In this document: piece by piece, positions 1 through 64,000 of the stretch | How positions within the stretch are numbered: position 1 is the stretch's first letter | How the letters are laid out: the number at the start of each line of letters is the position of its first letter | NCBI GenBank assembly: GCA_963726335.1 | Contig: CAVSCD010000011.1 | Location: forward strand, 283,540-347,539 | Direction of reading: 5' to 3' | Origin: Candidatus Aminicenantes bacterium | GTDB lineage: Bacteria; Acidobacteriota; Aminicenantia; Aminicenantales; UBA8522 | Length of the DNA stretch: 64,000 nucleotides | The notes under the pieces: model-generated | The model's database searches: none | Told to the model about the DNA's origin: nothing | Seen by the model: only the letters and a program-made list of their open reading frames with translations | Position numbers and translations under genes: made by a program

Positions 1-453
1 GAGGACGGTGTAGCCGCTCGATTCCCTCCCGAAGGCGGGGGCCAGGTAACGGCCGACGAGCGGCACGACGAGCAGCATGCCCCAGACGCCGTAGATGACG
101 GACGGCAGGCCCGCGAGCAGGTCGACCGCCGGCTTGGCGATCTCCCTCAGTCGGGAAGGGGCGTACTCGGAGAGATAAATGGCCGAGAGAAGGGACACGG
201 GGACGGCCAGGACGAGGGAGGCCAGGGTCACCCAGAATGTCCCCATGATGAAGGGGAAGAGCCCGAATTGTCCGCGCGACGGCGCCCAGGTCGAAGAAGA
301 AAGAAGCGAAAGAAAGGACTGCCCCGCGAGGATCGGCCGGGCTTTAAGGTAGAGGCCGGCGATGATCAGGAGGACGAGAAAGCTGGGGACGCCGGCCAGG
401 ACGACCATCGTCTTTTTCGCCAGCTTGTTCTTGAACAGCCTCGAGGAGCTCAT
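1..453 (-). CDS. pstC: Phosphate-type ABC transporter permease PstC (5' part; runs off the window edge)
   Basis: Manual minus-strand translation MSSSRLFKNKLAKK...STWAPSRGQFGLFPFIMGT...AIYLSEYAP...AVDLLAGLPSVIYGVWG matches PstC motifs; ATG abuts the pstS stop. Confidence 0.88.
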   Translation of the reverse strand, partial: MSSSRLFKNKLAKKTMVVLAGVPSFLVLLIIAGLYLKARPILAGQSFLSLLSSSTWAPSRGQFGLFPFIMGTFWVTLASLVLAVPVSLLSAIYLSEYAPSRLREIAKPAVDLLAGLPSVIYGVWGMLLVVPLVGRYLAPAFGRESSGYTVL

Positions 454-1485
454 TCAGCGCGACTCGATCTTTTTCAATCCATCCGCCAGTTTCTCGGCGT
501 TCAGAGCGATGTATCCCGTTTCCGGAACGTACCGCTGTCCTTCGCCCAGGACCCATTTCAGGAAGGCCGCGGCGGCCGGGTTTCCGGGCCGCCCCTTGCT
601 CACAAGATAAAGGTCGCGGGCCGGGGGCGAGGGATAAGCGCCCCGGGCGATGGCCGCGGTCAGCGTATCCCGGGTGGCGTAGAAGCTCTCGCTCTCGTCG
701 ACCCGACCGTTGCCGTCAAGGTCGATCGGGATGACCGCGATGCCCTGGATCGGCTTCAGCGTCGCGGGGTCGTAGGCATAATTGATGTTGTTGAACCCGA
801 CGCCCCGGGGGTCCCGCCTGACGGCTTCGGCCAGCCCCGGGTCGCCGTAAACGCCGATGCCCTGGAGGTCCTCCTGCTTCTTATCGAGGAACTGGGCCCA
901 GGTTTCCGCGGCCCCGCAGGCATCCGAGCGGGTATAGCCGTTAAGGGCCGTGCGGTCGGCCGTGCCCAGCACGGAACCCCAGGTCTTGGCCGTCTCGGTG
1001 ATCCAGATGCTCGCGAAATCCCGCTTTTTCAGGCCGGCCTTCAGGACCTCGCCGAGAACGGGATTCTTGGCGCTCGTCGTGGCCACGACGGCGTCCTTGC
1101 AGACGGCGAAGGCGAGCGCGCCTCTTTGTGTTTCGGCGGCCTGAATGTCGCGGGAGACCATCCCGAAGTCGACGATCCCGGCCAGGGCGTCGGCGATCCC
1201 CTTACCCGCGCCGCCGGCCTGGATGTCGACCCGGACGCGGGGATGGACCTTCTGGAATTCCTCTCCCCATTTGAGGGCCATGGGATAAAGCGCCCAGGCG
1301 CCCGAAAGGGTGACGTTTCCGGAAAGCTCCTTGGCCTGGGAGGGCGGCGCCGGCCGGGCGCTGGCCTGGGGGGGAGCCGCCGTCAAGGCGAGAAGTCCCG
1401 CCAACAAAAGAAGAGGGACGCCCCCATTTGTCATGTCTCTTTTCGTCCCGTTCGCCCCGATCAGGCTCGTGATCCGGCTTCTCAT
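454..1485 (-). CDS. pstS: PstS-family (PBP2) periplasmic oxyanion-binding protein
   Basis: Signal-like N-terminus; SGAWALYP, IQAGGAGKGI, DFGMVSR, RSDACGAAE, YPSPPARDLY motifs; true start may be a downstream Met. Confidence 0.85.
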   Translation of the reverse strand: MRSRITSLIGANGTKRDMTNGGVPLLLLAGLLALTAAPPQASARPAPPSQAKELSGNVTLSGAWALYPMALKWGEEFQKVHPRVRVDIQAGGAGKGIADALAGIVDFGMVSRDIQAAETQRGALAFAVCKDAVVATTSAKNPVLGEVLKAGLKKRDFASIWITETAKTWGSVLGTADRTALNGYTRSDACGAAETWAQFLDKKQEDLQGIGVYGDPGLAEAVRRDPRGVGFNNINYAYDPATLKPIQGIAVIPIDLDGNGRVDESESFYATRDTLTAAIARGAYPSPPARDLYLVSKGRPGNPAAAAFLKWVLGEGQRYVPETGYIALNAEKLADGLKKIESR

Positions 1486-1528
1486 GGTCTTCCTTCTCCT
1501 CCGCCCGCCTTCTCCTGACTTGCGCGGC

Positions 1529-1566
1529 TAATAGTCCATATTGTCTATAGATAATATCGACTATTA
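1529..1566. promoter_or_regulatory. 38-bp AT-rich near-perfect palindrome, probable Rrf2 operator upstream of pstS
   Basis: TAATAGTC-C-ATATTGTCTATAGATAATAT-C-GACTATTA; half-site shared with the site at 2067-2091. Confidence 0.7.
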
Positions 1567-1580
1567 ACGAAAAACAAAAT

Positions 1581-2048
1581 TCATCCCTTCGCTCTTCCAA
1601 AGCTCCCCTTTTTCCCGGCGCCGGCGGCCCCGAGCGCGGCCGGGTGGTTCACCAGGTCGGCCAGGGTCGTCCCCTCGAGGATCTCGGCCACGGCGTCCCG
1701 GACGTCCTTCCAGAGCCACATCAGGCTGCAGGATTTCTCAAGGGGGCAGACCTCGTGGGCCGTGACGCTGACGCAGTCGATCGGGGCCAGCGGACCGTCC
1801 ATGACCCGGATGACGTCGGCCATGGTGATCTCGGCGGGGGGCTTGGACAGATAGTAGCCTCCGTCCGGACCCTTCCGGCTGCGCAGATACCCGGCCCGCT
1901 TGAGCTGGAGCAGGATCTGCTCCAGGAACCGCTGCGGGATGCTCTGGAGCTTCGAGATGTCGCGGATGTGGAGCGGCCGTTTCTCGTAGTTCCGGGCCAG
2001 CTCGAGCATCGCCCGGCTGGCGTATTCGCCTTTCGTCGAAAGCCGCAT
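1581..2048 (-). CDS. Rrf2-family transcriptional regulator (IscR/CymR-like) with three C-terminal Cys
   Basis: MRLSTKGEYA, LEQIL, SRKGPDGGYYL, CVS-x6-C-x5-C. Confidence 0.93.
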   Translation of the reverse strand: MRLSTKGEYASRAMLELARNYEKRPLHIRDISKLQSIPQRFLEQILLQLKRAGYLRSRKGPDGGYYLSKPPAEITMADVIRVMDGPLAPIDCVSVTAHEVCPLEKSCSLMWLWKDVRDAVAEILEGTTLADLVNHPAALGAAGAGKKGSFGRAKG

Positions 2049-2066
2049 AACCTGTCCTTCGGTTTA

Positions 2067-2091
2067 ATAGTCGACTAAGTCAATCGACATT
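2067..2091. promoter_or_regulatory. IscR type-1-like operator (autoregulatory)
   Basis: ATAGTCGACTAAGTCAATCGACATT matches ATASYYGACTRWWWYAGTCRRSTAT at 21/25 positions; lies just downstream of the -10 box. Confidence 0.7.
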
Positions 2092-2096
2092 GTAAA

Positions 2097-2125
2097 CTTA
2101 TACCAACACCACTCTCCCCTGTCAA
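2097..2125 (-). promoter_or_regulatory. Sigma70-type promoter for rrf2-pst
   Basis: TTGACA-17 bp-TATAAG on the minus strand. Confidence 0.7.
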
Positions 2126-2144
2126 GCAGTTTTTTACACCTGCA

Positions 2145-2531
2145 GCTGGGGAAGCAAGGGGTATGCGCGAAGAGGGTCATCCGGAGGCGAGCGGGCCTTC
2201 TCGGAGACGCTTCTCAGACTCCTATCTTGGACATTAACCTACCCAACCCTCCCTGCGAATCAGGAAGGGACCCGAATCACGTGAGCGTCTCCGGCAAAGG
2301 CCGGAGAGCGAGCCGAGGGCTCAGCGAATTTGCTGATTCGCGAAGCGAATCAGAGGGGGTTCCAAGGGGGAAGGCCCCATTGGTCGCAGGACGAAGTCCG
2401 CGAACGGGAGGCAGTGAGCGAAGCGAACGTTGGAAGGGGGAAAGCGGAGCTTTCTCCCTCCAAAAGGGCGATGTGGGAAATTTGCGGGCCCTTGAGCGCA
2501 TGCCCCGGGCTTTGCTTGCAAAAAGCCCAGC
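2145..2531 (+). repeat. Fold-back element containing family-I core (2194-2305) plus GNA-triloop hairpins
   Basis: Core stem CGGAGACGCT/AGCGTCTCCG; homologous to 8768-8873 and 60858-60955; outer arms GGGGTATGCGC (2158-2168) / GCGCATGCCCC (2496-2506). Confidence 0.75.
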
Positions 2532-2564
2532 CCTCTCCTAGAATGGACCCTTATCCTGATCAGC

Positions 2565-4565
2565 ATGGCATTTCTCAAGATACTGCATGGGTTCCTCGAC
2601 CTCCCCCTCAGGGTAAAGCTTATCCTCAGCTTTTTGGGCGTCATCCTATTCGGCGGTCTGGTTTCCCTTTTTTTCGGGACCCGCCTGGAGCACCGGACAA
2701 TCTTCAGCCTGGCGCAGGCGAAGGTGAAGCACGACCTGGCCTCGGCCTGGACCGTCTATAACGAGAGGCTCAACGACATCCGGGACATCGTCCTTCTCAA
2801 CACCAGCCGCGATGCCGTGCTGACCGCCCTGGCAGCCGGCGACCGGGACGCCCTGCTCCGGACGCTCGGCCGGGTCCGCAAGGATTTCAACCTGGACGTC
2901 CTCACCATCACGGACGCTTCGGGCCGGGTCGTCCTGCGGGTGAGCCGGCCGGAGCTCTACGGCGACGACCAGTCCGGCGACGCCCTCGTGCACCGGGCGC
3001 TCCGGCGGGAAGTCGCCACCGGGACCGAGCTCGTCCCGCGGCCGGAGCTGATCAAGGAAGGCGACGCCTACGCCGAGCGCGCCTATCTCCGGTTCATCCC
3101 GACGCCCATGGCCGCCCCGCGGCCGGAGGACCACGAGGAAGACGGGATGCTTCTCAAGAGCGCCGCCCCCGTCATCGACGAGTCCGGCCGGATGCTCGGC
3201 GTCCTCTACGGCGGGATCCTCCTCAACCAGAACTACGACATCGTCGACCGGGTCAAGGACATCGTCTTCAAGGGCGAGAAGTACAAGGACAAGGAGATCG
3301 GCACGGTCACTATCTTCCAGAACGACCTCCGGATCTCGACCAATGTCACCGACGAGCGGGGGGCCCGGGCGATCGGCACGCGGGTGTCCCAGGAGGTCAA
3401 CGACGCCGTCCTCAAGCAGGGCGGGTCCTGGGTGGGCCGGGCTTTCGTCGTCAGCCACTGGTACATCACGGCCTACGAACCCATCCGGGACATCGAAGGC
3501 GGCATCGTCGGCATGCTCTATGTCGGCATGCTCGAGCGGCCCTACATCGACCTCCGGAACAGCGTCATGCTCACCTTCGCCGCCATGTCCGGCCTGGCCG
3601 TCATCCTGCTCGTGGGCATCCTCTTCTTCATCGCCTCGAGCATCACCAACCCGCTCCGGCGGATGGTCGCGGCCACCAACCAGATCGCCCAGGGCGACCT
3701 CAACCAGCACGTCCGGCTCGACTCCCGCGACGAGATCGGCCAGCTCGCCCAGTCGTTCAACCAGATGACGGAACGCCTGAAGGCGGCCAACGAGAACCTG
3801 ATCCAGTGGGGAAAGACCCTGGAAAAAAGGGTCGAGGAGAGGACCCGGGAGCTCCGCGAGACGCAAGGCTTCCTGGTGCAATCCGAGAAGCTGGCCTCGC
3901 TCGGCAAGATGGCGGCGGGCGTCGCCCATGAGATCAACAACCCGCTGACGTCGATCCTGCTCAACACCCACCTGATGCTCGAGAAGCTCGACGAGCGGCA
4001 CGATTTCTTCGAGAACCTGAGCCTGATCGCCGACGAGACATCCCGCTGCACGGAGATCGTCAGAGGCCTGCTCGAGTTCGCCCGCCAGAACCCGCCGCAG
4101 AAGACCTTCACCAACGTCGGCGATCTGATCGAGCGCACCGCTCAGCTGCTCGAGAATCAGGCGGCCTGCCGGAACATCCGGATCGTCACGGATTTCGACC
4201 CCGGCCTGCCGCCCATCAGGCTCGACAAAAGCAAGATCCAGCAGGTGTTCTGGAACCTGATGCTGAACGCCTTCGAAGCCATGCCCAAGGGCGGCCAGCT
4301 GACGATCTCCGGCCGGCTCTCCCCCGACAAGAAGTTTGTCCAGCTCCAGTTCATCGACAGCGGCGTCGGCATCGCCAAGGAAAACATCAACAAGCTGTTC
4401 GACCCGTTTTTTACGACCAAGAGCTCGGGGACCGGCCTCGGCCTGGCCGTGACGTACGGCATCATCGAGCAGCACGACGGCAAGATCGAAGTCAAGAGCG
4501 AGATCGGCCAGGGCTCGGTCTTCACCCTGAGCTTTCCGGTCGGAAATCTTATTGCAGTTCCATAG
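2565..4565 (+). CDS. Membrane sensor histidine kinase (Cache-type sensor, HAMP, HisKA, HATPase)
   Basis: Two TM segments; RISTNV...RAIGT...WYITAYEPI Cache motif; HAMP DEIGQLA; AHEINNPL; NLMLNA; DSGVGI; FFTTK; GTGLGL. Confidence 0.95.
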   Translation: MAFLKILHGFLDLPLRVKLILSFLGVILFGGLVSLFFGTRLEHRTIFSLAQAKVKHDLASAWTVYNERLNDIRDIVLLNTSRDAVLTALAAGDRDALLRTLGRVRKDFNLDVLTITDASGRVVLRVSRPELYGDDQSGDALVHRALRREVATGTELVPRPELIKEGDAYAERAYLRFIPTPMAAPRPEDHEEDGMLLKSAAPVIDESGRMLGVLYGGILLNQNYDIVDRVKDIVFKGEKYKDKEIGTVTIFQNDLRISTNVTDERGARAIGTRVSQEVNDAVLKQGGSWVGRAFVVSHWYITAYEPIRDIEGGIVGMLYVGMLERPYIDLRNSVMLTFAAMSGLAVILLVGILFFIASSITNPLRRMVAATNQIAQGDLNQHVRLDSRDEIGQLAQSFNQMTERLKAANENLIQWGKTLEKRVEERTRELRETQGFLVQSEKLASLGKMAAGVAHEINNPLTSILLNTHLMLEKLDERHDFFENLSLIADETSRCTEIVRGLLEFARQNPPQKTFTNVGDLIERTAQLLENQAACRNIRIVTDFDPGLPPIRLDKSKIQQVFWNLMLNAFEAMPKGGQLTISGRLSPDKKFVQLQFIDSGVGIAKENINKLFDPFFTTKSSGTGLGLAVTYGIIEQHDGKIEVKSEIGQGSVFTLSFPVGNLIAVP

Positions 4566-4577
4566 GAGGAAGCGCCT

Positions 4578-5354
4578 GTGAATGAAAAAGCCAAACGCCG
4601 GATCCTCGTCGTCGACGACGAGATCACGGTCTGCAAGAGCATCCGCCAGTCGATCCTGTCGGATAGCTACGAAGTGGACATGGCCCTGAGCGGCGAGGAG
4701 GCCCTGAAAAAGGACCGGGAGAACCCCTACGACCTCATCATCACCGACCTGATGATGCCGGGAATCAGCGGGCTCGACCTGCTGCGGGCCGTCCGGGCGG
4801 AGCGGCCGGAGGCGACCGTCATCATGATCACCGGGTACCCCACGATCAAGACGGCGGTCGAGTCCGTGAAGCTGGGCGCGTTCGATTATCTCCCCAAGCC
4901 CTTCACGCCCGCCGACCTTCGCGGGGTCGTCGCCCGCGCCTTTAAGATGGCCGAAGGCGAGGTCCAGGGAGAATTGGAAGGCACTCCCCGCCGCATTCCC
5001 GCCGGCTACTACTATATGCTCGGACATACCTGGCTCAAGCTCGACGGCGAAAATCGGGGCACCGTGGGCATCGTCCATGATTTCCTGAAAGTCGTCGGCA
5101 TCATCACCCAGCTCGATCTGCCCAAGGTGGGAGAAGCGGTCTCCCAGGGCAACCTCTGCGCCAAGATCACGGACGCGGGCCAGGCCGGCCACCGGATCTG
5201 GTCCCCGGCCTCGGGCAGCGTGGTCGAAGTCAACGACGCCCTGATCGCGGACACCTCCCTGCTCCGCCGCGACCCGTACGGCCAGGGTTTTCTTTTTCGG
5301 ATCGATATGACCAGCGTCGAGGAGGACCTCAGGGGCCTCCTCCAGGCTAAATAG
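4578..5354 (+). CDS. Response regulator receiver fused to a glycine-cleavage H (GcvH)-like domain
   Basis: ILVVDDE, DLMMPG, TGY, KPF receiver motifs; then YY..HTW...VGI...LPKVG...SPASGSVVEVN...DPYGQG. Confidence 0.9.
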   Translation: MNEKAKRRILVVDDEITVCKSIRQSILSDSYEVDMALSGEEALKKDRENPYDLIITDLMMPGISGLDLLRAVRAERPEATVIMITGYPTIKTAVESVKLGAFDYLPKPFTPADLRGVVARAFKMAEGEVQGELEGTPRRIPAGYYYMLGHTWLKLDGENRGTVGIVHDFLKVVGIITQLDLPKVGEAVSQGNLCAKITDAGQAGHRIWSPASGSVVEVNDALIADTSLLRRDPYGQGFLFRIDMTSVEEDLRGLLQAK

Positions 5355-5374
5355 CGGGCCGGCCGGCAGGACCG

Positions 5375-8300
5375 ATGAACGGGAGAACCGCGGCCGCCCG
5401 CCCCCCGTCCCCCGGCCAGCTGAGGGACGAAGCGGCTGCCCTGCTCGCCAACGTCGACTTCCGTAAGGTCGTCTACCTCGACGCCGGCGGCCGGCCGGCC
5501 GAGGGGCCGGAAACCCTTGGGGACAGGATTTCCCATGCCCTTCTCTTCGAGCTCGGCCCGGCCGCCGAGAAATCCGCAGGGGAATTCCTGGCCGGGGCAC
5601 TCCAAGCCATGGTGATTCATAACGCCTGGGGGGCGGCAGAAAAGCTCGCCGCCCCGGCACCGGGAGAACGGCTCGCCGCATTCCCTGTCCTTCACCAGGC
5701 TCTCGTCCGGATCATCGAGCGCGAGGCCGTCCGCCTGAACGCCCAGGCGCCCGCCGCCGATTGGAACACCGAAGCGAAGGCGGTCAAAGCCGAGTATTCG
5801 ATGGCGCTCCGCGCCCTCGACGAGTCCTGGTCGGAGCGGCTGAGCGAGGAGGAGCACCGGGCGTTCGGCGAAGCGGCGCAGCGTATCATCGGCTCCGAGG
5901 CCTCCCCCGTCCCCCGGCTCGCCCGGCTCATCGCCGAGCAGGAAAAAACCTGGGCCGCGATCGAACGCCTGCTCGGCCAGTCGTCCTCCCGGCCCCGGAA
6001 AGAGGAGATCTGCGGCGCTATCACTGAGATGATCCAGGCGCCGATGGGCATCGTAACGCACCTGTCGCCGGCCCTGTTTTTCCCTTCGCTCCGGCTCCTG
6101 CTCGACCCGAGGGTGGATATCTCGAGCGGCATCCCCTACATGGCCAGCGTCAACCTGGGGATCTACCGGGACCCCCGCTCGGCGGCTGTCCTCGTCGAAG
6201 CGCTGGACCGGTTCCCCCTGTCCTGCACCAAGGTCCGGGAAAACATCATCTACACCCTGGGGAACCTCCGCGAGGGGAGGGCGGCGACGGCGCTGGCCCG
6301 CGTCCTCGACGCTCCGGACGAAGCCGTCGAGACCTCGGTCTCGGGCCGGACCGCCTGCCTGCTCCTCGAGCAGAAGGAAGAGGCCATCTGGGCCCTGGGC
6401 AAGATCGGGCTGGAAGCGGTCCCCTCGGTCCCCGGGCTGGCGCGTTATGCCGACCATCCGTCGCCGCGGCTCAAGACCTACCTCGGCTGGACGCTCGGAG
6501 AAGTCGGGCACGCCCAGAAGGAGGCGACGGGGGGCGTCAGCGCCGATATCGTCATCGCCCTTCTCAAGCTCCTCAAGGAAAAGAACCGTCAGGTCTTCGA
6601 AGAGGCCGTGAGCGCGCTCAAGAAGATCGGGCTGCCCGAGTTCGTCCACTCCCTTTATCTTTATAACGTGGGCGCGGTGAGCACCCTCGGGCTGAAGCCC
6701 GCCCAGCGCGGCCTCAACGAGCTCTCGGAAACGCTCCACTTCCTCCTCCGGACGAAAACGCGCACGGTCATGGCGGTGAACGGCGATTCGGGGACGGGAA
6801 AAACGTATTTCTGCCAGGCCGTCGCCGGGGGGTTCGGGGACGTCCGGCCCCACGAGATCCTCTACCTGATGCGCGACACCAGGCGCGGCCAGAAGGTCTT
6901 CAACCGGCTGCTTGGGCTTCGCTGGCTCAGGAAGCACATCGACCCCGCATACTACCAGGATTATCCGGTAAGCGAGGAGGAGGACGACCCGGAAGCCTTC
7001 TTCAGGACCTTCCTCGCCGCGAACGCCGACAAGCGGCTGATCATCCTCGACGGCTGCCGCGACCGGCACTATTTCCAGAAGGTCATCGATTTTTTTTATG
7101 CCCGCGGCGAGCTGGACATCGAGGTCAACTTCCGGGCGAATTTTTCGACCCGCCGGCTGAACCTCGAGGACAGGGAAAAGGCCGTCGAGAGCGTCAAGCT
7201 CCACCTCGCGTTTCTCGAGGAGCCGGCGCTTGAGGACACCTCGTTCTACCAGGAAGGCCTGGTCATTCTCTACGACCTGGACAACTCGCACGCCTCGCGC
7301 CTCGATCACGATGAGACCCGGGAGGTCTTCGACGTCCAGCGCATCGACGGCTGGGGCGAGCTCATCCGGATCGGCGGTTTCGCGGACGAAAAAAAGACCG
7401 CCGTCTGCCGGAAGCTCCCCCTGACGCTGACGGAAGAGCCTTTCGAGGTGACCGTCGAGGACTGGCCGGAGTGGCGGGCGCGGCCGTTTGTGCCCGGCGA
7501 AAGGATGCTCAAGCCCGTTTTGAACAGCGACCTCCGCGCCGACCCCTATCTGCTCAAGACGATCCCGCTCGGCGGCATCGAGGCCCGGCACGTCCGGTTC
7601 TACGCCCAGGACCAGGTCGCCGGCCTGACCGCGAAGGGCGAGGCCTTCGTCCTGACATTCCTCGACAACCGCGTCTTTCTGGCCCCGCCTGCCGACGTCG
7701 CGGACTTCGCTCTCCTGGGCCGCACGTTTTATCTGATCGGGGCGGACGGGCGGCTCGCCGGGTTATCGTTCGAGAGGAACGAGGCCGCCGCGGCGGAGGC
7801 ATCGGCCGCGGTCCCGCTCAAGGTAGCGGCCGTCCCCCCGGACTGCATCATCACGGGCGACGCGGACGGCAGGATCCGGGTATGGGATTTTTTGGAAAGG
7901 CAGGTCCTGTCGTTCGCCTCCGGCTGCGGGACGGTCACCGCGCTGACCGCCGACCAGAGCGGCAGGATCGTCGCCTCGGGCGAGCCCGGGAGCCTCCGGC
8001 GGTGGGACCTCAAGACCCGGAAAATGGCGATCATCGGCGGGCAGGAAGGCGCCGCCCGGTTCATCCGTCCATACCCGCGCGGCAGGATCCTGGTGGTCGG
8101 GGAGGCCGGCGGCGGCGAGGACACGGACGCGCTCCGGCTGTTCGACTTCGAGGCCGGTGAAGTCCGGACGACGCCGATGCCCGCCGGCCGTCCGGCGACC
8201 GGCGTCAACGTCTATTTCGACGGCCGGGTCGTCGTCTCCTTCGGCGTTCGGGACAGGGCGAAGAGCGGGGACAGCGGCACCCTGTTCGTCATCTCGCCCG

Positions 8301-8482
8301 GCCCCGAAGGCTGTTCTTACCTATCGATCTACGGGCATCCGCGGGGCACGGACGACTGCCTGGCCATGGGCCCGAAAATCGTCACCTGCGGCCGGGAGCC
8401 GGGCGGTGCCGCGTCCGTCCGAGTCTGGGGAAGCGAATTCTATGTCCGGACCGAGCTCGGGAAGCTGTATATTAAGTCCTGA
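5375..8482 (+). CDS. Large protein: HEAT/PBS-lyase-like repeats + P-loop nucleoside-kinase-like domain + WD40-like propeller
   Basis: VRENIIYTLGNL / AIWALGKIG / AVSALKKIG repeats; AVNGDSGTGKT Walker A; LIILDG; GDADGRIRVWD and GSLRRWD WD40-like motifs. Confidence 0.75.
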   Translation: MNGRTAAARPPSPGQLRDEAAALLANVDFRKVVYLDAGGRPAEGPETLGDRISHALLFELGPAAEKSAGEFLAGALQAMVIHNAWGAAEKLAAPAPGERLAAFPVLHQALVRIIEREAVRLNAQAPAADWNTEAKAVKAEYSMALRALDESWSERLSEEEHRAFGEAAQRIIGSEASPVPRLARLIAEQEKTWAAIERLLGQSSSRPRKEEICGAITEMIQAPMGIVTHLSPALFFPSLRLLLDPRVDISSGIPYMASVNLGIYRDPRSAAVLVEALDRFPLSCTKVRENIIYTLGNLREGRAATALARVLDAPDEAVETSVSGRTACLLLEQKEEAIWALGKIGLEAVPSVPGLARYADHPSPRLKTYLGWTLGEVGHAQKEATGGVSADIVIALLKLLKEKNRQVFEEAVSALKKIGLPEFVHSLYLYNVGAVSTLGLKPAQRGLNELSETLHFLLRTKTRTVMAVNGDSGTGKTYFCQAVAGGFGDVRPHEILYLMRDTRRGQKVFNRLLGLRWLRKHIDPAYYQDYPVSEEEDDPEAFFRTFLAANADKRLIILDGCRDRHYFQKVIDFFYARGELDIEVNFRANFSTRRLNLEDREKAVESVKLHLAFLEEPALEDTSFYQEGLVILYDLDNSHASRLDHDETREVFDVQRIDGWGELIRIGGFADEKKTAVCRKLPLTLTEEPFEVTVEDWPEWRARPFVPGERMLKPVLNSDLRADPYLLKTIPLGGIEARHVRFYAQDQVAGLTAKGEAFVLTFLDNRVFLAPPADVADFALLGRTFYLIGADGRLAGLSFERNEAAAAEASAAVPLKVAAVPPDCIITGDADGRIRVWDFLERQVLSFASGCGTVTALTADQSGRIVASGEPGSLRRWDLKTRKMAIIGGQEGAARFIRPYPRGRILVVGEAGGGEDTDALRLFDFEAGEVRTTPMPAGRPATGVNVYFDGRVVVSFGVRDRAKSGDSGTLFVISPGPEGCSYLSIYGHPRGTDDCLAMGPKIVTCGREPGGAASVRVWGSEFYVRTELGKLYIKS

Positions 8483-8546
8483 CCGCCGCCCCGCGTCTGT
8501 TCTCACATGCGCACCTCTTTTTGATGCAGCCTTGGAATCATCGGGA

Positions 8547-8591
8547 GGGTGGCACGGCGATAGTCCCTGCCCGCCCGGAGCGACGGGGACC
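8547..8591 (+). repeat. REP-like 45-bp repeat (family IV)
   Basis: 42/45 identical to the reverse complement of 22214-22258. Confidence 0.8.
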
Positions 8592-8622
8592 GGCGGGAAG
8601 CGGAAGTCTTCGAAGCGACCAT

Positions 8623-8659
8623 CAGAATAGCGGCGGAGCGACTCGGAGCCGCTATTCTG
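8623..8659. other. 12-bp perfect stem-loop (REP-like or terminator)
   Basis: CAGAATAGCGGC...GCCGCTATTCTG. Confidence 0.5.
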
Positions 8660-8767
8660 CGAAATCCCTCAATAAAGCTCTTGACTATCAGTTCGCCCCG
8701 GGGGCCGATGGCAAAGGGCGATAACGGCGACGCTTCGGGATCTTATCCGCCGGCGCGAGGACGGACT

Positions 8768-8873
8768 TCGCAGACGCTTTCGCAGACTTTTTCCCTAGAT
8801 ATTAATCCCCCCTTCCCCCCTTGGGAATCAAGGTGGGGCTCGGATTCAGTAAGCGTCTGCGATAAAGGTCGGA
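8768..8873 (+). repeat. Family-I structured repeat, copy 2
   Basis: TCGCAGACGCTT/AAGCGTCTGCGA stem; colinear with 2201-2305. Confidence 0.8.
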
Positions 8874-8998
8874 CCTCGCCGTGACAGGACCCTATTATCT
8901 CAACAGACGATCATATAAAGAGAGATGCCGACGGCTAACTTGTCCGGGCCGGCCCTTATGTCGTAAGATGCCTATTCCTAAATCCAAGGAGAACGCGC

Positions 8999-11200
8999 AT
9001 GCCGAGAAACCGCCTCGGGCTGATGCCCCTGGCCGCGGTCATGCTGGCCATGGCCTGGCCGGCGGCGGCCGATCCCCAGGCGCCCGCCACGAAGATCACC
9101 TACGAGCAAGCCTACAGCCAGGAGCCGCGAGAGGGCGGGTTCGCGCGGATGAGCGGGATGGTCTCCTGGCTCGACGACGAGAGCTGCCTCGTCCGGGAGT
9201 GGGACGATAAAGCCAAGGCGATGCGCTTTTTCAGGATCGCGGCCGGGACCGGAGTCAAGACCCCCCACCTGGATCTCGAGTCGATGCAGAAGGGCCTCCC
9301 CCAGGGCTTCGCGGCCGGGACGCAAGCCGCCGCGAGCGCCGACATGTCGCGGCTCATCTTCAATTCCCGGAACGACCTGTATCTTTACCTGCCCAAGACA
9401 CAGGCGTTCCGCCGGCTGACCGCGAACCCCGCGCCGGAGAAGACGCCTCGGCTGTCCCCCGACGCCCGGTACGTCGCCTTCACCCGGGACAACAACCTCT
9501 GGGCCTGCGATCTCGACACCGGGCTCGAGTTCCAGATAACGGCCGACGGCTCGGAGACGATCCTCAACGGCTGCGAATCCTGGGTCTACATGGAGGAGGT
9601 CTCGAACCGGCAATCGCAGTTTGCCGCGTTCTGGTGGTCCCCGGACAGCCGGAAGCTCGTCTTCCAGCGGTTCGATGACAGCCCCGTCCCGGTCTTCAAC
9701 ATCGTCCGCTCGACCGGTGTCCACGGCGAGCTCGAACGCCAGCGCTATCCGAAAGCCGGCGATCCCAACCCCCGCGTCAAGGTGGGCATCGCCAGCCTCC
9801 CGGACAACACGGTCGTCTGGGCGGATTTCGACGAACGGGCCGACGAGTACCTGGCTTGGCCGAAGTGGTTCGCCGACAGCTCCCGAGTGGCCGTCCAGTG
9901 GATGAACCGGGGCCAGGACGAGATCAAGCTGTTCGCCGTCGACCCCGCCACCGGGAAAAAGAGGGAGATCTACGGTGAAAAGCAGCCGGCCTGGGTCGAG
10001 TTCTTCCCCGACCTCCATTTCCTCAAGGACGGCAGTGGCTTCCTGCTGAGGACCGACGCCGACGGCTGGAGCCACCTTTATCTTTATGACCTCGCCGGCC
10101 ATCTCAGAGCCAGGCTGACCCGGGGGGAATGGGCCGTGGGAGGAATCAGCCTGGTCGACGAGAAAAACAGGCGGGTCTATTTTACGGCCGCCAAGGACGA
10201 CACCACGGGGACGCAGCTTTTCCGGGTGGGCTTCGATGGCCGCGGCCTTGAGCAGCTGACGAGGGAGCCGGGCACCCATATCACTCAGGTATCTCCCGGC
10301 GGGAGCTACTTCACGGATTTTTTCTCGACCGCGTCATCGCGGGGCCGGCAGGCCTTCTACCGGACCGACGGCGCCCTGGTGCGGAGCATCCCAGCGCCGG
10401 ACGCGAGTCCATGGGAGGGTTATCGGCTGGCCAAAAAGGAGCTGTTCAGGATCCCCACCGAGGACGGCTACGCCCTGCCCGCCTATTGGATACTCCCTCC
10501 GGACCTCGACCGATCGAAAAAATATCCGGTCCTCTTCCAGGTCTACGGCGGCCCGGCCGCGCCCACGGTCTCCGATACGTATCCTTCTGTCTCGCAGCTC
10601 TACCTCGCCCAGGAGGGGATCATCGTGATGAGCGTCGACCACCGGGGGTCGGGCCATTTCGGCAAGAAGGGGACGGCGCTCATGCACCGCAACCTGGGCA
10701 AGTGGGAGATGAACGACCTCATCCAGGCGGTCAAATGGCTCCGTGAGCAGCCCTTCGTCGACGCTTCGAAGATCGGCATCACCGGGTCGAGCTACGGCGG
10801 CTACGCGACCTGCCTCGCCTTAACCCGCGGCGCCGGCTATTTCACCCACGGCCTCGCGGGCTCCTCGGTCACGGATTGGCAGCTTTACGATTCCATCTAC
10901 ACCGAACGGTACATGGACGCGCCCGCGGAAAATAAGGAGGGCTACGAGTCGGGCTCGGTCATGACGCACGCCAAGAACCTCAAGGGCGTCCTGTTCATCG
11001 AACACGGCGACATGGATGACAACGTCCACATGCAGAACTCGGTCCAGCTGATCAATGCCCTGATGGACGAAGGCAAGGACTTCGATTTCGCGTTGTTCCC
11101 GAACCAGCGGCACGGCTACGGCGGGAAGAAGAGAGAAGCGGCCAACCGGCGCGCCGTCGATTTCTGGTTCAGGCACCTCCTCGGCAGGTCGAATGGCTGA
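8999..11200 (+). CDS. S9B dipeptidyl peptidase IV-family serine peptidase, exported
   Basis: Signal peptide; WVYMEE, YPKAGDPNP, GSSYGG nucleophile, DDNVH, QRHG. Confidence 0.95.
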   Translation: MPRNRLGLMPLAAVMLAMAWPAAADPQAPATKITYEQAYSQEPREGGFARMSGMVSWLDDESCLVREWDDKAKAMRFFRIAAGTGVKTPHLDLESMQKGLPQGFAAGTQAAASADMSRLIFNSRNDLYLYLPKTQAFRRLTANPAPEKTPRLSPDARYVAFTRDNNLWACDLDTGLEFQITADGSETILNGCESWVYMEEVSNRQSQFAAFWWSPDSRKLVFQRFDDSPVPVFNIVRSTGVHGELERQRYPKAGDPNPRVKVGIASLPDNTVVWADFDERADEYLAWPKWFADSSRVAVQWMNRGQDEIKLFAVDPATGKKREIYGEKQPAWVEFFPDLHFLKDGSGFLLRTDADGWSHLYLYDLAGHLRARLTRGEWAVGGISLVDEKNRRVYFTAAKDDTTGTQLFRVGFDGRGLEQLTREPGTHITQVSPGGSYFTDFFSTASSRGRQAFYRTDGALVRSIPAPDASPWEGYRLAKKELFRIPTEDGYALPAYWILPPDLDRSKKYPVLFQVYGGPAAPTVSDTYPSVSQLYLAQEGIIVMSVDHRGSGHFGKKGTALMHRNLGKWEMNDLIQAVKWLREQPFVDASKIGITGSSYGGYATCLALTRGAGYFTHGLAGSSVTDWQLYDSIYTERYMDAPAENKEGYESGSVMTHAKNLKGVLFIEHGDMDDNVHMQNSVQLINALMDEGKDFDFALFPNQRHGYGGKKREAANRRAVDFWFRHLLGRSNG

Positions 11201-12110
11201 CCCGGCGCGGGGCTTTATCAGGCAACGGTCCTGTCCGGCCTGCGGCAGCGGCCGGATCCGGCCCCATCGGGAAGGAACGTACTCCGGCCGGCTGACCCAT
11301 GACGACATCAAGATCACCGACAGCCGGTACGGCATGACCTGGGACTTGAGTCTTTGTCTCGAATGCGGCCACCTGTTCGCCGACCCCTGCCCGACGCCGG
11401 AATTCATATTTTCGCTTTACGGCGAGGTGGAGGACCCCCTCTATGAGGACGAGGCGGAGGGCCGGGCCAGGAACTTCCTGGGGATCTTGAAGCAACTGGA
11501 ATCGCTGGCGCCCGGAAAAGGCCCTCTCTTCGACGTCGGGGCGGCGACCGGGATCCTCCTCGACCTCGCCCGCTCCCGCGGCTGGCAGCCGGACGGGACC
11601 GATCCGAGCGCCTGGGCCGTCCGCGTGGCCGCCGCCAAGTACGGCCTCAGCCTGAGGCAGGGCCCGTTCGAGAGCGCCGCACTCCCCCAGGATCGCTACG
11701 CGGCCGTCACCATGGTGGATATCATCGAGCACACCCCTATCCCCTTCGAGGCTGTGAAAAAGGCCGGACAGATCCTGCGGCCGGGCGGCATTCTGGCGCT
11801 CGTCACGCCGGATATCCACAGCGCGTCGGCCCGGATCGCCGGCCGCAGCTGGTGGCATCTCCGGCCGGCCCATCTCGCTTACTTCTCCAGGGCATCGCTG
11901 GCCGCGCTTCTCGGCCGGGCGGGATTCGCGATCGTCCGGGAGCGCCGCTACTCCTGGACCTTCAGCCTGCACTATCTCATGTCTCGGAAACGGGCTTCCG
12001 GGCTTTTGCTCCGGAACCGGCAACTGGCTTCTTTTTTGAAAAGAGTTCGGATAAAATTGGCGCTCGGCGATTCCTTCGAGGTTTACGCCGTCAAGGAGAA
12101 ACACGCTTGA
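11193..12110 (+). CDS. Class I SAM methyltransferase with N-terminal Zn-ribbon Cys
   Basis: CPAC...CLEC; LFDVGAATG; DIIEH; HLAYF. Confidence 0.88.
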   Translation: MADPARGFIRQRSCPACGSGRIRPHREGTYSGRLTHDDIKITDSRYGMTWDLSLCLECGHLFADPCPTPEFIFSLYGEVEDPLYEDEAEGRARNFLGILKQLESLAPGKGPLFDVGAATGILLDLARSRGWQPDGTDPSAWAVRVAAAKYGLSLRQGPFESAALPQDRYAAVTMVDIIEHTPIPFEAVKKAGQILRPGGILALVTPDIHSASARIAGRSWWHLRPAHLAYFSRASLAALLGRAGFAIVRERRYSWTFSLHYLMSRKRASGLLLRNRQLASFLKRVRIKLALGDSFEVYAVKEKHA

Positions 12111-13000
12111 ACGCCTATCTCCGCGGCCTGCGGCTTGAGAGATGGCCGAGGAGCCTGGCCATCGCGCTCGGCTGCGCCTCCTTTTTCTTTCTCCACCGGG
12201 AGGCCGTCGGGGAGTTCCCGCCGGGGGCGATCGCCTGGCGGCTGGTCCTGGCGTTTCTCCTGACCTGGATCATCTCCACCGCCAACTACGTCCTCAACGA
12301 AATCGTCGACGCGCCCTTCGACGCCCATCACCCGGTCAAGCGCCTTCGCCCGCTCGTCCAGCGGGAGATCAAGCCGGGACCGTTCGCCATGATGGGGGCA
12401 GCCCTCACCGTCGTCGGGCTCGGCGGCGCCCGCCTGATGTTCTCCCGGGCGTTCTTCTTCTCCCTGCTGGCCCTCCTGATCGCGGGTTTCATTTACAACG
12501 TGAAACCCATCCGGACGAAGGACATCCCTTTTCTCGACGCCATCTCCGAGTCGGCCAACAACCCGATCCGGCTCCTGATCGGCTGGTTCGCCTTCGCTCC
12601 AATCCACCAGTGGCCGCCTCTCAGCCTGCTCGTGGGCTGGTGGGCGTTCGGGAACTTCCTGATGACGGCCAAGCGGCTGTCCGAGTTCCGTCTGCTCAAG
12701 GAGAAGGCCGCCGATTACCGCCTGTCCCACAAGAGATACACGAAGAAAGAGCTCCTCCTCGGGATGATCGTCAGCGCCGTGGCCACACTGGCGAGCGCTG
12801 TCTACGGCGCTCTGGAACTCGACATCCCCGCCCTGCTCTATCTCGCCCCCGTTCTGGCGCTCTACCTGACCCTTTTCTTCAGGAAGACACTGGAGGAAAA
12901 GGAGATCATGGAAGAGCCGGAGAGCCTGCTCCGCAATCCTCTCATAGCCGTCTTCACCATCGCCCTGGCCTGCCTTTTTGCCCTTTCGATTTTCTTGTGA
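12107..13000 (+). CDS. UbiA prenyltransferase family (decaprenyl-phosphate phosphoribosyltransferase-like)
   Basis: NYVLNEIVDAPFDAHHPVKRLRPL; multiple TMs; AKRLSE; TTG start overlapping upstream stop. Confidence 0.85.
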   Translation: MNAYLRGLRLERWPRSLAIALGCASFFFLHREAVGEFPPGAIAWRLVLAFLLTWIISTANYVLNEIVDAPFDAHHPVKRLRPLVQREIKPGPFAMMGAALTVVGLGGARLMFSRAFFFSLLALLIAGFIYNVKPIRTKDIPFLDAISESANNPIRLLIGWFAFAPIHQWPPLSLLVGWWAFGNFLMTAKRLSEFRLLKEKAADYRLSHKRYTKKELLLGMIVSAVATLASAVYGALELDIPALLYLAPVLALYLTLFFRKTLEEKEIMEEPESLLRNPLIAVFTIALACLFALSIFL

Positions 13001-13012
13001 TAGATTAGCCGC

Positions 13013-13660
13013 ATGACGACTCTGGACATCATCCTCAGGCTTCTTCTGGCGATCTCCCTGGGGGGGATCATCGGTTTGGAGCGCGAGGCGAGCCACAAGC
13101 CGGCCGGCCTGCGGACGCACATCCTGATCTGCATCAGCGCCGCGATGATGATGATCCTGTCGGAGCTTCTGCTCGCGGGAAACCCGGTGCCGACCGGCGA
13201 CCTCCTCCGGGTGGCCGCGGCGGTGATCATGGGCATGGGGTTCATCGGGGCGGGGACGATCATCCAGTCGGAGGGCACGGTTCACGGGCTGACCACCGCC
13301 TCGACCCTCTGGACCGTCTCGGCGCTGGGGCTGGTGGTCGGCGCGGGCCGCTATCTCGTCGCCGTCATCTTTTCGGTCCTGGTGCTGGCGGCGCTCCTGC
13401 TCTTCCGAAGGATCGAAGAGACGCATCTCAAGAAGGGTCTCTACCACTACCAGGTCAAGATCAAGGAGCGTCCCGATATCCTCATCAACTTGAGGAAGCT
13501 CATTTTCCATCTCGGGCTGAAACTGGCCGAACTCAATCTGCGGAAGGACGGGGATGCTTTCAACGTGACTCTGGCCTTCTCCTCGTCCGAGGAAAAGGAA
13601 CGGCAGTTCAACCAGAGCCTGCTTGACCTGGGCGATGTCCTCGAAATCAAGATTGACTAA
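13013..13660 (+). CDS. MgtC/SapB family membrane protein
   Basis: IGLERE, AGLRTH, GMGFIGAGTI, GLTTASTLW. Confidence 0.93.
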   Translation: MTTLDIILRLLLAISLGGIIGLEREASHKPAGLRTHILICISAAMMMILSELLLAGNPVPTGDLLRVAAAVIMGMGFIGAGTIIQSEGTVHGLTTASTLWTVSALGLVVGAGRYLVAVIFSVLVLAALLLFRRIEETHLKKGLYHYQVKIKERPDILINLRKLIFHLGLKLAELNLRKDGDAFNVTLAFSSSEEKERQFNQSLLDLGDVLEIKID

Positions 13661-14309
13661 CGCCAGGATCGTCCTCGCGAGCGGCAACCGGGGGAAGATC
13701 AGGGAAATGAAGCGCGCCCTGGCCGGGCTGCCGGTGGTCATCATTTCCCTCGAAGACATCGGGGTCACGAGGACCGTTGAAGAGAATGGCCGGACGTTCC
13801 GGGAGAACGCCAGGCTCAAGAGCGTCGCCTACAGCCTGGAGAGCGATCATCTCACGCTGGCCGAGGATTCCGGTCTCGAAGTGGACCATCTCCATGGGGC
13901 GCCCGGAGTCTACTCGGCGCGCTTTTCGGCGCCCCGCGCCACCGACCAAAAGAACGTCCGGAAAGTGCTGCGGCTGATGAAGAGCGTGCCCTGGGGCGGG
14001 CGGGGCGCCCGTTTCGTTTGTCATCTCGTCCTGGCCCGGCAGGGCCAGGTCATCAAGGAAGTGAGGGGTGTCGTCCGGGGACGGATCGCCCTGGCCCCGA
14101 AGGGAGATAGGGGGTTCGGCTACGACCCGGTCTTCTATTATGCCCCGCTCCGGAGGATGTTCGCCGAGCTCCCGGCCGACCTCAAGAATTCGGTCAGCCA
14201 CCGCGGCCGCGCGCTCGCGAAAATGCGAGCATACCTGTCCGCACGGCTCCGCCGGTCCGCCGGCGCCGGAAAAACGGGGAGAAGGGGGCCGAGCCCCCTC
14301 CGTCCCTGA
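13653..14309 (+). CDS. rdgB: Non-canonical purine NTP pyrophosphatase (Ham1/RdgB)
   Basis: LASGNRGKIRE, EDSGL, PGVYSARF, GFGYDPVF, SHRGRA. Confidence 0.93.
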   Translation: MTNARIVLASGNRGKIREMKRALAGLPVVIISLEDIGVTRTVEENGRTFRENARLKSVAYSLESDHLTLAEDSGLEVDHLHGAPGVYSARFSAPRATDQKNVRKVLRLMKSVPWGGRGARFVCHLVLARQGQVIKEVRGVVRGRIALAPKGDRGFGYDPVFYYAPLRRMFAELPADLKNSVSHRGRALAKMRAYLSARLRRSAGAGKTGRRGPSPLRP

Positions 14310-14329
14310 AAGCTCAATTCGCGCCGCCC

Positions 14330-14641
14330 TCACTTGCCGCCGGCTTCGGCGCCCACGGTGATCTGGTCCTTGAGCTGACCGAACACCTTCTCGCCGATGC
14401 CCCGCACCTTCATGAGATCCTCGACCCGCTTGAAGTTTCCGTTCTCCTTCCGATAGTCGAGGATCCGCTGGGCGATCGCCGGCCCCACCCCCGGCAGCTT
14501 CTGCAGCTCATCCGACTGGGCGGTGTTGATGTTGATCTTTTGGTCCGGCGACTTGGACCCGGCCTGGAGAGAGAACAGCGGCTGGAGGACGAGGCCGAGG
14601 ACGAGGGCCGCGGCCAGCGCTCCGATCTTAAAGTGTTTCAT
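14330..14641 (-). CDS. comEA: ComEA-like helix-hairpin-helix DNA-binding protein, exported
   Basis: Signal peptide; ININTA...LPGVG...RILDYR...GNFK...VRGIG. Confidence 0.9.
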   Translation of the reverse strand: MKHFKIGALAAALVLGLVLQPLFSLQAGSKSPDQKININTAQSDELQKLPGVGPAIAQRILDYRKENGNFKRVEDLMKVRGIGEKVFGQLKDQITVGAEAGGK

Positions 14642-14824
14642 GAAAACCTCCTTTCACCGTCCTCTCATGCAACCGCGGGGCCAAACCCGAGCTTCTGCTA
14701 TTCCGAGAATTATCTGCAGTTTAGACCATGGCGTTCGACTCCCACAGCAACCACTCGTTAACCTCCCGACCCCCGCAACGTCAACCTCTATTACCGAAGG
14801 CCTGTCGGTCAACGGATGCGCTGT

Positions 14825-15095
14825 GCCTGCCCTGGGGGAGTGGGCGGCCAGCCGAAGCGGCCATTGAAGGTTTAGCCCGATCAAAGCGCAATTCGAGGGA
14901 ACCCCGGGTTTTGGGCGGCGAGTATGTATTGAGCTCGAAAGAGAATTAGGAAACGCCACCCGATAAACACCCAATATCATCGAAGCGAAAGGGACTGATT
15001 ATGCGAGTTACGGAGCCGCCGAGAATTGCGTTTTGAGAGCGGCGTTAAAAACCTGAACGGGAGCGAGGCGGGTTGCCCACTCCCTCAAGGCAGGC
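14825..15095 (+). ncRNA. Candidate structured ncRNA or non-autonomous fold-back element (family II, copy A)
   Basis: 25-bp terminal arms; conserved blocks shared with the reverse complement of 20524-20776. Confidence 0.55.
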
Positions 15096-15101
15096 GGCCA
15101 A

Positions 15102-15995
15102 TTACGACCGGGGATGGCTTTTGCGGTAGACGCCCATGAGGTGCCCGAGGTCGAGGTGGGTGTACTTCTGCGTCGTGGCCAGGCTCTCGTGTCCGAGGAG
15201 TTCCTGGATGACCCGGAGGTCGGCGCCCCGGCTCAGCAGGTGCGAGGCGAACGAGTGCCGGAGCGAGTGCGGGCTGATCTTCCGGCGGACGGCGGTCTGG
15301 CGAATATACTTGTCGACGATCCGCTCGACCGAGCGGGTGGTGATGCGCCGCCCTTTGTAATTCAGGAAGAGGGCGTAATCGCCCGGCTTCTCGCCCAGTA
15401 GCGCCGCCCGCGCGGTCAGGTAGCCCTTGACCCGCTCCCGGGCGATGGCGCCGAACGGGACGATCCGCTCCTTTTTGCCCTTGCCGCGAACCCGGACGAG
15501 CCTGTCGGCCAGGTGGATGTCTTCGAGGTTGATGCCGACGAGCTCGCTCACCCGGATCCCCGTCGCGTAGAGGAGCTCGAGCGCGGCCTTGTCGCGGAGG
15601 TCGAGCGGCTTTGTCGAGGGCGGCATGTCCAGGAAGCCGGCCATCTCCTCTTCCGTGAGGAACGACGGGACGAGCTGCTCCTGCTTCGGCGTCGCCACGA
15701 GCGAGGCCGGATTCTCGGCCGTCCAGCCGCGCTTCAGCGCGTACCGGTAGAACGAGCGAACGGCGGCCAGCTTCCGGGCGAGCGAGGATTTCTTCAGCCG
15801 TCTTTCGTGGAGCTCGGCCATGAACCCCCGGATTTGGAGGTTGTCGGCGTTACGGAGCGAAACCCGGCGGACGTCGAGGTAGCCGATGAACTGCCCGAGG
15901 TCCCGCTGGTAGCCCGAGACGGTGTGAACGGACGCGTTCCTCTCGTGCCGGAGCTGGTCAAGGAATTCGTCCAGGTCCTTAAGGTCTCGCTTCAT
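15102..15995 (-). CDS. xerC: Tyrosine recombinase XerC
   Basis: LLYATGIRVSEL, GKGKKER, HSLRHSFASHLL, LLGHESLATTQKY; dprA-topA-xerC synteny. Confidence 0.92.
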   Translation of the reverse strand: MKRDLKDLDEFLDQLRHERNASVHTVSGYQRDLGQFIGYLDVRRVSLRNADNLQIRGFMAELHERRLKKSSLARKLAAVRSFYRYALKRGWTAENPASLVATPKQEQLVPSFLTEEEMAGFLDMPPSTKPLDLRDKAALELLYATGIRVSELVGINLEDIHLADRLVRVRGKGKKERIVPFGAIARERVKGYLTARAALLGEKPGDYALFLNYKGRRITTRSVERIVDKYIRQTAVRRKISPHSLRHSFASHLLSRGADLRVIQELLGHESLATTQKYTHLDLGHLMGVYRKSHPRS

Positions 15996-18252
15996 CCTTG
16001 CCGGTGTCCGGGGGCTTTTCCGGCCCCGCGCCCTCGGCGGCCTCGGCCAAGGTTTCCTTGTAGCCGCACTTTTCGTCGGGACAATAGAGCAGGGCGGTCC
16101 CGCCCTTCTGTTTCTTCCGGAAGAGCACAGGCTTGGCGCACTTCGGGCAGGCCTGGCTGAGCGGCTCGTCCCAGCTCGCGAACCGGCACTTGGGGAAACG
16201 GCCGCAGCCGTAGAAGAACTTCCCCCGTCTCGTCGTCCGCTTCAAGAGCATGCCCCCGCAGCCGGCCGGGCAGGCGATGCCGGTCTCCACCTTCTCACTC
16301 ACTTTCTTCTGGATGTACTTGCATTCCGGATATTTGGAGCAGGCCACGAACAGTCCGTAACGGCCGCGCCGCCTGACGAGCTGGGCGCCGCAAGTGGGGC
16401 ACTTTTCCTCCAGGGGCGTGACCTCGGGCTTGGTGAGACTCTGCTTGAACTTGCATTCGGGGTAGCCGGAGCACGCCTTGAACTGTCCGAACCGTCCCGT
16501 CCGGATGACCAGCGGCTTGGCGCACTCGGGGCATTTCTCGTCCACGGGGATCCCCTCGCCCCTGACGCTCTTGGCCTCGCCCGCCTTGGCCAGGTCCTGG
16601 CTCAGGAGGACATGGTACCGGCGGAGCGTTGTCAGCCAGTCCTCCTCGCCCTCGCTGATCTTGTCGAGCGCCTCCTCCATCAGGGCCGTGAACTTGTATT
16701 CCATCAGGTCGGCGAAGTTGGCCACCAGGAAGTCGGTGACGAACATCCCGAGCTCGGTCGGGACGAACTTGCCCTTGTCCTTGATGACATAGACCCGGTC
16801 CTGGAGCGTGCCGATGATCGGCGCATAGGTGCTCGGCCGCCCGATGCCTTTCGCTTCGAGCTCCTTGACCAGGCTGCCCTCGGTGTACCGCGGCGGGGGC
16901 TGCGTGAAATTCTGCTTGGTCTCGAGGTCGAGGAGCTTGAGCGTCTCGCCCTTCTGCGCTTTGGGGAGCTGCGCGGTCTCCTTGTCCAGGCTCGGGTAGA
17001 CGACGAAGTAGCCGTTGAACCGGATGACCTCTCCCTTGGCCTTGAACTCGCACCGGTCGGCCATGATGGTGAAATCGGTTTCCTCGACCACGGCCGGGCT
17101 CATCTGCGAGGCGAGGAACTTGTTCCAGATCAGCTTGTAGAGGTCGTACTCTTCCTTCTTGAGATAGGGCTTCACGGCATCGGGGGGGAGATCGAGCGAG
17201 GTCGGCCGGATCGCCTCGTGGGCGTCCTGCGACTTCTTCTTGTTCTTGTAAACGTTCGGATGCGGCGGGACGTAGGCGGCCGAGAAGCTGTCATGGATAT
17301 GCTTCCTGGCCCCGGCCAGGGCGGCCTCCGAGATCCGGACCGAATCCGTGCGCATGTAAGTGATCAGGCCGACGAGGCCGCGTTCGCCGATCGGCATCCC
17401 CTCGTAAAGCTTCTGGGCCACGAACATCGTCTTCTTGACGGGAAACCCGAGGAGCCGAAAGCTCTCCTGCTGCAGGGTGCTCGTGATGTAGGGCGGTCCG
17501 GGATGCCGCTTCTTCTCCCGGACGGTGACGTCCGCGAGGATGAACGGCTGCTGCTTGAGGCCGGCGACGAGCTCCTGCGCCCGGGCGCCCTCCGCCACCT
17601 TGAATTTCTTGCCGTCGAGCTTGACGAGGTTGGCCTTGAAGGGCGGCGGCTCCGACGCTTCGAGCTGGGCGTTGACGGACCAGTACTCCTCGGCGACGAA
17701 GGCCTTGATTTCCTTCTCCCGCTCGCAGATGAGCCGGAGGGCGATCGACTGCACCCGCCCGGCGCTCAGCCCCTTCCCGATCTTTTTCCAGAGCAGGGGG
17801 CTGATCTGGTAGCCGACGAGCCGGTCCAGGATCCGGCGGGTCTGCTGGGCCTGGAACATGTTCTCATCGAGCGCCCCGAGGTGCTCGAAGGCTTCCTCGA
17901 CGGCGGTCTGGGTGATCTCGTGAAAGACGGCCCGGCGGATGTTCGGGTTGTCCGCCTGCAGGAGCTGGCTGAGGTGCCAGCTGATGGCCTCGCCCTCCCG
18001 GTCGGGGTCGGCGGCCAGGATGACCGCGGTCGATTCCTTGGCGGCCTTCTGGAGCTCGGCGACCGTCTTTTTCCGGTCCGGGAGGACGACGTAGGTGGGG
18101 GCGAAATCATGGTCGACGTCCACGCCGAGCTTGCTCTTGGGGAGGTCCCGGATATGCCCCATCGACGCCTTGACGACATAGCGCGGGCCCAGGTAACGGT
18201 TGATGGTGTGCGCCTTGGCGGGCGATTCCACGATCACGAGTGACTTATCCAT
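15979..18252 (-). CDS. topA: DNA topoisomerase I with C-terminal Zn ribbons
   Basis: IVESPAKA, DPDREGEAI, SAGRVQS, LITYMRTDS, C4 zinc-finger repeats. Confidence 0.97.
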   Translation of the reverse strand: MDKSLVIVESPAKAHTINRYLGPRYVVKASMGHIRDLPKSKLGVDVDHDFAPTYVVLPDRKKTVAELQKAAKESTAVILAADPDREGEAISWHLSQLLQADNPNIRRAVFHEITQTAVEEAFEHLGALDENMFQAQQTRRILDRLVGYQISPLLWKKIGKGLSAGRVQSIALRLICEREKEIKAFVAEEYWSVNAQLEASEPPPFKANLVKLDGKKFKVAEGARAQELVAGLKQQPFILADVTVREKKRHPGPPYITSTLQQESFRLLGFPVKKTMFVAQKLYEGMPIGERGLVGLITYMRTDSVRISEAALAGARKHIHDSFSAAYVPPHPNVYKNKKKSQDAHEAIRPTSLDLPPDAVKPYLKKEEYDLYKLIWNKFLASQMSPAVVEETDFTIMADRCEFKAKGEVIRFNGYFVVYPSLDKETAQLPKAQKGETLKLLDLETKQNFTQPPPRYTEGSLVKELEAKGIGRPSTYAPIIGTLQDRVYVIKDKGKFVPTELGMFVTDFLVANFADLMEYKFTALMEEALDKISEGEEDWLTTLRRYHVLLSQDLAKAGEAKSVRGEGIPVDEKCPECAKPLVIRTGRFGQFKACSGYPECKFKQSLTKPEVTPLEEKCPTCGAQLVRRRGRYGLFVACSKYPECKYIQKKVSEKVETGIACPAGCGGMLLKRTTRRGKFFYGCGRFPKCRFASWDEPLSQACPKCAKPVLFRKKQKGGTALLYCPDEKCGYKETLAEAAEGAGPEKPPDTGKDEARP

Positions 18253-19362
18253 TTAGAGACTCCTCTGAAAGCACTTGCCCGGCGCCTGCCGAACGAGACC
18301 CTTGAGCTCCAGGCTGAGCAGCCGCGCCAAAACCTCGGAAACCGAAACGTCCGTCGTCTCGACGAGCTCGTCGATATGGGTGAGTGCGTCCGTCTTCAAT
18401 CCGTCAAAGATCTTTTTCTCCTCGGGGCTCAACTCGGGGCTCGCCTCGCGGCCCCCTTTTTTCGAGGACAGCAGCTTCTCCCGGAGCGGAGTCGGCATCT
18501 CTTCTACCACATCTACCCATGTTTCGACAAGCTTGGCGCCGGTTTTGATCAGCCAGTTGGCGCCGCCGCTCAGGGCCGAAGTGATGTTCCCGGGAACGGC
18601 CATGACCTCGCGGTTCTGCTCCAAAGCGAGACGCGCGGTGATGAGCGAGCCGCTCCGCCGCGTGGCCTCGACGACCACGACGCCGAGCGTCAGGCCGCTG
18701 ATGATCCTGTTCCGGAGTGGGAAGCGATAGGCCAGCGGCCGGGCGTCCGGCGGGAACTCGGTGACCACCGCGCCCGTCCCGGCGATCTTCCGGAAAAGGT
18801 CCTTATTTTCCTTGGGGTAGACCTCGTCGAACCCCGACCCCAGCACGGCGACCGTACGGCCCGCCTGGAGCGCGCCCCAATGGGCCAGCGAATCGATCCC
18901 GACGGCCAGGCCGCTGACGACGACCAACCCGGCCGCGGCGAGATCGCTGGCCAGCCGCTCGGCGACGGCCCGGCCGAACGGGGTTGGCCGGCGGGCGCCG
19001 ACCACGGCCACCGCGGGCTCGGACAGGACCGCCGGGTCGCCGGCGACATACAGGACAGACGGCGGGTCGAAGATCTCGCGGAGGAGCGCGGGATAGGCTT
19101 CCTCGTCGCGTGTCAGGAGGCGCCAGCCATTTTTTTCGGCAGTCGCCAGGACCCGGGCGGCATCGTCGAGGAGCCTAGGGGAAGCGAGCGCCCGCGCCCT
19201 CTCTTTCTCCAGGCCCAGCGATTCGAGCTCCCGGGCCGAGGCGCCGCAGACGTTTTCGGGCGAGCCGAAGCGCTCCAGGATTCGCTGGGCCGGGCGGAGA
19301 CAATCCGAAAGGACGATATTCAGGGCCACCCAGTAAACCCGCCGGTCGGCGGTCGATCTCAT
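18253..19362 (-). CDS. dprA: DNA-protecting protein DprA
   Basis: AVVGAR, VSGLAVGID, FPLRNRIISG, SGSLITA, C-terminal wHTH. Confidence 0.95.
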   Translation of the reverse strand: MRSTADRRVYWVALNIVLSDCLRPAQRILERFGSPENVCGASARELESLGLEKERARALASPRLLDDAARVLATAEKNGWRLLTRDEEAYPALLREIFDPPSVLYVAGDPAVLSEPAVAVVGARRPTPFGRAVAERLASDLAAAGLVVVSGLAVGIDSLAHWGALQAGRTVAVLGSGFDEVYPKENKDLFRKIAGTGAVVTEFPPDARPLAYRFPLRNRIISGLTLGVVVVEATRRSGSLITARLALEQNREVMAVPGNITSALSGGANWLIKTGAKLVETWVDVVEEMPTPLREKLLSSKKGGREASPELSPEEKKIFDGLKTDALTHIDELVETTDVSVSEVLARLLSLELKGLVRQAPGKCFQRSL

Positions 19363-19549
19363 GAAGGGTCTCTTTCTAACGCTCCAATACTCTGGACGCT
19401 CGGGGCCCGGCGGTCCGTCTCAGCGGCGTCCGACTAGAGTCCCGGAGTCGCGGACGGGTCCTTCGGCTTTCCCCTTTCCTGAATGTCCTGCCGGGTCCCG
19501 GCCCGGCCCGTCCGGGCCCGGTTTCATGGCTTGATCCAACCCTAGGCGA

Positions 19550-20419
19550 TCACCTGCAGAGCTCCGGCGGGATGGCGAACACGGGCCGGTCGCTGTAGGA
19601 GATGACCTTCTCCGTGGTGCTCCCGAGGATCAGGCGCCCGAGCGCGCCGATGCAGGTCTCGATGACGATGAGGTCGCAGTGGCGTTCCGCCGAATACTCG
19701 ACGATGCCGTGGACGGCGGTGACCGCGCGGATGACATCATGCTCCACCGTGATGTCCTTGCCTTCAAGCGTCGCCTTCTTCTTGAACTTGGCCAGGACGG
19801 ATTCGAACATATCGTCCACCATCCGGAACTCGTGTCCGTGGAGCTCAAGAACGTACAGGAAGGTCAGCGATGCGGACAGGCCCTTGGCCACCTTCCAGGC
19901 ATACTCTCTCTCAATATCTTCCTTCTTGCCGAAGTCCGTGGGGACGAGGATTTTCTTGATCTCCGGCCCGGATTTTCTCTTCTTGGTCACGAGCACGGGG
20001 ACATGGGAATGCCGCAGGACATGGTTGGCCACGCTGCCGACCAGCGGGTTGCCCAGCTGGCTCTCGCCCGTCTTGCCCATGACGATCAGGTCGGCCTTCT
20101 CGGCTTCCGCTGTCTCCAGGATCTTCTTTGCCGGCGAGCCCTGGGCGACGAGGGACTTCTTGAAACTGACGCCCTTCTCTTTCCCGGCGTCCTCGAGCCG
20201 GGCCTGGGCTTCCTGCTTGATATCGTCGGTCCGGCGGATCATCTCCTGGATGAGGGCCGGATACTCATTATAGAGGGCCAGGCTGAAGTCGGGCGTGACA
20301 TTGAGCGCCGTGATCTCGGCGCCGAAGGCCCGGGCGAAGGTCTGGGCATAGGCGAGGGCGGCCTGGCCTTCGTCCGAAAAGTCGGTCGCCCAGAGAATAT
20401 TCTTGATGAATTCTTTCAT
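19550..20419 (-). CDS. Tandem universal stress protein
   Basis: ILWATDFS, DLIVMGKTG, VGSVA, ILVPTDF, LGSTTEKV; start at MKEFIK. Confidence 0.92.
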   Translation of the reverse strand: MKEFIKNILWATDFSDEGQAALAYAQTFARAFGAEITALNVTPDFSLALYNEYPALIQEMIRRTDDIKQEAQARLEDAGKEKGVSFKKSLVAQGSPAKKILETAEAEKADLIVMGKTGESQLGNPLVGSVANHVLRHSHVPVLVTKKRKSGPEIKKILVPTDFGKKEDIEREYAWKVAKGLSASLTFLYVLELHGHEFRMVDDMFESVLAKFKKKATLEGKDITVEHDVIRAVTAVHGIVEYSAERHCDLIVIETCIGALGRLILGSTTEKVISYSDRPVFAIPPELCR

Positions 20420-20523
20420 GCGGACTCTCCTCCTAGGGGAAATCGCGGCCGGACGTCCGATCCCCCGCCGGCGATTATCACTATAACCCGCCTTCTGCCT
20501 CATGGCAAGAAGAGGATCGGGCA

Positions 20524-20776
20524 CGATCAACCGCTATCGTCCTTGCTCCCATTCGGGTTTTTAACGCCGTTCACTCAACGCTCGCCTCGGCGGCTGCGTA
20601 ACTCGCGTCTTAGATTCACTCATCATCACGTTGATTCTCTTTGTTTTTCTCGCGGATTTTCCCATCTTCGTTTCGAGCTCAATACATACTCGCCGCTCCA
20701 AAGGCAGAGTTCCCTCGCCGAGCATTTCGCGAAGGCTAAACCCTCAATGGTCGCGACGGCCAATAGCGGTCGATCG
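20524..20776 (-). ncRNA. Candidate structured ncRNA or fold-back element (family II, copy B)
   Basis: 16-bp terminal arms fully paired (2 G-U) on the minus strand; shares 26-nt GCGGCGAGTATGTATTGAGCTCGAAA and other blocks with copy A. Confidence 0.55.
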
Positions 20777-20823
20777 TTCAGGCCCCCCAACTTCTTCTGT
20801 CTATATTATTAAATCCGAAGAGG

Positions 20824-22134
20824 TTACCGGCCCATGAGGACGGAGCTGCCGGTGAAGAAGGTCCCGGCGACGGCGGCCGTCATCAGCCCGACCAGGGTCG
20901 CCGCGACGAGCGCCCGGAACCCGAGCCGCGAGAGGTCGCGGTACCGGCTCGGCGCCAGCGCCCCCACGCCGCCGACGAAGATGGCGAGCGAGGCCACGTG
21001 GGCGAAGCCGCAGATGGCATAGGAGGCGATCAGGGCCGAGCGGGGGTTGCGCAGAGTGCCCCCGGCCATGAGCTGCGCCAGGTGCTGGAAGGAAGCGACC
21101 TCGGTCGCCACGGTCCGTTCGCCGACGATCCGGGCGACCGCCGCCGCGTCAGCCGGAGGAACGCCGGTGACAAGGACGAACGGATAGAAAAGGTAGCCCA
21201 GGAACGTCCGGAACGACCACTCCACCTGCCAGCCGAGCCAGCCGTTGAGGTAGCCGCCGAACCACCCGAGAACGAGGTCGAGCAGGGCCAGAATGCCCAG
21301 GAAAGACAGGAGCAGGGTGATGATCCCGCCGAGAAGCTGCAGCCCGCTTTTCGATCCGTCGATGATGGCCAGGATCAGGTTGTCCTGTCGATCGTAGTGC
21401 GGTTTGATATCCACGCCCAGGGTCAGGGGAGTGCCGGTCTCGGGCATCATCAGCTTGGAGATGACCAGCGTCGCCGGCGCCGCCAAGACCGACGCCGAGA
21501 CGAGATGGCCCGCGATCGTCGGCATTTGACTCTGCAGCAGAAAGACGTAGACGGCCAGGACGGTCGAAGCGATGGTCGACATGCCGGCTGTCAGGATGGT
21601 CGTCAGCTCCGAGCGGGTCATGTCCGCCAGGTGGGGCCGGACCGTCAGGGACGATTCGACGCCGACGAAGATCTCGCTCGAGACGCAGAGCGACTCCGCG
21701 CCGCTCACCCTCATGAGCCGGGTGAAGACGCGGGCGAAGAGCCGGATGAAGAAGGGCATGATGCCCAGGTAGTAAAGGACGCCGATCAGGGCGGCGAAGA
21801 AGATGATCGTCGAGAGCCCCTGGAAGGCCAGGATATAGCCGAGCGACGTTTCGCCGCCCTCGCCCGTGGCGCCCGGAGGCAGGGCCAGCCGGCCGAAGAC
21901 GAAGCGCGTTCCGGCCTGGGCGCTGTCGAGGACCTTGACGACGACTTGGTTGACGAACAGGAAGATCTTCGTTCCCGCCGGCACGACGAAGATGAAGAAG
22001 GCGAACAGGAACTGGAGGCCGATCCCCCAGAGGAGGACCCGCCAGTTCACGACCTTCCGGTTCGCCGAAATCAGCCAGGCGAACCCGGCGATGACGAAGA
22101 TCCCGAGGAAGCTCACCAGGTTATAGGTTTCCAT
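20824..22134 (-). CDS. nupC: Concentrative nucleoside transporter (NupC/CNT family)
   Basis: WGIGLQF, IIFFAALI..LYYLG, SGAES, FVG, GMSTIA, ICGFA. Confidence 0.9.
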   Translation of the reverse strand: METYNLVSFLGIFVIAGFAWLISANRKVVNWRVLLWGIGLQFLFAFFIFVVPAGTKIFLFVNQVVVKVLDSAQAGTRFVFGRLALPPGATGEGGETSLGYILAFQGLSTIIFFAALIGVLYYLGIMPFFIRLFARVFTRLMRVSGAESLCVSSEIFVGVESSLTVRPHLADMTRSELTTILTAGMSTIASTVLAVYVFLLQSQMPTIAGHLVSASVLAAPATLVISKLMMPETGTPLTLGVDIKPHYDRQDNLILAIIDGSKSGLQLLGGIITLLLSFLGILALLDLVLGWFGGYLNGWLGWQVEWSFRTFLGYLFYPFVLVTGVPPADAAAVARIVGERTVATEVASFQHLAQLMAGGTLRNPRSALIASYAICGFAHVASLAIFVGGVGALAPSRYRDLSRLGFRALVAATLVGLMTAAVAGTFFTGSSVLMGR

Positions 22135-22213
22135 GTTTCGCCCTTGTTTCCTGATCACGGGTCCTGTCACGGCGCGCCCCTGTCCGTCCTCGCGCCTCAC
22201 CCGTCAAGAGAGG

Positions 22214-22258
22214 GGTCCCCGTCGCTCCGGGCGGGCAGGGGCTGGCGCCGTGCCACCC
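22214..22258 (-). repeat. REP-like 45-bp repeat (family IV)
   Basis: 42/45 identity to 8547-8591. Confidence 0.8.
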
Positions 22259-22277
22259 CTGATCAGGGACAGTAGTT

Positions 22278-22544
22278 TTAATCGCTGTTTCCTTCTACAG
22301 CTACTAACTTGATTCTTGAGGCGGCGCCGCGGACGAGGCGGAGGCGCGAGACGGGAATCTCGAGATACGAAGCCAGCGCCTCCAGCACCTCCTGGTTGGC
22401 CCGGCCCTTATCGGGAGGCGCCGTGACGTGGACCTTGAACTCGCGGGGCCCCAGCTCTTCGAGCTTGGCCCGGCGCGCCGAGGGGTGGACGCGAACGGAG
22501 AGAAGCGCGGGCGGCGGTCCGGCTTGGCGGCTGAGCGCGGTCAT
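22278..22544 (-). CDS. DUF167/YggU family protein
   Basis: VRVHPSA, VTAPPDKGRAN, GAASRIK. Confidence 0.9.
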   Translation of the reverse strand: MTALSRQAGPPPALLSVRVHPSARRAKLEELGPREFKVHVTAPPDKGRANQEVLEALASYLEIPVSRLRLVRGAASRIKLVAVEGNSD

Positions 22545-22629
22545 GGGGCCAGGTCCCGCGGCTGACGGAGACAGAGGACATCCCCGGGCCGCCAAGCCCG
22601 GCATCGGCCGGAGGGATGACGCCGCCGTC

Positions 22630-23406
22630 TCAGCGAAGGATGTCCTTGTACTTGCCGAAGAGCTCCCGGAGCTGCTCCTTGGTGATGATATAGCCGCTGA
22701 TGTAGAGCGACAGCGTCGAGCGCATCGGGTCGTTGGACTTGATGAGGACGTACTCGCGGACCGCGCCCGTGCGGTTCTGCGTCGGGATGCGGATGAGGAC
22801 GCCGGCGTCCTTGCCCGCGGCGATCTTGAGCGGCACGGGCGCCGGCTTGCCGGCGATGTCGTAGGCGGCGCTCCGGTGGTTGAACTCGACCCGGAGCTCG
22901 AGCTCGCCCCGGTTCATGATCTTCAGGTCGGCCAGGAGCTCGTCGCCCTCGACCATCAGCCCCGCGTCATAATTGTAAGGATCGATCTCGATCTTGGCGG
23001 AGGGCGGGACCTCGATCTCGGCTTTGATCTCGAGGGGCCGTTGCGGATCCTTGGGGTCGTTGGACTGGACGTAAACGACCTTGGTAATCTGTCCGCTGTA
23101 GCCCCGGGAGTCGAATTTGACCTCGATCTTGCCGCTCTTTCCGGGCGGGATCGCCCGGTCGGAAACGAGCGCCGCCGTGCAGCCGCAGGAGGTCGAGACC
23201 TTCTCGATCGTCAGCGTGTCATCGCCCTCGTTGGCGAAGACGAATTCGTGACTGGCGATGTCCCCCTGCTTGATCTTGCCGAAGTCCCAGGCCGTCTCCT
23301 TAAACTTGATCTTCGGCGTCCCGGCCCCGGCCGCCACGGCCAAGAACGGGAGTATGAAGAGGCCCGCAAGAAGCACGATGACCCCGCCTGTCGAACGCTT
23401 GTTCAT
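22630..23406 (-). CDS. DUF1573-domain exported protein
   Basis: Signal peptide; DFGKI, FANEG..L.I..VSTSCGCT, IPPGKSG, SNDP (x2). Confidence 0.88.
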   Translation of the reverse strand: MNKRSTGGVIVLLAGLFILPFLAVAAGAGTPKIKFKETAWDFGKIKQGDIASHEFVFANEGDDTLTIEKVSTSCGCTAALVSDRAIPPGKSGKIEVKFDSRGYSGQITKVVYVQSNDPKDPQRPLEIKAEIEVPPSAKIEIDPYNYDAGLMVEGDELLADLKIMNRGELELRVEFNHRSAAYDIAGKPAPVPLKIAAGKDAGVLIRIPTQNRTGAVREYVLIKSNDPMRSTLSLYISGYIITKEQLRELFGKYKDILR

Positions 23407-23595
23407 CTGTCCACCTCGCACTATCGAGAATTTACACTTTTTGCGCGTCCGAGGCAAGAGTCAGGCTCGCGCCGGGTCGCTTGAGGGCAGGCCGCGATAT
23501 CCCGCGGCGACTTTTGGGAGGGGACGGGTTGACGGCGGAGCCGCTTCCCGTTTCCCGGCTGAGGGCGTGTATTTTAAATAGAAGCCGTAATTTCG

Positions 23596-23625
23596 TTGAC
23601 AGGGATTTCAGCGCGCCTCTATAAT
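23596..23625 (+). promoter_or_regulatory. Consensus sigma70 promoter
   Basis: TTGACA-18 bp-TATAAT. Confidence 0.7.
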
Positions 23626-23649
23626 GGGCATGAATTCCGGGACAAAAAA

Positions 23650-24888
23650 ATGCGCAATAAATTCCGCAGCCTTTTGACAATCATTCTCCTCGCTTTCCTC
23701 ATGGCGCCTGGCCTTGTTCTTAAAGCGGCCGGCGCACAGACCATCACGCTCCAGGTGACCGCCGAACTGGCCATCGTCCGGCAGAAGCCCGACATCATGA
23801 GCCCCGTAGTCAAGCAGCTGATCGCGGGCGCTGTGCTGGAAGCGGAAAAAAAAGAGGGCGAATGGTATGAGGTCAAGGTGGACCTGGACTCGGGCGGAAC
23901 GATCTTAGGCTATGTCCACGAGAGCCTCGTCCGGGTCGTCTCGGGCGCACCGGCCGGGGCCCAGCCGGCTTCGCAGACTGACAAAGAGCCGCCCCCGGAG
24001 AAAGTCGAGGAGAAGCCGGTGAAACCCGCGGCTGAGACGACCGAGCCGTCGGCGCCCGCACCCGCCGCGAAGCCGCCGGCCTCGTCAACAAAGCCCCCGG
24101 AATCCCCGGCCCCCAAAGAACCGGCCCGCCACGCGGTTTCCATCTGGTACGGCGGGAGGTACGCCATGGTCGCGGACCTCAACGACGGAGCGGCGGGCAT
24201 GGCCGACTATTTCGCGGCCCGACTGGCCGCCGACCCCTCGAACGACGTGGACTCTGTCCACGTCGGGGACGCTTTCGGCGCCGAGTACCGCCGCTCTTTG
24301 ACCAGCGGTCTCGACATCGCCATCGGCGCCGGGTATTTTTCCGCGGAAAACTCCAGCACCATCAATTTCAAGGGCCAGCCGACGACGACGCGCTACATGA
24401 CGACGCCCAGCGTCAGCGCCATTCCCGTCAGCCTGTCGCTCGTCTTCCGACCGATGAAGAGGATCTATATTAAGGCCGGGCTTGAGCTGGCCTTCGCCCA
24501 CTGTGAATATCTCTACAGGTTCGAAGAGGGCGGCGCGGTCCAGGAATGGCAGGGCAGCGCCGATGACGTCGGGATCGGTCTGGCGCTCGCCGCAGGCTAC
24601 GAGCTGCGACTGTCGGATACCTTCTCTCTCTTCGCCGAGGCCGGTTACAGGAAGCTCCAGATGGACACTCTGGACGGGGAAGAGATTTACCTCGAATCCG
24701 GAAAATCCGACGTCACGACGACGGGCTCCCTTTACTTCAGCCGGAGCGCCCTGCCCGACGGCTCAACGTATGCCGCAGTGTTCATCCACCCGGACTTCCC
24801 GGGGGGAGCCGGCGTGGTCGAGGCCCGGAGAGCCGAGCTCTCGCTTTCCGGGGCCAGCCTGCAGTTGGGCCTGAGGTTCAACTTCTAG
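23650..24888 (+). CDS. SH3b domain + Pro-rich linker + outer-membrane beta-barrel protein
   Basis: Signal peptide; VRQKP...GEWYEV...GYVHESLV; amphipathic strands ending LGLRFNF. Confidence 0.8.
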   Translation: MRNKFRSLLTIILLAFLMAPGLVLKAAGAQTITLQVTAELAIVRQKPDIMSPVVKQLIAGAVLEAEKKEGEWYEVKVDLDSGGTILGYVHESLVRVVSGAPAGAQPASQTDKEPPPEKVEEKPVKPAAETTEPSAPAPAAKPPASSTKPPESPAPKEPARHAVSIWYGGRYAMVADLNDGAAGMADYFAARLAADPSNDVDSVHVGDAFGAEYRRSLTSGLDIAIGAGYFSAENSSTINFKGQPTTTRYMTTPSVSAIPVSLSLVFRPMKRIYIKAGLELAFAHCEYLYRFEEGGAVQEWQGSADDVGIGLALAAGYELRLSDTFSLFAEAGYRKLQMDTLDGEEIYLESGKSDVTTTGSLYFSRSALPDGSTYAAVFIHPDFPGGAGVVEARRAELSLSGASLQLGLRFNF

Positions 24889-25592
24889 GCCGAAGCCCTC
24901 CCCTCCTGCGCGCCGCTCTTCCTGAGGAGGGCGATGTGCTGAGCGTGGAGGCCACGGAAAAGCGGCACGACGCGCACGACATCGAACCCGGACGCCGCCG
25001 CCTCCCCGCGAAACTCTCGGCCGCTGATCATCTTGATGCGCGTCGTCTTGCGGAGGATTTTGCGACGGACCGCCCGCTGGGCCAGGTGAAGCGGGTTGGC
25101 CTGATAATAAGATACGATCAGCCACTCCCGCGTGGCGCGGTCGAATTCGGCCAAGGCCGCCCGCCGGGCCGGCGATTCATGAAGGTGGTGGAAAAAGCGC
25201 ATCGAGAAGACGAGCGAAAATGTCCCGTTCCTGAACGGCAGGCCCCGGGTCAGGTTGGCGACAACGCCTACGGGATGGACCGGGCCCGCCCCGCGGGAGC
25301 TCGCCCGCCTGACCATGGCGACGGACAAGTCGGCGTCGAAAACCTCAAACCCCGCTGCGCCCAGGAGCCCGGCGAACCGGCCGTAGCCGCAGGGGGCGTC
25401 GAGCGCGCGGGCCGCCTCGCCCTCCCCCAGACCCGGCGGCGCCGCGGCCGCCGGCGAACACAGGGACAAGAGCTTCTTCAGGATGCGCCTCTCGCGGGCG
25501 TTGACGAGACGCTGGTCGAGCCCCCGGTATCGCTTGCGCTCGTAGTCCGCGACTTCGTTCGCCTGGAACCCGACGTCAACTAAAAAAAACAT
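24885..25592 (-). CDS. Class I SAM methyltransferase
   Basis: LDAPCGYGRF, DLSVAM, LPF, RFFHH; start uncertain. Confidence 0.85.
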   Translation of the reverse strand: MFFLVDVGFQANEVADYERKRYRGLDQRLVNARERRILKKLLSLCSPAAAAPPGLGEGEAARALDAPCGYGRFAGLLGAAGFEVFDADLSVAMVRRASSRGAGPVHPVGVVANLTRGLPFRNGTFSLVFSMRFFHHLHESPARRAALAEFDRATREWLIVSYYQANPLHLAQRAVRRKILRKTTRIKMISGREFRGEAAASGFDVVRVVPLFRGLHAQHIALLRKSGAQEGRASA

Positions 25593-26850
25593 ACTGAGGC
25601 CTCTCTTCGATGCGGATGGCGCTCCCCAAGGCGGCCGGGCTCTCCCGGCCGTCGAGCCCGACGACGAAGCGCGGCGCTTTGGGGAAGACGTGGTCGACGC
25701 CGCCCCGCACGGTCCAGCAGACCGCGAAGTCATCGCTTCCTTTCCGGAAGTTGTAGATTTCGGCCGGGGCGCCGGCCGTCTTGCCCTCGAAACGGCTGCC
25801 CTCGACAAGACGGACGAGCGTCTGCAGCGCGAAATAGCCCGGACGCCGCCGCCAGGCCGGCTCCCGGTTATCGATGAGGCCATAACCCGGGGCGGCGAGC
25901 TGCCACCAGTACATCCTCTCGACGAGCCCGCTCGACGCGCCGATCACGAAATACCGCACAAGATAGTTTGCCTGCGCCTCTTCGGTGACGCTGGGCTTTC
26001 CGGGCGCCGGCGAGTACCGGCCCGTGCCCTCGAGCGGCCAGTTGAATTCCGTGATCCAGCAGCCGCGGGGCTCGCGGAGCGACCGGTCGACGACGGCTCT
26101 CCAGAGGGCGAGCTTCTTGGCCATGGTCCAGCCGAACTGGGCGCTCTCCGGCGCGCCCGTCCGGTCCACATAGAGGAGCGAGCTGACCTTGTCGAAGGCA
26201 AGGCGCCGGAGTACCGGCGGGTAGAGGTGGAACTCGAAATCGATGACCGCGGGCCCGACGACACGGACGCCGTGGGCGGCGGCGAGCTCGAGCGCCGGCG
26301 CGGCGAGGGCGACATATTCGCGCCAGTCCCAGACGCCCCATTTCGTCCGGTTCCAGGCGTGCCCGACCTCGAAATGCGAGGCGGACGGGGCGAGCGCGGA
26401 GAAGGCGTCGGCCAGGAAGCCCCGCCAGCCGGACGGGGCGAGGACGTCGTCGCGGCGCTGGAGCAGGGCGATGACGACGTCCAGGCCCTCGCGGCGGAGA
26501 AGGGCGGTGAAGGCGGCGTGGCGGCCGAGGCGGTCGCGCTCCCAGGAGGGAACACGGACGAGCGTCTGCCGGATGCCCGCCGACTTCAGGGCGCCGATGA
26601 TCTCCTCCTCCCGGCCGGGAACCGGTGAGCAGGCGAGGGCGAAAGGCGAACCGATGTCCACGGGGCGGCGGTGCAGGTGCTTCATGTGCTCGCGGTAGCG
26701 CCGGAGCGCGGGGGCGGCGGCGGCCAGGTCGGAGGCGATCAGGCTGAAGTAGCTCCCCGCGTGCCTGAGATGGTGGCGCGTCCGCTCGCGCCGCGGGGCG
26801 ACGTTGTGCGGCTGGTCGGCATATTCGTTCCAGGCGAAAGGAAAGCTCAT
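25576..26850 (-). CDS. Glycoside hydrolase-like TIM barrel (clan GH-A-like)
   Basis: FEVGHAWN, WITEFNW (candidate nucleophile), QANYLVRY, YWWQL...YGL. Confidence 0.65.
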   Translation of the reverse strand: MSFPFAWNEYADQPHNVAPRRERTRHHLRHAGSYFSLIASDLAAAAPALRRYREHMKHLHRRPVDIGSPFALACSPVPGREEEIIGALKSAGIRQTLVRVPSWERDRLGRHAAFTALLRREGLDVVIALLQRRDDVLAPSGWRGFLADAFSALAPSASHFEVGHAWNRTKWGVWDWREYVALAAPALELAAAHGVRVVGPAVIDFEFHLYPPVLRRLAFDKVSSLLYVDRTGAPESAQFGWTMAKKLALWRAVVDRSLREPRGCWITEFNWPLEGTGRYSPAPGKPSVTEEAQANYLVRYFVIGASSGLVERMYWWQLAAPGYGLIDNREPAWRRRPGYFALQTLVRLVEGSRFEGKTAGAPAEIYNFRKGSDDFAVCWTVRGGVDHVFPKAPRFVVGLDGRESPAALGSAIRIEERPQYVFFS

Positions 26851-26851
26851 A

Positions 26852-28855
26852 TCACTGGATCCCGAGCGCGCGCGCCAGCCGCCGCAGGCGCAGCCGGCGC
26901 TTGAGCGCGAGATAGTTCGTGAAGACGGACTTGTTGATCTTGTACCACAGGCGCGGCAGCGCCGGCGGCGGCCCGCCGTAATACCGGGTCAGGAAATGAT
27001 CGCGGTGGGAGGCGGGGATGCCCAGGCGGATGAGGTTCTTGGCGCGGGCGAACCGGCCCAGGCGGCGGCGGACGCGGATGCGGTTGGTATCGAGAAGCAA
27101 GAATTCAAAGCTCCCCGCGGCCGATGTCCTGACGAGCACGTTGCCGTCCGAGAGGTCTCTGTGGAGGATGCCTTTGTCGTGGACGGATGAGAGGTGCGCG
27201 GCCAGGGCGTCGAGCAGGGATTCGAATTCCCGGTTGGGAAGCTGCCTGAACAGCCCGCGGACTTCGACGGCGCCCGCGACCCGCTCCGCCAAAAAATAGC
27301 TCCGGTCGACGAACCCGCGTTTCCTTTTGGCGAACCAGGCCACGGGGCGCGCCGTGCCCAGGCCGCGATCGGTCAGCGCGGCGGCGCCCCGCCAGGCCCT
27401 TTCGGCCTTGGAGCGAAGGACGAGCGACTTCAGCTTATTGACCCCGCGGGAAGAGAGCTCCTTGACGATGATGTCGGCGACCTCGCACGAAGCACACGGC
27501 AGGGGCAGGCGGACGATGATATTGCGGCCTTCGCTCAGGACCTCGGCCCCCTGACGCGAGCGGAGGCGTTCGAACGGCGCCAGAGCCTCCAGGAACACAC
27601 GGTCATCGCAGGCGGCCGCGATCATGCCTTTGTATCCGTCGATCTCTTTGGGGACGGCCTTGAGCCCGGGGACAGTCCCGGGGCCGGACGAGCCCCCGGC
27701 CTGCGCCCGTCCCCGGCCTGCGCCCGTCCCCGTTCTCTGCTCCAGTATCTCCCGGAGCGCGGCGCCGAGGGCGGCCGGCTGGAATTTTTCCCAGGTCAGC
27801 TCATAGCCTCTCCGGGCGATCGATTCGCGGAGGCCGGCATTATTCTTGAGCGCCAGGATGGCGTCCGCCAGCGATTCCGGCCTGGAGTTATCGCAAAGAT
27901 AGATATCCCGTCCGTGCTCGAAGAACTCCGTGACGGCCGGCGTGCGGGCGGTGACGACCGCCTTGGCCATGGCCATCGCCTGGAAGATCTTGTGGGGAAC
28001 GACGCGGCCGGCCTTCTCCGTCCGGCCGAAGATCCCGAGACAGACATCCGCCCTGAAGGCCACCGTCCCCGCGAGTGCCGCCTGGCCCTGCCAGCCCTCG
28101 AAATAGATGTTCCCGAGTCCAAGCTCCGCGGCGCGCGCCTTGACGTCCGGCAGGGTTCTTCCGCCGCCGATCATCAAGAAGCGAACGCTCTTGTCCCTTT
28201 CCCAAACGCCGCGGGCCGCCTCGATGATGAATTCGACTCCGTGGAGCGGCAGGAAGGAGCCGAAAAAAGCCGCGGTGAAGGCCGCCCCCGCGGGCTGAGC
28301 CGCCCGGGCCGCCTGCCCGGCCCGCGCCACGTCACGGCTGAAGACCCGGTCGTCAAACCCGACGGGGATAACGGCGAACCTATTTTGGGGCAACCCGAAG
28401 AAACGGGCGTAATAATCCCGGTGCGCCGCGGTATCGGCGAGGATAAGATCGGAAAAGCGGAAGGCCAGCGCGTCGATCCGCCTGTTCCACCAGGCGGCGA
28501 GGGATGCGCTCGACCGCCAGCCCCAGTCCACGATCTTGGTCTCGAACCGGGAGGCCAAGGGGTCGAAAATGACGCGCCGCGAACCCAAGACGGAGAGAAA
28601 ACGCGCCAGCGGAATGTCCTTCTGGCAGAATTCGGGGACGAAAATATCACGGCATCGGTTTCGGCCGCCGGCGTCTCTCGAGCGGGCGCCCTGCGCCAGC
28701 CACTCCGACGCGAGCCGCGGGTAACGCAGCCAGAACTTGTATCCGGGCCGGACATGGCACTCCGAGACCGAAACGCCGGCCAGGCCAAGCCCCCGCCTCA
28801 AGACGGCATTCCGCGGATAGTCGCGGTCATATCCTCCGAGAAAACAGACGTCCAT
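26852..28855 (-). CDS. GT4 glycosyltransferase fused to a Kdo/WaaP-like lipopolysaccharide kinase
   Basis: FFGSFLPLHG, VPHKIFQAMA GT4 motifs; VKE...HRDLSDGNVL...LLDTNR kinase motifs. Confidence 0.85.
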   Translation of the reverse strand: MDVCFLGGYDRDYPRNAVLRRGLGLAGVSVSECHVRPGYKFWLRYPRLASEWLAQGARSRDAGGRNRCRDIFVPEFCQKDIPLARFLSVLGSRRVIFDPLASRFETKIVDWGWRSSASLAAWWNRRIDALAFRFSDLILADTAAHRDYYARFFGLPQNRFAVIPVGFDDRVFSRDVARAGQAARAAQPAGAAFTAAFFGSFLPLHGVEFIIEAARGVWERDKSVRFLMIGGGRTLPDVKARAAELGLGNIYFEGWQGQAALAGTVAFRADVCLGIFGRTEKAGRVVPHKIFQAMAMAKAVVTARTPAVTEFFEHGRDIYLCDNSRPESLADAILALKNNAGLRESIARRGYELTWEKFQPAALGAALREILEQRTGTGAGRGRAQAGGSSGPGTVPGLKAVPKEIDGYKGMIAAACDDRVFLEALAPFERLRSRQGAEVLSEGRNIIVRLPLPCASCEVADIIVKELSSRGVNKLKSLVLRSKAERAWRGAAALTDRGLGTARPVAWFAKRKRGFVDRSYFLAERVAGAVEVRGLFRQLPNREFESLLDALAAHLSSVHDKGILHRDLSDGNVLVRTSAAGSFEFLLLDTNRIRVRRRLGRFARAKNLIRLGIPASHRDHFLTRYYGGPPPALPRLWYKINKSVFTNYLALKRRLRLRRLARALGIQ

Positions 28856-29016
28856 GGTGATCTTCAAGAAAATAAACCAGATGCGCTTTTTTTGCAATGA
28901 CTGCCGCAACGATACCGCGACGGCGGTGGGAAGCATCCCCCGGCCGGAGCGTCTTCCGTATTGCCGCATGGCCGCGGCGATTGCCTCAGGTCCTGCGTTT
29001 GGGAGAGAATAGGCCC

Positions 29017-30612
29017 GTGAAAAAAGCCGGCAAGTCCTCGATCGAGATCAACCCGGGGTTCCGGAAGGCCCTCGATATCATGGAGGGAACGGACCGCCAT
29101 GTCTTCATCACCGGCAAGGCGGGGACGGGTAAGTCCACGCTCCTCGAGCTTTTCCGCTCGCAGACGCCGAAGCGGATCGCGGTCCTCGCGCCGACGGGCG
29201 TCGCCGCCCTCAACGTCCGCGGCCAGACGATCCACTCGTTCTTCAAGTTCAAACCCGACATCACGCCCGACCGCATCCGGAAGCTTCCCAAGAACGCGGA
29301 CCGGGCCGCGCTCTACAAAAACCTCGACGCCGTCGTCATCGACGAGGTGTCGATGGTCCGGGCCGACCTCCTGGACTGCGTCGAAAAGTTCCTCAGGCTC
29401 AACGGCCCCCGCCCCAAAAAGTGGTTCGGCGGCCTCCAGATGATCTTCATCGGCGACCTCTACCAGCTGCCGCCCGTGGTCACCGGCCACGAGAAAGGCC
29501 TCTTCGGCGGCGACGGGGGCGGGCGGTACGAATCACCGTATTTCTTTTCGGCGGCGATCTTCGGCGAGCCGGCGTTCGACCTGGAGTTCGTCGAGCTGGA
29601 GAAGGTCTACCGGCAGACCGACGCCGGGTTCGTCGATCTTCTCAACGCCATCCGCAACCGCTCGATCGACGAGGCGGAGGTCGAGCGGCTCAACAGCCGC
29701 TGCCGGCCCGAATTCTCGCCGCCCGACGGCGAGTTCTACATCACGCTCACGAGCACGAACGACCTGGCGGCCCTGCGCAACCGCGAGATGCTCGCCGGCC
29801 TGCCCGGCCGCGCCCGCCGTTACGAGGGCCTGGTCGACGGCGAGTTCGACCGCTCCTCGCTGCCGACCGAGGAAGCCCTCGAGCTCAAGCCCGGCGCCCA
29901 GGTCATGCTCCTGACGAACGACCGGCGCGGCCGCTGGGTGAACGGGACGATCGGCCGGGTCGACAAGATCGTCAAGGTCGCGGGAGGCGACGAGATCATC
30001 GCCGTCGATATCCCGGGCGAGGGCCTGGTCGACATCGTGCCGAATACCTGGGAGCTCTTCCATTTCCGCTACGATGCCGAGGCCGACAGGATCGAGTCCG
30101 AAGCGGTGGGCGCGTTCACCCAGTACCCGCTGCGGCTGGCCTGGGCCGTGACGATCCACAAGAGCCAGGGCAAGACATTCGACCGCGTGGTCATCGACAT
30201 CGGGCGCGGGGCGTTCGCCCACGGCCAGGTGTACGTCGCCCTGAGCCGCTGCACGAGCTTCGAGGGCATCGTCCTCAAGCGGCCGATCACCAAAAATCAC
30301 ATCTGGATGGACTGGCGGATCGTCAAGTTCCTGACACGCTTCCAGTACCGGAAAGCCGACGAGGCCGTGCCGGTCGCCGAGCGGCGGGCGATGGTCATCG
30401 AGGCCATCAGGACCGGCCGGGAGCTCGAGATCGTCTACCTCAAGCCGGATGACACGAAGTCGCGCCGCCGCATCCGGCCCGAAGCCGTGGAGATGATGGA
30501 ATATCACGGCCGGACGTTCGAGGGAGTCAGGGCCTTCTGCCACAAGCGCGGCGAGGTCCGCAACTTCCGGATCGACCGGATGCTCGAGGTCAAGAAGTGC
30601 GAGGAGGCTTGA
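29017..30612 (+). CDS. Pif1/RecD-like SF1B helicase with C-terminal WYL domain
   Basis: GKAGTGKS, APTGVAA, DEVSM, GDLYQLPPV, LKPGAQVM, TIHKSQG, YVALSR; C-terminal AI...L.I.Y...R.I.P...AFC..R...RNFRIDR. Confidence 0.92.
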   Translation: MKKAGKSSIEINPGFRKALDIMEGTDRHVFITGKAGTGKSTLLELFRSQTPKRIAVLAPTGVAALNVRGQTIHSFFKFKPDITPDRIRKLPKNADRAALYKNLDAVVIDEVSMVRADLLDCVEKFLRLNGPRPKKWFGGLQMIFIGDLYQLPPVVTGHEKGLFGGDGGGRYESPYFFSAAIFGEPAFDLEFVELEKVYRQTDAGFVDLLNAIRNRSIDEAEVERLNSRCRPEFSPPDGEFYITLTSTNDLAALRNREMLAGLPGRARRYEGLVDGEFDRSSLPTEEALELKPGAQVMLLTNDRRGRWVNGTIGRVDKIVKVAGGDEIIAVDIPGEGLVDIVPNTWELFHFRYDAEADRIESEAVGAFTQYPLRLAWAVTIHKSQGKTFDRVVIDIGRGAFAHGQVYVALSRCTSFEGIVLKRPITKNHIWMDWRIVKFLTRFQYRKADEAVPVAERRAMVIEAIRTGRELEIVYLKPDDTKSRRRIRPEAVEMMEYHGRTFEGVRAFCHKRGEVRNFRIDRMLEVKKCEEA

Positions 30613-31994
30613 GAACGGGCGGCAAGGCTAATTGGTCGTAATGGGCCACATTTCCACCTGCGCCCCCTGAATCGTGCGTAATTCCTCGCAAACATTTGGC
30701 TCGAGCTGCTTAACCGGGTTCCGCCATCTCCACCGCTATTATTGCTATTACTTTTATCCCCGTTGTTATCTTTTCTATTATCTTTTAAGGTCACGGTGAA
30801 GGACTCTTCGGCCTGGCGATATTCCTTCATGCGGGCGAGGACATCGTCAGGCCACTTGCCCCCAGCGACGGCCTTTCTGAGCGCCCCGATATCGAGCACG
30901 CTGACGTCATTCCAGATACCGGCCGCGCGCAATTCTTCCTCGAGGGCCTGGCGCTTCTCCGTTCCCTCGTCTGGCCACGATTCGACAACTTTACTCGTTA
31001 TCCTGAGGCGCGCATCCGTGCCGGCGATGACGACCACGTCTTCCTGCCGGGCAAAATCGAGGGCGACTTTCCGGATGTCCTTGATCTCCGCCTCGAGCCG
31101 TTTGATTTCCGCCTGGGGACCCTTGACCTGCTCCTCGAGCTCCTTCTTCATCCGCCACTTCTCCGCATAGGCATCGACAATGGCCACGCCCGGCACCTCT
31201 TTCCAGTCGGCCTGGGGCAGTTCCTGCAGCTTGAACAGGTGCTTCTTCGCCGGGCACAGGTCCCAGTAGGGGCACCAGCCGCAAAGGGCGCTCTCGTGCG
31301 GCGGGAATTCCCGCTCGGCTTCGATCCTGTCGATCAACCCGGCGAGATCCGCCTTGAGCTTCTCGAGCGCCTCCGGCGTGCGCGCCGAGCGCATCTCCAT
31401 GTCGAAGGCCACGTAATGCCAGACGAGCCGCACCCGCTCCGCTTCCGGCCAGAGCGTCTGAACCCCGACCTGATAGAGGGCCAGCTGCTCGTCCGTGTCG
31501 ACTTCGGCCTGCTCCGGCAGGCCCGAACTCGTCTTGTAGTCGTGGATCTCGAAAGCGCCGTCCGGGGCGAGCATCAGCCGGTCGATGATACCCTTGCATT
31601 TGTATCGCCGGGCATCGTCAAGAGGGAACCGGATGTACTTCTCGAGCCCCAGAACCCGCCCTTCGTCGAAGGGGTGGTGCCGCCGGTAATAATCCTCGAT
31701 GAAGCGGCGGCCCAAGAGCCTGTAGTCGTCGGCGGTGCGCTCTTTCTTGTTGATCTTCACCTCGGGCTTCCAGTTATCGGCCCAGGCCTTTTCGTAGTAG
31801 CCCAAGAGCTCCTCGAGCGGAACGACCCGGAACGCCCGCTCTCGATAGAGCCACTCCATCGCCTCGTGGAACCGCTGCCCGAGAAAAGCCTCGACGCCTT
31901 CCTCGTAGCGCTTGATCCTGTCGACATAGACGAACTTGTAATGGCGCGCGCATTCCTCGAACTGATGAAGCTGCGAAATCGAATATTCGGCCAT
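30504..31994 (-). CDS. PD-(D/E)XK RecB/AddB/Cas4-like nuclease with Fe-S staple cysteines
   Basis: YSISQL...C, G..FH, GIIDR, DYKT, QLALY, CGWCPYWDLC; 3' end probably a read-through extension. Confidence 0.88.
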   Translation of the reverse strand: MAEYSISQLHQFEECARHYKFVYVDRIKRYEEGVEAFLGQRFHEAMEWLYRERAFRVVPLEELLGYYEKAWADNWKPEVKINKKERTADDYRLLGRRFIEDYYRRHHPFDEGRVLGLEKYIRFPLDDARRYKCKGIIDRLMLAPDGAFEIHDYKTSSGLPEQAEVDTDEQLALYQVGVQTLWPEAERVRLVWHYVAFDMEMRSARTPEALEKLKADLAGLIDRIEAEREFPPHESALCGWCPYWDLCPAKKHLFKLQELPQADWKEVPGVAIVDAYAEKWRMKKELEEQVKGPQAEIKRLEAEIKDIRKVALDFARQEDVVVIAGTDARLRITSKVVESWPDEGTEKRQALEEELRAAGIWNDVSVLDIGALRKAVAGGKWPDDVLARMKEYRQAEESFTVTLKDNRKDNNGDKSNSNNSGGDGGTRLSSSSQMFARNYARFRGRRWKCGPLRPISLAARSQASSHFLTSSIRSIRKLRTSPRLWQKALTPSNVRP

Positions 31995-32225
31995 GGATTG
32001 AAGCTCCCTGAAGATTTTTATTAAACAGCAATTCCGGCCTCAAGTCCAGGCCGCCCCGGGAGCCGCTTCGCCGGCGAGCCGGCGCCGCCAACCGGCTTCG
32101 GGGACACGTTGACGCGGCCGCGCGGCTTCTGGTATAAGTCCGCGCTGGGCCAAGGGCCCATGATTATCGACTTCGATCGAGGTCCGGCCGGACATCGCCA
32201 CGACGCGCCGGGCGGGAGGATACTC

Positions 32226-34502
32226 ATGAAGCGTTCGTCGCCAGCCGGCCCCCGGAAGGGCATTTCTGCCGCCGCCGGGCTGGCCGTCAGCCTGATGCTC
32301 TGGGCGGGCCCCGCCCCGGCCGCGCCGGCGCGCCAGTCGACCCTGACTCTCAGCCTGACCCTCGACCTCAGCGGGCGGTTCGACCAATCCATCTACCGCG
32401 ACTTCGGCAATGGGTTCATGCGCCACCACTACGGCGATGCCATCCACCTGACCTACACCATCAGGACCCGCTGGACAGTCGAGGGCGGCGAGGAAGCCAC
32501 CAGTGAAAGCCTTGACCTCGGCCAGCCCGCCAACTCCTGCTCGTTGTCGGGAGCGGGCGGCGGCACCTACAACACCTATGAGACCCGGAAGACCACGGAC
32601 CGCAAGACCCGGGCCCCGATGATGTCGGTGATGACCGTGGACTCAAGCTGGAATTACGGGACCGGCACGCCGGACAGCCCGCCGGTGCCGTCGGTTGAAG
32701 TCTCGCCCAAGAGCGGCCGGTTCCGCATCGGCCGGCTGGAGAATATCTTCGACTTCGACGACATCAAACCCGCCGGTTCGACGAAAAGCTACAACAAGAG
32801 CGCCGACGGGACCTTCTCCGATTCCTCGGCCCAGCCGTTCGGTGCGATCATGGGCCCGGCCTTCTGCAACTTCGCCAACATGTACACCATGTCGGCGCCC
32901 GTGCATAAGGGGCTGTCAGGGACGTTCGCCCCCGGCAAGCCCTTCTCCGTCTCGGGAACGGTCACCAAGGAGGTGACCCTGGCGGATTTCCTGGGGATGG
33001 CCGGGGGCTCGGCGCCCGCTCCCTCCCCCGATGTCGAGAGAAGCGACGAGGGCGGCGGCACACTGACGATCACCTACACTCTGTCCTACAACAAGGAACC
33101 CGAAGACCTCGAGGCCGTCTTCGTCCTGCCCAAGGACTTCGACGCCTGGCTGCCGACGGCGCTCCGGAACGAAAATGTGCCCGCCGACGGGCTGACGATC
33201 GGCGTCCGTCTCCGGCGGAAGGACAAGCCGGACGAACCGCCCGGCGAGAAGGCCAGCTTCACCTTCGAGCTCCTGGATACATCCCGGGAGCCCGGCATTT
33301 GCCTCAACTTTCCGGCCCCCGACAGCGTGACCAAGCCGGCCCCCTTCGACCTCCAGATCCTGGAGGCGGACAATCCCGGCCTCGAGGTCAAGGAGAAAGG
33401 CCAGTCGGCGTCCACCAAGGGCGAGCCGTCCCCCGACGCCGAAGTGATGGTGCGTTCGTTCGATTACGGCGCCTTCGCCATCCTCAAGGCGACGGCCCGG
33501 GTCGGGGACCGGACCTATATCGCCCACCTCGCGGGAGACGAGACAAAACAGTTCCTCAAGCTGCCGAAGGACGATAACGACAACCGGGTCGCCGACGGCT
33601 GGGAAAAGTCCGTCGGCTGCCTGGACAAGAACCTGCCCGCCGACTGGGACGGCGCCGACGACCCGTCCGGACAGGGAACGACCGGAGACGGGATCTCGCT
33701 CTACGAGAAATACCGGGGTTTCGATTTCGCCGGGATCCACGAGCGGCTCAAGCCCTACAACAAGAAATATGTCTTCTGCGCCGACGTGACGGGCGGCGTC
33801 CAGCAGGCCCTGGTCTCGCCGAGCATGAGCCCCTACGCCTTCACCAAGGTCAGCAGGACGGCCCTCCGCTTCATCGACGACAACCGCTGGACGGGAGAGG
33901 GCTCGTCGGCAAACGGAAAGCGGATCGTCAATTTCAACCACGGCTGGTCGGGAGGTCACGCCGTCGACCAGCACGGGCTCCGGGTCAACCTGGACGCGGC
34001 CGAGAACCCGGTCGCCCCGCCGGGCTACAACGCCTGGCGGGTGGCCAAGGGCTGGGGGGCCGAGGAAGACCCGTCGGAGACGACCGGCGGGATAACCTTG
34101 GCGGACGCCTCGGCCACTGACGGCCCCTGGTCGCCCGGCGACACCTACGAGATCCAGGTCTATCCGGGGAATATCCGGCGCCGTGTCCGCAACACGGTCG
34201 CCTATCACCTCAACGGCACAGAGGCGGACGCCCAGAAATACATCAGCGAGCACCCCGACGACTACGCCGAACACTACGCCCGCCTGCTGTCGCGCGTCAT
34301 CTCCCACGAGATGTCCCACGGCATCGGCGCGCTGGACCACACGCCGCGGGCCGACGGCGACAAGAAGTGCGTCATGAGGTATTTCGCGTGGTGGGACTGC
34401 CCCAAGAACCCGGCCGACGCCTTCGAGCTCAAGGCCAGGACCTGGCCGGATTCGCTGTGCGGTGGCTGCTGGGGCCAGGTCGATGTCAGCGACCAAAGAT
34501 AG
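32226..34502 (+). CDS. Secreted protein with C-terminal metzincin-like zinc metallopeptidase motif
   Basis: Signal peptide; HEMSHGIGALDH followed by CVM (Met-turn-like). Confidence 0.7.
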   Translation: MKRSSPAGPRKGISAAAGLAVSLMLWAGPAPAAPARQSTLTLSLTLDLSGRFDQSIYRDFGNGFMRHHYGDAIHLTYTIRTRWTVEGGEEATSESLDLGQPANSCSLSGAGGGTYNTYETRKTTDRKTRAPMMSVMTVDSSWNYGTGTPDSPPVPSVEVSPKSGRFRIGRLENIFDFDDIKPAGSTKSYNKSADGTFSDSSAQPFGAIMGPAFCNFANMYTMSAPVHKGLSGTFAPGKPFSVSGTVTKEVTLADFLGMAGGSAPAPSPDVERSDEGGGTLTITYTLSYNKEPEDLEAVFVLPKDFDAWLPTALRNENVPADGLTIGVRLRRKDKPDEPPGEKASFTFELLDTSREPGICLNFPAPDSVTKPAPFDLQILEADNPGLEVKEKGQSASTKGEPSPDAEVMVRSFDYGAFAILKATARVGDRTYIAHLAGDETKQFLKLPKDDNDNRVADGWEKSVGCLDKNLPADWDGADDPSGQGTTGDGISLYEKYRGFDFAGIHERLKPYNKKYVFCADVTGGVQQALVSPSMSPYAFTKVSRTALRFIDDNRWTGEGSSANGKRIVNFNHGWSGGHAVDQHGLRVNLDAAENPVAPPGYNAWRVAKGWGAEEDPSETTGGITLADASATDGPWSPGDTYEIQVYPGNIRRRVRNTVAYHLNGTEADAQKYISEHPDDYAEHYARLLSRVISHEMSHGIGALDHTPRADGDKKCVMRYFAWWDCPKNPADAFELKARTWPDSLCGGCWGQVDVSDQR

Positions 34503-34566
34503 GAGGCCGGTGGCGGTGCGGGAGGCGGGGCGCGAAGCGGATATGGCCAAGCGCAAGGAGGCGACC

Positions 34567-35478
34567 ATGAGACGGCACGATAAAGGATCCCAAGGATGGG
34601 CTGCGGGCCTTTTCCTTATTCTTATTCTCCTCGCAGGCGCTCTGGCGGCCTGCCAGCGGACGTCCGGGACGTCCTCGACCCAGGCCGAGCCGGCCGGCCG
34701 CGAAGAACCGCCGGCCGCCGACCTGGCGCTCGAGGTGCGTCCGCTCTGGCCGACGGTTTACACGGGTAGTCTGTTGGCCATCCGCGCCCGGATAACGAGC
34801 CCCCGGGCCCAGCAGGACGCCTACCGCGAGCTCCGGGCCCTGGAGGACGGCACGAAACCCAAGACGCCGACATTCAAGCCGCCGGCCGTGCCCAAGGGTT
34901 GGGTTGAGCAGGTCGCTTTCACCGTGAAGCAGCTCCAGGCGGACGGCTCGACCAGGCCGGTCCTCGAGGGCCTGGATTGGACGGCCTGCCTTGTGCCGCT
35001 GTCCGAAGATCAAACCGCCGATCCTGCCGGGGCGAGCGCCTTGCCCCGCGAATGGAACCTGGGCCCGGACGTCGCGCCTTTGGCCGAGGGCGCCTATCTC
35101 CTCCAGGCGGCCTGGAAGGGTCCCGAGGGGACGTTGACCGCTTCCGAGACCCGCTTCACCGTCAAGCCGGCCGCGACCCAGGACGAGAAAACGGAACACG
35201 CCCGGCGGCTGGCCAAGTTCGAGTTCGGGCGCGGGCGCTACCAGGAGGCGCTGGCCCAGGCCACGGCCGTGATCGACGCCGACCCGGTCTTCACTCCAGA
35301 GATCGCCGAGACCTTCATGGTCGCCGCGGCCTCCCAGGCCGGCCTCAAGAACTGGCAGGCCGCCGCGGAGACCTACAAGAAACTCCTCGCCTGGCTGCCC
35401 GACAAGAGCGACCAGGCCGAACTCGTCAGGGACATGCTCAAGTACGTCGAGGAGCAGGCCGCCGCGCCCGCCCGCTGA
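34567..35478 (+). CDS. Lipoprotein with C-terminal TPR-like helices
   Basis: Lipobox LAAC; GRYQEAL and NWQAAAETYKKLL TPR patterns. Confidence 0.7.
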   Translation: MRRHDKGSQGWAAGLFLILILLAGALAACQRTSGTSSTQAEPAGREEPPAADLALEVRPLWPTVYTGSLLAIRARITSPRAQQDAYRELRALEDGTKPKTPTFKPPAVPKGWVEQVAFTVKQLQADGSTRPVLEGLDWTACLVPLSEDQTADPAGASALPREWNLGPDVAPLAEGAYLLQAAWKGPEGTLTASETRFTVKPAATQDEKTEHARRLAKFEFGRGRYQEALAQATAVIDADPVFTPEIAETFMVAAASQAGLKNWQAAAETYKKLLAWLPDKSDQAELVRDMLKYVEEQAAAPAR

Positions 35479-35757
35479 GCAACCGGGCCGGCGAGCCCCT
35501 TAGCCCCGGGAAGCGCCTCCGCTATCCTCCGTCCTTCCCGAGAAATCCAGTCGGTCCGGGCCTGGCGGGGGGCCCACACGCCGCGCCGCCCCCCGGCTTG
35601 CCCATCGCCATCACATCAACGAAGAGGCCCTCCCGGCCCCGGCGCGCCGTGAAGATTTTCCTCCGGTATGCTTTAATAGTAAGGGGCTTCCGCCGGACGT
35701 CGGCGGTCCCGGAGAAGAGCGGAGAAAATGCCGCCCCCGGCGCAGAAAGGAGTCCAG

Positions 35758-36309
35758 ATGCTGCCCATCGGTCCGCTGATGGTCGAACACAGGCTTATCG
35801 AGAGGGTTCTCCGAATCATGGCGGCCCAGGTCGAGGCCATGAAGGCCGCGAACAGTGCGGATTCCGTCGAGGTGGAGAGGATCGTTCATTTCATCCAGGT
35901 CTTCGCCGACCTCTGCCACCACGGGAAGGAAGAGGATATTCTTTTCCGCGAGCTCGCCCGTAAGGAGATCTCCCCGGAGCACAGGCGGATCATGGACGAG
36001 CTCATCGGGGAACATCAGCTGGGAAGACAGCTGACAGCATCTATCTCCCAAGCCAACGAGCGGTACCGGCGGGGCGAGGAGGAAGCGCTTCCGGCGATTG
36101 CCGACGGCTTCCGCCGGCTCGTCGAGTTCTATCCGGAACACATCCGGAAGGAAGACAAGGAGTTTTTCATTCCCGTCATGGACTATTTCAGCCGGGAAGA
36201 AAAAGACGCGATGCTGCGAGAGGGTTACGAAGCCGACAGCCGGCTGCTGCACAAGGAGCACGAGGCGCTGGCGGCCGGGCTCGAGTCCGGCGCGTCCAAG
36301 CGGCGCTGA
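35758..36309 (+). CDS. Hemerythrin/HHE cation-binding protein
   Basis: LMVEH, HHGKEEDILF, EH, HIRKED. Confidence 0.9.
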   Translation: MLPIGPLMVEHRLIERVLRIMAAQVEAMKAANSADSVEVERIVHFIQVFADLCHHGKEEDILFRELARKEISPEHRRIMDELIGEHQLGRQLTASISQANERYRRGEEEALPAIADGFRRLVEFYPEHIRKEDKEFFIPVMDYFSREEKDAMLREGYEADSRLLHKEHEALAAGLESGASKRR

Positions 36310-36410
36310 CGGTTTCGATCGGCGTTTGCCCTTCTTATGACGGATCATGTCCGGTTTCCCAAGCGCTTCTCGACAGGCGGCCCGACCAATAATCGCCGAT
36401 AGAGCGGGGA

Positions 36411-36468
36411 CGGAATTCCGGGACATGACCGGATTCTCTTGAATTCGGATCGTGTCCCGCGAATTCCG
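36411..36468. repeat. REP-like hairpin (family III)
   Basis: GGAATTCCGGGACATGA...TCGTGTCCCGCGAATTCC; similar to 38651-38710. Confidence 0.75.
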
Positions 36469-36550
36469 AATGTCCCTGAACGTCGGGCAATCCCCGACCC
36501 GACGAAATCCGTGGCAGGGCAGTCCCTTCTGATGTATATTCGATGATGCC

Positions 36551-38026
<1,476 letters not shown>

Positions 38027-38103
38027 GCGGCGTGGGGCGCGCTGAGCAAGAAGCGCACAGGACACGGGCTATTTTACGTCGTTTTTCCTCTGGAAAAACG
38101 GTT

Positions 38104-38123
38104 TTACTCAGTATATTGAGTAA
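38104..38123. promoter_or_regulatory. AT-rich palindrome, possible operator
   Basis: TTACTCA-GTATAT-TGAGTAA; adjacent hairpin CGTTTTTCC-TCT-GGAAAAACG (38080-38100). Confidence 0.4.
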
Positions 38124-38416
38124 TTTTGCTCAGAAATCGCAGCGAGCCGCTTCTGCGTTTTCAGATCGCTAGTAAGACCCGGACTTCCGATTCAAGGCTC
38201 TTCAAGTGTTCTTCTTCAAGCCTCCCCAGCCGGCGGATAAGCCTTCTTTTATCTATGGCGCGGATCTGAAAAATCAGGAGTACGGATGGTTTATCGAGGC
38301 CATTAAGAACTGATGGCTGAATTGTCAGCGTGTAAGGAAACCTTCGAGCTTCTAATCTGGATGTCGCGGGGATAACGATTGTTGTGGGCAGTTGAGGATC
38401 GGCGGCGTCCGCCTGA

Positions 38417-38593
38417 CGACGATTCCGGGCCGCGGCCGAAGTTGCGGAGAAGCACGGGCTGAGGGCTTATGGCGCCGTTCACCTGGCGGCTGCGATCGAG
38501 CTCAAGGCGGCCGTGCTCCCGACAACTTCCATCATCTTCTCGTCGGCGGACGACAGGCTGCGCGAAGCGGCCCGCCAAGAGGGGCTTGGATAG
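38417..38593 (+). pseudogene. VapC/PIN toxin C-terminal remnant
   Basis: Manual translation KHGLRAYGAVHLAAA...IFSSADDRLREAARQEGLG*; in-frame stop upstream; conserved Asp appears replaced by Gly. Confidence 0.7.
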
Positions 38594-38650
38594 GCCCGGA
38601 ATTGCTGACAGGAGATCTTGTTGGAGCCCGCTCACTATAAGGCCAGTAGC

Positions 38651-38710
38651 GGAATTCCAGGGACATGATACGAATTTCGCCAGTAGAATCCGTTCATGTC
38701 CCATAATTCC
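38651..38710. repeat. REP-like hairpin (family III)
   Basis: GGAATTCCAGGGACATGA...TCATGTCCCATAATTCC. Confidence 0.75.
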
Positions 38711-38780
38711 ACCCCTCGCCGTTTGACGGCGGCGGCGCCTCTACGATAAGATAGGGCGCAACGAGCGACAGGAGAAGACC

Positions 38781-38969
38781 ATGGCCCTTGACCCGAAATT
38801 ACTCGCCATCATGGCTTGTCCGTATTGCAAAGCCGATGTCAAGCTGACCGAGGACGAGAAGGCGATCAAGTGCCTGAGCTGCCACCGCGTCTACCGGATC
38901 GAGGACGACATCCCTGTCATGCTCATCGATGAGGCGACGATTGAACCGGAGCGAAAGACCAAGGCCTGA
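38781..38969 (+). CDS. Trm112/YcaR-family protein
   Basis: LL.I.ACP.CK...C..C...Y.I.DDIPVML.DEA. Confidence 0.92.
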   Translation: MALDPKLLAIMACPYCKADVKLTEDEKAIKCLSCHRVYRIEDDIPVMLIDEATIEPERKTKA

Positions 38970-40080
38970 TCCGGCGGGCGCCCTCAACATCCTCCTCATC
39001 CGTCTCCGGCGGGTCGGGGACATCATCATGACGACGCCGGCCGTCGAGGCCGTCAAGCGGGCGCTGCCGCGGGCCTCCATCTCGTATGTCGTCGAGGAAC
39101 CGTTCCGGCGGCTGGTCGAGGGAAATCCGCATATCGACAGGGTGATCGCCATCCCCGCCAAACAGGGCGCGGGCGACTTCGCGCGGTTCGTGCGCGAGCT
39201 GAGGCGGGAGACGTATGACGTGATCGTCGATTTTCACGGGGGTCCGAGGGCGTCAAGGATCGCTTGGCTGGCGAAGGGGAAATTCAAGGCCGGGTACAAG
39301 CTGAAATACAAAAGCTGGATCTATGACGTTCGGGTGCCGCGGAGCGCCGGGAGCGGTCCCATCCACAGCGTCGAAAACCATCTGAACCTGGTGCGGGCGC
39401 TGGGGATCGAGGTCGAAACGCCGGCGCCCCGCCTCGTGCTGCCGGAAGCGAACGCGGCCGAGAAAGACAGGATCGATCGGCTGTGGGCGGAGAACGGGCT
39501 GGGCGGGTCGAAGGCCGTGGTCCTCCATGTGGGCGCCGGGAATGAGTTCAGGGATTGGGGGGAGCGGAACCTGGCGGCGCTGGCTGGAAGGTTGGCCGAG
39601 GCGCCGGGTTTGAGGGTCGTACTGGTGGGCGCCGAGGCGGATCGGGAGCGCGCGGAGAGGATCGCCGCGGGGTGCGGGAAGCCCGTAGAAAGCGCGGGAA
39701 CAGCCGCCCCCATCCAGCCGGTCGACGATCCGCTCTGCAACGCCCCGAGGACCGCCGGAGGGGAACGGGCGTCCGTCCTCTCTCTCGCCGGAAAGATCAA
39801 CCTGATCGAGCTTCGCGAGGTGATCGCGCGCGCGGCGCTTTACGTCGGCCCCGACAGCGGCCCGATGCATATCGCCGCGACGACGCGCACGCCGATCGTG
39901 GCGCTTTTCGGCCCGACGCTTCCCGCCAACTTCTCGCCCTGGCAGGCGGAGGCGACGATCGTCCAGAAGGACCTGGCCTGCCGCCCGTGCAAGCAGCGGG
40001 AATGCGTGACGCGGGATTTCCGCTGCCTTCAGACCATCGCTGTTGACGAAGTCATGGCCGCCGCCCGAAAGTATCTATAA
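38929..40080 (+). CDS. GT9 LPS heptosyltransferase
   Basis: ILLIRLRRVGDIIMTTP, DSGPMHIAA, ALFGPT; start uncertain. Confidence 0.92.
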   Translation: MRRRLNRSERPRPDPAGALNILLIRLRRVGDIIMTTPAVEAVKRALPRASISYVVEEPFRRLVEGNPHIDRVIAIPAKQGAGDFARFVRELRRETYDVIVDFHGGPRASRIAWLAKGKFKAGYKLKYKSWIYDVRVPRSAGSGPIHSVENHLNLVRALGIEVETPAPRLVLPEANAAEKDRIDRLWAENGLGGSKAVVLHVGAGNEFRDWGERNLAALAGRLAEAPGLRVVLVGAEADRERAERIAAGCGKPVESAGTAAPIQPVDDPLCNAPRTAGGERASVLSLAGKINLIELREVIARAALYVGPDSGPMHIAATTRTPIVALFGPTLPANFSPWQAEATIVQKDLACRPCKQRECVTRDFRCLQTIAVDEVMAAARKYL

Positions 40081-40277
40081 AAGACACTGCACGTTGCCCG
40101 CCGGCGCCCGTCATTCGACACTTTGGCGATTTATTGGGCGCATCTCCATTCATGTGAGGGGAATGGTCAGACTAAGGGGTGGCTCGGCGTGGGGGTCCCC
40201 TGGCGAAAGCCCGCCAATCGTGTATAATCAATCGATTTATAAGGCGCGATAACGCAAGAAAACTACATATAGAAGGA

Positions 40278-41255
40278 ATGCGCGTGAAGACAGAGAAGAG
40301 CCCGGGGGGGCTCGGCCCGGCCGGCCGGCCGGCTGCACCCGCCGCCCCCTTCGACCCGCTCCTGGTCCTGATCGTGTCGATCTGGGCCCTCAACATTTCC
40401 CTGGTCAAGATCGCCCTGGTCGATTTCCCGCCCGTGGCCTTCAACCTCCTGCGCCTGACCATCGCGGCGGCGATCCTCGTGGGTGTCCTCCTGGCAACGG
40501 AAAAGAACATCCGGATCGCCCGGAAGGACCTGCCCAAGGTCCTGCTCCTGTCCTTCACCGGTTATGCGGTCTCCCAGACCCTCGTCATCCTGGGGATAGG
40601 GCTGACCTCCGCCACGAACGTCGCCGTCCTCACCGGCATATCGCCGATCCTCATCTCGCTCCTGTCCTCGTTCTTCAAGCATGAGCGGATCTCCCGGCTC
40701 GGCTGGCTCGGCGTCGCACTCGGATTCACGGGAGCCTATATCGTCATCAGCAACCGGTCCGGAGGCTTCCGGTTCTCGGAGCAGACGTTCCAGGGAGACC
40801 TCCTGGTTTTCCTGGCGATCGCCCTCTGGGCGCACTTTTCGGTGTCGGCGAGGCCGCTGGTGAAGATCTACTCGCCGCTCAAATTCAGCGCGGTGACGAT
40901 CTCCCTGGGCCTACTCTTCTCTCTCCCTTATTCCCTCCCCTCTCTGAGGGCGGTCCCGGCGGCCGGGATCTCGGTCCGGTCCTGGTTGATCGTGGTTTTC
41001 GCCGGCGTCGTTCCGATGGCCCTGGGGCTGTTGATCTGGTTCAACTCGGTGAAGCGGGTCGGGAACTCGCAGACGGCCGTCTATTCCAACCTGCAGCCGG
41101 TCCTGGCCATCGTCTTCGCGCACCTCCTCCTGGGCGATTCGGTGGGCGGCGGGCTGGCGGCCGGCGCCGCGCTCGTCGTCCTGGGGATCTTCCTCACGCG
41201 GCGCGGACGCACGGCCCTGCCGGAGCCGGCCCAGGCGTCGGCGGACAGCCCTTAG
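40278..41255 (+). CDS. DMT/EamA transporter
   Basis: About 10 TMs; FNLLR, GDLL, NLQPV. Confidence 0.9.
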   Translation: MRVKTEKSPGGLGPAGRPAAPAAPFDPLLVLIVSIWALNISLVKIALVDFPPVAFNLLRLTIAAAILVGVLLATEKNIRIARKDLPKVLLLSFTGYAVSQTLVILGIGLTSATNVAVLTGISPILISLLSSFFKHERISRLGWLGVALGFTGAYIVISNRSGGFRFSEQTFQGDLLVFLAIALWAHFSVSARPLVKIYSPLKFSAVTISLGLLFSLPYSLPSLRAVPAAGISVRSWLIVVFAGVVPMALGLLIWFNSVKRVGNSQTAVYSNLQPVLAIVFAHLLLGDSVGGGLAAGAALVVLGIFLTRRGRTALPEPAQASADSP

Positions 41256-41362
41256 GCGGGCGCGGCACGGCCCTCGAGCCCGCCCCAGGCCTTGAGATGG
41301 CTGGCCCGGCTGTCTTGCGCAAAATGGCCGCGATACGCTAATCTAGTCCTCTGAGCCGACCC

Positions 41363-42547
41363 ATGGAGACAGCCGCATCGAGCTTCCCGGAAAAAAGCCT
41401 CTGGCAGACGCTCCTCGCCTATTCCCTGGCCGCGGGCATCCTGTTTATCCTCGTTTCCATTTCGCTCATGGAGAGCTTCCTCGGGGTGGCGCTCGTATTC
41501 TGGCTGATCGTGCTGGCTAAAGAAAAGACACGCCCCGTGTTCCCCGCCTTCTTCTGGCCGCTCCTCGTCTTCGCCGGGCTCACGCTCCTTGCCAGCGCCT
41601 TCTCCGTCAACCCGGAGGTGAGCTTCGTCAATTCCCGGAAGCTCCTCCTCTTCCTTGTCGTCCCGGTCGTCATGACCGCCGCGGCCACCGCCTCGTCCCG
41701 GGTTCGGACGAGCCGGGCCCTGCTTGTCTCGGGGTTCATCAGCGCCGCCTATGCCATCGCCTATTTCGTCGTCAAGGCCCAGCCCGGCGAGCGGATCCAG
41801 GGGTTCATGGGCCACCCCATGACCCAGGGCGGGCTTCTCCTGCTGTTCCTGTGCGCGGCCATGAGCTTTGTCCTCTTCCTCCGCGACAGGGCGCGCTGGC
41901 CGTGGGCGGCGGCTTTCGTCCTGGCGACGTTCTGCCTCGCCCTGACTTATACCCGGAGCGCCTGGGTCGGGTTCGTTCTCGCCATGACACTCATGCTCTT
42001 CCTCTATAGGCCGGCAGGCCTTATCCTCGTGCCGGTCGTCGTCGGGCTGTTCGCGGTGGCGGCGCCGCCCCCCATGAAGGCCAGGGCGTGGAGCATCTTC
42101 AGCCTCGACAGCTACGGCAACAGGCTGAGGTTCGAGTACATGGGGGCCGGGCTGAAGATCATCCGGGACTTCCCTCTCCACGGCACCGGCCCCGACACCG
42201 TCGACATGGTCTTCCAGGACCCGAAGTATGGGCTGTCTTCGGAGGCCCGGCGGAATGTCCACCTGCACAACAACATCATCCAGATCGCCGCCGAGCGGGG
42301 GATCCCGGCGCTCCTGGCCTGGCTGGCGTTCGTCGGCTGGGCTGGCGCGTCGCTGGCCGGACTCCTGAAAACCCGCGATCCGTCGGTCTTCCCTTTTGCC
42401 GCGGCCGGGACGGCGGCGCTGCTGGCGTTTTTCGCCGCGGGCCTGTTTGAATACAACTTCGGGGATTCGGAGGTGATCGTCCTCCTCCTCTATCTTATGA
42501 CGCTCCCGTTCGCCGCCCGCGCCAAGGCCGAGGCCGGGCCCTCATGA
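41363..42547 (+). CDS. O-antigen ligase (WaaL)-family protein
   Basis: LTYTRSAW, R...GTGP, HLHNNIIQIAAERG. Confidence 0.88.
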   Translation: METAASSFPEKSLWQTLLAYSLAAGILFILVSISLMESFLGVALVFWLIVLAKEKTRPVFPAFFWPLLVFAGLTLLASAFSVNPEVSFVNSRKLLLFLVVPVVMTAAATASSRVRTSRALLVSGFISAAYAIAYFVVKAQPGERIQGFMGHPMTQGGLLLLFLCAAMSFVLFLRDRARWPWAAAFVLATFCLALTYTRSAWVGFVLAMTLMLFLYRPAGLILVPVVVGLFAVAAPPPMKARAWSIFSLDSYGNRLRFEYMGAGLKIIRDFPLHGTGPDTVDMVFQDPKYGLSSEARRNVHLHNNIIQIAAERGIPALLAWLAFVGWAGASLAGLLKTRDPSVFPFAAAGTAALLAFFAAGLFEYNFGDSEVIVLLLYLMTLPFAARAKAEAGPS

Positions 42548-43698
42548 CGACCCGGCCGCGCGGCCGTCGGCTCCGGGTCGCGCTCCTCATTCTGTTTGCG
42601 GCGTACGCGGCGTGGCTGGCCGTCAGCGTCGCGCGTTTCAGCCCGCCGCGGGCGGAACCCCGAGAGGCCGGGCACACCGGCGGGCCGCCGTATGAGGTTG
42701 TGGGCGTCTATCACGTTCATTCGGAGTTTTCGGACGGCCGAGCCACCCCCGATGAGATCGCGGCGGTCGCCGCCCGCCGGAAGCTCGACTTCGTCATCCT
42801 GGCCGACCACGGGAATCCCAACCGGGCGTCGCTCGAAAGCCAAGGCCGGAGAGAGGGCGTTCTGGTCCTCGCCGGAAGCGAGCTTTCGGTGAGCCGCGGG
42901 CATCTCGTAGCCCTGGATTTTGCGCCGCCCGAGCGGCCGTTCGCTCAGAATGCCGAACAGGCTGTCCTCGAAGTCGCGGCCCGGGGCGGTTTTTCGATCG
43001 TCGCTCACCCGTATTCCAAGACGTCCTGGACATGGGGAGATGAAGCGGGCTTTTCGGGGATCGAGATCGCCGACAGCGACACCATGATCCGGAGGAACGT
43101 CCTTCGCTTTTTGCCATACATCCCGGCGCTGGCTCTCAAGCCGGCGCTGCCGATGCTCAGAGCACTCAGCCGGCCCGTCGAGACTCTGAGAAAATGGGAC
43201 AGCCTGGCGGCCCGGCAACCCGTTTTCGGATACTTGAGCGCGGACGCGCATTTCTTTTACGGGGCCGTCTTCGGCTGTTTCGGGCTGCACGCCCTCCTCG
43301 AGGAGCCGCCGGCGCGGGATTTCGAGGAGGCCAGGGCGCAGGTCTTCGGCGCGCTGCGCCGGGGCCGGTTTTACGGCGCGGTCGACGGCGCCGCTCCGGC
43401 GGGCGGCTTCGAGTTTTCGGCCGAAGCCGGCGGCGAGCGGTTCCCCATGGGCGGCCGCGTCCCGTGGAACGGCGGGTCGGCCGTCCAGCTTGTCGTTCGC
43501 GCGCCGTTCCCCTTTGAGATCGCCATCCGGCTGCTGCGGGACGGGCGGATCATCGCGGAAGGGAAGGGCCCGGGGCTGACCTTCGCGGCGGACGGGCCGG
43601 GCGTCTACCGGGCAGAGGTCTATCTCAGGACCCGGTCCCCCCTGGCCGACGATTTCCCCTGGATCGTTTCGAACCCGATATTTCTCGAGCGGAGTTGA
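42544..43698 (+). CDS. PHP-family metallohydrolase, membrane-anchored
   Basis: HVHSEFSDG, ADHG, GSE, AHP, DAH, C-terminal WIVSNPI. Confidence 0.82.
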   Translation: MTTRPRGRRLRVALLILFAAYAAWLAVSVARFSPPRAEPREAGHTGGPPYEVVGVYHVHSEFSDGRATPDEIAAVAARRKLDFVILADHGNPNRASLESQGRREGVLVLAGSELSVSRGHLVALDFAPPERPFAQNAEQAVLEVAARGGFSIVAHPYSKTSWTWGDEAGFSGIEIADSDTMIRRNVLRFLPYIPALALKPALPMLRALSRPVETLRKWDSLAARQPVFGYLSADAHFFYGAVFGCFGLHALLEEPPARDFEEARAQVFGALRRGRFYGAVDGAAPAGGFEFSAEAGGERFPMGGRVPWNGGSAVQLVVRAPFPFEIAIRLLRDGRIIAEGKGPGLTFAADGPGVYRAEVYLRTRSPLADDFPWIVSNPIFLERS

Positions 43699-43700
43699 CC

Positions 43701-44672
43701 ATGAAAGAAACGGACACCGACCGGGCGGCGCTCGGCAGGATCATCCGGCGGTTCGGCAGGAAGCGGGTGCTCGTCCTCGGAGACCTGATGCTGGATCGCT
43801 ATATTTGGGGGGACGTGTCGCGCATCTCGCCGGAGGCGCCGGTGCCGGTCGTCGAGGTCAGGTCGGATTCCCTCCAGCTCGGGGGAGCGGGGAACGTGGC
43901 CCACAACCTCGCCAGCCTGGGCGCGGCGCCGCTGCTCGCGGGGGTCGTCGGGGACGACGCCGAAGGCCGTTGGATAAAAAGCCGGATGCCGGCGAAAAAC
44001 AGGGGTATCCTCGTCGACAGGCGGCGGCCGACCATCGTCAAGACGCGGATCGTCGCTCATCACCAGCAGATCGCCAGGGTCGACCTGGAGCGGAAAGGCG
44101 CCCTGTCCGAGGGGCTCATCGCGTCCCTCGCGAAGTTCGTCGGGGAAGCCGACTACGACGGGCTTCTCATTTCGGATTACAACAAGGGGATCGTCAATCC
44201 CGGCCTCATGGCCGGCGTCCTGGCCGCGGCCGGGGAACGGAAAGCGCCCGTTTTCGTGGACCCCAAAGTCGAAAACTTCAGGTTGTTTTCGCCCGTGACG
44301 CTCATCACGCCGAACCATTTTGAGGCCGAAAAGGTCGTCGGCCACCCGTGCCGGACGGACGCCGAGGTCGAGCGGGCGGGGGCCGAGATCATGGCGCTGA
44401 TCAGCTGCCGGTACCTCATCATCAAGCGCGGCGAACAGGGGATGACGGTGTTCCAGCAGAATAAAAAGCCCATTCACATCCCGACCGTGGCCCGGGAGGT
44501 CTTCGACGTCACGGGAGCGGGGGATACGGTCATCGCGGCGGCGGCACTGGCGCTGCTCGCGGGGGGGACGATCGAGCAGGCGGCGACCATCGCCACGGCC
44601 GCGGCCGGGATCGTCGTGGGCAAGATCGGCACCGCCACCGTCACGCCCGAAGAGATCCTGGCCGCCCTTTAA
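43701..44672 (+). CDS. rfaE1: Heptose-7-phosphate kinase (stand-alone RfaE1/HldA)
   Basis: GDLMLDRY, RISPEAPVPVV, SDYNKG, TPN, DVTGAGDT. Confidence 0.92.
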   Translation: MKETDTDRAALGRIIRRFGRKRVLVLGDLMLDRYIWGDVSRISPEAPVPVVEVRSDSLQLGGAGNVAHNLASLGAAPLLAGVVGDDAEGRWIKSRMPAKNRGILVDRRRPTIVKTRIVAHHQQIARVDLERKGALSEGLIASLAKFVGEADYDGLLISDYNKGIVNPGLMAGVLAAAGERKAPVFVDPKVENFRLFSPVTLITPNHFEAEKVVGHPCRTDAEVERAGAEIMALISCRYLIIKRGEQGMTVFQQNKKPIHIPTVAREVFDVTGAGDTVIAAAALALLAGGTIEQAATIATAAAGIVVGKIGTATVTPEEILAAL

Positions 44673-44707
44673 CGGGGACGTCCACCGCCGGCCGGGGCCG
44701 CGGCCGA

Positions 44708-44736
44708 TTGAGAAATCGGGCCGCACCATCTATAAT
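44708..44736 (+). promoter_or_regulatory. Sigma70 promoter for purF
   Basis: TTGAGA-17 bp-TATAAT, 10 bp upstream of the ATG. Confidence 0.6.
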
Positions 44737-44746
44737 GAGATTCCCA

Positions 44747-46216
44747 ATGTGCGGCGTAATCGGCCTGTTCACCAACTCGGATGTCTTCCGCGACTTATAC
44801 CAGGGCCTGCTGGCCGTCCAGCACCGCGGCCAGGACGCGGCCGGCATCATCACCTACAGCGGCCGCTTCCATACCGTAAAGGGGAACGGCCTCGTCCAGG
44901 ACATCTTCACCCCGGAAGATGCGCAGCGCCTCAAAGGCCACATCGGCGTCGGGCAGACCCGCTACCCGACGATCGGCGGCGGCCGCGGCGAGGACGCCCA
45001 GCCTTTTCTGATCAACTCGCCGTTCGGCATCATCATGGCCCATAACGGCAACATCATCAATTACCGGGAGCTCAAGAAGGAGCTGTTCGAGAAACACCAC
45101 CGGCTGCTCAACTCCGACAACGACGTCGAGGCCATGCTCAACGTCTTCGCCCAGGAGCTGGCCGCCCAGCGCATCCGGCAGGTCACCCCGGAGAACATCT
45201 TCAAGGCCGTGGACGGCTTATACAAGACCGTCAAGGGAGGCTATTCCGTCATCGCCTACATCGCGGAGCAGGGCATGGTGGCCTTCCGGGACCCCTACGG
45301 CATCAAGCCGCTGGTCTTCGGCATCCGGAATGACGGCGTCAAGCCCTCCTACGCCTTCGCTTCCGAGAGCGTCTCCCTCAACCTGATGGGGTTCAGCCAG
45401 ATCGAAAACGTCAGCGCCGGGGAGGCTGTCTTCCTCGACCGGAACCGGGTCCTCCACCGCCGGCAGATCGCCCGCTGCCCGCACTCACCCTGTCTCTTCG
45501 AGTGGGTCTATTTCGCCCGGCCCGACTCGTTCATCGACAACGTCAACGTCTATAGCTGCCGGGTCGAGCTGGGCCGTCTCCTGGCCGGCGAAATCAAGAA
45601 GCAGAAGCTCAAGATCGATGTCGTCGTCCCCATCCCCGATTCGGCGCGCGACGCGGCCATCGAGATCGCCCGGGCCCTGGACCTCAAGTACCGCGAGGCC
45701 CTGGTCAAGAACCGCTACATCGGGCGGACCTTCATCATGCCGGGCGAGGGCAAGCGCCGCGCCTCGGTCCGGCAGAAGCTCAACCCGATCGCCTCCGAGT
45801 TCAAGGGCCGGAACGTCCTGCTCGTCGACGACAGCATCGTCCGGGGCAACACCTCCCGGGCGATCGTCCGGATCGTCCGCGAGTGCGGCGCCGCCAAGGT
45901 TTACTTCGCCTCGTATTCGCCGCCGCTTCGCTATCCCTGCGTCTACGGCATCGACATGCAGACCCACGATGAGTTCGTCGCCCGGGGCGCCGACCCCGAC
46001 GAGGTCGCCCGGCGGATCGGCGCGGACAAGGTCATCTACCAGACCCTGGCCAACCTGAAAAAGGCGGTCCGGCTGGGGAACAAGAAGATCACCCGCTTCT
46101 GCGCCGCCTGCTTCGACGGCATCTATCCCACGGGCGATGTCACCCCCGAGCTTCTCAAGCGCATCGAGGACGAGAGGCAGACGGTCCACGACCGCCAGCT
46201 CGAGCTGAATATTTAG
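44747..46216 (+). CDS. purF: Amidophosphoribosyltransferase
   Basis: MCG N-terminus, QHRGQDAAG, FEWVYFARPDS, VDDSIVRGNT, YGIDM. Confidence 0.97.
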   Translation: MCGVIGLFTNSDVFRDLYQGLLAVQHRGQDAAGIITYSGRFHTVKGNGLVQDIFTPEDAQRLKGHIGVGQTRYPTIGGGRGEDAQPFLINSPFGIIMAHNGNIINYRELKKELFEKHHRLLNSDNDVEAMLNVFAQELAAQRIRQVTPENIFKAVDGLYKTVKGGYSVIAYIAEQGMVAFRDPYGIKPLVFGIRNDGVKPSYAFASESVSLNLMGFSQIENVSAGEAVFLDRNRVLHRRQIARCPHSPCLFEWVYFARPDSFIDNVNVYSCRVELGRLLAGEIKKQKLKIDVVVPIPDSARDAAIEIARALDLKYREALVKNRYIGRTFIMPGEGKRRASVRQKLNPIASEFKGRNVLLVDDSIVRGNTSRAIVRIVRECGAAKVYFASYSPPLRYPCVYGIDMQTHDEFVARGADPDEVARRIGADKVIYQTLANLKKAVRLGNKKITRFCAACFDGIYPTGDVTPELLKRIEDERQTVHDRQLELNI

Positions 46217-46259
46217 CCGATCGGTCGGGAGGACGCTTCCGGGGAAGGGGAACGTCCAG

Positions 46260-47201
46260 TCAGGGATGGGCCCGCCAGTAGTCCAGGAGGTCCCGGAGCG
46301 TCTGCTCCATGGGGATCCTCGGCTCCCAGCCCGTGGCCCGGCGGATTTTGCCGTTGTCTCCCGACAGATACGAGATATCCGCCGGCCTCATCTTCCCGGG
46401 GTCCTGCTCGACGTCAATGACCCGGGTGGAATGCGACAGCAGGACGTCGAGGATCCGCCGTAATGACAGGGCCTCGCCCCGGCAGATGTTGTAGACCTCT
46501 CCCCGCTCCCCTTTTTTCAGGAGAAGCGTATAAGCCAGGACGACGTCCCGGACGTCGGTGAAGTCCCTCCGGACGTCGACGTTCCCCACCTTGAGGACGG
46601 ACTCCTGGGCGCCCCGCTCGATCCGGATGATCTGTCTCGCCCAGTCCGAGCAGACGAAATCCGGCGTCTGACCCGGCCCGGTGTGCGGGAAGGGACGGGC
46701 GATGACGATGTCCAGCCCGTCGACCCGGCCGTAGAACCCGCCCAGCAGCTCGCCCTCGAGCTTGGAAAGGCCGTAAGGATTGTCGAGGCGGAAAGGCTCA
46801 CTCTCGGCGAGCGGCCGCTCGCCGCCGCCTCCCGAAGTGACATCTCCGTAAACGTCCGCGGAGCTGACGAACAGAAACCTCGCCCCCGCCGCGTACTTCT
46901 TGACCGCCTCCAGGAGATAAAACGTGCCCATGACGTTCGTCTCCATCGTCTCTTTTCTCCGGTCCCAGGATTGCCGGACGTTGGAGACGGCGGCCAGATG
47001 GATAACCCATTGCGGCTGGACGGTCCTCACGGCATCGTAGACATCCCGCTCCGATCGGAGGTCCAGGAAAAAGACGCTCTTTTCCGGTCCGCGCGGCGGC
47101 AGCGGAAAACACGTCCCGAAGACCGTGTACTTCGGCGGCGGCAGCGCCGCCGCCAGGTGCCGGCCCGCGAACCCCGTGGCGCCGGTGATCAGGACTTTCA
47201 T
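46260..47201 (-). CDS. GDP-sugar dehydratase/reductase (Rmd-like SDR)
   Basis: LITGATGFAG, HLAA, YGLSK, RPFPHTGPGQ, RDFTDVRDVV. Confidence 0.88.
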   Translation of the reverse strand: MKVLITGATGFAGRHLAAALPPPKYTVFGTCFPLPPRGPEKSVFFLDLRSERDVYDAVRTVQPQWVIHLAAVSNVRQSWDRRKETMETNVMGTFYLLEAVKKYAAGARFLFVSSADVYGDVTSGGGGERPLAESEPFRLDNPYGLSKLEGELLGGFYGRVDGLDIVIARPFPHTGPGQTPDFVCSDWARQIIRIERGAQESVLKVGNVDVRRDFTDVRDVVLAYTLLLKKGERGEVYNICRGEALSLRRILDVLLSHSTRVIDVEQDPGKMRPADISYLSGDNGKIRRATGWEPRIPMEQTLRDLLDYWRAHP

Positions 47202-49858
47202 CTGCTCCGCGCTTTCGTGGCCCCTTCAAGGTCTTTGATGAGGCCCCGGTAATCTCCGAGAAGGGACTCCAGCTTGGACTTGAGCTCGGCCTTGAGCACT
47301 TCGTTTTCGATGGACGCCAGCCGGGCATAGCTCTCGTTCAGCTGGCTGATGGCCCGCTCGGCCCGGTCCGTGAGCGACTTGTCCAGGACAAACGGCCCAA
47401 CGCCGGACCGGTGCTCCCGGCCGTTCCTGATCGCGGCCCAGATGGCAACGAGGGCGTAGTACCGGTCATTGAAGGCCAGGAGATTCCTGGCGCCGTCTTT
47501 CCCGAAGGAAGCCGTCAGCGCCTTGAACAGCGCAAAGTCCGGCTGGTAGGCCTCGAGATTCCAGGTGAAATCAGCGAAAGTTAAATATTGGATCCGGCTG
47601 AGCTGGCCGCCGCTTCCCAGGTTGGAATAATAGTGGCCGTCCAGGTGATCGGCGAAATCCTCGGGATAGGTCACATCATGAGGCTCGAACAGATTGCACA
47701 TGACGGCCTTGCCGGGATAAAGGGCCGGGTATCCGCCATAGCGGCTCGCGCTATGGCGGGCATAAGGGGTGTTGTCCCAGATCATGGGCCGGCGCCCGAT
47801 GTGCGACGTATAACGGCGGATATCCGCGTGGTCATAGGCCAGGGAGCGCACGGTGTTGCCCGTCCAGACGATCGCCACCCGCGGCGACAGGTGTCTGGAG
47901 AGGTCCCGGAAGAACGCCTCGGCGCTGCCCCGGCTGCGATCGATGAACTGGTTCAAGTACGGAGCGGGACAGAACTCCAGGCGCGTGCCCGGGTAGTCCG
48001 TGTCCAGCCAGCCCAGGAGTTCGGAGAGAAGATACGTCTGGGCCTGCGCCAGGTTGGTAAACCGTTCCTTGTCCAGGTCGGTAAACAGCGTATATTCGCC
48101 GAGCGTCGTTCCGGCATGGGGGACGAAGTCGTCGGCGCACAGCATCAGGGTCCGGGCGCCGTTATCCAGCCCCAGGCGGAACACCTTTTTGATCTTCTCC
48201 AGGCTTTTCGGGTCGGCGTGCGAGAACAGGCCCCGGGCCGCGTCGGGGAGCGTTTCCTCCTGGGCCTCGTACTCGAAATGATAATAGGGATTGAGCATGA
48301 CCGCGGTCTGCACGGCCCCGCCGTATTTCCGGGCCGCCCGGCCCAGCGCGGCATGGAATTCTTCGAAATATCTCCCCGGCTCCCACCAGGTCGTTGGCAG
48401 CGCTCCGTAATTATTATAGAACTTATTCAGCTTGTAGAACGCATACTCATCCAGGACGGCGGCTTCGTCGTTGATCCGGGAAAACAGCCCGGCGATCCTC
48501 GTGTCCTTTTCCTCCCTGGCCAACGCCGCGTCGCTGTTGATGGCCAGCTCATTCTGGAAAGCGCTCAGCACGGCCGACCGGCCCTCGAGGCTCGGAGAGT
48601 CCGTGATCTCGGCGAACCGGATGACCGCCGTCTCCGGGTCGAAAAGCTGCACGAAAGTGGCGGCGGCATAAAAGGTGCCGGCGGGTGACCCACCGGCTAG
48701 GAAGATGACATCGTCGGCCCTCCGGATGACATAGCCCTGTTCATGACCGGCCAGGCCCGACAGGTCCAGCCGGCCGCGGTACTTGTCCAGCAGGCCGGTC
48801 TGCCCGATGGAAATGACCACGGCGTCGGCCGGCAGCCGATCAGGCGTCATACGGACCTCGGCCGCGTCCAGCCCGAAACGCTCCTTCAGCCGTCCGGCGA
48901 CGAGGTCCCTGGCCGTGAGCTCGGCCGCCGCCGGGCTGGGCGGCATGGTCAGGAAGACCGTCTTTCCGGCCAGGTCGATATCCGACCGCGCGCCGATCGT
49001 CCGGGGTGTCGGGATGACCAGTTCGGCCCGGTGGCAGGCCTTGTCGAAGAACAGCTCGACCCGTTCCAGCGGGGTGAAATTCCATCGGGAATAGGAGAAA
49101 TTGACGTTATCGACCCACATCGTGCCGCTTCCCTTCAAGCCCAGGGAGATCCGGATGAAGAAGCAGCCGTCGGGCAGGTCGCCCTCCGAGAACGGATAGT
49201 TCAGGGTCCGGGCGTTCACCCGTCCCCAGGGGAACTCCTCGATATCGTAGAAGTTCGAGAAGGCGAAGCCCTTGAAGCTGTTGTCGACGTCCTGGCCGAT
49301 ATATTCATAGTAAACGCCGTTGCCCAGCCGCCTCTTGTCCCGATCATAGAATTCCAGGCGGAAATCGATGTCCCGGCCGAGACGGGCGTTGAGCCGGGGA
49401 ACGGAGGGCGCGACCTTCTCCAGCCGGACATCCAATGAAAAATCATAATTGCCGGGGATCACCTCGATAAAATCGCTCCTGACTCCCGAGGGCTCGTTGT
49501 CGACCTCCCGGACATCAGCGGGGGTCCGGGTGATCTTGACAGCGCGTTGATCGTGGGAGGCCCCCCGGGAACCGTCGGCGCCCCCCCCGGTCGTTGACCA
49601 CTCGACATGACCGCCGATAACATCCCAGCCGTCCAGTTCAAAACCCGTGGCTGCGCCGCTCGCCGGCCGCTCCCGGCCTTTTTCAAAAGAAAAATTGGGG
49701 ACGAGATTGCCCTTGGCGAATTCCGCCCGGCGGACTTCCCGCGGGACGCTCAGGGTCTCGAAGGCCGACCACTGCGCGCGCTCAGGGTATTGGGCCTGCT
49801 TCCGGCAGGCGATCAGGCTGCACATCATCAAGAAAGAAAGGATGAATCGAGTCGCCAT
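47198..49858 (-). CDS. Lipoprotein: CBM-like domain + GH20 domain 2 + GH84 beta-N-acetylglucosaminidase-like domain
   Basis: Lipobox LIAC; NLVPNFSFE; VIPTP...EQGY...GTFYA..T..QL...ITDSP; ADDF, FCPAPY, VWTG, IWDN. Confidence 0.78.
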   Translation of the reverse strand: MATRFILSFLMMCSLIACRKQAQYPERAQWSAFETLSVPREVRRAEFAKGNLVPNFSFEKGRERPASGAATGFELDGWDVIGGHVEWSTTGGGADGSRGASHDQRAVKITRTPADVREVDNEPSGVRSDFIEVIPGNYDFSLDVRLEKVAPSVPRLNARLGRDIDFRLEFYDRDKRRLGNGVYYEYIGQDVDNSFKGFAFSNFYDIEEFPWGRVNARTLNYPFSEGDLPDGCFFIRISLGLKGSGTMWVDNVNFSYSRWNFTPLERVELFFDKACHRAELVIPTPRTIGARSDIDLAGKTVFLTMPPSPAAAELTARDLVAGRLKERFGLDAAEVRMTPDRLPADAVVISIGQTGLLDKYRGRLDLSGLAGHEQGYVIRRADDVIFLAGGSPAGTFYAAATFVQLFDPETAVIRFAEITDSPSLEGRSAVLSAFQNELAINSDAALAREEKDTRIAGLFSRINDEAAVLDEYAFYKLNKFYNNYGALPTTWWEPGRYFEEFHAALGRAARKYGGAVQTAVMLNPYYHFEYEAQEETLPDAARGLFSHADPKSLEKIKKVFRLGLDNGARTLMLCADDFVPHAGTTLGEYTLFTDLDKERFTNLAQAQTYLLSELLGWLDTDYPGTRLEFCPAPYLNQFIDRSRGSAEAFFRDLSRHLSPRVAIVWTGNTVRSLAYDHADIRRYTSHIGRRPMIWDNTPYARHSASRYGGYPALYPGKAVMCNLFEPHDVTYPEDFADHLDGHYYSNLGSGGQLSRIQYLTFADFTWNLEAYQPDFALFKALTASFGKDGARNLLAFNDRYYALVAIWAAIRNGREHRSGVGPFVLDKSLTDRAERAISQLNESYARLASIENEVLKAELKSKLESLLGDYRGLIKDLEGATKARSR

Positions 49859-49920
49859 ATCGGTGTTTCCTTTTTCCGGAGGCGCCGGGCGGCTTCGGGG
49901 GGCAACCACCTCGGAAAGCC

Positions 49921-50955
49921 CTATTTCCGGTCCTTGTAATACGCCGAGTAGAAGGCCTGGAAGTCGCGGCTGCGGTCCCTGATCTTCCGCCACCAGTCCT
50001 CATGATCCCGGTACCAACGGACGGTCGAGGCCAGGGCGTCGTCGAACGCGGCCTCCGGCTCCCAGCCGAGCGCCCGGAGCTTGCCGCAATCGAGGGCGTA
50101 CCGGACGTCGTGGCCGAGGCGGTCGGGGACCGGGGTGATCAAGCTGCGCGGGCGGCCCAGGAGGTCGCAGATCGCCTCCGCCACGCGGATATTTTGGACT
50201 TCGTTGCCGGCGCCGATGTTGTAGGCTTCGCCGAGCTCGCCGCGACGGGCGACGAGGTCGATGGCCCGGCAGTTGTCTTGGACATAGAGCCAATCCCGGA
50301 TGTTCGTCCCCTTCCCGTAGAGAGGCAGCGGCTGGCCCTCCAGGGCATTGGTGACGAACAGGGGGATGAACTTCTCCGGATACTGGTACGGGCCGAAGTT
50401 GTTGCTCGGCCGGACGATGACCACGGGCAACCCGAAGGTCACGCGGTAGGCGTAGGCCAGGCGGTCGGCCCCGGTCTTGCTCGCGGCGTAAGGCGACGAC
50501 GGGTTCAAGGCGTCCGTCTCATTGAAGAACCCCGCCTCGCGGCTCCCGTAGACCTCGTCGGTCGAGACGTGCAGGAAAAACTCGATGTCGGGCGCCGCTT
50601 TCAGCGCGTCGAGGAGGACGAACGTCCCGTAGACGTCCGTCAGGACGAACTCGCCCGCGTCCATGATCGACCGGTCGACGTGCGTCTCCGCGGCGAAGTG
50701 GACGACGCCCTGGACGCGCCGATAGATCTGCCGGACGACCTCCTGGCTCCGGACGTCGCCCCGGACGAATTCGTACCGCGGGTCGTTCTCCACGTCCGCG
50801 AGGTTGTCCGGGTTCCCGGCGTACGTCAGCTTGTCCAGGTTGACGATCTTCGCGCCGGGATACTCTCTCAGAACGTGATGGATGAAATTGCTGCCGATGA
50901 AACCGGCGCCCCCGGTGACGAGAAGCGTCTTGCCGTCGATCGTTCTTTCCGCCAC
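49921..50955 (-). CDS. rmlB: dTDP-glucose 4,6-dehydratase
   Basis: LVTGGAGFIGSNF, DKLTYAG, HFAAETHVDRSI, STDEVYG, PYAASK. Confidence 0.96.
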   Translation of the reverse strand: MAERTIDGKTLLVTGGAGFIGSNFIHHVLREYPGAKIVNLDKLTYAGNPDNLADVENDPRYEFVRGDVRSQEVVRQIYRRVQGVVHFAAETHVDRSIMDAGEFVLTDVYGTFVLLDALKAAPDIEFFLHVSTDEVYGSREAGFFNETDALNPSSPYAASKTGADRLAYAYRVTFGLPVVIVRPSNNFGPYQYPEKFIPLFVTNALEGQPLPLYGKGTNIRDWLYVQDNCRAIDLVARRGELGEAYNIGAGNEVQNIRVAEAICDLLGRPRSLITPVPDRLGHDVRYALDCGKLRALGWEPEAAFDDALASTVRWYRDHEDWWRKIRDRSRDFQAFYSAYYKDRK

Positions 50956-50956
50956 G

Positions 50957-51412
50957 TCACCCGTCCTTCCGCTTCCAGTCGTAGGGGATCTCGGGCGACG
51001 ACGGGTCGAGCCGCTGCTCGTCGGGATGGGCATAGTCGTAGGTCCGGTCGGGGATGTTGACCACCACCGCCTCCTCGGGGCTCACGCACATCCAGCCGTG
51101 ATGGACGCCGGCCGGGAGCTGGACGAGCATCGGGTTATGGACGCCGATGTAGAACTGGTTGACCTCCCGGAAAGTGGGCGAATCGGGCCGGCCGTCATAG
51201 ACGGCCAGCTTGACCATCCCGGCGACGCAGGCGATGCTATCGGACTGCTTTTCGTGCTTGTGCCAGGCCTTGACGACGCCCGGATAGGTCGTCGTGACGT
51301 AGACCTGCCCGAACTCCTGGAAAAGATCATCGTCCCGCCGCAGGATCTCCGTCAGCCGCCCGCGCTCGTCGGGAATGACTTTCAGCTTTTTGGTCTTGAT
51401 GCCGTTGATCAT
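50957..51412 (-). CDS. rmlC: dTDP-4-dehydrorhamnose 3,5-epimerase-like cupin
   Basis: DERG, KAWHKH..Q.D, YDGR.DSPT, GVHHG. Confidence 0.85.
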   Translation of the reverse strand: MINGIKTKKLKVIPDERGRLTEILRRDDDLFQEFGQVYVTTTYPGVVKAWHKHEKQSDSIACVAGMVKLAVYDGRPDSPTFREVNQFYIGVHNPMLVQLPAGVHHGWMCVSPEEAVVVNIPDRTYDYAHPDEQRLDPSSPEIPYDWKRKDG

Positions 51413-51446
51413 CTGCCTCTCCCCAGGGGACGGCCCCGGCCGCTCC

Positions 51447-52517
51447 TCACTTGAGTCCGATCTCGCTCTTGTCCCCGACCATGAAGCGGTAGGCCAGGGG
51501 CTTGGGCGGGCACTTGTGGATGCGGACGTCCCGGCCGATCAGGCTCTCGTCGATCCGGCTGCCGATGTCCAGGATCTCGCTGCCCTCGAGGACGATGCTG
51601 TGCTCGATCTCGGTGCCGACGATCCGGCACCCCTTCTGGATCGAGGTGAACGGCCCGATGTAGGAGTCCGCGATCTCGCAGCCGGCGCCGATGATGGCCG
51701 GGCCGCGGATGGTGCTCGCCCGGACCACGGCCCCCGCCTCGATGACCACGGCCCCGCTCACCTTGGACGCCTCGTCGACCGTGCCCTCGACCGCGCCCTC
51801 GATCGTCTCCAGGATCAGGCGGTTGGCGTCGAGGATGTCCTCGATCTTCCCCGTATCTTTCCACCAGCCGGAGACGAGGTGCGGCTGAACGACGTAGCCC
51901 TTCTCCACGAGGTACTGGATGGCGTCGGTGATCTCGAGCTCGTTCCGCCAGGACGGCCGGATGGCCTTGACGGCCTCGAAGATGTGCGCGTCGAACATGT
52001 AGACCCCGACGAGCGCCAGGTTCGAAGCCGGCTCTTTCGGCTTTTCCACGAGCCGGACGACCTGGTTGTCGCGGAGCTCGGCGACGCCGAACATCTGCGG
52101 GTTGGGAACCGGAGTCAGGAGGATCAGGGCGTTCGGCCGGCGCTCCTCGAACTCCCTGACGAGCGAGATGATGCCGCTCTTCAGGATGTTGTCGCCCAGG
52201 TACATGACGAACGGCTCGCCGCGCAGGAACGGCTCGGCGATGAGCACGGCGTGGGCCAGGCCGAGGGGTTCGGGCTGCTCGATGTAGGTGATCCGGACGT
52301 CCGGGCCCCAGCGCGAGCCGTCCCCGGCCGCCTCCCGGATCTCGTCCCGGGTCTCGCCGACGATGATCCCGATGTCGCGGATGCCGGCCCCGACCAGCGC
52401 CTCGATCCCGTAGAACAGGACCGGCTTGTTCGCCACCGGGACGAGCTGCTTGGCCTGGGTGAAGGTCAGGGGGCGAAGCCGGGTGCCCTTGCCGCCGCTC
52501 AATATTAAGCCTTTCAT
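51447..52517 (-). CDS. rmlA: Glucose-1-phosphate thymidylyltransferase (long form)
   Basis: GGKGTRLRPLT, KQL.PVANKP, GLAHAV, EKP, ELEITD, WKDTG. Confidence 0.95.
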   Translation of the reverse strand: MKGLILSGGKGTRLRPLTFTQAKQLVPVANKPVLFYGIEALVGAGIRDIGIIVGETRDEIREAAGDGSRWGPDVRITYIEQPEPLGLAHAVLIAEPFLRGEPFVMYLGDNILKSGIISLVREFEERRPNALILLTPVPNPQMFGVAELRDNQVVRLVEKPKEPASNLALVGVYMFDAHIFEAVKAIRPSWRNELEITDAIQYLVEKGYVVQPHLVSGWWKDTGKIEDILDANRLILETIEGAVEGTVDEASKVSGAVVIEAGAVVRASTIRGPAIIGAGCEIADSYIGPFTSIQKGCRIVGTEIEHSIVLEGSEILDIGSRIDESLIGRDVRIHKCPPKPLAYRFMVGDKSEIGLK

Positions 52518-52518
52518 G

Positions 52519-54774
52519 TCAATAGCCTGCTCCTCCCATGAAGTCCGTCGACCGGCCGATATTGCCCAGGCCGACGGAAACCCGCCACTGCAATTCCGGC
52601 TCATTGCGATAGTTGAAGACGCGGACATCGGCCTGGAAATCGAGGCATTGGTAATGATAGACGAGGCCCACCCCGGTGTAAAGGATTTCCCGTTCCAGGA
52701 TGTTGAAGTCGATATCGTACAAGACCTCGATCGGCAGGCGGGCCGGCTTCAGCCGGGCGATGATCCCGACCTGCTGCCGGTCGCCCAGGATGTCCTGGTA
52801 GTAGGGGTTCATGCTCTTGAACCAGTTCACCGAGAGGAAGAACGGCGAATCGTAGGAATTGAGGTTGCCCGACAGGCGGACAAATGAGAGCATCTTGAAG
52901 TAGGGGTTGTAGCCGAACGAGGCGTCGATGCTGTACGGCCCGAACGGATAGAACCTCAGGTAGCTGCTGATGTCGGAGAAGCGCAGGACCTTGTCCTTGT
53001 AATCGTAATAGCTCAACGGGCTGTTTTCGGGGTCGAGGTAGTAGGTCTGGCCGATGCCCCAGGTGAGGATCTCGCGCGGCATGTCGCGCTTGACGATCAG
53101 CCGGTTGGTCAGGCCATAGCTGAGCTGGTAATATCGGAAGAAGCCGTAAGCCGTGACGATCCTGTCCGGCTGGCTCACCGGGCTGTCGTACCGGAAGTTC
53201 AGTTGCGGCTCGATCAGGTGCTTGACCTTATTCTCGCCCTGGGAGTCCTGGTAGATCTTGAAGAGGACCGGCCCGGTCATATCCACGTCGAACACATAGT
53301 TGAACTGCATGATGGGTTCGTTGATGATCCTCCGGGTGCCGGGGGCCAGCGACTGGCCGTAATACACCAGGTTCGAGGACAGGCTGGAGTTCACGGTCAG
53401 CCAGGGGATACTGGAAAACGGCAGGCTCAGCGTCGGGTTGAACCCGACGCTGTTGTAGTGGCGCTCCTGGCGGTTCTCGTACTCGCCCTTCCAGCCGTAC
53501 TTCCAGCTCGTGAACGAGGTGTTGAACGAGAAATAGAGGGGCGAGAACAGCTTGATCTTGAAGGCATTGAGGACGGCCTGGGGAAGATAATAAGTGATGA
53601 TGGAATCGTCGATGTCCTGGTAGAGGGTCTCGTACCGGGAGGCCCGGACGCTGAAATTGTAGCGGGACCAGGCCCGGGTGATGTAGGCCTCGGAGCGGAA
53701 ATTGGAGAACATCGCCCGCTTGTAATTGTTGTCGAACTCCCGGAGGAAATCGAACGAGGTCTGGTAATCGATGTTCGAGACGAGCCGGAAATCCAGGGGC
53801 AGGGGCTGATTGTGATTGAGCCGGAAGATGTAGGCGTCGGGCGAATCGTCCACGCTTTGCCCGGGCTTGAAACGGAAATAGTAGACCCGGGCTTCGCCCC
53901 CCGTCCCCCCGTTGAAGAGGTATCGGTACTCCAAGCCGCCGCCCATGCCCTTATTGGAATAATAATCGGCCTCGAAAGTGGCGTCCATGTTCCTGGCTAT
54001 GGCCCAGTAGAAGGCCTCGCCGAAGAAGATGCCCTTGACCCCCGAGTAGCCGACCTGGGGCATCAGGAACCCGGTCGCCCGCTCGCGGTTGAGGGGATAG
54101 CGCAGGTACGGCCAGTAGAAGACGGGGATCTTCTTGATGGTCAGGAGCGCGTTCCACAGCGCCACGTAGTCGTCCTTCTTGAGATACGCCTTCGAGCAGG
54201 AGAACTGCCAGCGGGGCGTGGGCTGGGCGCAGGTCGTCAGGCTGGCCTTGGTCAGGTTCAGCGTCTCGCGTCCCGTTCCCTCGATCGCCGCGGCACGGTA
54301 GAAGACGGTCGGCTCGATCATGCCCACCGCCTCCTCGAACCGCGCCTGACGGGAATCCAGGTTATAGAAGATCTTCTCGGCGTTAATGACTTCGCTGGGA
54401 AGCTGGACGGTGACGTTCCCGCTGGCGACGACGTCCTTGGTTTCGGTGTCGACCTCGAGCTGGTCGGCGAAGACCTTGATGTCTTTGTAGTGGATCTCCA
54501 CGTTGCCCGTGGCGAAGACCCGGTTCTTCTCCCATCTCTTCTCGTGGGCCAGGATGGTGATGGGGGCCTCGAGCCCGGCCGGTTTGGCCTCGGGAACCTG
54601 AACTTCAGGGGCCTGGGAAGCCGGCGGCGCCGCCTGTTCGGTCGGGTTTTTCTCCTGACCGGCCGCCTGCTCCGGCAGGAAAGCCGGCCCCGCAGCCGCC
54701 AGGAAAACGGCGACGAAAAGCGGCAGCCAAGCGCGGGCCGGGAGAGCGGGCAGACATCGACGGCCGGCTTTCAT
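52519..54774 (-). CDS. lptD: LPS-assembly protein LptD
   Basis: OstA-like N-domain, TTC....P.W, P.FY.PY, R.TGFLMP, KHLIEP, barrel C-terminus. Confidence 0.9.
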   Translation of the reverse strand: MKAGRRCLPALPARAWLPLFVAVFLAAAGPAFLPEQAAGQEKNPTEQAAPPASQAPEVQVPEAKPAGLEAPITILAHEKRWEKNRVFATGNVEIHYKDIKVFADQLEVDTETKDVVASGNVTVQLPSEVINAEKIFYNLDSRQARFEEAVGMIEPTVFYRAAAIEGTGRETLNLTKASLTTCAQPTPRWQFSCSKAYLKKDDYVALWNALLTIKKIPVFYWPYLRYPLNRERATGFLMPQVGYSGVKGIFFGEAFYWAIARNMDATFEADYYSNKGMGGGLEYRYLFNGGTGGEARVYYFRFKPGQSVDDSPDAYIFRLNHNQPLPLDFRLVSNIDYQTSFDFLREFDNNYKRAMFSNFRSEAYITRAWSRYNFSVRASRYETLYQDIDDSIITYYLPQAVLNAFKIKLFSPLYFSFNTSFTSWKYGWKGEYENRQERHYNSVGFNPTLSLPFSSIPWLTVNSSLSSNLVYYGQSLAPGTRRIINEPIMQFNYVFDVDMTGPVLFKIYQDSQGENKVKHLIEPQLNFRYDSPVSQPDRIVTAYGFFRYYQLSYGLTNRLIVKRDMPREILTWGIGQTYYLDPENSPLSYYDYKDKVLRFSDISSYLRFYPFGPYSIDASFGYNPYFKMLSFVRLSGNLNSYDSPFFLSVNWFKSMNPYYQDILGDRQQVGIIARLKPARLPIEVLYDIDFNILEREILYTGVGLVYHYQCLDFQADVRVFNYRNEPELQWRVSVGLGNIGRSTDFMGGAGY

Positions 54775-54824
54775 CACCCGGCAAATGTAGCATACTCCCC
54801 GCGGCCGAATCAATTGAACCCGGG

Positions 54825-54853
54825 TTGACACGCCCTCGGGTAAGCCATAGAAT
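54825..54853 (+). promoter_or_regulatory. Sigma70 promoter for the protease-wzm-wzt operon
   Basis: TTGACA-17 bp-TAGAAT, followed by AAGGAGG RBS. Confidence 0.7.
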
Positions 54854-54875
54854 CGGAGCCGATTAAGGAGGCCAA

Positions 54876-55769
54876 ATGAACGATAAATTGGCCATGGGCT
54901 GGATCCCCGATTATCCCGATTTCAGGGACTATACCGAAGAGAACGAGAAGATCCGGGAGATCCTGGAGCCGACCGGCGTTCTGCTCCGCGCGCCCGGGGG
55001 GGAAAAGAAGAGGGCCGCCGCGCTTCCCCCCTCCATCGACCTTCGCGAGTGGTGCTCGCCCATCGAAGACCAGGGCCAGCTCGGCTCCTGCACCGCCAAC
55101 GCCGGGGCCGGGGTCATCGAATACTATGAGCGCAAGTCCTTCGGCCGTCACATCGAAGCGTCGCGCCTTTTTCTCTACAAGGTCACCCGGAACCTGATGA
55201 AGATGAGCGGCGACACCGGCGCCTACCTCCGCACGACCATCGGCGCCATGGTCATCTTCGGCGTTCCGCCGGAGGAATATTGGCCGTACACGGATGACAC
55301 CAGGAGCTTCGACAGCGAGCCGCCGGCTTTCTGCTATTCCTTCGCCCAGAATTATAAGACGCTGATGTATTACCGGCACGATCCGGCCCCGGCCGGGCCG
55401 GAGGCCGTTATCGGGCGGCTCAAGACCTACCTCGCCGCCGGCCATCCGGCCATGTTCGGGTTTTCCGTCTACAGCTCGATCGAGCAGGCCGGGGAGACGG
55501 GAGAGATCCCCTTCCCCTCTCCCCGGGACAGAATGGAAGGCGGTCACGCCGTCGTGGCCGTCGGTTACGACGACAAGAAGGAGATCCGGAACGGGCACGC
55601 CGACAGGCCGGAGACCGGGGCCCTGCTCATCCGGAACTCCTGGGGAAAAGAGTGGGGCGAAGCCGGCTACGGCTGGCTGCCGTACGCATACGTGAAAAGG
55701 GGACTGGCCGAAGACTTCTGGTCCGTCCTGAAGAAGGAATGGGTGGACACGGGGGAGTTCAGGGTCTAG
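54876..55769 (+). CDS. Papain-family (C1A) cysteine protease, no signal peptide
   Basis: GWIPD.PD.RD, DQGQLGSC, GGHAV, RNSWG. Confidence 0.95.
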   Translation: MNDKLAMGWIPDYPDFRDYTEENEKIREILEPTGVLLRAPGGEKKRAAALPPSIDLREWCSPIEDQGQLGSCTANAGAGVIEYYERKSFGRHIEASRLFLYKVTRNLMKMSGDTGAYLRTTIGAMVIFGVPPEEYWPYTDDTRSFDSEPPAFCYSFAQNYKTLMYYRHDPAPAGPEAVIGRLKTYLAAGHPAMFGFSVYSSIEQAGETGEIPFPSPRDRMEGGHAVVAVGYDDKKEIRNGHADRPETGALLIRNSWGKEWGEAGYGWLPYAYVKRGLAEDFWSVLKKEWVDTGEFRV

Positions 55770-55772
55770 CCG

Positions 55773-56582
55773 ATGGCTTCGACAAAAGGAGGATCGCCGC
55801 GGCCTCCCGGCCGCCTCCGCGAGCTCTTCGAGTACCGCGGCCTCGTCCTCAACCTGACCCGGGTCGAGCTGAAGCTTCGCTACCGGAATTCCGCTCTCGG
55901 CTTCCTCTGGACGGTCCTCAACCCCCTGTTCTATCTTCTCATCCTGGCCGTCGTTTTCTCGAAGATCATCCGCTTCGATATCCCCGACTACCCGGTCTTC
56001 CTGTTCGCCGGCCTGACATCCTGGCTGATGATCCAACAGACGGTCACCATCGCGACGTCCTCGATCGTCAATAACCAGGCGCTCATCCGGCGGGTCTACG
56101 TCCCGAAGCTGGCCTTCCCGCTGTCGAACGTCCTCGCCCGTTTCGCCGACCATCTCATCCTGGTCGCGGTCCTCCTCGCCTCCATGATCGTCTTCGGGAG
56201 GCCGTGGACCCCAGCCCTGTTCCTCGTGCCGGCCGTGATCGTCCTCCACTTCCTGTTCGCGCTCGGGCTGTCGCTCCTGGCCGCGGTCGCGGACATCCGG
56301 GTCCGGGACGTTCAGCACGTGGTCGCCATCCTCTTCCAGGCGCTCTTTTACATCACGCCGGTCTTCTACAGTGCGGACTTCGTTCCCGAAAAGTACCGGG
56401 CGCTCTTCCTGGCCAACCCGTTCTACTACTTCGTCGAGAGCTTCCGCGCGCCCATCTACCGGGGCGCCCTCCCGGCGTGGGACGTTCTGGGGATCGCGGC
56501 GCTCCTCGCCGCCGTCATTTTTGTCGCCGGGTTCCTGATCTTCATCCGGAAGGAAAAAGACTTTGTCTTCCACCTCTCCTGA
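55773..56582 (+). CDS. wzm: Polysaccharide ABC exporter permease Wzm
   Basis: LKLRYRNSALGFLW..LNP, RDVQH, FY.TPVFY, NP. Confidence 0.93.
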   Translation: MASTKGGSPRPPGRLRELFEYRGLVLNLTRVELKLRYRNSALGFLWTVLNPLFYLLILAVVFSKIIRFDIPDYPVFLFAGLTSWLMIQQTVTIATSSIVNNQALIRRVYVPKLAFPLSNVLARFADHLILVAVLLASMIVFGRPWTPALFLVPAVIVLHFLFALGLSLLAAVADIRVRDVQHVVAILFQALFYITPVFYSADFVPEKYRALFLANPFYYFVESFRAPIYRGALPAWDVLGIAALLAAVIFVAGFLIFIRKEKDFVFHLS

Positions 56583-57831
56583 TCCAAGAAGCGGCGCGGC
56601 CGGGCCCGCGATCCGGACGGCATCGCTCGGCATCCGGTTCAACCTGGACCTCGAAAGGGGGGTGAGGCTGAAGGAGGCCGGGCTGGGCGCCCTCCGGTCC
56701 CTCATCCGGCGGAAAAAGCGGGAGTTCTGGGCCCTCAAGGACATCGACCTCGAGATCCGGAGGGGGGAGATCTTCGGGGTCATCGGCGGCAACGGCGCCG
56801 GCAAGAGCACGCTCCTCAAGATCATCGCCGGCATCTTTCCGGCGACGGAGGGAAGCGTCACGGCGCAGGGCAGCATCGCTCCCCTGATCGAGCTCGGTGC
56901 CGCCTTCAACCCGGAGCTCACGGGCGCCGAGAACATCGACTTCACCGGTTCCGTCTACAAGATCCCGCGCCGCGTCGTCCGCGCCAATTTCGACCGGATC
57001 GTCGAATTCTCGGGCCTCCGCAAGTTCATCCACACGCCGGTCAAGAACTACTCTTCGGGGATGTTCCTCAGGCTGGCCTTCTCCACCGTCATCTTCTTCG
57101 AGCCGGACATCGTCCTCATCGACGAGGTCTTCGCCGTGGGCGACGAGGTCTTCCAGCAAAAGAGCTTCGAGAAGATCCTGTCGTTCAAGGAGAAGGGGGC
57201 GACCATCCTCCTTGTCTCCCACGACCTGAACCTGATCAGCCAGATCTGCGGCCGCGTCCTGCTTCTTCATCGGGGACGGGAGGCCTTCCTCGGGCCGGCC
57301 GAGGAGGCCGTGAAGCGCTACCACCAGCTCATCACGAGCGGCGACGGGATCGGCCCCGAGGCGGAGCCGCCGGGAACCCCGGCCGCGGCGGCCGACTCGA
57401 GACGGTGGGGGACCCGCCAGGTCGAGATCACGTCCGTGCGGTTCGCCGATGAGCAGGGGCGCCTCAAGAACGCCTTTTCCCAGGGAGATTATTTCGAGGC
57501 TCAGATCTCCTATATCTCGCATCTCAAGGACGGCGTCCCGGTTTTCGGGGTCGCCATCAACACCGTCTACAAGATGCTCATCTACGGCCCCAACACGCTG
57601 GGAAAAGACGTCGAGGGGGATTTTGGGGAAAAAGGCCTCATCCGGTTCATCGTCCCTTCGCTGCCGCTTTTCGGCGGCGATTACCTCTTCTCGGCCTCGG
57701 CCTACGATCCGTCCCTCTCCCAAGCCTATGACCATCATGAGATGATGTATCACTTCCGGGTGACGTCGGGCGGCACCCGGGACTTCGGCTGCGTCCGGAT
57801 AGAGTCCCGCTGGAAGGCCGAGGGCGCATGA
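56563..57831 (+). CDS. wzt: Polysaccharide ABC exporter ATPase Wzt with C-terminal carbohydrate-binding domain
   Basis: GGNGAGKSTLL, YSSGM..RLAF, IDE...VGD..F, VSHD; Wzt_C-like tail. Confidence 0.93.
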   Translation: MSSTSPDPRSGAAGPAIRTASLGIRFNLDLERGVRLKEAGLGALRSLIRRKKREFWALKDIDLEIRRGEIFGVIGGNGAGKSTLLKIIAGIFPATEGSVTAQGSIAPLIELGAAFNPELTGAENIDFTGSVYKIPRRVVRANFDRIVEFSGLRKFIHTPVKNYSSGMFLRLAFSTVIFFEPDIVLIDEVFAVGDEVFQQKSFEKILSFKEKGATILLVSHDLNLISQICGRVLLLHRGREAFLGPAEEAVKRYHQLITSGDGIGPEAEPPGTPAAAADSRRWGTRQVEITSVRFADEQGRLKNAFSQGDYFEAQISYISHLKDGVPVFGVAINTVYKMLIYGPNTLGKDVEGDFGEKGLIRFIVPSLPLFGGDYLFSASAYDPSLSQAYDHHEMMYHFRVTSGGTRDFGCVRIESRWKAEGA

Positions 57832-59321
57832 TCACAGGCCGGGATGACTTTCCCTGGACGTTCGACCAGTTCCAGCGATACCGGGTTCTTCAGGCGTTCA
57901 TCGAAGCTCTCTACCCGCGCCAAGAGATCACGGTCCTGGATGTCGGCGGCGCGTCCCCCGACAGGAGCGGCCGCGCGCTCTGGCTGCCGCTGAAGCGCCT
58001 GCTGCCCGGCGGCGGCAGCTTCGTCCTCGACATCCGGCCCGCGCGCGAGCGGGGCTTCGTCCGGGGTGACGGCCTCCGGCTGCCCTTCAAGGACAAGTGC
58101 TTCGACGCCGTCGCTTCGCTCGATACCCTGGAGCACATCCCGTCCGGGAGGAGGCCGGAATTCCTCCGCGAGCTCGCCCGGGTGGCCCGGGGTTCCGTGC
58201 TGCTGTCCGCGCCCTTCCGCGACCCGGAGATCGAGCGGGCCGAAAGCCTCCTTTTCCGTCAGATCGAGGACCGCCACGGCGTCGAACACGAGCAGCTCCT
58301 GGAGCACGCGCGGAACGGCCTCCCGGACGTTGTCGAGACCCGGGAGACCCTGCGCCGGAGTTTCCCGGCGAGCGTCGGGTTTTCCTACGGCTCCCTCACC
58401 CGATGGCTTCTCCTCCAGACGATCGAGAACATCTTTCTCTTCCGCAGGAACAGCCCCGCCATCCTGGGGCTTCTCGACAGGGGGATGGCGGCCGAAGATG
58501 CCGCTCCTGAGCTCGTCCCGCCCTTTTCCCGTCACTATTGGGTCTCCTCGAACGATTTCCGGACCGAGGAGCTGGAGCGGGCCATCGAGGCGGTCAAGAC
58601 CCGCCTTCGCGAGCCGGTCGTCGAGTTCGGCGAACCGGAAGCGCGCGAGCTCAATCTGGAGATGGCCGCGCTTATAAAGGCCGGGCGCGTCACGGCGATC
58701 GTCGTTTCGCCGGGCCGGGGAGACCGCCTGGCCGATAGCCTGGACCATCTCCTGACCCAGAAGGTCGATTTTGAGCTCGAGGTCGTCGCCTGGAGCCTCA
58801 AACCCGATTCGGCCAAGGAAGAAAGACTGCGCTCGCGGTTCCCCGGGGTCCGGCACACGGTTTCCGGCAGGGGCGAGCCGTCCCTCCAAAAGCTCCTCAA
58901 GATCGCCTCCCGGGCGAGCGGAGATCATATCCTGCTTCTTTCGGATGAGATCCTCCTGCCGCTTGACTCGGCGCAGGCGCTCTTCGACGCCGTGAGCCGG
59001 GACCCCCGGATCCAGCTCCTTTCCCCGCGGACGGTCTTCAAGAGATATCTTTCGCCGGCCTGGCAGGGGCGGAAAAAGTCCCTGTCGAGATTCCTGGCCG
59101 GGAGGATCCCCCGGCGCCGGCCGGTGGAGCGCAGCGTCCCGTTCCGCTGGATCTTCAACGAATGCCTGTTCTTCAGGAAAGAGGCCCTCTTCGACCGGAA
59201 GTTGGACGGCGGCCGGTCCGGCAAAAGGAACATTTTCTTATGGGAAAAGGCGGGGGCGGGCGGGGCCGCGGACCCGCCTCTGTGGACGACCCTTCCCCAC
59301 ACTGTATTTAAGAGAAAATGA
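57828..59321 (+). CDS. SAM methyltransferase fused to a degenerate GT2-like domain
   Basis: VLDVGG, LPF.D..FD.V...DTLEHI; C-terminal ASGDHILLLSDE. Confidence 0.75.
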   Translation: MITGRDDFPWTFDQFQRYRVLQAFIEALYPRQEITVLDVGGASPDRSGRALWLPLKRLLPGGGSFVLDIRPARERGFVRGDGLRLPFKDKCFDAVASLDTLEHIPSGRRPEFLRELARVARGSVLLSAPFRDPEIERAESLLFRQIEDRHGVEHEQLLEHARNGLPDVVETRETLRRSFPASVGFSYGSLTRWLLLQTIENIFLFRRNSPAILGLLDRGMAAEDAAPELVPPFSRHYWVSSNDFRTEELERAIEAVKTRLREPVVEFGEPEARELNLEMAALIKAGRVTAIVVSPGRGDRLADSLDHLLTQKVDFELEVVAWSLKPDSAKEERLRSRFPGVRHTVSGRGEPSLQKLLKIASRASGDHILLLSDEILLPLDSAQALFDAVSRDPRIQLLSPRTVFKRYLSPAWQGRKKSLSRFLAGRIPRRRPVERSVPFRWIFNECLFFRKEALFDRKLDGGRSGKRNIFLWEKAGAGGAADPPLWTTLPHTVFKRK

Positions 59322-60574
59322 GGGTCCTCCACTGCCTCCACAATTATCATCCGGCCCGGGGCGGCGCCGAATGGCTGATGCAGAACGTTTCCGAACGGCT
59401 CGCCGCGCGGGGCCATGACGTCACGGTCATCGCCAGCAATGCTTTTTCCGTCGAGGACTATGTCCTCCCGGGGAAGGGCCGCCGGCCGATGCCCGCCGGC
59501 GAGGACCGCGTCAACGGCGTCCGCGTCCGTCGCGTCCCGTTCAGTCGGCGGGGCGTTCGCACCCTGAACGCGCTGCGCGGGATCTCGACGCGCTTCGGCT
59601 TTCCCTTCGGCGAGCGGCTCCGGATGCTCTCCTGGGGACCAAGAAGCCGCCGCTACTATCCGGAATCGCTCGCCGTCGAAGCCGACCTTATCGCCGCCTG
59701 TCCCCTGCCGACAATGAATGTCTGGTACGCCCGCCGCGCCGCCATGAAGAAGAAGGTTCCCCTCGTCATCATCCCCTGCTTCCACACCGAAGACCGGTAC
59801 GCTTTCCATAACCGCCTGTATTTTCGCTGGCTCCGGGAGGCCGACGCGGTCGTCACGCTCACGGATTGGGAGCGCGACCATCTCCACCGGGTCGCCGGCG
59901 TCCCCCTGGAAAACATCCACACGATCGCGGTCGGGATCGACCCGGATGAGCCCCTGCCCGCGGCCGGAGCGCGGGCCAACGGCGGCATCCCGAGAAGGGA
60001 GACGGTGATCTTCATGGGCCAGCACGGCCTGCACAAGGGCATCCTTCATCTGATCAAGGCTATGCAGTCCGTCTGGGCGGAACGGGCCGACGTCGGGCTC
60101 ATTATCGCCGGGAGCCCGACGGCCCACACGGCCGAGATCGAAAGAAAGGTCCGGGAGCTCCCGCCGCCGCAACGGGCCCGGGTCGAACTCATCAAGGGCT
60201 TCCCCGAAGAGGAGAAGCGGGCCCTCCTCGCCCGGGCCGATGTCTTTGTCTCGGTCTCTTTCATGGAGTCGTTCGGCATCGTTTTTCTCGAAGCCTGGCG
60301 GGAAAAGCTGGCGGTCATCGGCTGCCGCCGCGGCGGTTCCTCGAAGATCATCGACGAGTTCCGCGACGGCCTGCTCGTCGAATTCGGCAGGCCGCGGGAG
60401 CTCGCCGGGGCCCTTCTTGAGCTCCTCGAAAACAAAGACGTCCGACGGAGCATGGGGCAGGCCGGCCGGCGGAAAACGCTCGAAAAGTATTCCTGGGAAA
60501 AGATTCTCCCCCTTTGGGAAGCTCTCTATGAAGACGTTATTCGAAGAAAACGCGGTCCTGTCAGCGCATCCTGA
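59318..60574 (+). CDS. GT4 glycosyltransferase
   Basis: GGAE, KG, ESFGIVFLEAW. Confidence 0.92.
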   Translation: MRVLHCLHNYHPARGGAEWLMQNVSERLAARGHDVTVIASNAFSVEDYVLPGKGRRPMPAGEDRVNGVRVRRVPFSRRGVRTLNALRGISTRFGFPFGERLRMLSWGPRSRRYYPESLAVEADLIAACPLPTMNVWYARRAAMKKKVPLVIIPCFHTEDRYAFHNRLYFRWLREADAVVTLTDWERDHLHRVAGVPLENIHTIAVGIDPDEPLPAAGARANGGIPRRETVIFMGQHGLHKGILHLIKAMQSVWAERADVGLIIAGSPTAHTAEIERKVRELPPPQRARVELIKGFPEEEKRALLARADVFVSVSFMESFGIVFLEAWREKLAVIGCRRGGSSKIIDEFRDGLLVEFGRPRELAGALLELLENKDVRRSMGQAGRRKTLEKYSWEKILPLWEALYEDVIRRKRGPVSAS

Positions 60575-62129
60575 CTTCGTCCTTCGCGAACAGGACGGGG
60601 AGATCTTCCTGGCGCACGCCAGCGGGCGCCGAGTCAAAACGGACCGGCTCGGCAAGGCCGTTTGGGAGAGTCTGCCGGGAACGGCCGCCGGGGTCGTGAC
60701 GAGGGTTCGCCGCGAATGGAACGTCTCCTCCGAGCTTGTCCGCCGACTCCTCCATCTTTTTCTCCGTGCCGAAGTCATCGCCTCTTCAGCCGGGGGACAG
60801 TCCCCAGGCGGGGGCAGGGCAGCGGGGGATGCTGCCCTGAAGACCCCGAGATTACTGCCTGAGACACTTTTCCAGACATTATTTTCTGCTATTACCCTCC
60901 CTCTACCCTCCCTTCAAAGGGAGGGAGAAAGGTTAGTGTCTCAGGAAAGGCCGGAGGGGGACCCGTCGTTTACGACGGGGGAACCGACGGGACTGGTTCC
61001 CGGGGGTCCGGGGGGAGAAGGGCGGTGTCCCCCGCTGCCCTGCCCCCCCAAGGGGGACTGTCCCCTTAATGGGACGGGCGCCATCTCGGTCATCGTCATC
61101 ACCCGGAACGGCGAGGAGCACATCCGCGGCTGTCTCTCGTCGCTCGCCGCCCAGACCTCGGCGCCGCTCGAGGTCCTGGTCGTCGACAACGCCTCGACCG
61201 ACCGGACGGCCGGGATCGTCAGGCGGGATTTCCCGTGGGCCCGGCTCCTGTCGCTGAAGAGGAACATCTACTTCCCCGGAGCGGTCAACCGCGGCCTGGC
61301 CGAAGCCCGCGGCCGCTTCCTGATGGTCCTCAACGACGACACGGAGCTCGACCCGGATTGCCTCCGGCGCCTCTGCCTGAAAATGGCCAGCCGGCCGCGC
61401 GCCGGGGCGGTCGCGCCGATGATGAAGTTCTACCACCTGCGGGGGTTCATCAACGGCCTCGGAAACCATATCCGGGCCCAAGGCTGGGGAAGCGACAATT
61501 TCATCGGCTGCGTGGACGTCGGGCAGTTCGCCGGCCTCGCGGAGGTCCCCTCGGCCTGCTTCGGGGCGGTCCTGCTCCGCCGCGAGGCCGTCGGCGAGGT
61601 GGGCGGCTTGGACCCCGCCTACGTGGCCTACTATGAAGACATCGACTGGAGCTTCCGAGCCTGGCTCCGCGGCTGGGCCGTGGTCCCCGAGCCGGCCGCC
61701 GTCGTCTATCACAAGTTCGGCGCATTCTGGAAGACCCAGGCGCGGAAGCAGGTCCACGTCGTCCGCAACAGGCTGCGTCTCGTCCTCAAGCTTTTCGAGG
61801 GGAAAACCCGGCGTTCCTACCTGCGGTCTTACGCCAAGGAAGACGTCAAGGGCTTCCTTCATTATCTCGGGCGGAAGGAGTTCGGGCTGGCGGCCGTCTA
61901 TCCCAGGGCTTATGCCGCGCTGCTTTGCGGGCTCCCCGGGATCCTCCTCGCCAGGCGGGAGATTCTGAAGGGAAAAGCGCCCGGGAGCGGGGCCGAGGCG
62001 GTGCTTCAAAAGAACCCCGGGTTCTTCAGCTGCCTCGACGATTCCCAGTCGCCCCGCCTGGATGCCGCGACCGTATTCGAATATTACGGGTGGGAACCGC
62101 CCCGGACCTCATCCCCGGAATCACCCTGA
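60528..62129 (+). CDS. PqqD/RRE-like domain + in-frame repeat insertion + GT2 glycosyltransferase
   Basis: N-terminal ~88 aa with 3-strand/3-helix PqqD-like pattern; ISVIVITRN, VVDNASTD, LNDD, YYEDIDW GT2 motifs. Confidence 0.85.
   Translation: MKTLFEENAVLSAHPDFVLREQDGEIFLAHASGRRVKTDRLGKAVWESLPGTAAGVVTRVRREWNVSSELVRRLLHLFLRAEVIASSAGGQSPGGGRAAGDAALKTPRLLPETLFQTLFSAITLPLPSLQREGERLVSQERPEGDPSFTTGEPTGLVPGGPGGEGRCPPLPCPPKGDCPLNGTGAISVIVITRNGEEHIRGCLSSLAAQTSAPLEVLVVDNASTDRTAGIVRRDFPWARLLSLKRNIYFPGAVNRGLAEARGRFLMVLNDDTELDPDCLRRLCLKMASRPRAGAVAPMMKFYHLRGFINGLGNHIRAQGWGSDNFIGCVDVGQFAGLAEVPSACFGAVLLRREAVGEVGGLDPAYVAYYEDIDWSFRAWLRGWAVVPEPAAVVYHKFGAFWKTQARKQVHVVRNRLRLVLKLFEGKTRRSYLRSYAKEDVKGFLHYLGRKEFGLAAVYPRAYAALLCGLPGILLARREILKGKAPGSGAEAVLQKNPGFFSCLDDSQSPRLDAATVFEYYGWEPPRTSSPESP
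60793..61065 (+). mobile_element. 273-bp MITE/REPIN-like element inserted in-frame, containing family-I core
   Basis: Terminal GGGGACAGTCCCC/GGGGACTGTCCCC, inner 29-bp inverted repeat (26/29), core 60858-60955; 273 bp = 91 codons. Confidence 0.75.
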
Positions 62130-62214
62130 AAGGTGATTTACTTCAACCGTCCTCCCCTTTACCTTAAGAGTGCGCCAAGGTATCTTAGTGTTGTGACCGA
62201 GCGCGGAGGCTCGC

Positions 62215-64000
62215 ATGCAGTTCTTAAGAAAGGCCGGAATTCTCGTCCTCGGATCCCTGTTCGCGGCGACATCCGCCTTTTCCCAGATATCGGTCAGCTC
62301 GCCTTCAAGCCGGGATGCCCTCAGGGCCTGCCCCGACTACGCGGACGAAACCCTGCGCGACCGCTGGGACATGAACGAGAGAACGGACCTCGGCTGGCGG
62401 ATCTTCAACACCGTCGAGCTGCCCCATTCCTATCTGACGAATATCTCCTTCCAGAACGGCATCTTTGCGGCCCAAACGGTCGCCACTCCGGGAGGCGCCG
62501 CCGATTACTCCGACGCCAACATCTCCATCCTCGACTCGGCCTACCTCTATTCGGCGATGCTGGGCAAGACCGGGAAGAACTTCCCGATCAACGCCTCCCA
62601 GTACACGCGGCTGGCGCTCCGGATGTACCTGAGCCCGGGCTCCGCCGGGAAGTCCGGACAGCTCTTCTGGTCGAAGGACACGGTCTATAACGGGATTTCC
62701 GTCTCGAACGTCTTCGACGTCCACGACAACTGGTTCATCTACATCGTCGACATCCCCTCGCTGGGGCTCGCCGCGGGCTCGGAGCACCTGGAGCGGCCTG
62801 GTCGACTCGCTGAGGTTCGACCCGATCTATAAGCGAGACAAGACGATCCAGATCGACTGGATCCGGCTCGTCGGGTACGATGCCGCGACGCAGAGAACGA
62901 TCAGCTGGTCGGGCTGGACGTCCGGCACGGACATCTACCTCGACAACGACAAGAATGCCGCCAACGGCAACCTGGGCCTGCTGGCCAAGGGTGTCGCGGG
63001 CTCGAGCTACGGTTTCCTGGCCGGCGCGCTGGCTCCCGGCGATTATTATGTCGCCGTGGCGCCCGCCGGCACCTCGAACTTCGCCTACAGCGCTGGCTAC
63101 TATCACGTCAACGACGTGCCGGTCTTCAACTTCACCAGTCCGTCGGACGAGGGGAGCGACCAGGACTTCATCACCGTCAACACCGGGAACCCCTGGGACA
63201 TGAACGGGGCCACCGACATCGACTACACCGTCAACATCGTCAACCCGCAGTTCACGACGCTCTCCTACCAGGACACGGCGGGGAAAGCCTACAGCGACCA
63301 GTCCGTCTTCCTCGCCCAGGCGCCTTACGGTTCCGGCGACCCGATCGCCTTTCTCCTTCATTTCCTTTACCGGGGAAAGACTTTCCGCATCGATACCAGC
63401 CGCTACCACAACCTGGTCTTGAAGATGGGAATCGCCGGCGCGCCCAGCGTCAACGACGGGTCGATCGCCAGGATCATCTGGCGGAACAAGAACGAGACGC
63501 TGGAGAACGTCAGCGAGGACATCATCATCCACCACCTGCCGAACTCCTGGGTGATGGACAAGATCGTCTGCGACATGAGGACGCTCCCGATCGAGCCCGG
63601 CGCGGGCAGCCCGTCCCATTCGGGCTGGAACGGCGAGCTGGACTGCTTCCGGGTGGACGCCCATGAGTTCACGGACGGGCGGGCCTTCTTCTTCGACGAC
63701 ATCCGGCTGACCGCCGACCTCACCGCCAACCAGTCGGCGACCATCACCTGGAACAGCGCCGATTCCGACCACACCCCGACGGTCTCGCTATATTATGATG
63801 CCGCGAACGCGGGCTACGCCGGAACGCAAATCGCCTCCGGGATCCCGTCCCCCTCGGGACAGGTGAGCTATGCCTGGAACACCTCCGCCGTCCCCCAGGG
63901 AAAATATTGGATCTACGGGGTCATCAGCGACGGCCTCAACCAGAGCAGGGGCTATGCCCGGGGGCCGATCGTCATCAATCATTACACGGGCGCACCGGAG
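62215..64000 (+). pseudogene. Large secreted protein with duplicated CBM-like domains; frameshift near 62782; runs off window
   Basis: Signal peptide; after ...LAAGS the reading continues in +1 frame as STWSGLVDSLRFDP...; repeated WDMN / GK.F.I..S.Y..L / W.G..D..R.D modules. Confidence 0.7.

Follow-up and report, generated by a model that had tools for sequence, protein, structure and literature searches.

Long RNA rods interrupted by internal loops are known from 6S RNA, HEARO/omega RNA and bridge RNA, some of which are multi-copy and associated with mobile elements. Comparable folds occur in bacterial MITEs, transposable elements of the miniature inverted-repeat type, among them Correia/NEMIS of Neisseria, ERIC, Chunjie of Geobacter and the QMITEs of Coxiella, which form long hairpins (PMC10969869). 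In the accessible parts of that source, they are described as small, non-coding, multi-copy elements with terminal inverted repeats (TIRs) and target duplications, often lying just upstream of genes and predicted to yield stable stem-loop transcripts, whose old copies shed TIRs and direct repeats to become REP-like and which occur as inversion and size variants. MITEAba12 of Acinetobacter, a 113-bp element derived from an ISAba12-type insertion sequence (IS), is tied to its parent by TIR identity and 9-bp duplications; the accessible parts of PMC6382973 report AT-rich targets without a sequence rule, outward promoters and possible effects on neighbouring transcription, and describe no conserved structured cargo.

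Here we describe a family from Candidatus Aminicenantes that shares the listed properties of the hairpin MITEs, and in which the combination of an order-wide structured cargo with insertion next to -35 boxes goes beyond an ordinary MITE. New to this family are a putative ISL3 partner, insertion targeted to -35 boxes and the bias towards one strand. In contrast to the hairpin MITEs, the internal cargo rather than the TIRs is the part most conserved across the order, this cargo exhibits compensatory evolution with a G-U excess on one strand, and insertion occurs at a fixed 9-bp distance from TTGAC, a rule that does not appear in the accessible parts of PMC10969869. The literature searched held nothing relevant on -35-adjacent targeting by MITEs or IS or on ISL3 MITEs, and nothing that joined Aminicenantes with 'miniature inverted-repeat'. 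A catalogued REP or MITE would have spoken against the original prediction; in kind these elements are MITEs, though none was found catalogued.

The window, the whole stretch of 64,000 nt that was analysed, comes from a genome that is 91.7% complete (G000) and contains the following features:

14825..15095, + strand: copy A, a rod-shaped element with family-atypical closing arms and no recognisable TIR or target duplication
14940..15003, + strand: apical A-rich expansion of copy A, placed by alignment; an optional segment in the family, missing in short forms
20480..20508, - strand: sigma-70-like promoter of the Usp gene (TTGCCA, 17 nt, TATAGT), the target context, outside the element
20524..20776, - strand: copy B, a rod-shaped element with family-typical arms and no clear TIR
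20605..20668, - strand: apical A-rich expansion of copy B, placed by alignment

Alignment confirmed the two predicted elements of ~260 nt on opposite strands: ordered blocks common to both, including an identical 26-nt stretch (GCGGCGAGTATGTATTGAGCTCGAAA), surround a divergent apical A-rich stretch and lie within closing arms of different sequence. Both copies fold into long rods, at -124.3 kcal/mol (z -6.5) for copy A and -98.6 kcal/mol (z -6.0) for copy B, and in each case 0 of 200 shuffles folded as well. The closing arms had been described as unrelated yet pairing in both copies; this is true of copy A, which keeps a perfect rod on unrelated arms, but not of copy B, whose arms are the family-typical ones with compensated changes. 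The covariance model R1 recovered copy A at 14842-15074 (G000:C11:298381-298613, E 5.7e-26) and copy B at 20534-20770 (G000:C11:304073-304309, E 9.8e-30). No match to the TIR regular expression lies beside copy A, and no target duplication was found at either copy. Because neither shows a TIR or a target duplication, their transposon origin rests on membership in the family. We favour the reading that both represent old copies within an order-wide foldback MITE family, non-autonomous and mobilised in trans by ISL3 transposases, with a fold that serves the element, and we put the probability of this whole explanation at roughly 0.7.

The surroundings of the two copies are those of housekeeping DNA, and the observation that the window shows no cognate enzyme was borne out: Pfam searches of the seven neighbouring open reading frames (ORFs) identified a nucleoside transporter, Usp, DprA, TopA, a XerC-like recombinase and a ComEA-like protein. 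The core of copy A is missing at the orthologous sites of a same-genus genome (G001) and of G004, and that of copy B is missing in G001, G004 and G008; at the G001 site orthologous to copy B only a short outer hairpin is left. The promoter of the Usp gene, which lies downstream of copy B, begins 16 nt past the end of that copy, is the sole promoter-like site within 14500-21100 and is kept at the core-less G001 site. Contigs of one metatranscriptome run (X20, RNA) gave no usable cover of copy A or B.

The family is widespread within the order. In the genome of the window, nhmmer returned 29 hits at ~27 loci, 17 of which span the model; a BLAST-type search with copy B matched 26 of 41 relatives, and R1 hits came from 93 of 151 genomes of the same order, representing 50 of 60 genera. 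Across a phylum sample of 151 genomes, the genome of the window alone matched (0 of the 150 others). The elements are short (255-340 bp; ~335 bp for young complete copies) and non-coding. A 47-codon frame in the short form was considered as a small protein and rejected, given codon-position substitutions of 64/86/43, in-frame stops and the lack of the ATG in some copies. Presence and absence differ between close genomes: among 16 loci of G001, five are empty in the genome of the window, one holds a core-less mini, two are occupied (one by another subfamily, one by an inverted copy), six contain 200-420 nt without a hit and two are rearranged. A closed genome (G020) carries ~11 near-identical copies.

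Complete elements reveal the anatomy of a transposon. A two-TIR filter retained 20 of the 157 core hits found in the loci gathered at that stage, 15 of them with GGCTCT-type TIRs; the filter picks young copies, so the target rule described below holds for those. A complete young element can be reconstructed as follows. A TIR (GGCTCTaTGACGA..GTGTGG in G000) and a variable outer stem lead into the conserved core, whose internal loops are asymmetric and which contains a three-way junction; an apical expansion may come next, before the return strand and a second TIR complete the element. A 9-10-bp target duplication flanks the whole. Exact examples of 9-bp duplications are CAAAGTCGC and AGATCGCGG, and the copy at C10:317977 has an exact 9-bp duplication. 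Within the GGCTCT-type set of 15, five elements match at 9/9 positions, two have exact 10-bp repeats, one (L060) has an exact 9-bp repeat once the register is moved by one base, six match at 4-8 of 9 positions and one is without a duplication.

Inspection of the target sites revealed a sequence rule. All 15 of 15 complete GGCTCT-type elements have TTGA at an offset of 8-10 from an end, against a background of 0.0041 per position (chance ~7e-25). TTGA(C) stands directly beside the target duplication in all 15 and usually forms the -35 box of a promoter resembling those of sigma-70; at many target sites it is followed by a spacer of 17 nt and then by a hexamer similar to TATAAT. The two one-ended ISL3 ends of GGCTC type behave like the MITEs: they adjoin 9 nt and then TTGACA or TTGGCA, 17 nt and a -10-like hexamer, TATAAT at L065 and read as TATTTT at L066. 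A by-eye look at elements of both TIR types found no internal sigma-70 promoter. Orientation relative to the adjacent -35 box is not significant (the box adjoins the 3' end of 10 elements, the 5' end of 4 and both ends of 1; p = 0.18), nor is orientation relative to flanking genes in tandem contexts (10 vs 3, from crude GC3 gene calls; p = 0.09).

These sites suggest a mode of integration for the GGCTC-type lineage in which the 9 bp that are duplicated come to lie directly against TTGAC. There TTGAC usually serves as the -35 hexamer of a promoter of sigma-70 type, and because integration abuts this hexamer, the copies would come to sit just upstream of genes. Integration is precise, and duplication of the 9 bp beside TTGAC(A) would have placed hundreds of insertions immediately upstream of promoters across an uncultured order. 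Should the transposase recognise this hexamer, or RNA polymerase holoenzyme bound to it, this would be an unusual case of promoter-homing transposition in bacteria, and the family would offer a ready-made promoter marker in Aminicenantes-type genomes. The logic would be loosely comparable to that of the yeast retrotransposons that target Pol III promoters. A stronger proposal is that the ISL3 lineage as a whole, IS and MITEs alike, homes 9 bp upstream of sigma-70 -35 boxes with a replication-orientation bias in closed genomes, and that its strand-specifically folded, order-wide cargo, acting as RNA or as a single-stranded transposition intermediate, is needed for its own spread; we regard this as speculative and, taken whole, rather doubtful.

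A candidate partner was provided by the TIRs. DDE_Tnp_ISL3 (PF01610) is encoded in 17 of 41 relatives, and full-length 1.3-kb IS with this transposase (1296-1328 bp; G040, G015 and G028) end in GGTTCTCTTCCATtt..TGTGGGT, as do the short-form MITEs, whose TIR (GGTTCTCTTCCATTTTGTGTGGGT) is near-identical to that of the IS. One ISL3 element end in G038 (GGCTC..AAAAGTGTGGT) resembles the TIR of the genome of the window, a partial and one-ended match. Unlike these IS, the family encodes no transposase and contains an unrelated structured core. At 22 transposase loci the core is absent, bar one known truncated copy, and because ISL3 IS lack it, we treat the core as cargo.

Several observations qualify the assignment. 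Searches for an ISL3 transposase in the genome of the window (91.7% complete), in G001 and in the closed G020 gave 0 matches; in G020 no long element with MITE TIRs was found, all 22 TIR hits being MITE-sized pairs or solo, and no whole IS with a GGCTCT..ATGACGA TIR was found. The ISL3 IS seen whole have 8-bp duplications in AT-rich DNA (clean at one, in G040) as opposed to 9-10 bp at GGCTCT-type MITEs, which counts against the partner. Two other transposases were rejected as partners: the only DDE_Tnp_1 gene of the genome of the window (C2) has TIRs of an unrelated kind and does no more than cut a copy short, and no TIRs resembling those of the MITEs lie near the IS256-type genes of G038. From the shared ends we infer that ISL3-family DDE transposases encoded elsewhere mobilise the element in trans, in place of the reverse transcriptase (RT), HUH, IS110 or HNH enzymes first listed as candidates.

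In this reading, what was first taken for a non-coding RNA (ncRNA) scaffold is a conserved stretch of ~165 nt that the MITE carries inside it as cargo. Its predicted structure accounts for 93.0% of cells as paired, compared with 38-51% when the partner is slid, with compensatory changes in 38 of 54 pairs; 0 of 500 shuffles reached the observed values, under controls that do not fully remove relatedness among copies. In 96 model hits, 93.9% of cells are paired and 41 of 54 pairs are compensated. Such compensatory base-pair changes are as expected of a structured RNA under selection. The G-U excess noticed in the two copies extends to the whole family (G-U 121 vs A-C 26 cells; when each genome contributes a single copy, 43 vs 7, p = 2e-7). 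In 42 of 43 copies the fold of the given strand is more stable than that of its reverse complement, the mean difference being 17.7 kcal/mol. Together, covariation and strand bias bear out the proposal of a strand-specific conserved structure with a fixed scaffold and closing stems that are free to vary.

These data bear on whether the stems are simply a by-product of palindromic DNA, formed by foldback, template switching or conversion within a hairpin without selection for any single-stranded fold. The whole element is indeed an imperfect palindrome with TIRs, its cores are inverted or deleted between the arms, individual copies drift neutrally, and the unrelated pairing arms of copy A could stem from inverted duplication of flanking DNA. 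However, a duplex or cruciform predicts no preference for G-T over A-C, at odds with the 121 vs 26 and 43 vs 7 observed, and the given strand is the more stable one in nearly every copy. Moreover, the core is not palindromic: its conserved loops are not the same on both strands, so that copying by foldback is unable to restore the core. We therefore consider a purely palindromic origin unlikely.

The level at which the fold is selected can be read from private mutations, which appear to be neutral in young copies. Singleton substitutions were counted in 35 sequences from three young clusters, over 108 columns that are paired and 122 that are unpaired. In this small sample, to which MAG assembly errors could add neutral-looking noise, those in paired columns comprised 10 to G-U, 10 to A-C and 20 others, against 41 in unpaired columns. 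Because private mutations look neutral despite covariation and strand bias, the fold seems to serve the spreading element rather than each locus: one-strand selection would keep the rod in the transposing lineage and not in each inserted copy.

The same results weigh on a function for the host, namely a structured ncRNA, for example protein-binding or regulatory and acting near promoters, that rides on the MITE, is merely distributed by transposition and has been exapted at many loci. Asymmetric loops and a three-way junction that are invariant across 50 of 60 genera, strong covariation with a G-U strand bias, the rod kept by TIR-less copies such as A, and the proximity of promoters would all fit. 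On the other hand, the singletons spare no stems and show no G-U preference, copies are not conserved at orthologous loci of same-genus genomes, cores have been deleted repeatedly to leave minis, orientation to the -35 box is not fixed, the neighbours are unrelated housekeeping genes, and no Rfam family matches. We judge a host function to be improbable, about as much as a palindromic by-product. Most likely, the fold serves the MITE, either in a transcript of the sense strand or in a single-stranded intermediate specific to one strand, and thereby aids mobilisation or tolerance of the short element. A cargo that is better conserved than the transposon ends, G-U-biased on one strand and subject to neutral decay once inserted suggests a structured nucleic acid working for the transposon. 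Order-wide conservation of asymmetric loops is unusual for the cargo of a MITE; a host function would also fit this.

The apical segment had suggested a guide or template RNA akin to bridge RNA, omega RNA or a retron, in which a length-conserved loop of 62-64 nt specifies the target. Copies A and B do recall such RNAs: each combines a rod-shaped scaffold and a variable segment of ~60 nt, and the family is multi-copy. Yet the loop is dispensable: it shrinks to ~8 nt in short forms, carries larger inserts in other copies and hardly differs between the young copies of a given subfamily. Whole copies, loops included, had no match in phage (A and B) or plasmid (B) collections, and their self matches were other copies only. 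No RT, TnpB/IscB, IS110 recombinase or HNH gene is among the seven ORFs beside A and B, and the core does not adjoin the transposases at the 22 loci. TIRs, target duplications and the TIR match to ISL3 account for mobility without a guide; these boundaries and the lack of an adjoining cognate protein gene also set the family apart from 6S RNA and the guide RNAs. Rfam offered no assignment, to HEARO or other guide RNAs, 6S, riboswitches or any other family: there were 0 hits in the window at gathering score, and those returned at E <= 10, around A and B and for a short form, were no better than chance. A guide function is thus very improbable, and little is left of the case for a candidate guide RNA or a novel ncRNA.

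In the MITE reading, copies age by losing the TIRs, as in A and B, by losing the core through palindrome deletion to leave minis, or by being struck by other repeats. The core-less minis bear the same TIRs as full copies, and one mini in the genome of the window sits where G001 holds a full copy. Little is known of why some MITEs out-compete their parent IS, and this family offers full elements, short forms and core-less minis for comparison. At copy A, a single DNA contig of X2 with 90% likeness joins position 14842 to 15093, skipping 250 nt, and may represent a core-less variant of that copy.

Both structured elements of the original prediction, copies A and B, were confirmed on the strands and at the positions listed here together with their surroundings.

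14825-15095, plus strand: copy A
20524-20776, minus strand: copy B
15102-22200, minus strand: housekeeping array (nucleoside transporter, Usp, DprA, topoisomerase I, XerC/D-like recombinase)
22157-22260: second palindromic intergenic repeat, approximately 105 nt

The alignment of the two copies reproduced the conserved blocks in the same order, the identical 26-mer, the divergent A-rich apical stretch and the differing closing arms. Each copy folds into a long rod whose stability far exceeds that of shuffled sequences (z = -6.5 for A and -6.0 for B; none of 200 shuffles as good). Rfam gave no match to either copy at the gathering score, and only chance-level matches at E <= 10. Because the surrounding array is ordinary housekeeping, the recombinase beside copy A is of the chromosomal Xer type rather than an integrase carried by an element. 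Copy B stops 16 nt short of a sigma-70-like promoter (TTGCCA, 17 nt, TATAGT) that serves the Usp gene and is the only such site in 14500-21100.

The two copies belong to a family with 29 matches at approximately 27 loci in the source genome (G000; 4.89 Mb in 15 contigs, 63% G+C; the window corresponds to C11:283540-347539), as detected by BLAST and an nhmmer profile; 17 matches span the model, and two subfamilies are told apart by the cores GCGGCGAGTATGTATTGAGCTC and GCGGCGAGGACTGTTCGAGCAG. With copy B as query, 26 of 41 relatives gave matches, from 1 to about 30 each and many of them at contig ends. R1, a covariance model with 169 positions derived from 21 short forms (elements without the A-rich apical expansion), recovered the long forms of the source genome with E down to 1.5e-32 and matched 93 of 151 genomes within the order, representing 50 of the 60 genera; across a phylum sample of 151 genomes the source genome was the sole match. 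Core-bearing records elsewhere are titled Candidatus Aminicenantes or Aminicenantales or carry generic MAG labels, with some titled Candidatus Desulfaltia and one Elusimicrobia. The latter record, a MAG assigned by its label to a different phylum, holds a weaker core copy (L074, 6295-6476, 81.7 bits), which could reflect horizontal transfer or a mis-binned contig.

The family belongs to the MITEs as exemplified by Correia, ERIC or Chunjie in a review, and its terminal inverted repeats (TIRs) assign it to ISL3. Young copies of subfamily 2 measure approximately 335 bp, have GGCTCTATGACGAtgAGTGTGG and its inverted counterpart at their ends and lie between 9-bp direct repeats, of which two (CAAAGTCGC and AGATCGCGG) are exact. 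Core-less minis of approximately 75-112 bp have the same ends as full copies, and one occupies the site that corresponds to a full copy in the same-genus genome G001. The short forms, found in low-G+C relatives, measure 255-270 bp, carry the TIR GGTTCTCTTCCATTTTGTGTGGGT and lack the A-rich apical region. All 22 TIR matches in the closed genome G020 are MITE-sized pairs or solo ends. A limited literature search found no description of the family.

Comparison with relatives revealed turnover. Both window loci are core-less in G001 (flanking genes 81-89% identical) and in members of the host family (68-80% identity in G004, G008 and G016), and at the copy-B site of G001 a short hairpin similar to the outer arms is all that remains. 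For 16 element loci of G001, the matching site in the source genome was empty in 5, held a mini in 1, contained 200-420 nt without a match in 6, was rearranged in 2 and was occupied in 2, one of the occupied sites carrying another subfamily at the same promoter and the other an element in opposite orientation. The element at L194 of G001 and that at G000:C15:232730-233056 in the source genome lie in the same convergent intergenic region in opposite orientations, reflecting either independent insertions or inversion of the core between the arms.

DDE_Tnp_ISL3 genes are present in 17 of the 41 relatives; none was found in the source genome, G001 or G020. In G040, G015, G028 and G012, complete insertion sequences (1296-1328 bp) share the TIR design of the MITEs, and the TIRs of the first three are almost identical to those of the short forms; the G040 copy has an 8-bp duplication, ATAAATAT. 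Two one-ended ISL3 ends in G038 (GGCTCATCCTTAAAAAGTGTGGTAA) resemble the GGCTCT-type TIR of the source genome. R1 found no core in 22 transposase loci save one already known truncated copy, which makes the core a cargo rather than an insertion-sequence remnant. Two other candidate partners were rejected: the IS256-type genes of G038 are unrelated, and the TIRs of DDE_Tnp_1 in the source genome are unrelated to those of the family, a copy of which this gene merely cut. This IS4/IS5-like transposase (432 aa; G000:C2:284915-285478, L067), the only DDE_Tnp_1 found in that genome, has the TIRs GGGACAG.ATCAGT..GTGTCCCA and is inserted in a family copy whose 5′ half was removed.

Screening of 157 core matches yielded 20 copies in which both TIRs were recognized by the filter, 15 of them GGCTCT-type. 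In all 15, TTGA (mostly TTGAC) begins 8-10 nt from an element end, immediately past the 9-10 bp that are duplicated. Ten copies have it at the 3′ end, four at the 5′ end on the opposite strand and one at both ends. Given a background of 0.0041 per position in crudely delimited intergenic DNA, the chance for 15 copies is approximately 7e-25. Many of these TTGA sites are followed by a 17-nt spacer and a TATAAT-like hexamer, a -35/spacer/-10-like layout also present at both GGCTC-type ISL3 ends of G038, and minis and truncated copies in the source genome have the same motif. The GGTTCTC-type insertion sequences and MITEs inspected lie at AT-rich 8-bp targets without it. No description of -35-adjacent targeting was found in a limited literature search.

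RNAalifold analysis of 43 copies from 16 genomes gave a rod of 54 pairs, 38 with compensatory changes. Paired cells made up 93.0%, versus 38-51% with slid partners, and the covariation score was 0.432 versus 0.163 in shuffles, none of 500 attaining the observed value. For 96 model-aligned matches, an alignment biased towards the model, 93.9% of cells were paired and 41 of 54 pairs compensated. All 18 pairs of the outer stem change; within the core, the asymmetric loops are invariant and there is a small side hairpin. Among non-Watson-Crick cells, 121 are G-U and 26 A-C (43 and 7 with one copy per genome, p = 2e-7), and in 42 of 43 copies the given strand forms a more stable fold than the complement, with a mean advantage of 17.7 kcal/mol. 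This strand bias is not predicted by a duplex or cruciform model and argues against purely DNA-level stems. Three young clusters formed a small sample of 35 sequences, with 108 columns paired and 122 unpaired. Singleton substitutions in the paired columns went to G-U in 10 cases, to A-C in 10 and to other combinations in 20, with 41 in unpaired columns; inserted copies thus seem to drift freely, with constraint on the still-transposing lineage.

A guide-carrying or retron-like RNA, as originally suggested, fails on the short forms without an apical region and on the housekeeping neighbours; in addition, whole copies A and B matched no phage and copy B no plasmid. We prefer to infer that the fold, via a putative sense transcript or strand-specific single-stranded intermediate, would aid mobilization or tolerance of the short element. 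In five closed genomes (G020, G040, G022, G034 and G216), 23S rRNA gene direction agreed with an origin at dnaA in all five. With the terminus assumed opposite the origin, the sense strand opposed replication in 43 of 62 copies (10 of 11 in G020; p = 0.003), a bias that may include gene-orientation effects; in G020 it holds while the TTGAC side varies. On this thin basis, the bias is a tentative sign of a connection with replication or palindrome stability.

Two further repeats were noted. A hairpin repeat of approximately 110 nt (CCGCAGGCAC...GTGCCTGCGG), with approximately 12 stand-alone relatives elsewhere in the source genome, is nested outside the window in G000:C10:318199-318329 and G000:C14:121030-121160. 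The two family copies that carry it come from different subfamilies and share the insertion position, which follows GCCGCCGAG; identity between the inserts, flanks included, is 95%. These observations suggest either site-specific nesting or recombination between copies. In the window, the 22157-22260 repeat (ends CCTGATCA...TGATCAGG) lies directly upstream of the nucleoside-transporter gene and probably represents another family of the MITE or REP-like kind, with dozens of 71-95% matches in G001, G004, G008 and G016.
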